From: Camelus dromedarius | Lineage: Eukaryota | Direction of reading: 5' to 3' | Assembly (NCBI RefSeq): GCF_036321535.1 | Contig: NC_087462.1 | Span: 6,200,001-6,264,000, forward strand | DNA length: 64,000 bases | Shown: piece by piece, positions 1 to 64,000 of the stretch | Numbering within the stretch: the first letter of the stretch is position 1 | Layout of the letters: every line of letters starts with the position of its first letter | Notes under the pieces: generated by a model | Databases searched by the model: none | What the model saw: the letters and a program-made list of their open reading frames with translations, nothing else | Told to the model about the DNA's origin: nothing | Position numbers and translations under genes: made by a program

Positions 1-96
1 TCCCCTAGGTCCTTCTCCGAGGTCTTTCCCTTATCCCGCTCACCAGCCTCTTCCCTTTCCCAAAATCCCGCCCAAAGGCTGCGCACCCCCACTCAC

Positions 97-3000
97 ACTC
101 CACCGTCAGAGTCACGTCTTTGACTGCCTCGCCCTGGGCATTGGTCGCGGTGCAGCGGTAAGTGCCGGCGAGCGCGCGAGTTACCGGACCGAGCAGGCCC
201 AGTGCCAGCACCGACCCCCCGTCGGGCCGCGCGCAGTGCACCGAGGGCTCTGGGTTTCCACGGGCCTCGCAGCGCAGCGTCTGCTCTGGGCCCTCCGGCC
301 ACGTCCAGCTCCTGGGACAGTCCGAATCGTCCAGCCGGGGAGCGTCTGCGGGCAGAGACATGGGATGCTGAGAGGCTAGACGCGGACCGTGAGGTAAGCC
401 TCCACTTCCTTCACTACAGCGCCAGGGACTGGAACCGGGCAAGCCCTTTGAGCTCAAGATGAGGGAGGCGAGAGGTTAAAGGCCAACTCACATAGGACGC
501 GCAACTCGGCGCTCTCGTTCTTACTCAGGGTCTCCCCGTCCACCTCGAGGGTGGCGTCGCAGAAGAAGCCACGCCTGTCGTCGTTCTCGGTGGCGTTTAG
601 CTGGAGCTGGGCGGGCTGTCCCGGGACCGCGGCTGGAATTCCGTCTAGTGTGACCAGGGCTCGGGGCCCAGCTGTGCAGGTTACTGTCACCGTTTTCCCC
701 TCGGGGGCGTTGGGCTCGCTCAGGGTCAGGAGGGGCTCCGGGAAGCCTGGGGGAGGGGCATTGGTCGGGAGTCCACTGACCACGTCCCTCCTGCGGTTCA
801 AGGCTGCCCCTTATCAGCCCGAACCTTCCCCGCTGCAGCCTAACCTAGGATACTGTGCCTTTCCTCTTGAGATGTTCAGGCTCCGCCCTTTCTCGCCCCG
901 CCCCCTTGAGGTGGTCAGGCCCTATCTCTACGGATCCTCCTGGGGTCTGCAACCTTCCCCTTTGGGGGCGCTCAGACTCCGCCTCTCAAGCTACTATTCA
1001 GTCTGTCTTCCACCTGCCCCGCCCCTTCGGGACTCTCGGGCCACGCCTATTCCGATACCAAGCCCCACCCACTATTGGCCCCGCCTTCACGTTCCTCTGG
1101 CTCCACCCCCGAGCTGCGGAAGTACCGCTTCACTAGCTCTTACTGTAGACTGTCACGTTCTCCCGGCTCTCACGGCTTTCGCCCCCCAGGGTCACGTTGC
1201 AGACCAGCTGCCTGGCGCCCTCCTGCTCTGCGCTAGCTGTGGTTGTGGCAGTGGCCATGAAAGCGTCCCCCTCGAGGGTGATATCGGGACTCAGCCTCTG
1301 ATCCCCCAGCGCCAGGTAGACCCCAGCCTCCGAGGCTGGAAACAGCCCATCCATGGCGCAGCTCACAGGTCTTTCTGAGTCCACTTCCAAGAGCCGAGGG
1401 GCAGCGAGGCGCGGGGAGTCCAGAGGCAGGGCTGGGAGTAGAAGAACAGAGCTTGAACTTATGTATTGAACGCTCAATATGTTCTAAGCGCTTTACATGC
1501 TCAAAGAGGAAAATAACTTTCAGCTGGTGAGTGTCGGAGTAAGAATTAGAATTCAGGTTTCTCTGCCTCCAAACTTCTTAAATACCCGCCCGACCCCTTA
1601 TGATCCCCTTCTCCTCACACCCACTCACCGAAGGTTCGGAGCTCTCTGGGGGCCGAGCTGTTTTCAAACAGCCCCAGGCCGTGAGGCCGCAGGTCCAGCT
1701 CCGCACGGCACGAGAAATTGGCCCCATGGTCCTCCCTCCGCGCCAGTACCGTGGCTGTGAGCACCGCGCCCCGCGCTCGGGGTGGCTCCCCGAAGAAGCT
1801 GCGACGGATCAGCTCTTGGGCGCCCCGCAGCAGGGTCAATGTGAGACTCCCACGAGGCCCAGCGCCGGGGACCCTACAGCTCAGGGTGAAGTTCTCGCCC
1901 ACTGGCTGCCAGGCAGGCAGCGGCACCAGCTCTACACGATCTGGCCGTTCTACAAGGGGACAGATCACAGCTGTTGGAAACGCCAGGGCTCAGCAGGACG
2001 TGGCGTGGAAAGCAGGGATCAAGACGGGGAGGACATGGGGATCCAGAGGGTGGGGCCTGAAGGAGAGGACCCCGTGACCCAGGGGGCGGGGCCTGGGAGG
2101 GAGGGAAAATAGTGGAGTAAGAGCATGGCCGCTGAGAACTCACGAAAAGTGCGAATGAGCCCACGCGCTTGCAGTGTGCGCCGCGCGCAGCGGAAGAAGC
2201 AGACGGGCTGGGTCTCCGGTTCGCGGATGTCCACCAGCTGCCGCGCCAGCCAGCGCAAACCCCTCTGGGTCCCATTCCGGCGCAGTGAGGTCTCCAGGCC
2301 ACCGCGTTCGGGCCGTGGGCAGTTGGTGCTGCAATTCAGCCACAGCGATCCTCCGCGTTCCACGAGCGCCACGCGGGGCTGCAGGTCCGCCCAGAAAGGC
2401 TCCTGTGCGATTGCTGCCCGGAGAAATGCGAGCTCAGCCTGGGAGCCATCTCCCTGGGATCTCAGCGCCCCTATACCGAGTCAGGGATTCCCAGGGAATG
2501 AACAGAGGCCAGAAAAATACTCAAGAGTCTTTACTGCCCAGACCTCAGGTTTACAAGCCCATTCCCACGGTCCAAACCTCGAGGGTGTTTCTGCAACATG
2601 GCAGTGGACAGCCCTGCTCTCCAAGGTGTCGATGGAGTGATGGGAAAGCATAGGGGGAGGGGAAAGATGGGGTCTTCAACGCACATACCAAAGCTAGAAG
2701 GAGGGGACCCCAGGTGGGGGGAGGAAATGAACGGGTTCTCAGGGTTCTTGCCCGCAGAGGGGGAGACTCTTGTTGAAGCGAGGGCAAAAGAGAGATGAGG
2801 CTGAGTCAAAGATAAAGGAAGATTCCAAACCCAGGTGAAGAGTATGGAAAAGAGGACGCGGGGCTGGGCTCATGCAAGGACCTCCGGAACAGCCGATGTA
2901 CGTTGTTGCCAGGGCTCCAGGTGGAGCGGGAACAGCGCCTCTGAGTCACAGCAGTTGGTGAGATCGGGTCTTCGCGGATTAGGAGTGGGGAAGATGCCAG

Positions 3001-3412
3001 TCCGTGGACCATGGTGCATAGCAAAGCGTGGGGAGGTACCCCGGGAGGAGACAAGGGAGACATGCAGTCTCCAGAGCCCGAGGCTGGGTGCGGAAGGACA
3101 CCCAGGATCTCGAAGAGGGTAGGGTAGAGACCTGGGAGAGCCAGAAGTCAGGAAGCTAGGTCTCCAGTGTGTGTTGGGGGCAAGAGGGTTAGAGAAGAAA
3201 GCCCGGGCTCAAGGTGGGGGCAGAAGCGTGGGAGCGAGGCGAGGGTGAAGCCGGGAGGGGTTTGTGGCCTCTTCTCAGGTCTGGGAACTCCGCCCCCGCC
3301 CTGTCCACCCTGAGCCAGACCGGCTCTTACCTGAGAAGCCGAGGAGCCCCAGGCCCAGGGCAGCCCAGAGGCCGAGCAGCGCCCGGTGCAGCCCTGGCGA
3401 GGGCGCTGGCAT
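97..3412 (-). CDS. ICAM5: Intercellular adhesion molecule 5 (telencephalin), 5' part: exons 1-6; gene continues beyond position 1
   Basis: complement(join(97..345,492..746,1144..1431,1629..1949,2144..2413,3331..3412)). Every intron is GT..AG and phase 1. Signal peptide [27 protein letters not shown] is followed by one Ig domain per exon ([28 protein letters not shown]; [11 protein letters not shown]; [18 protein letters not shown]), matching ICAM5. Confidence 0.97.
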
Positions 3413-3842
3413 CGCCGCCGCGGGGGAAGCACAGGAGGCGAGGGGAGCGCGAGCGCTGAGCTGGGCTAGAGGACGGCGCGGCGCGGCGCGGCGGGTGGGG
3501 TGTGGAGGAGGCTGAGTTGCGCTCGGGGATTGGTTTAACGTTGGTAACTTGGTTTCCAAGGAGGGGGCGGCAGCAGAGGCGGCGGGGTGAGGGGGGTGCT
3601 GGAGGGCGATCTTGCACCAGGCTCCCGGCCTTGATGAAGGCGTGCTGGCTGGAGCGAGCGACCCCCGGGGTCTACGTGGAGGCCGGCCCCATCTCCCGGG
3701 GCCTTCTGGGGGCGGCTGCGCGCTCCCGCGTCATCCCCAGCGGCGACGCGGAGGTGGGGGGATGCAGGGTTGCCCTTCTCAAATCTCCACCCCACCCCTA
3801 GCTTAGATGATATGATAATAAGCTGGACTCTGAGCTCCGCCT

Positions 3843-3852
3843 CCATATTTGG
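3843..3852. promoter_or_regulatory. CArG box (SRF-type) upstream of ICAM5
   Basis: CCATATTTGG is a perfect CC(A/T)6GG, about 430 bp upstream of the ICAM5 ATG in the CpG-rich region at about 3200-4400. Confidence 0.45.
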
Positions 3853-5070
3853 CCCTTCCCACCAGCGCTTCTTGGGGCGGAGATTGATTTGGGGGCTAGG
3901 AGAGATTTGAGAAGTGCAAGCTGGGGAAGAGATGGTTCTAGGAGAGGATGTGGGGATGCCTCCCTCACTGATCCTTCCCCAGTTGAACCGGGGAGCTGAG
4001 GGTCACAGCCACGCCCCCAGTCTTTCTCTGACTCCGCCCCCGCACGCGACAGAAGGGGCGGGGACGAAAGTGACAGCGAGTCGGGAACACGTGTGCCTGC
4101 GCGCAGCGTTCCCGGGCATCTAAATTAGGGTCGGCTCGGCTCTGGGTCTGTATTTACCCAGCGTGCAGCGGGCACGTGTCTACGCGGCGTGTGTGAGTGG
4201 GAACAGCCAAAGAGCACCCCGGAATCCGCTTTCTGTGCAGCGGCCGGGGCACTGGACCGCTCCGGCCTTGCCAGGCATCCAGTGCGGGTCCAGATTCTGT
4301 GTCCACGCGAGACCAAGAAACCAACTATGACACTTTTGACCCCGCATCGGGCCCCAGGCTTTGACACTCTCCTATGCACTCACCAGGCCCGGGGACTATC
4401 AGGACGTTGCCAGGACGCGAGTCTGTGACATCCTCCCCCCAACCCCCGACCATCTGGTTGCTCCTTCCCCGTAGTTATCACATGGGTATTTTTTCTGCAT
4501 ATCCACGTCCCTCAAAATGTACACATGACCCCGCCCATTTGTGCTCTCACTCCCAGCGCTAATGGTGAACTATAGGGATTAGTTCTCGCCCCACCCCTGT
4601 GCTCCAGGAAACTGCAGGTTCTGAAGTGGAGGAGGGAAGGAAACTTAACGTCCAATCACAGCTGCTGCGTGGTAGCGGTGGAACCAATCAGGAGAAGCCA
4701 TACCATGAACCAGCCTTCCCACAGCCCTAAGCCCCCAGGGCCCATGCTTTGCCCACCTGCACTGCACTGATAATGCCCACGGGAGAGGTTTTTACTACAC
4801 CGGCGGGGAATGCAGAGAGATTGGGGCTCCCATGCAGAAGACCAGAGTGAAGAAACCTCAGGTGCCTTCAGGGAAACAAGGAACTTGGAGAAAACGATAG
4901 AGGCAAGGCCAAAAAAAGACAACTACTTTGTCAGAAGAGGAGCACTAATGGGGGACCTTTATGTCCAGGGACAGAAGCTGGCTGAGGAAGGCTTTTTTGA
5001 GACAGGCAGGGTTCTCCAAATAGTTCCAGATTCCTTTTTCCTCCAGTTCAGCCAGCATGGACCAGTGCCT

Positions 5071-6142
5071 CTAGGCCCGGGACTGCATCAATAGGCACTT
5101 TCGAAGGTAGAGGGCCCCCACGACGAGATGAATCACCACAAAGACTGCGATGGAGGTGGAGGCCAAGGCTTTGGATGCGGGACTCCAAGCTGGAGACAGG
5201 AGGCGAGAATTAGGAACTGAGCACTTGGAGGTGTGACGACCCGCATGGACACGCTCTCTTGGCCTGCGCACCTTCTTGAGGTCACGACCCTTCCCCACTC
5301 CTCCCAGGATTATAAGAATTCCTCACCGAAAGCTGTCAGCATCATGGGTGCCGAGCTACTGAGGACCACCAGGCCATCGAGATTTAGGTGGGCGTGGCAG
5401 GTCACTGGCTGCCCGAAGTCACTGGGCCTGGCATGAAGGGTGTGAGTCATCGTCACATTGGCCAGATCCACGCTAGTGTAGCGCTCCAGGCTTTCTGAGT
5501 AGATGACTTGACCACCGCGCCTCAGAGTCACCACGAGGAAGCCCACGGGGAACACGTGCGTCACGTGGCAGCGAAGAGTGTACTCATCGTGCACTAAGAC
5601 CGGAGGCTCCAGGATCACGCTGCGTGGCTGTTCTAAAGCAAGAGGGGACTGCTGGGCAAACTCCGAGGGCTCCCCCTAGAGCGGCTGTCAGCTACCCCAG
5701 CAGTCCCCCTTCCCTCACCCCAGCCCGGCCTGAGCCCCTGTCCCTCACTGTAGGCGGTAATCCTGGCGGTGGCCTCCCGCGTTTCTCCTGCGCAGGTGAC
5801 GAAGCATTGCACATCGGAGCTCCAGGCCCTCACATCCAGCAGCTGGTAGGATACCCAATGGGGCCCACTGAGCGTCTCGCCCCGCTGCAGCACGGTGCGG
5901 AGGCTGAAACCCTCCGGTAGGGGGCAGCTGCTGCTGCAGTTGAGCCACAGTGAGCCCCCCGGCGGCACGGCCTTGAACTCGGGGCTTATGCGCACCCAGA
6001 ACGGTGCTGAGGTCTCCGAGGGTGCGGGAGATCTACCTCCCGTTCCCTGCGTCCGGGTACCCCAGCGCCTCCGCCTGCTCCCAGTTGGCTGGTAGGAGGC
6101 TGCCAGCAAAAGCAGCAGAAAGAGGGGGAGCAGAGACCCCAT
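5071..6142 (-). CDS. ICAM4: Intercellular adhesion molecule 4 (LW blood group glycoprotein), 272 aa, 3 exons
   Basis: complement(join(5071..5189,5327..5632,5749..6142)) = 819 nt with GT..AG boundaries. Signal peptide, two Ig domains (PFWVRISP..WVSYQLLDVRAWSS; LANVT), TM segment, short tail ending MQSRA*. Gln is present at the position equivalent to human LW(a) Q100 (SYQLL). Confidence 0.97.
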
Positions 6143-6196
6143 GGCAGAAAGCCTGCACTGAGGGGCCCAGAGCCAGGGAGCCAAGGCTGGCTCTGG

Positions 6197-6236
6197 AGAT
6201 AAGGAGGATCGCAGCAGCGCCTCGTCAGCCCCACCC
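6197..6236. promoter_or_regulatory. Erythroid promoter module of ICAM4 (GATA + KLF/CACCC)
   Basis: AGATAA at 6197-6202 and CCCCACCC at 6229-6236, 55-95 bp upstream of the ATG. ICAM4 is erythroid-specific. Confidence 0.55.
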
Positions 6237-6544
6237 GGAAAGAGGCTCCCAGGGGCCCAGAAGCCCTGCAGGAAACAACCCCCTCCCACGGCTTAAGAAT
6301 GGGATTTCAGACCCCATTATAAATCAAACGTCATCCTGTTTTTCTGGAGAGAGATCTTTAATTTTCACTAGCTTCTCAGAAGGCCCTCCAGTTTGGATTA
6401 GAGCCTGAGGGTTAGGCCTTGAACCAGCTTTTTCTTGGGGCAGGAAGTGGGAGGACCGGGTTGTGGTGGGGCGGCTAGAAAGGGCTCCAGCTGGACATGA
6501 CACCTCCCCTCTCAACTCTTACAATGCTGGGAGGATGAAGAAGC

Positions 6545-6550
6545 TTTACT
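6545..6550 (-). terminator. Probable ICAM1 polyadenylation signal (variant AGTAAA)
   Basis: Minus strand reads AGTAAAGCTT at the end of a 3' UTR-like region. I found no canonical minus-strand AATAAA between the ICAM1 stop and the ICAM4 start. Confidence 0.45.
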
Positions 6551-7654
6551 AGCACAAGGGAGTGGCTTCTGCAGCAGGGAGCAGTTTCTCCCAGGCCTCC
6601 CCTCCCCACTGCCTGCTGGACCCTTATTGCTGAAGGAGCTTGGAGCTGCAGTGTTCTGCTCTTGCATGGTCCCACTGAGATGGAAACAGGTAGGACAAGG
6701 CAGGGGCACGCAGGGGTTGGGCATAGTTTCATGGGACTCCATGGTTTGGCTATTAAGGAGTGAGCACCCATGTTTAGGCATGCCATCAAGTGTCACTGTG
6801 AGCATGAGCAGAGATAGTTATGGGTGGAGAAGTGGCTAGCAGAGGTCAGTACCAGTGCTGAGGCATCAGGGCTCAGTGGGTCATCCCTGGGCATGACACC
6901 AGCTAAACCATGTCACCACTAGTTCTGGGAGGAAGGAGCTTGGCCAATGGAATGGGAAAGCCTAGCCCCATTTAATCATTTTGCCAGGTACTCATGTGCA
7001 GTGCACAGCCAGCACAACTGTGCCTCGCAATCCTGAATGAGGTTAGACTGAGAGCTCCCTGAGGGCAGAAACCTACATTCTTGCTTACCATTCTAGACCA
7101 CATAAAAGGTACTCAGTAAATAGCGGGTAGACAACAAATGAATAAATATGTCATCATCAAGGGCTGGGGACAGTCAGTGGACAGATAGCAGTACCCGAGC
7201 AGACATTTGTCAGAGGAAGTGAGGGGATTTGTGTTTCAACGCTGCATGTGTCTGTGCAGGGCCACTTCCCTCTTAGGATTGTAGGGCCTCAGCACATGCA
7301 GAATGGGGTGAGTTTCAACGTTTCCCAGTTGGATATCCCCATGTTGAAGGTACAGCTCTACATCATACCCCCTCCAGCCAGGTCAGACTTCAACATCTCT
7401 CACAGTCATGCCCTGAGTCTTGCCCCTTCCTCTTGGCTCAGTCCCATGGCTACAGGTCAGGTGTGAGGCCTGGGGGTTGTAAGTTCACAGGTGCCATGAA
7501 CCCGGATGCTGTCTGTATCCTGACTGAGGCCTCGAGCCTGTCCTCTGGCATCCTGGGAAGGTGGCTGTAGCTGAATAGCATGTGTCCACCATTGTTTGAT
7601 GCAGCCTCGCTTGTCAGGTGTCGGGGGCTGAGGAGGTCCTGTCCTGGGGCAGCC

Positions 7655-10600
7655 TCAGGGCGGCGTGGCTGGTGTGTTCAGTTTCTTGCCAGATTTTTCC
7701 CAGCCCTTCTGGGCCTTCTGCAGCTCGTATATCTGCTTCTTCTGCTTACGGTAATAGATGTAAGCAGCAGCACCTACAGCACCCAAGGTGATAACAGCTA
7801 CCACTGGAACGATGATGGCTGGGATATTCTGGTGGTCTATGGGGAGGACACAAGGGGGCGGTGAGGCTCGAGCTGGGTTCACTGCCCCCACCCTGCCCAG
7901 CTCCAAACTCTGGCACTCACAGATCACGTTCACGACCACTTCCCGCTTGGTGACACCGCGAGAGCTGTTGGCCTGACACAGGTAGGTGCCTGCAACCTCC
8001 CGCTTGACAGGTCTCAGGTCCCCAATGGGCAGCAAAGCCCCGTCCCCTTTCCGGCTACATTTCAGCTTGGGGAGTGGGTTCCCCCGGGCCTGGCACCTCA
8101 GGGTCTGCTGGGACCCTTCCTGCCATGTCCAGTTTCCCGGGCAATCTCTCTCGTCTAGTCGGGGGCCATCTGAAGAAACACAGCAAGATGACAGATGGGG
8201 TCAGGGACTAAGACATCACTCACCATCTAGGACTGAAAGACTTAGGTAGGAATCTGGGGAGGGGGCTCAGCAGGGTGGAGGTGAGGGTTGGGCCCTGGAG
8301 GTTAGGGGTCATTGTCCAGATGCCCCACTTACACAGGACACTGAGCTTCAGGGTCCGGTTCTTGTATAGCCACTGCCCAGCCACCTCTAGGGCAGCAGAA
8401 CAGGAGAAGCTGCGCCCATTGTCCTCGGCACTGGCGTTCAGCTGGAGTTGGGCCCTCGGGGCACCAAGCCTGGCTGGGGCATCCTCCAGCGTCACCATGG
8501 CTCCTGCGTGGGCCTTGCACTCCACAGTCACTGTTGTCCATTCTGGGACCTGGGGCCTGCTCAGGGTCAGGTAGGGAGCTGGGAAGCCTGGAGGTGGGGC
8601 AGGCACACAGTGAGACCCACCGTGGGTTCTAGCCCTGCCCCCTCAGAAGCCCCGCCCAGGTTTCTACTTACTGTAGATGGTCACATTCTCCAGTCTACTC
8701 CGCGTCTGGTCTCCCAGCGTCACCTGACATACCAGATGCTGGGTGCCCTCCTCCTCGTTGCTCTTGACCCAGGCTGTGGCCAAGAGGGAGTCACCATGGT
8801 TTACGATTTTGGGTTCCAAGTTCTGGTCCCCCAGTGCCATGTGGACCTCAGCCTCTGAGGCTGGGAACAGCCCATCCAGAGTGCAGCTCACGAGCCACTG
8901 TGTGCCCACTTCCACAATCCGGAGGGTATCAAGGTGCAGGCCGGTCATTGGCAGGACTGGTAAGGGTGGTGGTGTAAACAGAGATGAGACAGACATCTTG
9001 AAGCCCTTTCCTGGGGCATTTCCATTCCCCCACCTGGAACACCCTCTTCCTGGGAAACTGTGGCCTGGGTCACCCTTGTCCCAGGATACACACACCACCT
9101 GCCCCAGGTCACAGCCTTCTCAGAAGATCCTGCAGTCCAGGCACCCATTCCAGAACACTCCACCCCAGTGGCCAAGAACATGCTCTTCCCCAAAGCCTTT
9201 GCAATCTAGGTCACCACCTTCTCAGCACCCCCATGGCCACAGGCCTCTCCTTCCCAGGAACCCTGCACCCCAAGAAGGAAATTTCCCTATCCCATCCTCT
9301 CTGCTGGCTCCCCAGTGTCTCACCAAAGGTTTGGAGCTTCCTGGGGGCCGAGCTGTTCTGGAATAGTCCCAGTCCTTCGGATCGCAGGTCCAGCTCCGTG
9401 CGGCAAGAGAAATTGACACCGTGGTCTTCTCTCTTCGCCAGCACCGTGAACATGACCTCGGTGGACTCCCCCTTTGCCACTGGCTGCCGCTCCAGCACCT
9501 CCTCCCCGCGGAGCAGCATCACACTGAGGTGGGCCCGCGGTGCCCCGCCAGACACCTGGCAGGTCAGAATGAAATGCTCGTCCACGGGCTGCCAGGTGGG
9601 CAGGGGGGCCAGCTTCACGTGTTCCGGGAACCCTAGAGGGGCAAGTGTTGTGTGAACTGGACGGGCTGGCTGCCCGCCCACAGCGCGGTGCTGGGGTGCC
9701 TCTGGCCACACCTGCTTAAGGAGCCTCACCACTCTCTCCCCAAAACACACCCAAAACCACCTAAGCCAGATAGGAATGTTAAGAGCTTCAGGATAAACCG
9801 GTAAGAAGTCCGCAAGTGGTTGTGAAGGGGGCAAAAAAATTCTTTATTCACTGCAGCATCTGAAAGCGGGAGGTGGGAAAAAACGTCAAAGTCTCTCATT
9901 GGGATTTGGGGCAAATAAACAAAGTACATTTAAGCTGCCCACCCTCTAGACATTTATGAAAAGACTCGTGCTCTCCCTTCTCTTTTTGACCTTATTTTTG
10001 TCCATAGCACCCATCACCTTTCACATACAAAATCGTCTACTCAGTTAACTTGTTTCTCCTCTTTTCCCGCCATGGAATGTCAGCCCAGGAGGGAAGGGAT
10101 CTTTGCTTTGTCCCCTGTTGGGTCCTTGACACCCAGTAGGTACTCCATATTTGCAGAAAGAATAAGGTTGAACCACCCACTCTAATTTGAGGCCATTTGG
10201 GAGTTTCCTTTTAAGGGAAAGAAGTTCCCGAAGGAGCTGTGGGATCCCCTGAAATGTTCAAAATGTAAGACCAATCCATGGACATGCAAAACGAAACTCT
10301 GAGTATCCCCTGAAAAACAACAGGCAGGCTTGGGTTCCGCACGCCGAGGTCTCCAATCTATATGAGGAAACAGAATTCTAAGCCTGGAATGCTGGTGAAA
10401 ATCACTAGCAAGAAAAAAAATCACCAGCAGAGCCCCGGTGACCTGTGGCTTAACACTGAGACCACCCCGCCAGGCTCCTCAGGGAGGGGTCTTAAGGCCT
10501 CCCACTTCCTATTCCCACCTCAGGAGACCCTAAAATGTCACTTGGCAGTGCTGTTAAAGTGTTAGGAGTCTGGTTTGGATTCCTAGCTTTGCTGGTTTTT

Positions 10601-13600
10601 CACGATGGGCTGAGGGGGATTGACTGCCACTGGAACCTTCCCACCCCTCTGGGCTACGGAAGCGAAGCCTCGGTTCTCTCCACTGTGAACTGGGGCTAGT
10701 GGAGTTAGGACTATTCTTTTTTTTTTTTTTTAACATTTTTTTGAGTTATAGTCATTTTACAATGTTGTGAAGGTAGGCCTATTCTTAATCCACTTCAGAA
10801 GTAGAGAGAGTGACTGTAAATAGGCATGAAATTAGTTTTTAAGGTGATGGATGTGTTCTTAATCCACATTGTGGTTGCACAACTCTATAAATACACTCTA
10901 TAAATACAAATTCATTGCACCGTATTCGAAAAGCTGTTAAAAAAAAAAAAAAGGCTGAGAAACCCCTTAGAGATTCAAGTTTTACGTCTAACCACCTGTT
11001 ACAAACCCCCACTTGCAGAGCTGGAGGCCCCTCTCAAACCACAGCCCCAGATCAAACTCACATCTCCAAGCCCAGCTTCTTGTCTTTAAGGCCAGACTTA
11101 GGGAGGAGGTCTGTCTTGCCTGCATCTCTCCTTGATTCCACAATTTTAGTCCCTCACTAAGTCCTGGTCACTCCACCCTTCAAGTATTTGTCTGTCTCTC
11201 CCTTCTTGCATGCAGCCACAGTTGTGACATGTGCGACGTGGACTGGGTCCATGGCCAGCAGCTCTCTGGCTTCCTGTAAGGCCAGCCTTCTGCGATCTAG
11301 ATTCCTGGTCTGCTCACACACCCTCCGGGGCTCCTGATCACCCTAAGGAAAAGACCTCAACTCCTTGGCCTGGCATTTGAGGTCCCGCCAGACTCAGCTC
11401 CAGCCACACCAATCTGTTGATATTCAGTCCCCCTTGCCTCCTCAACCCCAGATCACCATGTTTCCCCTCTCCAAACCTTCACCCAGACTGTTCCTTCTGT
11501 CTAGAATGCCTGTCTTTGCCAATTCCTACGCATCCTTCAAAGCCCAGTTGGGGGTCACCTCCTGCAGGAATTACAACTCTTTCTAGAGAAAGCTCAGGCA
11601 CCTAGAGATGCAATTTCATCTTTACCCTGGGTGGGGGCAGGACTAAGCTAGAATCTCTCCTAGGTGACCCCTTGCTACTACGTGCGGCCATCTGCTCCAT
11701 TTCACAGAGGTGAAAACTAGGGCAAAGTCTAGCACCCAGAGTCCCAAAGGGAGAACTCGGGCAGAGACTCAAACCTGAAGGGTTGGGCTTTCAACTCTCA
11801 GACTGAGAGGTGTAAGGTCCCGCGAGGAGGTTTCCTGGGTGTTTTCAGAGGCAACTGGGAATGTTTGGGGACTTCCCTCACCTGGCGGACATTTGCTCAG
11901 ACATCCTTCACTTCAGAAGCAAAGCCAATATTTGCCCAAAATCTTCCTTTGGCAGGTACCGTGAAGGTGGAATGTCCTTCAGGTCTCTCTGCATCATTAA
12001 ACTCATGCAAGGAGGTCTCATGGGAGTCAATCAGGAAGTTATGTGTACCCCTTTCCCAACACTCCAGGGTCACCTGGTTAGTGACAGTCCTGCTGGGACT
12101 AGAACACAAGGCTGTCTAATTCCAAAGCCAGTTGGCCAGCTCTCTGTTTTTCTTCCTTACCTTTTTGCTTTGTTTTGAATTTCATTGATCTATTGCTTGC
12201 TTATGGTAATGCTAACTCATTCTAAGCTGGGGGGCTCTGGGAGAGGTCAGGGGACGAGTTTTCTCCGTGTGTCTTTTTTCTTACTTTGGGCATTTTGAAG
12301 TGAGAGAATGAGTTAGCATAAATAGAATAGATAGATATATATATAATACATATAGAATAGATAAACAAGGTTATATTGTATAGCACAGGGAAATATATAC
12401 AAGATCTTGTGGTAGCTCACAGGGAAAAAGAATATGAAAATGAATATATGTATATTCATGTATGACTAAAAAATTGTGCTGTATGCCAGAAATTGACACA
12501 GCATTGTAAACTGACTATAACTCAGTAAAAACAAAAACGAAAATAAACAAACAAACATAATTTCCTTCCCCCAAATAACAAATCAAAAATAATTGTCATT
12601 TCTTGCATTTCCTTTCCAGGCTGTTTAATACAGAAACACAGCCTCCCTCACCCCTGTGGTTCCTTAGCACCGAGGCTGGCACGCCACTCATTTTGGGCAT
12701 ACCATATTTCTTTTGAACTTGACCGTACACCTTGGAATTCATTCTCTTTCAGGACACGAGGCGCCTTTGTCTATTTCTTTTACACAGTTGCATACTATCC
12801 ATGGGACGGCTGAGTCACGTCTGATCTTCCCAGCCCCTGTATTTGGGTGGCCTGCAAACTTTTGCCCTCCCAGAGAAAGCCACAGTGAGTAACCCCACAC
12901 TCCCTCAGTTCTCTCATGGGCAGGGACACCCACAAGTCCATTTCCCATGAGTGCAGTTTCTGTGTCAAAGGACACACGCCATTTGAGGACTGATGCCCAC
13001 TTCCCCACCTGGGTTTGAGTTCTTTTCACCCCCATACTGTCAGAAACATCCTGGGACTGCTGGCTTCCCCTCACCCTTGCCAGCACATCTGTTATCAATT
13101 CTTTGGATTGTTGCCAATATGTGAAAAATGCCATCTCAGGGCTAGTTTTAATTTGCACTTTTTTTTTTTAAGAGTTAGATCTAGAACCTTGTCATGTGTT
13201 TAAAGAGGCCTAGGAAGCCACAATTCTCGAATGTACTGAATCCCTGTCAATGTTCTAAATGCACGCCCAAGGAAGTTCAAGGAAGGGTTCCAGATGTCCA
13301 GATGTCCAGATGCTTTCCGAAGATGGGCCCATCTGCCCTGCAGTGAGACCGTGGCCCCATCACCAAGCAACAAAGGCTGCCCCAGCCTGCTGGGGACTCC
13401 CCGGTCCACCTCCCACTGCCCAAGCCTGCCTAGTCCAGCCCTGGGCCCAGCCACTCACGGTATACAATGATGCTCACTGAAGTTGACGACTGATTTTCGG
13501 AACAGGTTGAGAAGCATTTTGGAGTGCTGTCACTCAGCACATTGGTCAGTTCAAAAGTCTTCCAGTTTTCCCCATGGTCCACTTCCTTCTTAGTTAGCTC

Positions 13601-15399
13601 GGTCTCTAAGCCCAAAATGCTCGGGTGGTCACAGGAAGCGCTGCAGGTCACTCTCACAGAACCTCCTTGGGGTATGATGGCTTTTGGGGGCTGCACTGAT
13701 GTTTCAGCACCTCCTGGCCCTGGAACAAAAAGGTGAGGAGGGGAAAGGCATGACAAAAAAGGGTCATCAACATTACTGCACCCAGCCTTGAACAAGACAG
13801 AACTCTGCCTTCCGTGTGGGAGACAAAAAATTCATGAGCAAACAACATAATTAATAACTGATGCTAAAGAGAGCTTTGGCAAAAACAAAAGCGGGGTGAT
13901 AGAACAGACAGTGCCTTGGTGACAGGCTAATGTACGAGCAGAGATCTGAATGATGAGCAGGGGCTGGCTATCCAGAGAAAAGGGAAATGAATTTCAGGCA
14001 AAAGGAATAGCAAATGCAAAGGTCCTGAGGCAGAGTGGCTGGAGCAGAGTAAGGGAGCATGAGTTGGGGGGAAATGAGGCCAGGAAGATCATGCAAGCAG
14101 TGGAAGCCACGCTAAGGATGTGTTCTTTATTCTGAAAGCAATAGGGAGCCATGGAGGATTTCAGCAAAAGAGGGGCATGAAGTCAGTGTCCTTCTCCCTC
14201 CTAAGAGGTCAGGTGGAGGGAGTCAGCCCTCCAGGGATGAAGGGGTTTCACTCAGGCTTGCTCCTCACTCCCTTGGACAAGTCGTGTCCCATCTCTGGGC
14301 CTCAATTTCCCCATCTGTAAAGTGGGTCAATACACTCACCCCACCCCCTGCTAATGCAGCTAACTTCTAGCACAGGACAGGTAGTGAGTGGCTACAGGTA
14401 GGAAGGAAGGGGGGGTTGTTGGGATTAGTTCCCTCAGACTGTGGTGCTTCCAAAGAGGAAAAAATGTCTGTCTGAGATTCCTGATCCTACTGCCCCCCCA
14501 CAAAGATCTCTGCCCTCAGCTTTGGGTCTACTCTATCTGAGGTGGAGGTGGTGTTGGTGGAAGTGTGGGAACAGCAGCTCTGTGAATTCTCCAAGGGTGA
14601 GTCTGGAATCATTCCCATTTCACAGAGGGAGATGGTGAGGCCTGAAAAAGGAAGGTTACTCAGCTAGAAAGTGGTAGACTCCAGACTGGAGTCCGGATTA
14701 GAAGCCTTTGTGAAGCTGGTAACCGCGGAACTGATTTCTAACTCTCCCACTTCCCGACACGGACCACCACTTGAGACCCACTGCCCCCATTCCCTTCTCC
14801 CTCCTGGCTGGAGTTGATGGAGGGCTGCTGGGGCGTCCCACTTCTCTGCCTCTGCTCCCTGGCCAAGTCAGCCCTGGAATTCCCCTGGGCAGAGAGTTCT
14901 GGACTTCCCCAAAGGGCAGGGGATGAGGAACAGAATGTGCATGTGTGCGTGGGGGGGTCCCCAGTCTACTTCAGCTTCGCGCGGCGCCACATCTCCACAG
15001 CGTCAGACCACCACCTGGGGCCAGGATACAACCACTGCCAGGTGGCCGCTATCAATTTCTCCATTTTACAGCAGAAAACCTGAGGCTCCTCTGGGAGAGG
15101 CGGCCCATAGTCCGAAGCCACACATCGAGTCATGATGCTGGCCTGGATTCGAACCTATGGCTGTTGATTTTCAATCAGTGGCTCTCGCCTCAACTTCCCA
15201 TAAACAGTTATCCGAGCGCAAGTGGCCCTGTGTCCAGCTGGCTGGGAGCCGGTTCTCTGACCGCTCCCGGGGCGCAGCCGGGATTCTAGATTCTGAGAGC
15301 CGGCCCGACGGCAGCCCCGATCGTTGACTCACCTGGGAGCAGAGCCCCGAGCAGGGCCAGGAGCGCAAGCAACGCGGGATGGGCGGCGCCGGGAGCCAT
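7655..15399 (-). CDS. ICAM1: Intercellular adhesion molecule 1 (CD54), 535 aa, 7 exons
   Basis: complement(join(7655..7836,7921..8169,8333..8587,8672..8956,9324..9632,13459..13719,15333..15399)) = 1608 nt; all introns GT..AG, phase 1. [22 protein letters not shown] signal, five Ig domains, LFA-1-binding Glu (LGLET, codon 13604-13606), TM, tail ending ATPP*. Confidence 0.97.
12320..12545 (+). mobile_element. Young artiodactyl/camelid L1 3' end fragment in ICAM1 intron 2
   Basis: GTATAGCACAGGGAA..CATTGTAAACTGACTATAACTC plus A tail; same family as the copies at about 36340 and 38975. Confidence 0.7.
14876..14910. promoter_or_regulatory. NF-kB site pair in ICAM1 intron 1
   Basis: GGAATTCCCC (reverse GGGGAATTCC, perfect consensus) at 14876-14885, plus the related GGACTTCCCC at 14901-14910. 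Confidence 0.55.
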
Positions 15400-15486
15400 C
15401 ACGGGCGGAGGTAGGGCGGATGAGGTGGCACAGACGCGCGGAGGCGTGTGGCGGGCGGACTGTGGCGCCGACGACCGCGCGGGTCC

Positions 15487-15493
15487 TTATATA
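15487..15493 (-). promoter_or_regulatory. ICAM1 TATA box
   Basis: TATATAA on the minus strand about 90 bp upstream of the ATG. Confidence 0.85.
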
Positions 15494-15528
15494 CCGGCCG
15501 GCCACCGGGGGCCGAGGGGCGGTGCTGC

Positions 15529-15539
15529 TTTCCCGGAAA
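15529..15539. promoter_or_regulatory. ICAM1 GAS / palindromic IFN-gamma response element (STAT1/STAT3)
   Basis: TTTCCGGGAAA on the sense strand, next to a GC box at 15516-15522. Same motif and position as the known human element. Confidence 0.9.
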
Positions 15540-15640
15540 CCTCGCGCTTTCCCCTCCAGAACGAAGACTCAGGCGTTTCCGGATTGAGAGGGTGCCGGGC
15601 CTGAGCCAGGTTGTGCCCGCTCGCTGGCCGCTCAAGCACC

Positions 15641-15650
15641 GGAATTTCCG
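15641..15650 (-). promoter_or_regulatory. ICAM1 proximal NF-kB site
   Basis: CGGAAATTCC on the sense strand, positionally equivalent to the human TGGAAATTCC TNF/IL-1 element. Confidence 0.85.
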
Positions 15651-15950
15651 AATTGAAGTAATGAAGGCCGCCTGGCAGCGGCGGCCTGACGACAACAACC
15701 CTGGAGCTGCTCCAGGCGCTAGGGGTCACGTCCCTGGGCCGGGCTAAACTTGATTGTGCGTTTACACTGCGCTAAGCCCTTTACAGAATACCGCCAACCA
15801 GCCTGGACAGCGGGGACTATTATTGTGTCCGTTCCCTAGACGGGTAAACTGAGGCTCCATCCTGGAGGGTATTCGAACACAAGGCTGATTCCCTAGCGCA
15901 CGCAGACATCTTTAACCGAGTGAATGGTCCCTCGCTTGGGTGGGAGCCCA

Positions 15951-15961
15951 GGAATCCTCCT
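15951..15961 (-). promoter_or_regulatory. ICAM1 upstream NF-kB-like site
   Basis: Sense strand AGGAGGATTCC(TGGG), resembling the human upstream kB-like element as recalled. Confidence 0.5.
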
Positions 15962-17089
15962 GGGGCCCTCTCAATCAAGGGTGCCCCTCCTCCACGGGGC
16001 ATGTCCCCGCCCAGCTGACACAGATTTCTCGAGAAGCGACCGCAGCAGGCCCAGGCTTCTCCAGGCGCCAGTGAACCCTGTGGGGTGAGGACGCGCAGCG
16101 CATCACGTCCGGGGCTCCGCATCCCAGACGGATGGGCGCTCCCACCCCCAGCCCCCAATCCCCGCGGCCTCGCTTCTCCTTTTGGGCCGCAGGGGCGTGT
16201 TTACAGCTTCCAGAAAAAGGAAGGAAGCCGCGTGGTCCTGACGCGTGGAGCCCCTCGGCTACCGTTCCCAGGCTCCGCGGGGAAACTGAGGCAGCCGACC
16301 TTGACGGGAGAGGGGACAGGGGGCGCTCGAATTCTTGCTTTCTGCAGGGAAACTGAGGCAGCTCCGAGGCCCCGAAGTTGGGGGGGGGTCATTCAAACCC
16401 CCGCCCTCTCCGCGCAGCTGCCGAAACTCGAACCCTTAGGGCCTGCACCAAGGCTCTGCGGGTTCATGCTCGGGCTAGTTCCATTAGGGCCTCGCGGAGG
16501 CATAGTGCCGCGGATAGGCCGCCCCCAACCCGCACACAGGCCACGCCTGCGCGTGTGACCCCAAGACACGGCATCCACCGCATCAAGGCCGGGGACCCTG
16601 GAATCTCCGAGCCGGCAGCGAGGCTTCCTGTTGTGGGGCGCGCGCCGCGTCGCCATGGAGACCTCAGAGGGGCCAAGGAGGTCGCGCAGCAGAAGGGGAA
16701 GGGAGGGGGGCCTCAGGGACGCTCGGGTCCTTCTTCTCGGGGAAGGAGCTGCGAGTCACTCTTTAGTCAGAAAACCGTCCGTCGCTCCACCCCGATTGAT
16801 TATTCCTAAGGATTTTACACGGGGATCTTTCCTCTTGGAGGGTGGAGGGTACTGAAATCCAGCCCTAAACGGCCTGGACAAAGGCGCAGAGTCGGAACTG
16901 GGGATGTCCCTGGGAGGGTCTGGGAAAATCCTCTGCCGGGGGTCATTTTCCGGCGTATTTTTATTAGACTGGCGTCACCTCATCCTTTGGCCTCTGTCCG
17001 ACGTGCGCTGGCGGAGAGCTCCCCCGCGCGGCCCAGGTTCCCCTTTCAGCCATAAAAGCGTGGTTTTTCCCTTCTGTCTCTCAATACGC

Positions 17090-17640
17090 TGTTCAGTGTT
17101 GATTGAGAGCCCACTGTTTGCCAGGCATCCTTCCAGGTGCTGAGGACACAGCAATGAAGAGAATAGACAAGAATGTCTGCCATTGTGCTGAGATCCTCTT
17201 AGTGAGGACGACAGAAAGAAAGGAAAATAAAATATGTGGAGACTTAGCTTGTGATTAGTGCCAAGAGAAAAGCAAAGCAGAGAAGGGAATAGGAAATGTG
17301 AGGGTTAATAAACTTTTAAATAGAGTATTCTGGGAAAGACTGAGCAAAGACCAGAGGGAGATGAGGAGAGAGTCCTGACAACATCAGGGAAAGAGTGTCC
17401 CAGGCAGAGAGCACTGAATGTGCAAAGGCCCTGAGGTAGGAACTGCCTTAAGGAACGTCCAAGAGGCTAGTGTTGCTGGAGTGCTGTAAGGGAGGGAGAG
17501 AATTGGAGGAGAGAGGAGGGCAGGGAGGGGATGAGGCAGAGCATGGCCTGGGAGGACTTTGGTCTTTTGTCTGAGTGAGGCAGGAGCCCTGGAGGGTTCT
17601 GAGTAGAGGCGGGACACCTGACTCAGGTGTTTACAGGCAC
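17090..17640 (-). mobile_element. L2 fragment (further L2 pieces at about 13800-14200, 29500-30000, 30340-30940, 36560-36830, 39220-39740, 46200-46790)
   Basis: GCCAGGCA..GTGCTGAGGACACAGCAATGAA..GTGCAAAGGCCCTGAGG; typical L2 3' region. Confidence 0.65.
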
Positions 17641-18479
17641 CCTCCTGAGATGGCAGGAGCTACAGTTAGATGGTGGGGAGGAAGGGGTGGGAGAGGGAGG
17701 AAGCCAGGAGATCAGAGAAGAGGTGACTGCTCCTATGCAGGGGAGCAGTGATGGAGCTTGGGGTGGGCCCTGGTGAAGTGGTCAAATTTGGCATCCATTT
17801 TGGGAGCAGGGCCAGCTAGTACTTGCTGGGACTTGGGGGCAGGGCAGAGTCAAGTTCAACTAATTGGTCCTGGTCTGAGGTCCAGAAAGAGTGGAGGGCC
17901 ATTTCCTGAGATAAGGATGGGCTGAAAATGGGGAGCCATTTGGCAGAGGAAGCATGCACCTCCCACTAGTACACAGCCTTTGTACTTCCTTGAAAGAGAG
18001 GAAAGTAGATGCTCCCCAATCCTGGGCTGCAACCACCAGGAAGGGCAGGGCTTCCTTCAGGGTGCCAAGGAGTCTCGGGAAGATCAGGAAATGGACCCGC
18101 TGCAGACCAGAGGCTGTGGACCCAGGAGAACTACCCTAACCCCACTCCATGGCATCATGTCTGCTCGCCGCTCATTCTGAGCTCTGATGTGGCCATCCCG
18201 CAGTTCCTTGACCTGGAACACTCTTTCCCTCATCCCTGATGTGGCCAGCCCTTCTTTTCTTGTGGCCTGAGCCTCCTCCTCTCCCTGGCCTCTTCCATCT
18301 TGGGCCACACCCTGGTTATTCCCTGTCACTTGCCCTAATGGTTTCATTCCTAAAACTTCATTCACTTGCTGAAATACTTTTGACTTGATTGCCTGTCACC
18401 TGCTTTTGTATGAGCTCTGGAAGGCCAGGGCCCCTGTCAGTCCCAGCACCTGCATCACTGTCTGGTCATTACAGGCAGA

Positions 18480-19110
18480 TGGTTAAGACGTATGTGCCGA
18501 ATACGTGAACTTCTTTTGTTCTCTGGGCATTCTGCTTGTGCTGTTCCCCCAACCCAGAATTCCCTTCCTATCGCTTTTACAAAAGGTTATCAGAGGATTT
18601 CACCCACAAGTTTGGAACAGGGCTGGGAGCACAAGGTGCTTTTCAAGATAGCAATTTGTTCTCTTTTGGACAAATACTCAGAGTGGAATTGCTGGATTAT
18701 ATGGTAGTTCTATTTTTAATTTTTTTTTTGAGGAAATTCCGTCATGTTCAGGCCACAGTCTGAATAATATTCCATCGAAAAGATATATCACGTTTTGTTT
18801 ATCCATCCATTAACTGATAGACATTTGGGTTGTTTCTACATTTCCGCTGTTATGAATCATGCTATGACCTTTCATGCACAAGGTTTTGTATAGACATGTT
18901 TTCAGTTCTTTTGGGTCCATACCTAGCTGAACTGTTGAGTCACAGGGTAGTTCCATGTCTATCTTTTTGAGGGACTAACAGCCGCACCACTCCACACTCC
19001 CACCAGCAATATACAAAGCTTGCAGGGTTCCAATTTCTTCACATCCTTGCCAATATTTGTTTTGTTTTATCATTATTATTTTTGCCCTCCCAGTTGGTGG
19101 GAAGTGGTAT
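18480..19110 (-). mobile_element. Fragmented old L1
   Basis: AGTGGAATTGCTGGATTATATGGTAGTTCTATTTTTAATTTTTTGAGGAA-type L1 motifs. Confidence 0.6.
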
Positions 19111-20524
19111 GTTATTGTGGGTCCACAGCCTTTCTGACCCGTCCAGTGGACAAACCCAGCACAGTCCTGCAGCAGAGGCTGCCAGGGGTGTGCATGGACC
19201 AGCAAGTGCCGAGGGGATGTGGCCACGGTGCCACAAGCTGTGACCTTGAGCAAGCCACTTCCCCTGTTGGAACCTTGGTGGCCTCAGCTGTAACATACAC
19301 CTCAAAGGGTGGACATGAGATTTCAGTAAGACCATTCGTGGGCAGGGGGAGCAGATACTAAGTAGTTTCTATTTGTGTTTCCTTAGGACTCGGCTCTGAG
19401 AATCTCTCCTCAAACTTCCTCAGCAGATATACCTACTTCCTCCTCTGTTCTCACAGATTTGTTCCTTCAAGCAGCACAGTTCCTCTAGGGTATGAAGCTA
19501 AAATTCATGATGTTTGGATGTTGATCAAAACATAACTTGGCTTCTTCCTCTACTCTTTCAAAATTTATTCTGTTGTGGATTTGGCCTTGACCCTGGCTGA
19601 GAATTCTGCCCGGCACTTGGGCCCAGATCAGCATCTTGTTCAAATCTCTGAACTTGACTTGGTGTTGGATGGGAGCCCCGGGTCAGGCCTTTCCAGGCTG
19701 GAGGGCTTGGTAGAGACAAAGGGCCTGGTTCCCCCGCTGTTGACCCTCTTTCTGTCCCCCTTGACTCCTGTCAGCAGCCTTTGGGTCCCTCCTGCCTAGG
19801 TGCAGGGAGGAGGGGACAGGGCAGTCCCCCCTTGGCTGGTGGCATTACTCTTTTTGATGCCCTAGCAATATGGTAAAGTGTTTGAGGGTGAAGGGCTCTT
19901 TTGAAGCTTCCTCTTTCCTGGAGAACCCTTCGCTGGGGTGGGGGCATCTTTGATGTAGGTTGTGGCTCTTCTGTTGGCCCCTGGGATCTGGTCCTACCCT
20001 CTCATCCCTCCCAGTGGGGCTCCAATGCCGACCACCAATCAGCAGACACCCTGACTCCACCGCCAGCGCTGCCTGCCTCTCACCCTCTGGGTCTCCTGGG
20101 GGTCATATCCCAGCCCCAAGGGCTCCCTTGAGCTTTTTTAATCCAGAGTCAGCCTGAGTCCTGGGTGTCCTGCCTTCAGGGATGCTTTTCAAAGGCTGTG
20201 AAGTCCCCTCCCTCTCCAGCCACTGGGTTACCTCATGTCCCAAGAGGGTGAGATGGAGATTTGCAGGTAGCCAACAGCTCCCCTTAAGAAATATCTTCAC
20301 TCATTTCTCTTTTTTAGAAAAGGCTTTTTTATTAGAATTTCAAAATAGCCAACAGCAAAGAGGACATGTGATGAAGTCACATATGCCAACTTCCAGTCCC
20401 CACCGCTGATCGTGTTCCATCCTTCCCCTTACACCCCACCACAGGTTCAACTACTCCTCCCTGCCCACCCCCACCCCCCAACCCCCTTCAAAAGAAGCAA
20501 AGCTAACCCCTGGATGGTGGTGAT

Positions 20525-20730
20525 CTTATTTAGAAACACTTTGCAGATGATCAATTTTAGATGAGGTCATTAGGGTGGGCCCTGACCCAACATGACTGGT
20601 GCCCTTACAAAAAGGGGAAATTTGGGCACAGACACACACAGAGACAATGCCATTTGAAGATGAGGACAGAGATCAGGGTAATGGGTCTACAAGCCAAGAA
20701 ATGCCAGGGAATGCCAGCAAGGCTCTCTAG
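20525..20730 (+). mobile_element. MLT1 (MaLR) LTR fragment
   Basis: GATGAGGTCATTAGGGTGGGCCCT..GACTGGTGCCCTTACAAAAAGGGGAAATTTGG..CAAGCCAAGAAATGCC. Confidence 0.75.
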
Positions 20731-21893
20731 ACTAGGCTGGGCGCTGTCAGGACAACAGCTGGCTCTTACTCTGGGCCACGGTGTCCCCACAGGGCTGGTG
20801 ACAGGCACAGGGAGAGGCAGTTAGGGTTCAGCCCAGCAGCATTTCCCTCCTGGCCTCTGCACCCACTTCCTGCTGGCTCCAGTTAGCTTTTCCTTTTTCG
20901 CTTAAGTCAAATCTGACACATTAAGGGTCAAAATTTATGTCCATTGAGGACTTTGAAAGAATATGTTGTGAGCTCTTAAGGCATTCCCAAGAGAGGCATT
21001 CCAGACATGTTTTCAGTAACAGGCAGCCTGGGAGATGGGTCATTGTGGCCGCCTGGCTGGGCCTGCACATGAGATGGCACTTTTGACCAACTTTAAAGAA
21101 ACAGACCACATTTTTAGTCTGTTTTGTAACTGTTAAAAAAATAACAACTTGGGTCAGGGGGCAAATAACATCAGCAGGCTGAAGAATGAGGATACTGGCT
21201 TGGTGTGTTTTAAAAAATGTTTGCTTGCTTGCTTACTGACGACACAGATCCTGACCCCGCGCGTAGGGAAGATCACGGGGGCGAGAGCTCAAGCTTCCAC
21301 ATCACGCCCGTTTGTGGAATCGGGCCCACACCCAGACGGAAGCACCGCAGTGTTTGGGGACCACAGGCGCCGTCAGTGGTGCGAGCGCTCAGGGAGGGTG
21401 CTGGGGACCAGGAGGCGCCACTGGTGGGCTTGCAGCGATGGCTGGTGCTCCTCTGGGAGCCCCGGGAGGCTGGCTCACCTGGGAAACTTGACGGTGGGTC
21501 ATTTCTACAAACAGTGCCGACGCCCCTTGAGGAGTGAGGTACCTAGTGGTGCCCAGCAACGGGGAAAGAGCCCAACTTGCCAAATGGAATTATTCACAAA
21601 ATGGCAACGGGATGTTGATTCTCCTCTTTGAAAAATAAAATTTATCTTACACAAAAGGGAGACTTCGGGCGGGAGCTCGGACAGGCTCTTGAGCTGGCTG
21701 TCCTTTCCCGTGGTGACTCCTGCTCGGCTACTCTGTGTGGCCTCAGCTTCCTACCAGGATGAGGGGGTCTGGGCAGGGCCGGCCGCCCTCGCAGGCTGCG
21801 CGGGAGGCTCCCAAGCCTGCCAGGGGCTCGGCCTGGCTCAGAGAGTGAGCAGGAAGGCCGGCAGCCGGGGGCGTGGGGGAGCGTGGTCCGGGC

Positions 21894-27525
<5,632 letters not shown>

Positions 27526-27569
27526 TGCAGCGCAGCTCGGTACGCTTAGAGAGGTCAAGGCTTCCTCCG

Positions 27570-27970
27570 GACTCTCGCGACGCCTCGCGACGACGTCACA
27601 TCCGCAACGCCGCCCACTCCATTTGTATTCGGCATTGGGAAGCAGGGTGTACAAGAGCGAGGACGGCGGGGCCCGCACCAGCGTACCCTCACCTCCGCCA
27701 TAAGACTAACCCCCAGACCCCAGTTTTCACTGCTGGCCTAAAAGACCCTCTGCGACACCCGGCAGCTCGACCCCACAGCCAGAAGCCCCGCCCTCTCTTG
27801 GATCCCGCCCCTAAAGAACCGGTGTAGGAATCCAGCCAATGAGACCTCCCTGCTCAAAGGAAACGTTCATGATTCACCCAATGAACGTTTAGTCTTGGAA
27901 AGTGGCCCCTCCCCGTCATGGTTAGGCAGTTCTGGGGTGGGCACCTAAGGGAATATGGCCAATAACTGTT
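27570..27970 (-). promoter_or_regulatory. MRPL4 TATA-less CpG-island promoter
   Basis: CRE-like GTGACGTC at 27592-27599; CCAAT boxes at 27634, 27836, 27878 and 27959; GC boxes near 27786 and 27804; CpG-rich region about 27050-28450. Confidence 0.7.
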
Positions 27971-28376
27971 AGGCTTTTATGTCGGCCACGCCCTCCGGGT
28001 CCCGCCCCCACTGGGCCTCCAGGATTCTAGGTGGTGGTTTCTTCGTATGCAATAACGGTGGTGGTTTTTTTTGTTCTTTTATTTAAATACAGGGCGTTAT
28101 CTCACACACAAAGCCCTCAGGATTGGGCCTGTCGAACCGTGCCTCTTCGCTTAGATCACCCAGGGCAGGGCCATGTCCGTCTCAAACGCCTCAGGTTGGG
28201 AGATGTGTCTCCTCCATCTCCTAGGCCAAGGTCATGTCGCGTCTCAGACTTCCAGGGCTCTCCGAGAACACAGCAAAATGGGGAGTCCACAGATCCTGGA
28301 TTGCCTCCCTCGTCTACCCTCACCAACAGAAATCCAAACGCTCATTTATAGGTTCTTTGCCATGTTCCCCGTCGGG

Positions 28377-28392
28377 CCTCCAGGCGGCGCCA
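28377..28392 (+). promoter_or_regulatory. CTCF-like motif upstream of MRPL4
   Basis: CCTCCAGGCGGCGCCA, two mismatches to CCACCAGGGGGCGC. Confidence 0.4.
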
Positions 28393-29636
28393 CGAACCCA
28401 TAGCAGCCGGGCTAAACCTGAGCCCTTGGCCGCCGGTGAGATCTGGACAGAGTTCAGCGCCCAAGAACGTGGTCTCGGAGCAAACCTCAGTGTCCTCATC
28501 TGGAAAATGGGAGAGATTGTGAAACATCGATGTGATGATGGAGGCAAAACATGACAAGCGTAGAACATGTTACCATTTTTACCATTATTATTATTAGTGA
28601 AGGTGAGTTTTGTCATCAAAGCAAGGCAAGAGACTAGGCATGGATGGATGTGGACCCTGGAAGATTTGAATGCTGTAATAAAGATGTAAGGCTTTTTTTT
28701 TTTTTTTAATATGATGTGTAACAAATGGATATTTTTGTGAAGTATTAACGAAAACTTACACTATATTTCATTGTGGATTCTATCCTTGTTAGAATAACTG
28801 GATGTGTGTTTAAAAATTCCACACACCTTGCAATTTTAAAAGGTCTTTTAATTACTTTGTAGAATTTTATTTTTTCATTTTGTTTGCATAAGTAATTCAC
28901 GCAGCTAGTAAGAAAATTTCAAAGCCTATGAAAAGATAACTAGAGTGAAGTGTCTGTCTCCTCTAACCTCTGTTCCCTGCACTGCCTGCCACACACCCTA
29001 TTCCGCTCCCAGAATCCATGACCAACACCAGCTGTTTATCTTCTCCAATAACCATCTTGTGGTTTTACAGGCAGATTTACAAGTTTATCCCATGCAAGGG
29101 AATTTAGATTTTATGTGAACAACGGAACAGCACTTCGTCACTTTATGATTTATTAAGCACCCACTGTGTACTGCTGGGGCAAATCCAACAAACACCTTTG
29201 AGATATTCACAGCCCAGTGGAGAAGGCTGAGAGATCAGAATAGGGGAGAGGAGGTCTACAGGATCTGTTGGGGCCCAGGGGAAGAGCTCCTAACCCATGG
29301 GGGCAGGGGTCTCAGGTGACTTCTCTGAAGCTGTAACCTGAGAACTAAGGCTTGTGGGTCCATCAGGAGTGTGTCCAAAGGAGAAAATGTTATCCAGGCT
29401 GAAGAAATAGCAATTGCAAAGGCCAGAAGTGAGGATGGAAGGTTGGGGGGGGGCGGGGGGCTGGACCTTCTTGATAGCCACAAGCTTTGTTCATTGACTC
29501 ATTTATGTTGAACCTACCTCAGGGCCTTTGCATTGTTGTTCCTTCTATCTGGAACATACTTTTCCCATAGCTCTAAATGGCTCGATCCCTCACCTCTTCT
29601 TAGAGGCCTGTCCTGACCACCCTATTTAAAATTGCA

Positions 29637-29708
29637 GAAGTTCAGGGTTTGGGGGCACAGGCCACCCATTCTCCTTGCTTGACCTTGCAATATATCTTCC
29701 TCTGCTAA

Positions 29709-29752
<44 letters not shown>
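29637..29752 (+). mobile_element. Short 5'-truncated retrocopy of unknown source with (TAAA)n tail
   Basis: About 70 nt of unique sequence, then a (TAAA)n tail at 29706-29755; flanked by the direct repeat TAAAATTGCA at 29627-29636 and 29753-29762. Confidence 0.6.
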
Positions 29753-29755
<3 letters not shown>

Positions 29756-32700
29756 AATTGCAATTCCCGCCCTGGCACTTCTGACTCCCTTATCCTGCCT
29801 CATATTTTAAATATTTATTTTATAGCATCCTATATAATTTCCTGGTTTGGGTTTTTTCCCCTGCTTTTTGCCCATCTCCCCCATAAGAGTGTAAACTCCC
29901 CCTTGGCAGAAGTTTTGCTCTGTCTTGTTCACTGCTGTAGCTCCAGGACCCAGCGTAGTGCCTGTAACACAGGGGGAGCTCAATACACGTTTCTTGAGTG
30001 AATTCCTTCATTTATTGCCCTGATGCAGGGGTATTACCAGAAACTGCCCTCTCTTTGTCTCTTGGATCTCAAGATCTCTATCCCCCTGAGGTCACAGGCA
30101 TGTAAGGTGCCCAGTGAATGATTGTTTACGTAATGGCACTGGAGTCACATATACACAGGTTTGAACCTAGGGACTGCCTCTAATTGTCTGATGTCTCTGA
30201 AGTCTCTGGGCTACTGGTTAGCATTTTCAGAGTTCCATTTCTTAACTGGTAAGTGGGACCCAGACAAACCCTCCCCTACCGACCTGTGTTGAGGATGAGT
30301 TCCCTTTCCTTCCATCCTCAGTCCCCACGGTCTTTTTTCCCCCCACAGAAGGAGCCTGTAAACACCTGAGTCAGATCATGTCTCCCTTCTGCTCAGAACC
30401 CTCCATGCCTCCTGTGTAACTTAGAGCAAAAGCCAAAGTCCTTACTGCAGCCCACAAGGGCCCGAGAACCTGTTCTCACCTCCACCCACTCTCCCCCTCC
30501 ATCTTTCTGTGGTTTCTGCCTCACCAGACTCCTTTCCAGAACCTGTCAACCTCACACCAGCACCAGCCTCAGGGCCTTTGCACTGGTGGTTCCTTCTGCC
30601 TGGACCATTTTCCCCTAAACGTCTGCATAGTTTACTCCCTCACCTCCTTCAGGTCTTGACTCAAATGTCACCTTCTCAGGTGACAATGGATCTAAAATCA
30701 CAATTCCCTTCCTACCCCACTATCTAATCTGCCTTCCCACCGTCATTGTTTTCAGAACTTTCACCACATTGTAACAGATGACATCATGCTTTTATTTATC
30801 CTGCTTCTTGTCTGTCACCCCCACTAGAACATCAGCGCCCGGAGGACAGAGGTCTTCGTTTCTTTCACTGCTGGGCCCCACTGCTAACAAGAAGAAAGGT
30901 GCTAGGCACCCAGTAGGTTCTCAATACATAGTAATTGAACAAATGGAATGTGGAGAAAGCAGTTTGCACAGGGCTCCTCCACCGGCATATTGATCATGAG
31001 CCTTAAATGAAAGGGAGGTAATGACATTGAGATCCGCACATTGTGAGGCTCAAAGTTTGACTGTTTTGGTCCAAGCCTGGGTGGAGGTCAATGGTCACGA
31101 TGTCCAGCCCACTTATGTAGATCAAAGGCTCAATTGTAGGTGACCTCTGTCCCCAGGGGCATGGGGTCAGCATCAGCCTTGCAGCCTGGAGAGGATCTCT
31201 GAGGGCCATGGGCATGATAGCAATTGGGGAGCACACATTGGAAGCTGGAGGGCCCCCCAACATCTGGCCTTTCCTAGACCCCCATCACTGTGCCAGGATT
31301 TTCACAAAGGCCAGAGGTCAAGGCTGGAAAATTGTGGAACTGCCTTTAGACAGGAGATACAGGGTGTGGGTTCACGCTTGATGTGGGGCCTGACCCTCTT
31401 GGGGGGAGCTGTCTATAGCACACCCCCATTAACTGCCAAAACATCTGCTGGGTGTTTGTTTGCAGCCCAGTTTGTGGGTAATTGCCAAGCCCCTGAGGAG
31501 GAGGAGTCTTCATTGAGGCATCCCCCTCCCCCAGCCCCTAGGGTGAGCCTGATTTGCATAGATGTTTCCATTCCCTTCAGTCCCCTTCAGTTCAGCTGCA
31601 TGGGGAAGCAGAAAAAAAGGGGCAGAGAGTCAGACCTCCTCAGGGCTTGAACCCCTGGGCAGGACACATGGGATCTCTGAGTCTCAGTTTACTGCTCTGT
31701 AAAATGGGGTATAATTGCCCCTTCCTCATATGGTTTGTGTCAGCCTTGAACATGTGTACCCTGAGATCATCCTTTCCCCTGCTTTGCCCCTGCCCCATAG
31801 CTAGAGGCTGACCCCTGCATGGAATACTTCCCTTGCCTCCAGCCTCCTGCCCAGATTTAGCCAGTGGAAGGCACTGAGGGTAGACTGGAGGGGAGAAGGA
31901 TGAGAGAAGCCAGGGTAGTTCCCCTCATCTGCTTCTGGCAGCCTCTCTCACTGGATGTGGCCCCCCTGCTTGTTAATTTCTAAGTCGTCTCACTCCTCCC
32001 GCACTTTGGTTTCTCATCTATGTGACCATCCTCTGCATTAAATCCCCTCTGTTTGAGATAGTTCTATTTTCCCAAGTAGACTCTGACTGATGTCTGTTTT
32101 AAAATACAATTTAAAAAAAAATTAAGTCTTCCCTTTTCAATGTGCAGTTGGGCAAACATCTACCATCATGTGACCACCAGGACAATGGAGGTAGAGAATG
32201 ATTCCATCACCCCAAAATTCCCCCCATGCCCTTTTGTAGTCAACCCCACCCTCTGCCCTCAGGCCTGAAAAATCACTGGTTGCTCACTATCCCTGTAGTT
32301 TGGCCTTTTTCAGAACATCATAGAAATGGAATCATACAGTACGTAGCCTTTTGTGTCTGCCTTCTTTTCCTCATAATGCATTTGAGATTCATCCATGTTG
32401 TTATACATCACTCTATAAAGTTCCTTCCTTTTAGAACTTGAGGTTCCAAATGTTATATTCCTGAGTGGTCTTCCATGTGAGGATGAACGGCAGCTTGGCT
32501 ATTTATTCCTTAATGGAGATGTTATGAGCTTTTGATGGGATGATATTTACAAAACGCTTAGGACAGTAACTGGCACATTATGTATGTTTCAACTATTGTT
32601 ATTATGCTGGAGGGAGGCTTGCTGAGAACTGAGCTTTTGGGGCTCCCCTCTCCTCTAACTGCATGTCTCCCTTATCTGGAAGAGAGAGCCCACCCCTCCC

Positions 32701-33324
32701 AGGCTCAAAGGGCTAAAACTGCATCTGGTGCAGACGTGGCGGGGAGCGGCCTCCACCAGCAGCCTCTCCACCCCATCCCTGAAGCTGAAAGTGGGCCTCA
32801 AGCCCGTGGATGGACGAAATGAGGCGGCTGCAGCTTCGCTGCCTGCCAAGATCAGCATCTGGAAAGCTTCTCTGCAGCTGGGCCCCTTCCCCCAGTGCTG
32901 GGGTGATGATGAGAAAGTTGGGACCTGTCTCAGACACTTCTCCTCAAGCAGTTCCTCTTGCCAAAACCTGAGAGCTGGGGGTGGGGAGGCAGTGGAGGCC
33001 CAGGGAGGATGGAGGACAGTCCGGAGCCTCATTGACTTGGGGGAAATCACAAAATTTGGGGTGAGATGGGATTAGAGGTCAGAGGGTTTCCTTCACCTCT
33101 GGATTACGGAGGAGAACATTCTACATCTCGCCAGTGACCGACGTGATCCTGAATGGTAACTACTGCCCTTCTATTTCAAACTGCTGGGGCAGGGATGGGG
33201 AGGGGTCACTGCATCAGGACTGGGGCCGGGACTTGGGATGAAAAAGCGGGCAGAGAGCTCTAGTCCACTCCCTGCCACAACCCTGTGCCTCAGTTTCCTT
33301 ATCTTTAAAATGGGGTGATGAAGA

Positions 33325-33690
33325 AAAGGCAAAACTATGAGGACAGTAAAAAGCTCAGTGGTTGCCAGTGGTTAAGGAGGAGGGAGGGATGACTAGGCAG
33401 AGTTTAGAGGCTAATTTTTAGGGCAGTGAAACAATTAAGATACTATAAGGGTGAGTACATGTCATTACGAATTTGTCCAGACCCACTGAACGTGCAACAT
33501 CAGAAACTTGGTGTGACAATGATGTGCCAGTGTAGGTTCATCAGTGGTAATAAATATGCCACTCTGGTGGGGGAAGCTGACAATGGGGGAGGCTATGCAT
33601 GTGGGTGGGGAGGGGGTCTCTGGGCCATCTCTGTACTTTCTGCTCTATTTTGCTGTGAACCGAAAACTGTTCTAAAATACAATGTCTATT
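33325..33690 (+). mobile_element. L1MC-like 3' end
   Basis: GGCAAAACTATG..GTGGTTGCCAG..ATAAATATGCCACTCTGGTGGGGGA..CTGTGAACC. Confidence 0.65.
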
Positions 33691-35374
33691 AAAAAAAATG
33701 GAATGATGGTAATAATAATACCCACCTCCTAGGGTTGTGAGGATTCATAGAGCCACACCCAACACTGTCTGTGTCTGTGAGCGTTAGCCATTACTGTCGG
33801 TGGCCCTGTAATTAGTGGAGGCTGGCCCAAGCCTCTTCCTTTTCTTCCTTTCTCTTGCTTGGGAGCTCCCCAAGAAAAGGGCCCCGTTTCCTTCCTCTTC
33901 CACTGTTCTCTCACTCAGGGACCCCAACTGAACCCTAGGGTGGGGCTTAGCTTTTGCCTTGACCTCCCAGACCATCCAGGAGTCTAGACCAGTGTTTCCC
34001 AGTTCTCCAACCTGTTCCCTCAGCTGAGCCGGCAGAGACCGCATGTTGCCCCAGAAGCGGGAGGTGGTGGGGGAGGAGGTGGAAGTCACTTGTGGGTGTC
34101 TGTGTGTCTCTAGGGACATCACCTTTGTCTAGAAGCCACGGCCCCCCTAACAGACAGCCGGATATGTCTGCAGCCTTGATATTACCGTCGCCCCCACGTC
34201 CCTGGGGAGATGGCAAACTGCTGAGCCAGCAACGCAAGTTGTGGGGGCCACTTCCTCCCAAGACCTTTCAGGTCCTCACAGAGGGCTAACATTTCCGCTC
34301 CGACAGCTCCTCGGTGAAGAGAGGACCCAGTTTTTTCAGGGCTTTGTCTTCTGTGGTTTGAACACCTGGTTTCTAAAGGTTTTATGGCCGCACTTCATTT
34401 GGGCAGAGGATTTGGTGCGGTTTTGCTGAAGTCCAAGTGGACCCCGAGATCTGGCCCAGAACTGAGTGGGCACTGAAATCTCATTCAGGAAAAGGAATGA
34501 AGTCACTCCGGCTTTCTTATCTTCCCATCAACGGTCTGCTACCCTGAGTTCAAACTGTCTCGTTTCTTCTGTCTCCTTCATCAGACTGTCAGTTTTGGAT
34601 GGCAGAAACCAACGAGGTATCACCAGAACAGAGCATTATATGAATATATATGCTGCATACATATATATGTAACATTAATATATTGATAATATTCACTTCT
34701 TTATGAAAAACTTAAATATGTTTACTCTTAATATAAATTTATTTAATGACGATATGTTGAATAATAACGTAGATATGTAATCAGTGTTATTGTTTATTTA
34801 TATTATTGGCACTATTCATTACTATGATTACAGGAACAAGCTTACAATTAGAAGTCCAGTGATTTGTTACTTTTTATTTAATTTTTCACATCTTTGTAAA
34901 ATTTTTGAATTGGTAATATGAGCTAAAAATTTCAAACCGTCCCCCCAAGGGTACACCATAAAGTGTCTGGCCCCCTGTCACCTGTTCCCCCTAACTCAGG
35001 TCCCCTCCCTGGGGGTAACCGCTGTGACGATGTCATGTGCCTTCTCTGGGAGATGGCCTGTGAGTCCGCAGGCAAATGTGTGTGTATTTATATGCCCTTA
35101 TAAATAAATCCAGAAATACAGGCAAGCAAGCAGTGCAAACTGGTCTATCTTGTGCTTTTTTTCACCTTAATAAATTGAAGACAGTTTTACCTCAAGACTC
35201 CATTTTTCCTATTTAATAGGCATGTATGGATTGACTTTAGTTTCCTTTTTTGAAGTTTTGCTTTTCAACACTTTATGGAGTATAATATATATACAGAAGA
35301 GTGTGCTGAACCCTTCCCCCCACCTTTTTCTTTTATTGGTTGCATTGTCTGGGATTCAAGCATCTGTAATTTTT

Positions 35375-35861
35375 TTTTTAATTTCAGCTTTTTTGAGGTA
35401 TCATTGACATGTAAAATTGTAAGACAGTTAAAGTGTACATCACGGTGATTGGATGTACGTATACATTGTGAAAGGATTCTCTCCAGCTAGCTAATTAGCA
35501 CATCCATCACCTCACATATTTATCATATTTATCTTTTTGTGTGTGTGTGTGGATGTGAGACCATTTCAGGTCTACTCTTTCAGTAAATTTCAATGGTCTG
35601 ATACACTATTACCAACTACAGTCACCCTGCTGTATATTAGATCTTCAGACCTTATTCATCATATAACGGAAAGTTTGCACCCTTTTACTAATCTCTTCCT
35701 ACTTACCCCACCTCCCTGCCTCTGGCAACCATTTTTCCTACTGTGTGTTTCTATGAGTTTGATTTTTTTTTAAGATTCCACATATAAGTGATACCATGTG
35801 GTATTTGTCTTTTCTCTGTCTGGCTCATTTCACTTGCCACAAGGCCCTCAAGTTTCATCCA
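35375..35861 (-). mobile_element. L1MA-like 3' fragment running into an assembly gap
   Basis: TTCCACATATAAGTGATACCATGTGGTATTTGTCTTTCTCTGTCTGGCTCATTTCACTT is typical L1 3' UTR. Confidence 0.7.
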
Positions 35862-36073
35862 NNNNNNNNNNNNNNNNNNNNNNNNNNNNNNNNNNNNNNN
35901 NNNNNNNNNNNNNNNNNNNNNNNNNNNNNNNNNNNNNNNNNNNNNNNNNNNNNNNNNNNNNNNNNNNNNNNNNNNNNNNNNNNNNNNNNNNNNNNNNNNN
36001 NNNNNNNNNNNNNNNNNNNNNNNNNNNNNNNNNNNNNNNNNNNNNNNNNNNNNNNNNNNNNNNNNNNNNNNNN
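35862..36073. other. Assembly gap (212 N)
   Basis: N run. Confidence 1.
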
Positions 36074-36339
36074 GCTTTTCAATACTCTACTGAAGTATAG
36101 TATAAACATAGAAGAGTGCACCTACTTTCTCCCTCATTTTTATTGCACTGTCTGGGTATCAGCAGTCTAAAATTTTAAATCAGTTTATTGTTGAAATAGG
36201 GCATGTATGTACTTGTTGTAAAAGTCAAAATTACAAAAGAGGGAAAGCAACCTCCTTCCTCTGACCTGTGCCCTATCTTTCAGTTCCTCTCCCAGGAAAT
36301 CAGTTTCTATTTTTTTAATTTTGATTTTTTAAATTTTGA

Positions 36340-36535
36340 TTTTTTTAAATTGAAGTATAGTCAGTTACAATGTGTCAATTTTTGGTGTGCAGCATAATGT
36401 CCCAATCATGTATATACATATATATATATTCGTTTTCATATTCTTTTTCATTAAAGGTTACTATAAGTTATTGAATATAGTTCCCTGTGCTATACAGAAG
36501 AAATTTGTTTTTTTAATCTATTTTTATATTATCAG
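36340..36535 (-). mobile_element. Young L1 3' end fragment
   Basis: TTGAAGTATAGTCAGTTACAATG..TTCCCTGTGCTATACAG. Confidence 0.7.
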
Positions 36536-37367
36536 TTTCTTCTTCCTGCATTATTCTGGATATTCTGAGCACATACAGTAGAACCTCAACTCCACTAAGA
36601 CAGGGAGTTTTATCTGTTTGGTTTCCTGATGTATCTCCAGCCTTTTAGAATAGCATCTGGTACATAGCAGGTGCTTACTGTATTTGGTAAATAAACAAAG
36701 CTGATTATGTATTCATTTTCACAAACAGTACCCTCCTGAACATAAGTTCCATGGAGGTAAGGACTTTCCCCCCCTGTTTTGTTCACTGCTGTGTCCAGTA
36801 GGTGCACCAAAAACATTTGTTGAAGGAGTGAGAGTCATGTTGTCTGGTCACTGATTTCACACACTCGCATCAGTAAATGAAGGTGTGTCTTATCTACATA
36901 GCCGGGCACACAGAGATGCCCAGGAAAAGTGGAAAGAGGGAAACTAAAGAACTGGATAGAAGATTGGGCCCCAGCTTGAAAGGCAGGACTCAGCCTAGGC
37001 CTGCTGGGTGACCACAGTGAGGGCAATCGATGCACAGAGGCAGGGAAGGCTGCTGGGGGCTTCTGGTCTTCTAGGGCAGAGGGACCAGCGCTTGAATTCT
37101 GGGGTCTCATCAGGGCAAAATCCAATCCTGTCTTTGAGGCAGGGCGCGACACACAGTAGGAACTTGCTTATTTGTTGGATGAACACACAGTAGGCACTTA
37201 ATATCTATTTGCTGCTTTTACACTTAGTAGGTGTTTCGTGGCTCCTTGGTAAGTAAATAAAAGGGATTCCATGCGCTCCTCCAATTTCAGGGTCTCAGGT
37301 ATGGGCCAAGAGTATATCTGCAATTAAAGACAGTTGTTTCAGGTTGAGGCCACCTGGCTAGGAGCGA

Positions 37368-37397
37368 CATGACGTCACGCAGCCCCGTGACGTCATG
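37368..37397. promoter_or_regulatory. Double palindromic CRE in the S1PR2 promoter
   Basis: TGACGTCA at 37370-37377 and 37388-37395, at the left edge of the CpG island (about 37350-38850). Confidence 0.7.
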
Positions 37398-37599
37398 CTC
37401 CGGCCGGTTCTCACGGGTAGGGGCTGGGAGGGGCAGGGCTGGATGGTGGGGGTGCGGACAAAGGGACCCCGCGCGCCTCCCCCGCCGACCCTTGCGGGCG
37501 CCCCGCTGGGCCAGCCACATCTGGAATTCATTGCAGCCGCCGCCGGAAAGGGGAGGAGATAGGGCGGGGCAAATGGGGGCTGAGGCAGCGCCTCTCCCG

Positions 37600-37732
37600 G
37601 TCCCCTTCTGTCCCCGGTCCTCTGCCCCGGGACGCAGTGGAGCCCGGCGGGCAGCCCCAGCCGCGGCCGTCCCGGGGACGCAGACGCCAAAGCCCCTCCG
37701 GCCAGGGCAAGGACCCGGGCCGGCCTAGCCAG
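37600..37732 (+). other. S1PR2: S1PR2 non-coding exon 1 (5' end approximate)
   Basis: Donor CCTAGCCAG|GTGAGC at 37732/37733 inside a CpG island. GGCCTAGCCAG matches my recollection of the end of human exon 1. TSS cannot be determined from sequence. Confidence 0.75.
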
Positions 37733-38462
37733 GTGAGCGTGCGTGGCGAGGGGGAGGCAAAAAGGGCGGGCCCTGGTCTCCGGAGGTCGCGGGATCCGAG
37801 CTTGGGGAGCCGGCCAGGGGTCCCGGGCGCCCCGGGAGCTCACGCGCCGCCCGTGCTCCTGCTGCACGGAAGGAGTAGTCATCGTGGGCCCTCTCCACGA
37901 CCCCAGACGGCCCTACTGCCTCGGCCGCGAACCCCCAGACCGAGCTCCCCGCCTTGCCCAGCGGCAGGAAGTTGGCGCGGAGAAGAAGGCGGAATCCGAG
38001 AGCTTTTGGCCGGAGACTGGGAGGCAGGACTGCTTGCCCCCGGACCCGGGGTTTGGGGAGTGTGTGGGGGGGAGGGGAGGAAGCCCCTCTTTGCTGACTC
38101 CGGCTGGTAGAGGGCGAAAAGTGCTGCGCGGCACCGAACCTCCCAGCCAAGGGGCGGGGCCCCGGAGGAGGGCAGTTGCCCACCTCCTGCACGTCTGGTC
38201 CTCTGCCTCAGTTTCTCCGAGTAGTTCGTCTTTTCCAGTCCCATCGCGGGGTCGTGGCTTTGTTTTGGAAGGAAGGTGAACCCGACCGCGTGGCTCCGCC
38301 GCCTCTTCTTTCCCCTGGGGCTCGGGGATGGCGCGTGGGTGCGGGCGCGCGTGGCCCCGCATGGTCCTGGGCCCAGCCGTGCATGGGAACCTCGCCCCTT
38401 CTCTGGCACGAGTTGACTCACCCGGGGATTTCCATCCCCTTTCCCGACTCTGCCCCAGTCAC

Positions 38463-38531
38463 ACTCTCCAGGCGCCACGCGCTAAGCCCACGGTCCCCTG
38501 CGTGGCGCGACACGGGTGCGGTATTCGCGGT
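38463..38531 (-). ncRNA. Segment orthologous to human MIR4322 (dubious miRNA), antisense in S1PR2 intron 1
   Basis: Minus strand ACCGCGAATACCGCACCCGTGTCGCGCCACGCAGGGGACCGTGGGCTTAGCGCGTGGCGCCTGGAG aligns with the recalled human precursor, at the same syntenic position. Confidence 0.3.
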
Positions 38532-38974
38532 GCAGATGCTGCTGGGATCTCTCCCCACCTCTCCCCAGTCCTCTGGGAATATCGAAGCGGGGCCCTAGCG
38601 GGACGCAGAGGAGTCTCCCACCCCTACTTGGCGATGTGGGGGTCCCGCGCGTGTGGCTGTCGCGAGGGAGAGGAGGCGCGGCCCTAGAGGCAGCGAGTGT
38701 GGATACCGCGCATTCCACCGCCAGATAAGGAGGCCGAGGCTGCGGCCCGAGGGCGGGGCGGGTCCTGCTGCCGTCTCCACGGAGATGCGCGGGGCTTCGC
38801 CTGGTGGCTGGGCCTGCCAGCTGACCAGAGGCGTCTTTTGCTGTTATTTGAGCCTGGGCTGAATTTAGGAGCCTCCACTCTCTGGGGTCCACTGGGGCCT
38901 TGTTTGCCCGTTCATTCATTCATCTATCCATCCATCCTACACGTTTTCTTTTTCTTTCGTTTCTTTCTTTTTTT

Positions 38975-39180
38975 TTTGAATTGACGTATAGTCGGTTACA
39001 ATGTCTCAATCTCTGGTGTACAGCACAGTGTCCCAGTCATGCATATACATACATATATTCGTTTTCATATTCTTTTTCATTAAAAGTTTTAACAAGATAC
39101 CGAACATACTGAACCCTGTGCTATACAGAAGAAATTTGTTTTTTTATCTATTTTTATATATAGTAGTTAGTATTTGCAAA
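38975..39180 (-). mobile_element. Young L1 3' end fragment in S1PR2 intron 1
   Basis: Highly similar to the 36340-36535 copy. Confidence 0.7.
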
Positions 39181-40462
39181 TCTCCAGCTGCCAAATTTAC
39201 CCCCCCTCCACGTTATTCTGAGTGCTTTCTGTATGCCAGGCATCTCTCTAGGGACTCAAAAAAAGACTTAGTTGCTGGCCTCTGTCAGTCACTTTCTACC
39301 ATGGAAGCAGACAGAAAACAAGAAATACAATCATAATGTCTGAAATTGGCAAGTGCTGTGAATATAATAAAAGATGCTGTGATAGAAAGGACCTGAGGAA
39401 GGCAGCTAGGGTAGCCTGGTGGTCAGAGGAGACCCCTTTGAGCAAGTGATTTCCAAACTGAAACCTGAAACATGGGACAGTCATTCCAGGATTTGTGGGA
39501 AGGGCATGCCAGGTGGAGAATCAGAAGAGGCAAAAGCTCTGAGGTAGAAATGGGGATGACATAGCCGAGGCCAGTGTGATTGGAGTAGAGTGACCCTGGG
39601 GGAGAGTGGGAGGAGGTGAGGTGGGCAGGGGCCAGGCCATTTTGGGCAGTGGGGAGCCATGGAAGAATTTGGAGCTGAGGAGTGGCATATTGGCATTGTA
39701 CATTATAAGGCTCTCCCTGGCTGCTGCGTGTAGGGGACAACTGTAAGGGACAACTGAAGGGAAACTAAGCCTAGGGTGCTGCCCTAGGGCAAGAGGCCGG
39801 GGGACAGAGAGCACTTAGGGGAACAGTAACCACAGGACCTGCCTCAGTGGAACTTGAAGGAGGGGCTCCTAAAAGTCACTAAGGCTTCCCCCTGCCTTCC
39901 TCTCTCCTACTCTCTGCCTAAACAGTCTTGGTCTGTCTCGCTTCTCTTCCCTCCAACTTCTGTCACTTGTCCCTCGTGCTCCCTTTCAGGCCTGGCCATT
40001 CCTCAGTTCTGAGCCCAGTGACCTCTTACAGAACCTCTGGGAGGGAGGTAGGACTGCCTTTGCTGGAAGTGAACAGGAGACAGGCACTGTGTCAGCCAGG
40101 CCTGGGAGCCTGACACCAGAGGGGAAGCAGGCAAGGCCTGTATTTGCCAGGGGGTGGCTATTCTGCCAGCTCCAACCTCTGGACCCTGCTTCCTCTTTCT
40201 GGGAAGCCTGAATCTGCCTTAAGCAAGGTCCTAGTGGAGAAGATGAGAAGAGACAGGCATTGTGGGCATCAGTTTCTCCCTCTCTAACTAGCAGAGCTGC
40301 TCCTCCTTCTGAGGCTGCCCAAAGTGAAGGTCTTCCCCCCAGGGAAGAAGACAGACTTTTTTGGTCAGTCCCTGGGATTCGAGGGCTGAAACCATTTATT
40401 TCTCTAGGAAGTGCCCATAAATCTTTCTCTTGGCCGCCAGACTGGAGAGGGGTCTAAGGGGC

Positions 40463-40479
40463 GGGGGGGGGGGGGGGGG
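40463..40479 (+). repeat. G17 homopolymer
   Basis: Seen directly in S1PR2 intron 1. Confidence 0.9.
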
Positions 40480-41859
40480 AGCGGCAGCCATGCGACACAC
40501 CCTGCGCTTCTCCCAGCAAGGGTGCTTCCCAGACCTGCAATGGGTCCTTGATTCTCAATTATGATCCCCAGGAGGGGCCCAGTAGGCCAGGGCAGCCTGG
40601 GGGCATCTGGTTGGGGTGATCCAGCGGTCAGGCCGTGGTTCGAACTCTCCCCAGGGACATCCACACAGCCTTAACAATGTCCTTGGAAAGAAGTGAGTTC
40701 CAACAGCCTGTAAAAGACCAGATCAGTAAGGCTAGCCGTAGAGCGCCCCCAACTGGGCCAATCAAATGTCGAGGATCGAAAGCTCAGGCCAATAGGCGAA
40801 TTGCTCAATGCCCTGGGATTGAAAATGATCCAATCAGGACGCGGACAGTTTGTAGCCCGACGGCCAGTCTGGTAAGGCCGAGGCCTGGGCCAAACCGGTT
40901 GCAGCGGGCAGAGGGCATTGGGGCACCCAGGGCCCCGTCCGGCAGGGGAACAAGGGGCCTCTGTGTGGCGATCTGGGCGGGGCGGCTGTCTCTGGGGATG
41001 CGCACAAGCCCTTCTCTGTTCCCAAACTAGGACGGATGTCCCTTCGCCCAGGGGGAGCAGCTGCCTCTATCAGGCCAGGGGCCAGGGCGCCCCTCCAAGG
41101 GGGCGTCTGGGATGGAGATGGTTAGGCTACCCTGGAAGCCCCTCGTCACTCCCAGGCTCACTGGGAACCGGCCTAACCAGACTTTTCTGGAACAGTGCTC
41201 CTGGTGTGCACGTGGTCCTTGCCAGGCGTGTTTCCAGGGACCTGGGGAAGGCTCCCCTTGTGCCCTCGTAAAGGCAGACACTGCACTGGTTCCTCCGAGA
41301 CCCCAGCCCCGACCCGCCCGCCTCCCAAACTGAGGGGAGGCCATGATGTCTGTCTCTCACCCTCTCTGCCCACGCGGTTTTTCTTGCCCTTCCCCCCACG
41401 GCTCAGTTTTCCTTGAGAGGGGGGTGACTCAGGCTTTCATGGAAGCAAATACGGTTCCCCCTCCCCGCGGGGCTGCACGCCCCCTCACTGCTCACATGAC
41501 CTCACACAGCTGCCCCATCCTCCCAGCAGCCAGGACCTCCCAGATGGTCTCCTGTGGCTCCCCCATTCCCATCACCCCCTCCCAGCCTTCCCCACACCGG
41601 ATGTGCCTGGGGAGCAAGGACTCCACCCTGTTTGTTCCAAGGGCCTCACATCTGGATTTCATCCTGGCCGGGGAGGGGGGTTGCCAGCGCCCTGCCCACC
41701 CAACTAGGACCCTCTGTCCCAGGGCAGGGATGGATGGTGCTGATGAGAACAGGCTGCTGGGAATCTTGCCCGGCTAACATTTCCCAAGAGATTGGGCAGA
41801 GGGTACCTAGTCCCAAGCCGTGTGTATGGCAGGAAGAGGGGAGCTAATATTAGCTAATA

Positions 41860-42050
41860 TTAATTGAGTGCTTGCTCTGTGCTAAGTGTGCCTCATGCAT
41901 CATTCAACAGGATTTTCCCATCACCCCTATGAAGTGAGCTTTCTTCTCCCCATTGCACAGGTGAGGCTGTTGAGGCCGAGAGACCAAGTGTCTAATGACT
42001 TGGCCCAAGGTCCCACAGCATGTCAGAGGTGGAGTGGGGCTGAACCCTGT
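41860..42050 (-). mobile_element. MIR (further MIR pieces at about 1460, 11690, 14280, 19240, 26560, 26800, 42420, 46900, 59760, 63200)
   Basis: CCCCATTGCACAGGTGAGGCTGTTGAGGC..GACTTGGCCCAAGGTCCCACAGC. Confidence 0.65.
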
Positions 42051-42710
42051 ATTGCCTGCAAGGTCTATGTCCTTAAAGATGACGTGACCTCTGTGATGCT
42101 CAAACCTCAGGTCCGCCCTGATGTCTCCCCAAGACCTTATCTTGGGAACACCTATGGCCTCAAGGCTTAGACACAGCCTGAAATTCAGGGCAGTAGGTGG
42201 TAATGAACAGGGGATGGTACTATCAGCGGCAAGCATCTTGCTGACCCAGGTTGGCAGGCAGCATGAGGCCCGAGGCTCCAGTGTATTCGAGAAAAGAGAC
42301 AGGCCCTCCAGGTCCTGACCAAGACTCCCTCGCTGGGTAGGTGGGTAAGGCTTCCGGAAATCCACTTTTGTTTCTCATGCTCTTTGCGGGGAGCTTCTGT
42401 TCCTCTGAAAGACAGTGTAGCCTAGAGGATATAGAGGCATTGGAGCGGGTCTCTGAGGCTCTGCCACTTTACTAGCATTGAGGCTTTGGGAAAGTAAATT
42501 AACCTCTCTGGGGTTCCCCTTTGTAAAGCAGAGACGATGATAATTCTGACCACGTGGCCACTCAGCAAGGAGTGACAGGGCTGAGACTAGAACCACAGCC
42601 ATCCAGAGTCAGGCCAGGCAGCAGCCACAGCACTGACCTGTCTGTCTGTCTGTCTTTTCTCTCTGCAGCTTTGACAGCCCCATGGCCCCAGCTGGCCACT
42701 GAGCCCCACC

Positions 42711-43769
42711 ATGGGCAACCTGTACTCAGAGTACCTAAGCCCCAGCAAGGTTCGGGAACACTATAATCACACCAAGGAGACGCTGGACACGCGGGAGACG
42801 CCCTCCCGCCAGGTGGCCTCAGCCCTCATCATCATCCTCTGCTGCGCCATCGTGGTGGAGAACCTGCTGGTACTCATCGCAGTCGCGCGCAACAGCAAGT
42901 TCCACTCGGCCATGTACCTGTTCCTGGGCAACCTGGCTGCCTCAGACCTGCTGGCGGGTGCGGCCTTCATCGCCAATACCTTGCTCTCTGGCCGTTTCAC
43001 GTTCGGGCTGACACCTGTGCAGTGGTTTGCCCGTGAGGGCTCGGCCTTCATCACGCTCTCTGCCTCTGTCTTCAGCCTCCTGGCCATAGCCATCGAGCGG
43101 CACGTGGCCATTGCCAAGGTCAAGCCCTACGGCAGCGACAAGAGCTGCCGCATGCTGCTGCTCATCGCGGCCTCGTGGCTCATCTCGCTGGTTCTCGGCG
43201 GGCTGCCCATCCTGGGCTGGAATTGCCTGGGCCACCTGGAGGCTTGCTCCACCGTTCTGCCGCTCTACGCCAAGCCCTACGTGCTCTGCGTGGTAAGCAT
43301 CTTCTCTGTCATCTTACTGGCCATTGTAGCTCTGTACATCCGCATCTACTGTGTGGTGCGCTCCAGCCAGGCTGATGTGGCTGGCCCGCAGACGCTGGCC
43401 CTGCTCAAGACAGTCACCTTCGTGCTAGGTGTCTTCATTGTCTGCTGGCTGCCCGCCTTTAGCATCCTCCTCCTGGACTATGCCTGTCCTGTCCGGGCCT
43501 GCCCTATCCTCTACAAGGCCCACTACTTCTTTGCCTTCGCCACCCTCAACTCGCTGCTCAACCCTGTCATCTACACGTGGCGCAGCCGGGACCTGCGGCG
43601 GGAGGTGTTACGGCCGCTGCAGTGCTGGCACCGGGCGGCAGGGGTGCAGGGACGGCGGGACGGGACCCCGGGCCACCGCCTCCTGCCCCTCCGCAGCTCC
43701 AGCTCACTGGAGAGGGGCATGCACATGCCCACATCGCCCACATCTCTGGAGGGCAACACGGTGGTCTGA
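42711..43769 (+). CDS. S1PR2: Sphingosine-1-phosphate receptor 2 (EDG5), 352 aa, single coding exon
   Basis: Intact ORF with 7-TM class A GPCR motifs (ENLLV, LAASDLL, ERH, CWLP, NPVIY) and C-terminal PDZ-type TVV. Strong Kozak (ccaccATGG). Splice acceptor ctgcag| lies 42 nt upstream, so the exon starts at 42669. Confidence 0.99.
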   Translation: MGNLYSEYLSPSKVREHYNHTKETLDTRETPSRQVASALIIILCCAIVVENLLVLIAVARNSKFHSAMYLFLGNLAASDLLAGAAFIANTLLSGRFTFGLTPVQWFAREGSAFITLSASVFSLLAIAIERHVAIAKVKPYGSDKSCRMLLLIAASWLISLVLGGLPILGWNCLGHLEACSTVLPLYAKPYVLCVVSIFSVILLAIVALYIRIYCVVRSSQADVAGPQTLALLKTVTFVLGVFIVCWLPAFSILLLDYACPVRACPILYKAHYFFAFATLNSLLNPVIYTWRSRDLRREVLRPLQCWHRAAGVQGRRDGTPGHRLLPLRSSSSLERGMHMPTSPTSLEGNTVV

Positions 43770-44831
43770 GGGGCAAGTGGGCCAACAACCAGGCCACAGC
43801 AAAGGGCTCTGTGGAGAAGCGCCAGGTGACCTGGGAGAGAGACTTGGGGCTGCCAAGCAAGATGCCCCCATTCCAGAGACTTGGGTGATGTTGAAGATAT
43901 TTCACATCTGGGACGGCCGACTGAGGCACTGACCAGTTGGATGGCAGAGCTGTGGCAGGGGCCTGGAGGCCAGCACAGTGGCCGGCGTGACCTCCTCGGA
44001 ACTGGATCATGAGGACAAGGCGGGAGGCTGGGGGGTCCTGGAAAGGGCCCAGGTGACAGCAGACAGGTGCTCAAGAGGAGCACAGCACAGGAGCAATTTA
44101 CAACCTGGTACAAAGGATTTCAGCATTTCACAACTGTCTGATCTTCTGCCCTGTGCCAGAGTCACCTCTCAGACTTCACCCCACCTTGCCACCTTCTGGC
44201 AACCTCAGGCAACTTCCCTGGAACCACTGTCCTCAGGGGCTGGAGGCCTCCTCTCTGACTGTTCTGGGTAGCCCCGCCTAGCGGTTCCTGGGCACAAATC
44301 CACAGCTTCCCTAAATTTCACCAGCTGCCACTTTGGCAACTTCTTCCCTTTCTTCCCATTCTGCTAGATGCCAGGAAACCACATAGGGGTGGGAGGCTAA
44401 ACCCCATTCTCAGACCTCATTGGCCAGTTGCACTATTTGGGGCACAGAGGGATCGCCAAGGGCTGGAAAAACTGGTCTGGGGGCCTGAGGAGGGCTCTGG
44501 GCCTCCCGGTGGGGCAGGGTGGAACTTGAGAAAGTTCTGGAGGAGCTGTTGGTACAGGACCCTCTACCTCCCCCCCAAAAAACAAGCACCCCCAAGCTAA
44601 CTCCCACCTCCAGCCCCAGCCAAGGTACCAGATCTCCTAAGGCAGGGCAGCCTTGAGCCCGCTGTGCCTCCTTTCCAATTGTATTGAACAGAGCACGGGG
44701 GTGAGGATGCCAAGGACAACTGGGGGATGCTCTCTTTTAACCTGCTCCAGAAGGACTTTGCTAAATTCTGTGGATAGATGGAAGGGACATTGCGGTACAA
44801 ATGTATATTTATGTGTGTCAGTGTCTGTTCA

Positions 44832-44835
<4 letters not shown>

Positions 44836-44881
<46 letters not shown>
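44836..44881. repeat. (TG)n microsatellite, about 22 units, in the S1PR2 3' UTR region
   Basis: Seen directly. Confidence 0.95.
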
Positions 44882-45184
44882 CCCCTCTCCTCACCATGTT
44901 TCCCCAGAATGGATGCTTTTTTTGTCTCCTCGTGTCTGTGTTGAAGCTGCCAAAGAGGGGTCTGGCCCTGGACAGACCCCTTTGTGATTGCTGGCTTAAC
45001 TCCCCGCTTGAGAGCTGAAGTGCAGCTCACCTTGGGGAGGAAAAACCTCATGCCTCAAAGTGATTTCTTGTGACTGCAAAGGCTGGGGGAGGGGGTCTTT
45101 GGGGGACAAGGAGCCACTTGAGGGCTTGTCTCCCCTCATACAGCTCCCCGGATGCCCCTCATGCCCGAGACCCAGGCCCAGGCC

Positions 45185-45190
45185 AATAAA
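45185..45190 (+). terminator. Candidate S1PR2 polyadenylation signal
   Basis: AATAAA about 1.4 kb after the stop codon, followed by a T/GT-rich tract (about 45200-45225). Confidence 0.4.
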
Positions 45191-47310
45191 CGGTTCAACT
45201 TCTTTTTCTGGTGGTTGTCTTTTTAGGCTTAAGGTGGCCGTTCCCCAAGGAGCACCCCTGGCTGGGGGTGGATGGAACAGGAGAGGGTGGCTGCTAGCCA
45301 GACAGCTCATCCTTTGCCACCCTTCCTGTTCCGTGCCCTCATCCCCAGCCCTGCCAGAGCCAAGGTTGCAGTGGCTTCTGAGAAAATGGTAAATGCCAAT
45401 TTCTCCCTAGGGTAATTGTCTGGCCCCTCCCAGGGATTAATTAGGCCCAGGGACTCCCTGCTTTCCTTCTTAGAGAGAACCTGACAGGTGGTGGGGACCC
45501 CCTTCTTCGTTCCAAGAACACGTCCCTCCCAGGGAGCTGGAGAGATGGTCTTGGGAAACACAGGCCCAGATATCCCTCTAAAGCTCAGGATTCCCCAAAG
45601 GAATGGCCGGACTTCATCACGCACTTTTCAGGCTTGAAGACAAACAGGAGGTGGGAATTTTTAGAAACTTCTTTTACGGAGATGTGGGTTCAGAGAAGTT
45701 AAGTGAGCTGCTCAGGGCCACACAGCCAGTTGGGGCAGTGCCTATTCAGCTTTGAACTCAGGCAGGCTGACTCTTGATCCCACCAGCTCCACCACTGAGC
45801 CAGAGAAAGGATCCTCACCCACCTCTTTGCCTTGGAAGGAGTGGCCAGCCCCACCGGGAACCAGGAGATGCCCAGCTGGGATGCAGCTAACAGGTGGGTC
45901 CCTAGCTCAGCTCTAGGGTAACACTCCCTCCTTTGCCCACAGTCACAGGACCCAGTGGCTCCTTTGAAGATAGATCTGGAGCTTTGATGGGGAACCCAGG
46001 CCCTCAAGCTGACACTCCACCCAACAAAGCCAGGGCAGCCAGTGGGAGAGAAGGAGTGGGGCAGACAGCAGCCCAGGGCTGACGCCTGCACCCCACATCG
46101 GAATTTCCCTTCCTCCAGCAGTTCAGAGACAACCTCTGTTTGGAAATCTGAGCCCTGAGCTGGGGTTAGGAGGAGGAAGAGGTACAGGCCAGGCCAGGCC
46201 AGAGTCAACAAATTTCTCCCAAATACCCACGTGCTTCCTTCACCTCCTCCTTCAGGCCTCTGCTCAAACGCCACCTCCTCAGAGAATCCTGCCCTGACTA
46301 CCTTCTTCCCTCTCTCTAGCTCCTCACCTGCTTATCACCTAGCAGTGCAATATAGATTGATTTATATCTCCCCTAATTAAAATACAAGCACAAGGTAGGA
46401 CAGCATCTTATTCACCACTGTCTCTGGCATCTTTCATCATACTCAGCATGTTCCCACTGAAGGGCCTTTGCACGTGCTGTTCCCTCTGCCTGGAGTGATC
46501 TTCCTCCAGACATCTTTGTGATTCTCCTCCTTCAGGTCTGTATACAAATATCACACCCTGGGTGAGGCCTCTGGTTATGCCCTGCAGGCGTTAAAAAAAA
46601 TTCTCCCTCTTTCCCTAGCTACATGCAACACATTTTGTTTCTTTATCTTGTTTGTTTTCTATTTCCCCCTTAAGAATGTCAGCCCCATGACAGCAGAGGT
46701 TTTTGTCTGTCTTATTCCCTCCTCGGCCCCAGGGCTCAGAACAGCGGCCGGCCGTCATGAAGGAGGTGCTCAATAAATGCCGAAAGAAAGTCAAAGCAAA
46801 TGAGAGTATTAAGTGCTGTGAAGAGAATAAAATAGAGAAAGCAACAGTTTTGGGGTTCTGTGGTCTGCAGAGAAGGCAGTATTATTGGCACTCTGACAAG
46901 GAAGGAAACCGAGGCACAGAGAGATCAAGTTAACATGCCCAAGGTTGTGTAGTATGTGAGTGAAAGGGGCCTGGATTTGAACCCGGGCAATCCTTGACTG
47001 AAGGCTGCAATCACATCTGATCCTTTCCTAGTCTGAAGAGCTACTTTGCTAATATCTCTCAAACCTCGGAGCCTAGAGTGGAATAGCCCAACCTGTAGGG
47101 ATGTGAGATGGCTTTCCCCTCTTTTTTCCCTGCAGAGGTGGTTGGCTATTAGGGAGCATCAGAATCACCTGAAAGAACCTGTTGAAATGCCACAGTGATG
47201 CTGACTGAGTAGGTCTCCACTGACCTTAGCAATGCGTATTTTTTGCCAAGCCCCAATGATGTTAGAAAAAAATCTTTTTTTTTAATTAAAAAGAAAACCC
47301 CTCTCTTCTG

Positions 47311-47542
47311 TTTTTTTTGGGGGTAATTAGGTTTGTTTATTTATTTAGTTACTTATTTATTAAGTTCTTTCTTAAAATTAAAAAAGTTTTTCTGACATAT
47401 AGTCGGTTTACAATGTTGTGTTAATTTCTGGTGTTGTTTATTTATTTATTATTATTGTTTGTTAATGGAGGTTCTGGAGATTGAACCCAGGACCTCATGC
47501 ATGCCAAGCATGTGCACTATCACTGACTTGTATACCTTCCTC
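47311..47542 (-). mobile_element. Camelid tRNA-derived SINE (Vic-1 type), interrupted by a short L1 3' fragment
   Basis: Reverse complement contains GTCCTGGGTTCAATCTCCAG and the AAACCTAATTACCCCC tail unit; an L1-end-like insert sits at about 47375-47433. Confidence 0.8.
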
Positions 47543-47596
47543 ACTGAAAAGAATCATGGGACCATCTGCTGAGAAACGTTCTAGACTCCATAATCT

Positions 47597-47880
47597 AGAG
47601 CAACGCTGTCTAGTAGAACTTTCTGTGGCCATTTAGCGTGTTAAAGGTGGCGAGTGTGAAGCTGAATTTTAACTTTAACTTAAATGTAGGGGAAGGATTT
47701 ACTTCAGTGGTAGAGTGTCTGCTTAGCATGCATGAGGTCCTGGGTTCAATCCCTAGTACCTCCATTAAAAAGATAAAAATAAATTAAATAAATAAGCCAA
47801 ATTACCTCCCCCCAGAAAACTAAATAAATAGATGTGAATAGCCGCTTGTGGCTATTAGCTACAGTACTGGCAGCACAATT
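47597..47880. mobile_element. MER3-like hAT element split by a SINE
   Basis: GCTGTCTAGTAGAACTTTCTG ... (SINE) ... AATAGCCGCTTGTGGCTATTAGCTAC; TCTAGA on both flanks. Confidence 0.6.
47689..47830 (+). mobile_element. Camelid tRNA-derived SINE (Vic-1 type) inserted into a MER3
   Basis: CAGTGGTAGAGTG..GCATGCATGAGGTCCTGGGTTCAATCCC with an A-rich tail containing AATTACCTCCCC. Confidence 0.85.
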
Positions 47881-50534
47881 CTAGATTCCATATACCTGGT
47901 TTCTGCAGCCTCTGGGCAGCTGAACTCTCTCAGCATTTTACCACCATTTCAGCAAAAATTCATGTCTTACCATTACTGTGATTGTGAATGACATTATAGC
48001 TTCCACATATCATTTCATGATTTTTGAATATTTCTTTTAATAATGATATCAAGATCAGGCTCAGCTGCTGATGACAAAATGCGATATTAGTAACTTAGAG
48101 ATATTGATTTCTTTCTTATACATAAGGATTTCAGGGGAAATTTGTCCTGGGTAAGAAGGATGGATGCCCACTTACTAGCAGTCCAGGCTCCTGTCTGCCT
48201 TTCTATCTGACTACCTATCTATCTATTCATATATACATCTACCTGAATACTCCTTGTATTTCCCAAGGACAAGGCATTCTCTTATATCCCCTCAGTAAAG
48301 TTATCAAAATCAGCAAATCTACAAACCTTAATCAGCCTTCACCAATTGTCTTATTACCCACCTTTATAGCAGAAAATCCCAGCTCACTTGTTGCATTCAG
48401 TTTTCTTTTTAGTTTCCTTCAATTGGAACAATTTCTGAACCTTTCTTTGTCTTCTGGGACTTTGACGTTTTGGAAAAATGTAGGTCAGTAATTTGGTAGG
48501 ATGTCCTTCAACGTGGGTTTGCCTGATGTTTCCTCCCAATTAAGATTCAGGTTATGCATCTTTGGCAGAAATAATGACAGAAGTGTGTGTCTTTCTCAAT
48601 TAGTTCCATTACTAGCAATGTTGTCTTTGATCACTTGGAGGTATCTGCCAAGTTTCTCCACTTGAAAGTAACTATTTCCTCCTTTGAAATTAACTATCTT
48701 GTGGGGAGGTACTTTGAGACTCTGTGGGTATTCTGTTCCTCATCAAACTTTTACTCATTTAGCATCCATTTGTCTGAATCAACTATTACTCACTGGGTAT
48801 TTTTAGGAAAATCAGGGGATATCACACTGTTTCATTTGTAAATACTCCACTTTTCATCTTAAAAAGAAAGCAACACTTTTTTTTAACTTAACCACAATGA
48901 TCATACTTATCAAAAGTATCAATCTGTTAAAATTTCCCCGTCTCGGCTTTCTTTTTTTTTAATTGAAGTATCGTTGATTTACAATGTTTTGTTAGTTTCA
49001 GGTGTCAGTTTTCTTTTCCGATGTGTTACTTGCTTGAGTCAGAATCCAAATGAGGTCTTCATATGGCATTTTGTTAATGAATCTCTGAAGTACTATTTAA
49101 CAAGTTTGTTTAACCTGGTTAAATTCATTGGTTAACCAGGATAAACCTATTCAACCTTGTTTAACAAGATTTCCTTCTCCCTATTTCCTTTCCTTTCCTT
49201 TCCTTTCTTTTTATTTAATTCATTTGTTTAAGGAGCCAGGTTATTTGCCCTCCAGGGTTTCCCATAGTTTAAAATTGGCTGATGGCATCCCTCTATGTCA
49301 TTTAACATGTTCCTTTGTCCCCAAATTCCAGATTGATATTTTGGGCTTCAATTCTTTGTAGGTGGTGCTGGAAACTTTCACCAGGAGGACATGATGTCTG
49401 GCTATCTCTCTTTTACTGATGACTAAGACGGATCAAGGGGTTCACATGCCATCAGCTGGGTCCTGCCTTTGTCAGTTCCCTATCCAACTGTCCCCTAATG
49501 GTTTGATCATCCATGGACTGTTGCCTGGACCTATCATTTCATTAGCCATCTTCAAAGGGTTTCTAATCTATCTCCCCATCCTCACATTCTGGCCATTTTT
49601 CTCATTTGTCTACAAAGCAAATGTACTGCCCCAAATTCAGGGATCCGACATCCACCTAAATGTCTCATCCAGGAATAGTTAAATCTGTCACAAAAGAGAA
49701 ATGAAGTTGTGTGGGTGTGACTCATTGCCAGTGGCATCTGTGGTGTAAGTTTTAATAGCACATACTCTAAAACAAAAAATCAGATTTGAATCTCAAACCC
49801 AACACCTGACAACACAAGTAGACTTTTGGCAAACCACCTGACTGTTCTCAGCATGTTTCATCATCTGTAAAATGGTATGTTAATAATCCCAACCTTGAAT
49901 ACACAATGGTACTGACACTTTGGGAAACAGTTTGGCAGTTTCTTAGAAAAGCAAGCATAAACTTACTATGCGACCCAGAAATTTGACTCCAGGTATCTAC
50001 CCAAGAGAAATGAGCACCTATGTCCACACAGAGACGTGTGTGTGAATGCTCATAACGGCATTTTTCACAATAGTCCCAAAGTGCAAACAATTCAAATGTC
50101 CATCAGCTGATGAATGGCTAAGCAAAATATGGTTCTTCCATACAGTGGAATATAGCGCAGCAGTTAAAAAGAACAAAATACTGATACACGTAATAACATG
50201 ATGAAACTCAAAACAAATATGCTAGGTGAAAGAAGTCAGATGCAAAATATCACAAATTGCATGGTCCATTACATGTCATGTCCATAAGAGGCAAACCTAC
50301 AGAGACAGAAAATAGAGTCGTGGTTGCCTGGGGTTGGAGGCAGGAATGGGATTAAATGTAAACAGGTATGAGGATTCTTATTGGAGTGATGGAAATCTTC
50401 TAAAACTGGATTGTGATGATAGTTGCACAACTTGGCAAATTTTCTAAAAAACATTGATTTTTATGCTTAACATGGATGAAAATTTTGTGGCATATCAATT
50501 TTACTTCAATAAGTTTATTAAAAAAGAATTCCAA

Positions 50535-50709
50535 GGTGGGGGGGTGGTGTATAGCTCAGTGGTAGAGTACATACTTAGCATACACAAGGTCCTGGGTTCA
50601 CTCCCCAGTACCTCCATCAAAATAACTAAATAAACCTAATTACCTCACCCCCAAAAAACCCCAAAACAAAATAAACCCCACAAACAAAACAAATAAATAA
50701 AATATTTTT
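50535..50709 (+). mobile_element. Camelid tRNA-derived SINE (Vic-1 type) with 17-bp TSD
   Basis: A box TAGCTCAGTGG; B-box-like GGTTCACTCCC; identical TSD TTAAAAAAGAATTCCAA at 50518-50534 and 50710-50726 (L1 endonuclease TT/AAAA site). Confidence 0.9.
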
Positions 50710-51072
50710 TTAAAAAAGAATTCCAACCTCTCAAAATACATATTGAACATTCTGTTCTATCTTCAGAGATCTTACATTCTAGTCAGGGAGACAGATCATA
50801 AAAGTAAATATATAATACACTGTTAGGAAGTTTCCATTATGTAAAACAGTACGGAGGTTCCTCAAGATTAAAAATAAAACTATCATATGATCCAGAAACC
50901 CCACTTCTAGGTCCATATCCAAAGGAACTGCAACGAGTATCTTGACAAGGTATCAGCACTTTCATGTTTATTGCAGCATTATTCGCAGTAGTCAAGATAT
51001 GGAAACAACCTAAGTGTCCATCAATGGAAGAATGAATAAAGAAAACATGATGCACATGTACACATATACACA

Positions 51073-51213
51073 NNNNNNNNNNNNNNNNNNNNNNNNNNNN
51101 NNNNNNNNNNNNNNNNNNNNNNNNNNNNNNNNNNNNNNNNNNNNNNNNNNNNNNNNNNNNNNNNNNNNNNNNNNNNNNNNNNNNNNNNNNNNNNNNNNNN
51201 NNNNNNNNNNNNN
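51073..51213. other. Assembly gap (141 N)
   Basis: N run inside an L1, after a (CA/TA) stretch. Confidence 1.
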
Positions 51214-51530
51214 AAAAAGTTGAACTCACGGAAGCAGAGAATAGAAGGGTGGTTGCCTGGGACTGGGGGAAGAGGGAAACGAGGAGATTTTGGCTAAAGG
51301 GTTCAGACTTTCAATTATGAGATTAATAAATTCCAAGGATCTAATATACAGCATGGTGATTGTAGTTAATAATATTGTACAGTATAGCCAGAGTTTGCTA
51401 AGACAGTTCTAACTACACACAAAAAATGGTAACTAAGCGAGGTGATGGTTGTGTTAATTAGCTTGATTGTGGTAATCACTTCACAGTGCTTACCTATATC
51501 ACATCATCATGATGTCCACTTTAGCTTTCC

Positions 51531-51672
51531 TTTTTTTTAATTAAAAAAATTTTGGAGGGGGAGGAGGTAATTAAGTTTATTTATTTATTTTTAAGTGGCA
51601 TTACTGGGGATTGAACCCAGGACCTCGTGAATGCTAAGCATGCACTGTACCACTGAGCTATACTTACACCCA
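51531..51672 (-). mobile_element. Camelid tRNA-derived SINE (Vic-1 type)
   Basis: Reverse complement TATAGCTCAGTGGTACAGTGCATGCTTAGCATTCACGAGGTCCTGGGTTCAATCCCC; inserted in an L1 3' end. Confidence 0.85.
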
Positions 51673-51998
51673 TCCCAACAATGTTCACTTTAAATGTATG
51701 CAATTTTTATTTGTCAACTATACCTCAAGAAAACTGGGGGAAAATACTTAAACTTTCACAAGTTGGGAGTGTGTGAAAAAAAAAAAATACAGCTACCTGA
51801 GCCCTATCGGGGCCCAGAGAATCTAGCTCTAGGGCCTAGGAGTCTGCATTTTCACTCCACATCCCTCCTGATGCAACCCATCCATGACTTACAGTTTTCA
51901 AAGTGCTGATGTGGGGCTGGCTATAGGCTGCAAGACATTGCCCAGAGGAAATACAGCTGGGACAAGGCCACTGCTTTGTCATGTCCATATTGCTAAAT

Positions 51999-52206
51999 CA
52001 GTCCTTCTCATCGAGGTTGATTCCATGCCCCCAGGGGACATTTGGCAATGTCTGCAGACATTTTTGGTTGTCCTGACTAGGGGTGGGAGTGCTGCTGGTG
52101 CTAGCGGGTAGAGGTCAGGGAAGTTGCTAATCAGCCTGCAATACGAGGGTCAGTCTCTCATGGCAAAGGCTCCAAGAGTCCCTAGTGCCCAGGTTGAGGA
52201 AGGGTG
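51999..52206. mobile_element. MER20-like hAT-Charlie element
   Basis: CCCCAGGGGACATTTGGCAATGTCTGCAGACATTTTTGGTTGTC..GGGTAGAGGTCAGGG. Confidence 0.8.
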
Positions 52207-52379
52207 TGTGCCCTTCTGGTTCCTTCCACCTTGTCGGCTGGTTCAGCTGGGAGAGTGGGGAAACTTTTAGAGGTATCCCCAGTGCCCTGATTGGAGTCTT
52301 TCTTTGCCAGGTAGTTGTAATACCTTGGTGATTGCCTTTGGTTAAAGGGTTCAAACTTTCAATTAGTTGTGGCAGTTGT

Positions 52380-52542
52380 GGTTAATTAGGGGTCATTTCC
52401 GGGAAGGAGGCGCTTCACGTGAAGTCCTTCTGATTTAATGGCCAGGGCCAGCTCAGTTCTCATCCCTGCTCAGTGTGGTGATGATGATTTTCTTTGCAGC
52501 TCAGGAGCAGACACTGTGTGTTTTCACTTCCTGCACCAGGAG
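52380..52542 (+). other. DNMT1: Candidate oocyte-specific alternative first exon (exon 1o) of DNMT1
   Basis: Non-repeat island about 7.6 kb upstream of exon 1s. Starts GGTTAATTAGGGGTCATT, which is 15/18 to the mouse exon 1o sequence GGTTGATTGAGGGTCATT as I recall it. Ends in a consensus donor GAG|GTGAGT at 52542/52543. Confidence 0.7.
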
Positions 52543-52759
52543 GTGAGTGATTCCCTGAGGTCTGACCACTGGGGCCTGGTGGATGTGAATGGGTGGTGGT
52601 CACAGGACCCAGGTGGGCTAAAGAGGGCTTGGGTGGGCTGAGAGAGGCGAGGCAGGACATACGTGTCTTGGAAGGAAGGAGGCCCAAGCTTGAAGTGGGT
52701 GAGAGAAGTGGGGAGAAGTACCCTGGACCAATGCATTCATCCAGGAGTGGAATTACTGG

Positions 52760-53627
52760 GCCGGAGGGCAGGAGTATGGTTAGCCCTAGCAGATATTGCC
52801 AAATCATTTTCCAAAGTGGCTGGGCCATTTTAGGCTCTCCCAGCAACACAGGAGAGTTCTGGTCTTGCTAGCACCCATAAGCTTTTCTTGTTTCATTTCA
52901 GCCATCCTAGCGTTGATGGGTGTCTGTGGGAGCTGATATCATATTGAGGTTTCATTTTGCATTTCCCTGATGACTAATGAAGTTAAGTAGCTTCCCATTC
53001 CAGTCTTGGTCATTTGGATATCCTCCTTTTGTGAAGTGCCTGTTCAGCTCTTTTGTCTACTTAACAAAAAAGAGGTTGCCTGTCTTTTTTTTTTTTACTT
53101 AATTCTATGTATGTCATAGATACAAGTCCTTGGTTGGTGGACATGTCTATGGCTTGTCTTTTTGGTGATATCTTTTGATGAACAAATTCATTTTAATACA
53201 GCGTAACATATTTTTCTTTATGATTAACATGCTTTGTGTCCCGTTAAAGAAACATTTGCCTACTCCAAAGTCACAGTGATGTTCTATGTCTTATTTTAAG
53301 AGCTTTCTTGACTTTGCTTTTCCATTTAGATCTGGGAGATGGCTGGAGTTTTGTATATGGTATGAGGTAGGGATCAAGGTTCCCTTTCTTCCATAGGGTT
53401 ATCCAGTGGGTCCAGCACCATTGACTGACAAGACTATCCTTTCACCAATGCTCTGCCAGTTTTTGTTTGACATAAATAATACAGCCATATAGTCCAGCAT
53501 TCCAAAAGGGCAAAAAGACATGCAGAAAAATTCCTCCTTCTGCTTTCAGCTCCTAAGTAACATTCTTTATGTCCAGGAATTTATCCATTTGCTTAATTCC
53601 CAAGATTTTATATATATAAATGTAAGT

Positions 53628-53677
<50 letters not shown>

Positions 53678-54100
53678 GTAAGTATACATACTTGCTTCCA
53701 CCCCTTCCCCCCTTTTTCACATGAACAGTAGCACACTATACATTCTGTTCTACATCTTGCTTTTTTTCCCCCACTTACAGATAGGAACTGACCTCTAGGC
53801 TATTATGTATAAAAACATCCTTTTGTTTTTTGATGTGGGGGTTGTCATTGTATGAATGGAATATAGTTCCTTTAGCTCATCCCCACTGATGGGGAACTAG
53901 GTTCTTTCCAGTTATTTTGCTACAGACAAGGCTCAGTGAATAGTTGGTCCACTTCTCCTTTTGCACATGTATATGCGGCTATTTTAGGAGAAATTCCTGG
54001 CAGTAGAATAGCAGAATAAAAGGGTGTGTGCATTTCCTATTTTGATGGCTATTTGCAGAATAAGCATTTAATGTAGGGGGAGAGGCATCACACCCTCACC
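52760..54100 (-). mobile_element. Old L1 fragments (L1MC/ME-like)
   Basis: TTTCATTTTGCATTTCCCTGATGACTAATGAAGTT..GTGAAGTGCCTGTTCAG..CCAGCACCATTG. Confidence 0.6.
53609..53677. repeat. Compound (TA)n-(CA)n-(TA)n microsatellite
   Basis: About 19 CA units at 53631-53668 flanked by TA runs. Confidence 0.95.
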
Positions 54101-54409
54101 CACATAGAGCTCTGGGAGTCTTTGTTTTGTGTCAACAACACCCTGGGCATTTTGCTAGGTGCTGGTATCGAGCTATCACCCCCAAATGTATGATTACCAG
54201 CTGAGAAAAAGCTTAGAAAGGAAAGAGCTATGTTCTCAGAACCTATCAGACACCTGATAGTATTGGGGGAGGTTAGGAAAGGCCCCTTGAAGGAGTTGAT
54301 GGGTGAGTCAAAACAGGAAGAATGAACAGAGATTCTTCAAGCAGGAGAAGTAGACACATGGAACAACAGGCCTTTCGAAGGTAAAGGAACAGCAAGTGCA
54401 AAAACCTTT

Positions 54410-54912
54410 CAATCATTACCTATGGCTGAATAACAAAAAGCCCCACAGTCCAGTGCCTTAGAATACCACCACCCATGTTATTATCTCACAACGGTTTCTG
54501 TGGGATGGGAATTTGGGAGCAGCGAAATGAACAGTTCCAGCCTGAGACGTCTCATGAGTCACAGTCAGATATTGGCTGGGGCTACCATCATCTGAAAGCT
54601 TGACTGGGGCTGGAGGAGACACTTCCAAAGCAGCTCACTCACACTGCTGACAAACGGAGCCCTTTTCCCATGGGCTTCCCCACAGGGCTGATCGAGCATC
54701 CTCACAACGTGGTGGCTGGCTTCCCCCATGGGAACAAGGTGGTGCTGTGATGGCTTTGATGATCTAGCCTCAGGAATCCTGCATCTTCACTTCCACCATA
54801 TTTTCTTGGCCACACAGGCTGGCCCTGACTCACTGTGGGAGAGGATTCTAGAAAGGCATGACTACTGAGGGGCAAGGAATGTTGGAGGGCCCTCTTGGAG
54901 GCTGGTTACCAC
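54410..54912 (-). mobile_element. MLT1-family (MaLR) LTR
   Basis: CATCATCTGAAAGCTTGACTGGGGCTGGAGGA..CACTTCCAA..GGAGGCTGGTTACCACA. Confidence 0.65.
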
Positions 54913-56306
54913 AGCTCTTAGGCAGGAACGGGCAGGGAGTATCCAGGATGCAGCTCAGCTGGGCGAGCAAAAAGGATGAGTGGCAAAAGCTGAGGTGGGC
55001 AGGTCTAGGCCTGTGGGGGTTGGGTTTACCCTAAGAGCATTGAGAAGCCATTTGGATGCTTTCAATGGGGTCGGGAGGGGGTGACATGGTGAGATCTGCT
55101 TTCTGAGAAGATCCTTCCCACTTCCTTGTGGAGAACATGTAATGAGAGGGCTGAGTGGCAGCCCAGGAAGGAGGCCAGACAGGCATCAAAGAAAGAGGAG
55201 AGGATGACCTGAGCTGGGGCGGTGGCCCTGGAGGGGCAGATCAGCTAACTGACTCAAGGGCTGTTTGAAGGAAAACCCCGCCGGGCTTGGCAGCAAGCCT
55301 TCTTTGATTCCAAAACAGAAAGCTGTCAGCCTGCTCAAGGGTCTGAGCAGGCGGGTCTGCCCAGCACACTCCAGAGTTGGTTTCCCCAGATTCAATTCCC
55401 GGTCGCTTAAGCCTAGAGAGAGAGCCTGTGAGGCCTGTCCTGGTGGTCTTCCTGCCTGGCCCCCTGCCTGGCCTGAGAGTGGCAAAGTGTCCTTGTTGAA
55501 CCCTTGAGTGTTGCTGCCACCGCCTGGGGCCTCTGCAGGCTGGTCCCAAGTGAGAGCTCAGGGGCAGTGACTAATTCCCCAGCATGTGGCGTGACTCAGC
55601 TCTGGCCTTCTGACTGACCGTGGCTCAGGACACATGGCCGTCCCTCCGCCAGCCTTTGCTTTGGGCTGCCCAACCTTGGCTGGACAGACACCCAGACCCT
55701 CCTGACCTCTGAAGTATGCCCCCCCCCCCCAGTCTCCAAATGGTCTTCTCTCTCCTGGCCTCTGGAGAGTGGCCCTTCAGCTGGAGGCAGGAGTGTGGCC
55801 TGGGAAAGAGGGAGCTGGGGCCTGACACATCTCGTGAGGGATTTGTGAACCCTACTAAGTGGCGGAGACGGTAGATGCCCAGAAGAGCTGACCTGCCTTG
55901 CTCTGGAAGTTCCAGTTGCTCCTCTCAAAGGATGAGCCCATGTTTCGTTGGGAAATGGGTCCCTGGTTCAGCCAGTCACTCTGGAGGCTCCTGGAAGCCA
56001 TCAATATCCCTTCCCCATGACCTCTTACTGCTGACGTCTTACTGGTCATGTAAGTCGAGAGAAGCTGGTGATTCAGGGACTATAGACAGACCTGGGTTTG
56101 CAGCTTGAGTTGATGGGTGCCTCAGTTTCCCTGTCTGTGAAATGGAAATCACGTTGTTGTAGGGGAGACAAGAGCTCTATACTTTGTATCAGGCATCTCC
56201 CATGTGTGACCTCTCATGTCCTACAGATTTATCTAACCAATACTCGGATTCCTACTGAGTGAGCCCTTGGAGGGTCAGTGGAAAAAGGCAGACTACCAGG
56301 TCTTTG

Positions 56307-56525
56307 CAGGGGTCAGCACACTAAGGCTCATGGGCTAAATCTGGCCTGCTGGGTTTTTGTAAATAAAGTTTTATTGGAACACAGCCATATCTAGTCACCT
56401 GCGTAGTGTCTATGGCTGTCTTCATGCCTCGTCGGCCGAGTTGAGTCGTTGTGACAGAACATGTGGCCCACAAAACCTAAAATATTTACTCTCTGATCTT
56501 GTATAGAAAAACTTTCTGACCCCTG
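56307..56525. mobile_element. MER58A-like hAT-Charlie MITE
   Basis: TIRs CAGGGGTCAG ... CTGACCCCTG; internal TTTTGTAAATAAAGTTTTATTGGAACACAGCC. Confidence 0.85.
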
Positions 56526-56945
56526 CTCTGCTCTAGTGGAACAAAAAGACTATGATAGACACAAACAAGAGTCTGTGACAGTGATAAATGCTCTGAAGAA
56601 ACAGAAGAGTAGGATAGAGTGGCTGGGGGTGAGGGGTTGCTTCCAGGCGGTTCCAGGGGAAGCCTCTGGGTAGCAGCAACATTTGAGCTGTATGAATCTC
56701 CCAGAAGAGCAGGCTGGGCAGAAGTGACAGCAAAGGCAAAGGCCCTGGGGCACTTAAGAGTCGGAAAGACTGAAAGTGGGTCAATGAAGCTGAAGCTTAT
56801 TGATGGGGGGAGGGAGGTGAGCTGCATCCAGACAGGAACCTATAAATGGAGTTAAATGCTTACATTTTACTTCAAGGGCAATGGGAAGTTCTGGAAGATT
56901 TGAGTGGGAAAGAAAAGGGCGTTAGAAAATTTTAACACCTTCTGT

Positions 56946-57113
56946 GGGTGGGCGGGTGTAGCTCAGTGCTAGTGTGCATGCTTAGCGTGCACGAGGTCCT
57001 GGGTTTGATCCCCAGTACCTCCACTAAAAAATAATAAATAATCCTAATTACCACCCCCCAAACCTTTAAAATAAATAAATAAACCTAATTACCTCTCCTC
57101 AGGAAAAAATATT
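56946..57113 (+). mobile_element. Camelid tRNA-derived SINE (Vic-1 type) with duplicated tail unit
   Basis: TAGCTCAGTG..GCACGAGGTCCTGGGTTTGATCCCC; the CCTAATTACC tail unit occurs twice. Confidence 0.85.
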
Positions 57114-58210
57114 TTTAATGCCCTCTGGATGCAGTGGTCTGGGAGATGGGGAAAGAGGCTGCTAGAATAGTCCAGGAGAGCCATAATGGCAGTCTGGGTT
57201 GGGGTGGCAGCCCAGTGGATAAGCAGAAAGACCTGGGTGTATTTCAGAGGAAGAACCGACAGATTACTCACCTGCTGCATGTGAGGGGAGGGAAGGAATT
57301 AGAGATGGTGCCTGGCTTTTTGCCTCTGAGTAACTTGAGAGCAGATCAGCTGGGCTAGAAGCCCAGTGTAGGTCCCAACTTGCTGGGGGCCCTTGAACAT
57401 ATCTATGTATCTGAACCCTTGCTCCATCTGTAAAATGGGTCAAATCCTCCCTTGGTAAAAGAAGTAGGAAGAGAAGCTACCTGAGAGGGAGCCTCCAATA
57501 AGTGCAGCTGCTTTCCTGAGAGCTGAGGCCCCTGAACAGCAGATCTGCTCATCTCTCTCCCCTCCCTCCCCTGTCCTGTGAGCGTCCCTCTTCCTAAGGT
57601 GGGTTAGGGACCCAGATACTGGCTTCTGATAAGTCTACAGGTCCTGAGCCTCACTCTGGTGAAATAGTCTTCTATTTGCCACCTCTTGTCTGCCCTTCCT
57701 CCTTAGTGTAGTTCCCCCAGTGCTGCCCCTGGGCCTCCTGGGTGCCTGACAGCTGGCCAACCCAGGGGTCACTGTTTTACATGCAGGATCTGGAGTTAAA
57801 AACACTTGGATTCATGGATCCTGCTGCTACTGAACCTATGATCTTGGGTAAGCAGCCTCTGAGCCAGACTTCTTTGTGACAGATATCCTAGGCCATGGGA
57901 AATAGGGGTCCTGATACCCTCCCTTTTTGGTAGTCAAGGATTAAATTAAACTACTCCTAAAGTGCCTGGTACAGTAAGTACATAGTGCTGATTAAATATT
58001 AAATTAATAGCTATTAATTTTATTCCTAATATTTCAGTCCTCCTGGATCCTGCTCTGTGTGTGTAACTCATAGCAACCAGAGGGTCTCTGGTCCATTTCT
58101 GGCCAGAAGCTCTCCACCACCTGTTGGAGGAAACTAGTTTATGTGTGTCTACAAACACATTCACTTATAAATTTTTTAGTACAACTTGTAAATCCATTCT
58201 GATGCTTTTT

Positions 58211-58369
58211 CTTTTTCTTTATTCCTTTTTTTGGGGGAAGGTAATTAAGTTTTTTTAAACTGTTGATAGCATTTAAGTTTTTATTTATTTTAATTGAGGA
58301 ACTGGGGATTGAACCCAGGACCTTGTGCATGCTAGGCATGCATTCTACCACTGAGCTATACCTTCCCCT
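58211..58369 (-). mobile_element. Camelid tRNA-derived SINE (Vic-1 type), intact A/B boxes, 11-bp TSD
   Basis: Reverse complement TAGCTCAGTGG and GGTTCAATCCC; TSD TGATGCTTTTT at 58200-58210 and 58370-58380. Confidence 0.9.
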
Positions 58370-58409
58370 TGATGCTTTTTTTGTTGTGGCAGATAAAATA
58401 CTTAAAAAA

Positions 58410-59690
58410 AAAAAACCAAACCCTTTACCTTATTAATGGTTTATTTCTTCTTTATTGTGGTTAAAAACACATAGCATGTACCATCGTAACCATTTTTAAA
58501 TGTGCAGTATACTAGTGTTAACTACATGCACTTTGTTGCGGAGATCTCTGAAACTTTTCATCCCCTAAAACTGAAACTCTATTCCCATTGAACATCTCCC
58601 CTCCTACTCCACCCCCCAGCCCCTGGTAACTCCTGTTGTTCTTTTGTAAGAGGTGATTAAATTAGATACCTCAAATAAGTGGAATCACGCAGTGTCTGTC
58701 TTCGTGACTGGCTTATTTCACTTAGCATAATGACCTCAAGGTTCACCCAGGTTATCACAAAAGGGCAGGATTTCCTTTTTTAAGGCTGAGTAATCCGTTG
58801 TTTGTATATGGCACACTTGCCTTATCCATTCATCTATATACATGGACATTTGGGCTGCTTCCACCTCTTGGCTATTATAAATAATGCTGCTATGAAGACG
58901 AGTGTGCAAATATCTCTTCCAGATCCCATTTTCTATTGTTTTGAATACATACCCAGAAATGGGATTGCCACATCATATGATAATTCTGTTGTTAATTTTT
59001 TGGGGAAACTTCACACTTTGCTATAGCAGCTGCACTATTCTAAATCCCTACCAACAGTTCATATAGGTCCTAATCTCCACGTTGTCGCTAATACTTTGTT
59101 TTGTTTTGATAGTGACCATCCTAATGTGTGTGAGGGGATCTCATTGTGGTTTTGATTTGCATTTCCCTGATTAGTCATGTTGAACATCTTTTCATGTTTG
59201 TCCATCTTGTGTGTCTTTTATGGAACTGTCTATTCAAATCTTTTGCCTTTTTATTAAATCGAGTTGTCTTTTTGTTGAGTGGTAGGAGTTCTTTATGTAT
59301 TTTGGATATTAAGCCCTTATCAGATACACAAACATTTTCTCCCATCCTATTGGTTGCATTTTCACTTTGAATCCTTTGCTGTGCATATGTTTACTTGAAT
59401 GTAGTCCCATCTATTTTAGCTTTTGTGGCCTGTGCTTTGGTGTCATATCCAAGAAATCATTGCCAAGTACAATGTTGTGAAGCTGTTCCCACCACCCCAG
59501 CCACAGCCACAGCCACAGCCACAGACACACACACATTTTCTTCTAGGAGTTCTGTAGTTTTAGGTCTAGACTTATGCCTTTAATCCATTTGAGTTAACTC
59601 TATATAAGGTGTAAGGTAAAGGTCCACTTTCATTCTTTTGCATGTAGGTATCCAATTTTCCCAGCACCATTTGAAGACACTATTCTTTGC
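58410..59690 (-). mobile_element. L1MB-like fragment
   Basis: GGACATTTGGGCTGCTTCCACCTCTTGGCTATTATAAATAATGCTGC..TTTTCCCAGCACCATTTG. Confidence 0.75.
59498..59534. repeat. (CAGCCA)n hexamer grading into (CA)n inside an L1
   Basis: About 4 units of CAGCCA, then CACACA. Confidence 0.8.
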
Positions 59691-59929
59691 CGAAGTTCCG
59701 GTGCTTCTTTCAACACACAGGCTGTGGAAGTGGCCCAGGTCTCCTATTAGCTCCTTTTCACAAATGAGGAAACAGACTGATTCCAAATGACCTGCCCAGG
59801 GTTAGCAAATAGGTGGAGGTGGGATTGGAATTGAGGACTTGAACTCTAGAGCCCTCACGCTAGAACCACCTGGAGATGCTCCGGATTTTACTCCTAGCCT
59901 GCGGGGAAAGAATGAATGAATGAATGTCT

Positions 59930-60200
59930 CAGGCAAGGCTCCCAGCAGAGGCGCTTGGACAAGCCCACTGCTCAGCGCGGGGGTGCGCGTCTGCCTCGCG
60001 CATGCGCAACCCCTGCGCACAGCCGGCTCCACTGCGTCTGCCCACACATGGTACGGCCTCTCTCCGTGTGGTACGTCCCGCCTTCCCCCACTCCCGGGCC
60101 TGGATGGTACGCGCCGCCTCCGCTCGCCGCCCCTCCCCATCGGTTTCCGCGCGAAAAGCCAGGGTTGCCTGTGCTGCTGCTGCCTCTGCTGCACCTTCTA
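59930..60200 (+). promoter_or_regulatory. DNMT1 somatic CpG-island promoter with NRF1 and overlapping E2F sites
   Basis: GCGCATGCGCA at 59998-60008; TTTCCGCGCGAAAA (bidirectional E2F site) at 60144-60157; GC boxes; no TATA. Confidence 0.8.
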
Positions 60201-60202
60201 AG

Positions 60203-60282
60203 ATGCCCGCCCGTACCGCCCCAGCCCGGGTGCCTGCGCTGGCCTCCCGGGCCTTCTCATTGCCTGACGATGTCCGCAGGCG
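60203..60282 (+). CDS. DNMT1: DNA (cytosine-5)-methyltransferase 1, somatic exon 1 (exon 1s); rest of gene beyond window
   Basis: MPARTAPARVPALASRAFSLPDDVRR(R); 80 nt, phase-2 donor CG|GTAGGT; lies in a CpG island. Confidence 0.96.
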
Positions 60283-63200
60283 GTAGGTGCCTCGGGGGAC
60301 CGCGAACCTGGGGGGGAGGCACGGCGCTGGGGTGGGGGGTCGCTTCCCCTCGGGGTTGCCCGTGGCCGCCGCTGACAGACGGGCGCGCATGCGTGGGATG
60401 GCGCGGCGCGCGGCGGCAGTTGGCGCGGGCAGGGTGGCACTTCCGGTCGCGCGCGCCCCTGGCCGTTTGGCGCCAAAATGGGCCGAGGGCCCTCACAGCT
60501 CCCTGGTGACTAGAAACTTGGGGTCTCTTCTGACCTCAGTTAGAGCAAGCTTTGGGTTTGCCTCCGGGATCCCCTTCCCCGAGCAGCTGCGGGCCCGGCC
60601 CTTGCCGCCAGTCTGGTCGCGCAGGAAGTGGGCAGCCCGCGGCCTCAGGATACCCCTCAGCCCGGGCACTTCGGCCTCCACTTCCGGTGCCCGGTTTGCT
60701 GGGGGGGCTGTCGGGCCGATCTGGTCCCTGGGGGTGTCTTGGGGGGCCCCCTCGGTGCCCCCACACCACACATCCCGATGGCAGCCTTCAGAGACCGACG
60801 TCGCCGGTTGGGGCCCGGGCGCGGCCGTCTCAGGTTTGCGAGCCCCATTTTCCTGGGGAGCTCCCTCCACCTCCTCACACAGCTAGGGAAGTTGCATTCT
60901 GGAAGGAACTCAATGTGCAGTGAGGGCTGGGACTCGGGCAGCGTGAAAGCTGAGTGGTTTCTTTATAGTAAATCTGTGTCTATGAGCCTGGGCATCAGGG
61001 AACCCTTGCTAGGGAAAACAGGCTGCAGTTTCCGGGGGGGGGGGTCGTGAAGGGGCAGCAGTTAATGTCGGGGACTGGCTACAGCTATTCTGTGCACATG
61101 GGTCAGCGGGAAGACCCACACCCCCTCCACCCCTTGTTCGCGAAGGGCTATTTCACTCCTGGAAACTTGCAAACCTCTCTTGGAACACTAGTCACAGTAA
61201 CCTTGACCATCCCGAAAAGAACACTTCCAACCAGATTTGTGAACCCAGTTTTGCCATTTCCCTATTTCCTTGTGCTTGTTTCCCATAACTGTGCCGGGCC
61301 AGTTCTGATCTGGGATTTTAGGGGTAGATTGTATGTGCTGGGGGTATTTGAGTCTCCCTACCAGGTGGCAGACCACTTCTTAATCACAATTGGAGGTTGG
61401 TGTGCCTTGCTGAAGCATCACTATCTATCTTCCCAAGATATAACATGACTTAAAATGGAAATTGAGTAATGAAAATACCTGGCTTCATTGTAGACTTAAT
61501 ACAGAGAAGTTTGAGCCCAGCCTTCCTTACTTTGGTGAGAATGTACCTCCACTGACTCGTTTATGACCTTGGCTAAGTGTCATAAACAGGTTACATCTGT
61601 GGACGAGGAATTGTTAACATGGGCATTAAACTGGTATTGGATTCATTGAGAATATGCCTGGTACATAGAGGGCCACGTGTTAGCATTGTTATTGACTAAG
61701 CTAGCTTGCTTTTTTCAGTTCTGCTAATTGTATAAAACACTTTACATTATCTCATTTAATCCTCAAGTGTTCTCAAGAGTTGTTGCCACAGGAGTTCACT
61801 GCGAGGAAGCAAGGATTCCTGCTGAGGTCTGCTTCTTGCCAAAACCTTTCCCTTCAGCTAGGGGTTTTATTGGGCCAGAGCAAGTGTTTTGTTTGGCTGA
61901 ATTTGAATGTTCTTAGGTGAGTGTTACAATCCACCATTCACCCTAGGTTCCATATTACTTTGAACTAGAATTGCCTACTGTAGATATGGAGTTTGGGGTT
62001 TCTGCCTCAGACCATTGACATTGTCAGCTTACATGACCCTCTCAATGGCTCTTCTTAAATTTTGAATATCCGCATACAAAATACACAAACATGGTATTCA
62101 ATACTCCCTTATACCTTCTTGTGAATGGAGGTATAGCTCTTCTTGATTCATGAAAATTAAAAGTATAATCCATAATGAGTTACCTGAGTCAAGTAGAATA
62201 CTCTAGGAACAAAATTTAGGCCTGTCCTCACTCAGAAATCTTGTCACTTACGCTAACTTGTGTTTATATAACAGCTTGTTTTAAAACTCATGTACAATTA
62301 CATTAGGTATGTAATGATACTGGAAAGTATTTTCAATGTTTGAGTTTTTAAGTCTTAACTCTTGAAGTATTTTATATTTTACATCCTAAGTCTTCTAAAA
62401 ATCATGGCTTTCAGGACAAGCCACATATTTTCCACTTGCTTTTTCTTACTCTGTCTAAGCCACCATCTTTTGTCTAGGAAAAGCAGTAGTCTCCCATTTT
62501 TGTTTCGGTTGCCACTCAGGTCTGTTTTCTATAAGTGGAAACTGATCCTCTTATGGCATAAGTTAGATCCAAAGGTTGTCCTGCCCCATACACTGCCTGA
62601 TGCACTTGGCCTGAAGTCCAGGATCCCCATCCACTTGGCCTGACTCATCTTGTGCTCTTTTCCTCATAAGCCACACAGGCTGCCTTTTAGGTTCTCAGGG
62701 TCTGAGACCTTGCAGAGCAACCAGTGTGAGGCTAGGCTCCACCTACCGTCTCTCCATGCTGGCTACCGTCTGTAAGACTGCTCAGAAAGACAGTCCCTGT
62801 TCCCCACGACAAGAAGAGTGCTGAATTCTGTCAGGGCGTCCTGCATGCTGCCTTTGCAGCTCCGGAGTTGATGCTGATTTGTTGTCTGAGCATGTTTGCT
62901 ACATTTATTGTGTCTGCAGCTGGGTGTCCAGTTGACCATCGAGTAATTGTATGCCAGACTTGCTCCTTCAGTGAAGCTTGGATTTATATATTCATTCTAG
63001 TCCCCTCCTTGCACAACTGATTTAGTCTTTGTAACTATGATAAATTTCTCATCGGCAGGCCACTCTTGATTAGATTAGGCTGTCTTGAAGTTCTTAACTA
63101 GTTCCATGGCTCCTGAATAGGTAGGAATGGAGGTCAAACCGACCTTTTCTAGTTCTCTCCTGCAGTAGGATTCTAGAGGTGCAGATTACTGGGATTCAAA

Positions 63201-63359
63201 TCCCACCCTACCACTTGCCAGCTGTATGACTAAGTTGTCTAACCTCCTGGTGCTTTATCTATAAAATGGGATGGAGGTGCCCACTCCACAGGGGCATCGT
63301 GAGCACTAGGCTGATAGATGTTAACGTGGTAGGAAACCTTCACAGAAACCTTCACAGAT

Positions 63360-63948
63360 CAGCTGTGTGTTTCATTTCCATGAAGGGGGGGTCTAATTTA
63401 AAGTACCAACTTGCAGGTGTGACACTAAGGCAGATATTAATATAGCAGACAGATAATAATATAGCAGTGTAAACCTGCTTATTCCAACTGTCCTTTTTGC
63501 CTGGCTTCTTGTAAAGTGGTCTAGGCTTGCTGTTTTTGCTGCCACCTGATTCAAGTCGTTGGCAGAATTCAGTTCTTTGTGCGGTTATAAGACTGAGGTC
63601 CCTCTTCTCTTGCTGGCTGTAAGATGAGGGCCATTCCCAACTTCTGGAGGTGATGGCATCCTTTGGCTCATGGGCACCTTCCTCCCTCTTTAAAACCACC
63701 AAAGCCAGTTCTCACATCACATCTGTAGTCACATCTCTTGAGATGCAGCTGGCAAGTTTCTCTGCTCTTAGGATTTAAGTGATTTGACTAGGCCTACCTG
63801 GGTAATCCAAGATTACCTCCCCCACTTCAAGGGCTGTCACCTTAATCACATCTGCAAAGTCCCTTTTACCATGTAAAGTAACATAGTCACAGGTCTTGGG
63901 GAATTAGAGTGTGGACATCTTTGGGGTGTCCATTATCCTTCCTACCAC
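63360..63948 (-). mobile_element. MLT1-family (MaLR) LTR in DNMT1 intron 1
   Basis: GGCAGAATTCAGTTCTTTG..TTAATCACATCTGCAAAGTCCCTTTTACCATGTAA..CCTACCACA. Confidence 0.75.
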
Positions 63949-64000
63949 AAGTACTACCTCTGGTAGCTCTACCCACCCACCATGCAGCCAGTTATAAGGG

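What the first reader, a model, noticed from the sequence alone, without database searches (positions are those of the whole stretch)
52380..52542. Putative DNMT1 exon 1o carries tandem ATGs in frame with DNMT1: an oocyte isoform with a new N-terminus instead of a truncation
Seen: ATGATG at 52481-52486. From 52481 to the GAG|GTGAGT donor is 62 nt with no stop (MMIFFAAQEQTLCVFTSCTR+AG), i.e. phase 2, the same phase as somatic exon 1s (80 nt). An upstream ATG at 52438 (weak -3 T) is out of frame. Known: in mouse, exon 1o splices to exon 2 but is non-coding, so translation starts in exon 4 and DNMT1o lacks the first 118 aa, including the DMAP1-interaction region. Inference: if this exon splices to exon 2, camelid oocytes could make a near-full-length DNMT1 with a 21-aa hydrophobic, Cys-containing leader replacing the 27-aa somatic one. 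That would keep the DMAP1 domain and could change stability, cortical retention and imprint maintenance. Exon 2 is outside the window, so the frame is inferred from exon 1s.
Basis: partly seen in the sequence, partly recalled or inferred. Interest (0 to 1): 0.8.

Follow-up and report, generated by a model that had tools for sequence, protein, structure and literature searches.

The report
Camel DNMT1 oocyte exon, in-frame ATG
This stretch is the camel counterpart of the oocyte-specific first exon of the DNA-methylation maintenance gene DNMT1. Its in-frame start codons are real, but they are recent point mutations in an otherwise non-coding leader, so a new protein start is possible and unproven.

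Summary
ATGATG lies at 52481-52486, with 62 nt open to the GAG|GTGAGT donor at 52542|52543. That is phase 2, the same as somatic exon 1s (60203-60282, 80 nt).

Orthology to exon 1o is now well supported:
- The stretch lies between S1PR2 and exon 1s on the same strand.
- The published mouse and pig Dnmt1o primers find their best window matches inside it, in order.
- It aligns with the corresponding region of six other mammals, including a rodent locus that carries the mouse primer exactly.

The in-frame ATG is not a conserved coding feature:
- ATG2 is shared only with Bos. Blue whale has ACG, mink AAG and zebra AAA.
- ATG1 is found only in the camelid.
- 1-2 nt indels shift the frame between orders.
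- 25-29% of random 163-mers carry such an ATG.
- A widely conserved out-of-frame ATG (52438) lies 43 nt upstream.

No transcript or protein evidence could be reached, so a leader-substituted, near-full-length oocyte DNMT1 stays plausible but untested. If real, it would apply to cattle too. My verdict is a new member of a known kind, of moderate-low interest.

The parts
52310..52379 (+). Conserved core of the presumed 1o promoter. It includes a 26-nt insertion at 52342-52367 seen only in the camelid.
   Evidence: The six-species alignment A6 shows the block CCAGGTAGTT..CTTGGTGATTGCCTTTGG..GGCAGTTGTGG shared with Bos, blue whale, mink, zebra and Scotinomys. The insertion is absent in all five.
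52380..52542 (+). Orthologue of DNMT1 exon 1o, the oocyte-specific alternative first exon. The 5' end is set by homology to the mouse 1o primer; the true start of transcription is unknown.
   Evidence: The mouse Dnmt1o forward primer has its only window match (3 mismatches or fewer) at 52380-52397; 0.07 matches are expected by chance. The pig Dnmt1o primer and the pig donor-spanning primer match best at 52515-52529 and 52539-52551. Alignments A4 and A5 cover 7 species. The exon has 3 CpGs.
52438..52440 (+). Upstream ATG in a weak context (T at -3, G at +4). It is 105 nt from the donor, open and in phase 0, so out of frame with DNMT1.
   Evidence: It is present at the aligned position in Bos, blue whale, mink, zebra and Scotinomys, and absent in tarsier.
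52481..52486 (+). Tandem in-frame ATGs. ATG1 (52481) has G at -3. ATG2 (52484) has A at -3.
   Evidence: ATG2 is shared with Bos mutus only. ATG1 is found in the camelid only.
52543..52548 (+). 5' splice site GTGAGT after GAG. It matches the consensus and is conserved.
   Evidence: The aligned GT donor is present in all 7 species. The pig bisulfite primer spans the same site.
60203..60282 (+). Coding part of DNMT1 somatic exon 1s (80 nt, phase 2), donor GTAGGT.
   Evidence: A phmmer search with this peptide returns DNMT1 N-terminal fragments.
42711..43769 (+). S1PR2 coding exon (352 aa), the upstream neighbour that fixes the synteny.
   Evidence: One search lists the ORF. One search finds 92% identity to mammalian sphingosine 1-phosphate receptor 2. 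One search gives the Pfam family 7tm_1.

Best explanation
The interval 52380-52542 is the camelid orthologue of DNMT1 exon 1o, the alternative first exon driven by an oocyte-specific, CpG-poor promoter about 7.7 kb upstream of somatic exon 1s. Across mammals it evolves as a non-coding 5' leader.

Two point mutations created in-frame AUGs in this lineage. At the ATG2 position, outgroups have AAG (mink) or AAA (zebra), while camelid and Bos have ATG and blue whale has ACG. At the ATG1 position, Bos, blue whale, mink and zebra have AGG and only the camelid has ATG.

Inferred mechanism:
1. In growing oocytes the exon is transcribed and spliced from 52542 to exon 2.
2. Scanning ribosomes first meet the weak-context upstream AUG at 52438. 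Its out-of-frame reading frame runs over the in-frame AUGs and ends in exon 2 or 3.
3. Ribosomes that leak past it meet AUG-AUG at 52481/52484, both with a purine at -3. These could make a DNMT1 whose first 27 residues are replaced by a 21-residue leader.
4. Whatever leaks further could start at the exon 4 AUG, as in mouse.

Shown here: orthology, reading frames, splice-site conservation and the history of the mutations. Inferred: transcription, splicing to exon 2 and the choice of start codon. The in-frame AUGs are most likely a neutral by-product, not a selected coding feature.
For: Synteny: S1PR2 (42711-43769), then the candidate exon, then exon 1s (60203), all on the + strand. The exon lies 7.7 kb upstream of 1s. 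For comparison, the pig 1o start is 9.8 kb upstream of 1s and the human 1o interval is given in PMC6117921.

Homology:
- The mouse 1o primer matches uniquely at 52380.
- The pig 1o and donor primers match in the same order.
- The rodent locus L001 holds the exact mouse primer 8.4 kb upstream of its exon 1s and aligns with the window.
- Bos, blue whale, mink, zebra and tarsier also align.

Frames: phase 2 for both 1o ATGs and for exon 1s. Exon 2 begins with one base that completes the codon.

Non-coding behaviour:
- The distance from the upstream ATG to the donor is 105, 105, 105, 107, 106 and 110 nt in camelid, Bos, whale, mink, zebra and rodent.
- The in-frame ATG is present in only 2 of 7 species at that site.
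- Camelid-Bos identity is 85% in the putative coding part and 87% in the 5' part of the exon.
- The chance rate of such an ATG is 25-29%.

Published context: 1o-type upstream transcripts exist in pig and cow oocytes (PMC7216732).
Against: - No camelid transcript or protein data could be reached, so use of the promoter, the 52542-to-exon 2 junction and the start of transcription are assumed from other species.
- The camelid promoter carries a 26-nt insertion not seen in the other species. Its effect is unknown.
- Calling the ATGs neutral rests on few species. Camelid and Bos keep exactly the same ATG2-to-donor length with an open frame, which a short divergence time explains but which does not exclude function.
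- The conserved stretch CTTTGCAG|C at 52492-52500 looks like a splice acceptor. If it were used by an upstream exon, the ATGs would be removed.
Confidence: 0.7

Rival explanations
1. In camelid oocytes the 1o mRNA is translated mainly from ATG1/ATG2. The maternal DNMT1 store is then a near-full-length protein with a new 21-residue hydrophobic leader instead of the mouse-type truncation, and this has functional consequences for stability, localisation or imprint maintenance.
For: - There are two adjacent in-frame AUGs with a purine at -3, while the preceding AUG has T at -3.
- The donor matches the consensus and is conserved.
- The frame matches exon 2.
- Another in-frame alternative first exon of DNMT1 is seen spliced to exon 2 in a transcript-like contig, P0007. 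DNMT1 therefore tolerates replaced N-termini.
Against: - An upstream AUG present in 6 of 7 species starts a frame that overlaps and runs past both ATGs.
- There is no conservation outside camelid and Bos, and the site reads ACG in blue whale.
- There is no coding signature, and the chance expectation is 25-29%.
- No transcript or protein evidence was obtained.
- In the rodent Scotinomys the conserved upstream ATG is itself in frame and open. If mouse is alike, an in-frame AUG in 1o does not by itself prevent the truncated product known from mouse. This could not be checked.
Confidence: 0.22
2. The exon is a relic in camelids. The sequence is orthologous to 1o but is no longer used as a promoter or exon, and oocyte DNMT1 comes from exon 1s, as happens partly in cow.
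For: The core promoter carries a 26-nt insertion seen only in the camelid. The upstream ATTGG (inverted CCAAT) block is not conserved among species. In cow oocytes the somatic promoter is also active (PMC7216732).
Against: The exon and donor are better conserved than the intron that follows: 85-87% against 76% identity to Bos. The donor is a perfect consensus. The conserved core around GGTTAATTAG..GGTCATTTCCGGGAAGGAGG is intact.
Confidence: 0.08
3. The ATGs are spliced out. Transcripts start further upstream and enter at the acceptor-like TTTTCTTTGCAG|C (52499|52500), so only 52500-52542, which has no ATG, is exonic.
For: A pyrimidine tract plus AG lies at 52488-52499. CTTTGCAG is conserved in camelid, Bos, blue whale, mink and zebra.
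Against: The mouse 1o primer lies upstream of this point and works in RT-PCR (PMC3723434), so the upstream part is exonic in mouse. The motif is CTTTGCTG in the rodent and CTTTGAGG in tarsier, with no AG at that point. No upstream exon is known.
Confidence: 0.04

Closest known systems
Mouse Dnmt1 exon 1o / DNMT1o (Mertineit et al. 1998, cited from memory; properties as stated in PMC3836718 and PMC6117921)
   Same: It occupies the same genomic slot, upstream of exon 1s and downstream of S1pr2. The sequence is homologous: the mouse primer GGTTGATTGAGGGTCATT matches 52380-52397 at 15 of 18 positions, and a rodent locus with the exact primer aligns. The conserved upstream ATG and the donor position are shared.
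   Different: Mouse DNMT1o protein lacks the first 118 residues (Mr 175,000). The camelid exon instead has two ATGs in the DNMT1 frame that are absent at that site in the rodent examined. The mouse genomic sequence itself could not be fetched.
Pig and cow DNMT1o transcripts (PMC5471028; PMC7216732)
   Same: These are artiodactyl orthologues. The pig 1o primer and the pig donor sequence match 52515-52551. The promoter is CpG-poor: 3 CpGs in the exon here, and 3 CpG sites in pig 'Region IV'. Bos mutus shares ATG2, its phase and an open frame (MIFFAAQGQMWCVFTSCAR).
   Different: Transcripts are shown in pig and cow but not in camelids. ATG1 is found only in the camelid. The pig primer has one base fewer than the camelid over its aligned stretch, so the pig frame cannot be inferred. 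The warthog locus ended about 240 nt short of the exon.
Alternative first exon inside the DNMT1 CpG island (window 60778-60833; N-terminus of P0007)
   Same: It is an alternative DNMT1 first exon with an ATG in phase 2, giving a short replaced N-terminus joined to LKDLERD... of exon 2.
   Different: It lies about 0.5 kb downstream of exon 1s in CpG-rich DNA. The peptide is unrelated and arginine-rich. For this exon a spliced, transcript-like contig exists in another mammal (P0007), and the peptide is 17 of 19 identical between that protein and the window.

Membership tests
DNMT1 exon 1o (oocyte-specific alternative first exon) | Lies between S1PR2 and DNMT1 exon 1s, on the DNMT1 strand, several kb upstream of 1s | tested here: met
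   The S1PR2 stop is at 43769, the exon at 52380-52542 and the exon 1s ATG at 60203, all on the + strand. In pig the 1o start is 9.8 kb upstream of 1s. In Scotinomys it is 8.4 kb.
DNMT1 exon 1o (oocyte-specific alternative first exon) | Sequence homology to experimentally defined 1o exons | tested here: met
   The mouse primer matches uniquely at 52380. The pig primers match in order. The window aligns with the rodent locus that carries the exact mouse primer and with five further mammals.
DNMT1 exon 1o (oocyte-specific alternative first exon) | Functional 5' splice site at the conserved 3' end of the exon | tested here: met
   GAG|GTGAGT at 52542|52543. A GT donor is aligned in all 7 species. 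The pig primer spans the same junction.
DNMT1 exon 1o (oocyte-specific alternative first exon) | Spliced to exon 2 in transcripts of growing oocytes and early embryos | not testable with these tools
   Exon 2 is outside the window, and no camelid transcript data could be reached. The protein searches returned no 1o-exon 2 fragment.
DNMT1 exon 1o (oocyte-specific alternative first exon) | CpG-poor promoter that is unmethylated in oocytes | tested here: inconclusive
   The region is CpG-poor: 3 CpGs in 163 nt and GC 0.51, against 0.685 at the 1s CpG island. Methylation state cannot be tested.
DNMT1 exon 1o (oocyte-specific alternative first exon) | Non-coding leader, so that translation starts at the exon 4 AUG (the mouse definition of DNMT1o protein) | tested here: inconclusive
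   Two in-frame open ATGs exist here, so the sequence does not enforce exon 4 initiation. Which AUG is used is unknown.
Coding alternative first exon (conserved N-terminal isoform) | Start codon and reading frame conserved among related species | tested here: not met
   ATG2 is present in camelid and Bos only; blue whale has ACG, mink AAG and zebra AAA. ATG1 is found in the camelid only. Distances to the donor differ by 1-2 nt between orders.
Coding alternative first exon (conserved N-terminal isoform) | Substitution pattern of a coding sequence | tested here: inconclusive
   Camelid and Bos differ at 8 of the 59 nt from ATG2 to the donor, my own count on alignment A3. Four of 19 residues differ. 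Identity is no higher than in the non-coding 5' part of the exon, 85% against 87%. The stretch is too short for a formal test.
Coding alternative first exon (conserved N-terminal isoform) | First AUG of the transcript | tested here: not met
   If transcription starts where it does in mouse, the AUG at 52438 comes 43 nt earlier and its frame overlaps both in-frame AUGs.

The most novel reading that the evidence does not exclude
In artiodactyls that carry ATG2 (camelids and bovids), most DNMT1 made from the oocyte promoter is a near-full-length enzyme, not the mouse-type truncated DNMT1o. It would have a 20-21-residue alternative leader and keep almost the whole DMAP1-binding domain. The truncation-based stabilisation model of maternal DNMT1 would then be a rodent or primate feature rather than a mammalian rule. 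This could also explain why a truncated DNMT1o was doubted in cow.
Probability: 0.25. Interest if true: 0.6.

Novelty: new member of a known kind. Interest (0 to 1): 0.33.

Why it matters
Maternal DNMT1 keeps imprints methylated during cleavage divisions. The accepted picture, an N-terminally truncated and very stable DNMT1o, comes from mouse. If cattle and camel oocytes translate the 1o mRNA from an in-frame AUG, their maternal enzyme would keep the N-terminal region that mouse DNMT1o lacks. That region includes nearly all of the DMAP1-binding domain. This bears on how far mouse results on imprint maintenance, cloning and assisted reproduction carry over to livestock. As it stands, the sequence shows only that such a protein is possible. 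The evolutionary pattern points to a chance mutation in a non-coding leader.

Tried and rejected
Papers not held in the library: Hayward 2003 (human 1o), Ding & Chaillet 2002 and Lodde 2009. The cap on papers was reached. As a result, the ATG content of mouse and human 1o and the size of oocyte DNMT1 protein in cow could not be read.

Protein searches:
- A phmmer search with the exon 1s peptide gave only short DNMT1 N-terminal fragments.
- Full-length DNMT1 isoforms could not be reached because of the length filter on query and hit. I could therefore not check whether any annotated camelid or bovine isoform starts with MMIFF... or MIFF....
- The fragment search found no protein with a 1o-derived leader.

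Loci that did not help:
- Otolemur L002 has no convincing 1o homologue in the 9 kb upstream of 1s. The assembly has gaps.
- The gray whale contig L004 holds neither 1s nor 1o.
- The warthog L005 and hippopotamus L007 flanks ended about 240 and 130 nt short of the exon.
- The Megaptera alternative N-terminus (P0021, P0022) is not encoded in any fetched locus.

Other points:
- L003 is the window's own genome. I did not read it, because it spans an N run.
- I rejected the idea that the upstream ATTGG block is a conserved CCAAT box. It is kept only in camelid and Scotinomys.
- I left the third homologous-protein search unused, because no available query could reach proteins of 1,600 residues.

Full report
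**What is in the sequence.** ATGATG lies at 52481-52486, and the 62 nt from 52481 to 52542 have no stop (MMIFFAAQEQTLCVFTSCTR plus AG). GTGAGT follows at 52543. An earlier ATG at 52438 (GATTTAATGG) is 105 nt from the same donor. It is also open, but in phase 0. The coding part of somatic exon 1s is 60203-60282: 80 nt, MPARTAPARVPALASRAFSLPDDVRR plus CG, with donor GTAGGT. Both first exons therefore end in phase 2.

Exon 2 is not in the window. In three other mammals it starts with one G that completes the split codon and is 37 nt long. The frame inference therefore holds, and the leader would end ...TR-R-LKDLERD.

**Is it exon 1o?** Yes, with high confidence.
- The window has S1PR2 at 42711-43769, the candidate 8.6 kb downstream of it, and exon 1s 7.7 kb further on, all on the + strand.
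- The published mouse Dnmt1o forward primer (PMC3723434) has its only window match with 3 mismatches or fewer at 52380-52397, where 0.07 matches are expected.
- The pig Dnmt1o forward primer and a pig bisulfite primer that spans the exon's donor (PMC5471028 supplements) find their best window matches at 52515-52529 and 52539-52551. They lie in the same order and orientation as the mouse primer match.
- I reached other genomes through DNMT1 N-terminal fragments and through S1PR2 orthologues with 10-kb flanks.
- The rodent Scotinomys teguina carries the mouse primer exactly, 8.4 kb upstream of its exon 1s, and aligns with the window.
- Bos mutus, blue whale, European mink, plains zebra and tarsier all align across the exon and share the GT donor.
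- The exon is CpG-poor, with 3 CpGs, as expected for this promoter class.

**Is the in-frame ATG more than an accident?** The evidence says no.
- At the ATG2 codon, camelid and Bos have ATG, blue whale ACG, mink AAG and zebra AAA.
- At the ATG1 codon, only the camelid has ATG. Bos, whale, mink and zebra have AGG.
- Tarsier and the rodent have no ATG there.
- The most economical history is one A-to-T change early in Artiodactyla, later changed to C in the whale line, plus a second G-to-T change in the camelid line. Parallel A-to-T changes are also possible.
- The distance from the conserved upstream ATG to the donor is 105 nt in the three artiodactyls, 107 in mink, 106 in zebra and 110 in the rodent. 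The frame is therefore not kept between orders.
- Camelid-Bos identity is 85% from ATG1 to the donor, 87% in the 5' part of the exon and 76% in the next 60 aligned intron columns. The exon is conserved, but not as a coding sequence.
- By my own count on alignment A3, 8 of the 59 nt from ATG2 to the donor differ. Four of the 19 residues differ.
- An in-frame ATG open to the end is found in 29% of dinucleotide shuffles of the exon and in 25% of natural 163-mers nearby.

**How it most likely works.** This part is inferred. By analogy with mouse, pig and cow (PMC3836718; PMC7216732), the exon is transcribed in growing oocytes and spliced to exon 2. If transcription starts at or before 52380 as in mouse, the first AUG is the one at 52438. 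It is present in 6 of 7 species, with T at -3 and G at +4.
- Ribosomes that use the 52438 AUG read a frame that passes over ATG1 and ATG2. With the exon 2/3 sequences of other mammals, that frame stops in exon 2 or 3 (my reading of the exon 2/3 sequences printed).
- Ribosomes that skip it meet two adjacent AUGs with G and A at -3. Under the scanning model, a sizeable share should start there.
- The product would be DNMT1 with residues 1-27 replaced by 21 others, six residues shorter than the somatic form.
- Pfam DMAP_binding begins at residue 18 of the canonical protein. It is still recognised, from profile position 10, in a natural DNMT1 fragment with a different replaced N-terminus. Nearly all of that domain would therefore be kept.

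I put the chance that such a protein is the main oocyte product at about one in four to one in five. The chance that it is made at some detectable level is higher.

**Cautions.**
- No camelid transcript, junction or protein evidence could be reached.
- The camelid promoter has a 26-nt insertion not seen in five other species.
- In Scotinomys the conserved upstream ATG is itself in phase 2 and open. If Mus is the same, an in-frame AUG in 1o coexists with the truncated protein known from mouse, which would weaken any prediction from sequence alone. I could not fetch Mus.

**Comparison with what is known.** Exon 1o is known in mouse, human, pig and cow. This is its camelid orthologue, so a new member of a known kind. 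The in-frame ATG would be a variant of interest only if it is translated, and it would then apply to cattle as well. That gives the idea a readily testable system. [quoted passage not shown]

A replaced DNMT1 N-terminus is not without precedent. Window 60778-60833, about 0.5 kb downstream of exon 1s, encodes MAAFRDRRRRLGPGRGRL in phase 2. It is 17 of 19 identical to the start of P0007, a transcript-like contig in which this leader is joined to exon 2.

**Verdict.** I rate it of moderate-low interest. The window's S1PR2 protein is found exactly in assembly GCA_036321535.1. From memory this is a dromedary assembly; I did not verify that.

Noticed in passing
window 60778-60833 (+): This is a further alternative DNMT1 first exon inside the CpG island, about 0.5 kb downstream of exon 1s. 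It has an ATG plus 56 nt open to CAG|GTTTGC, in phase 2 (MAAFRDRRRRLGPGRGRL + AG). It is 17 of 19 identical to the N-terminus of P0007, where this leader is joined to LKDLERD of exon 2. It is also present in tarsier at L008 10518-10574.
   Followed up: partly
window 52342-52367: A 26-nt insertion (TTAAAGGGTTCAAACTTTCAATTAGT) lies in the conserved core just upstream of exon 1o. It is absent in Bos, blue whale, mink, zebra and Scotinomys. It repeats an ATTAG-TTGTGG-like motif of the neighbouring sequence.
   Followed up: partly
L001 1650-1759 (Scotinomys teguina): In this rodent the conserved upstream ATG of exon 1o is 110 nt from the donor. That is phase 2 and open (MARVEPALISTHSGSHPQITLCCLGSVTAVCFTFFR), so it is in frame with DNMT1, unlike in the other species examined.
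   Followed up: no
window 52438-52542, Bos L006, blue whale L011: The out-of-frame reading frame from the upstream ATG is exactly 35 codons and open in all three artiodactyls (MARASSVLIPAQCG..., MTRAGSILIPAQCG..., MARAGPILIPAQCG...).
   Followed up: partly
P0021, P0022 (Megaptera novaeangliae annotation): These DNMT1-like isoforms carry yet another N-terminus (MKAVIKKVLQMEGVPSQR) joined to exon 2. No matching DNA was found in the window or in any fetched locus.
   Followed up: partly
window 60188-60202 and P0002-P0004: Gene callers in several mammals read the exon 1s 5' UTR in frame with the DNMT1 ATG.
   Followed up: no
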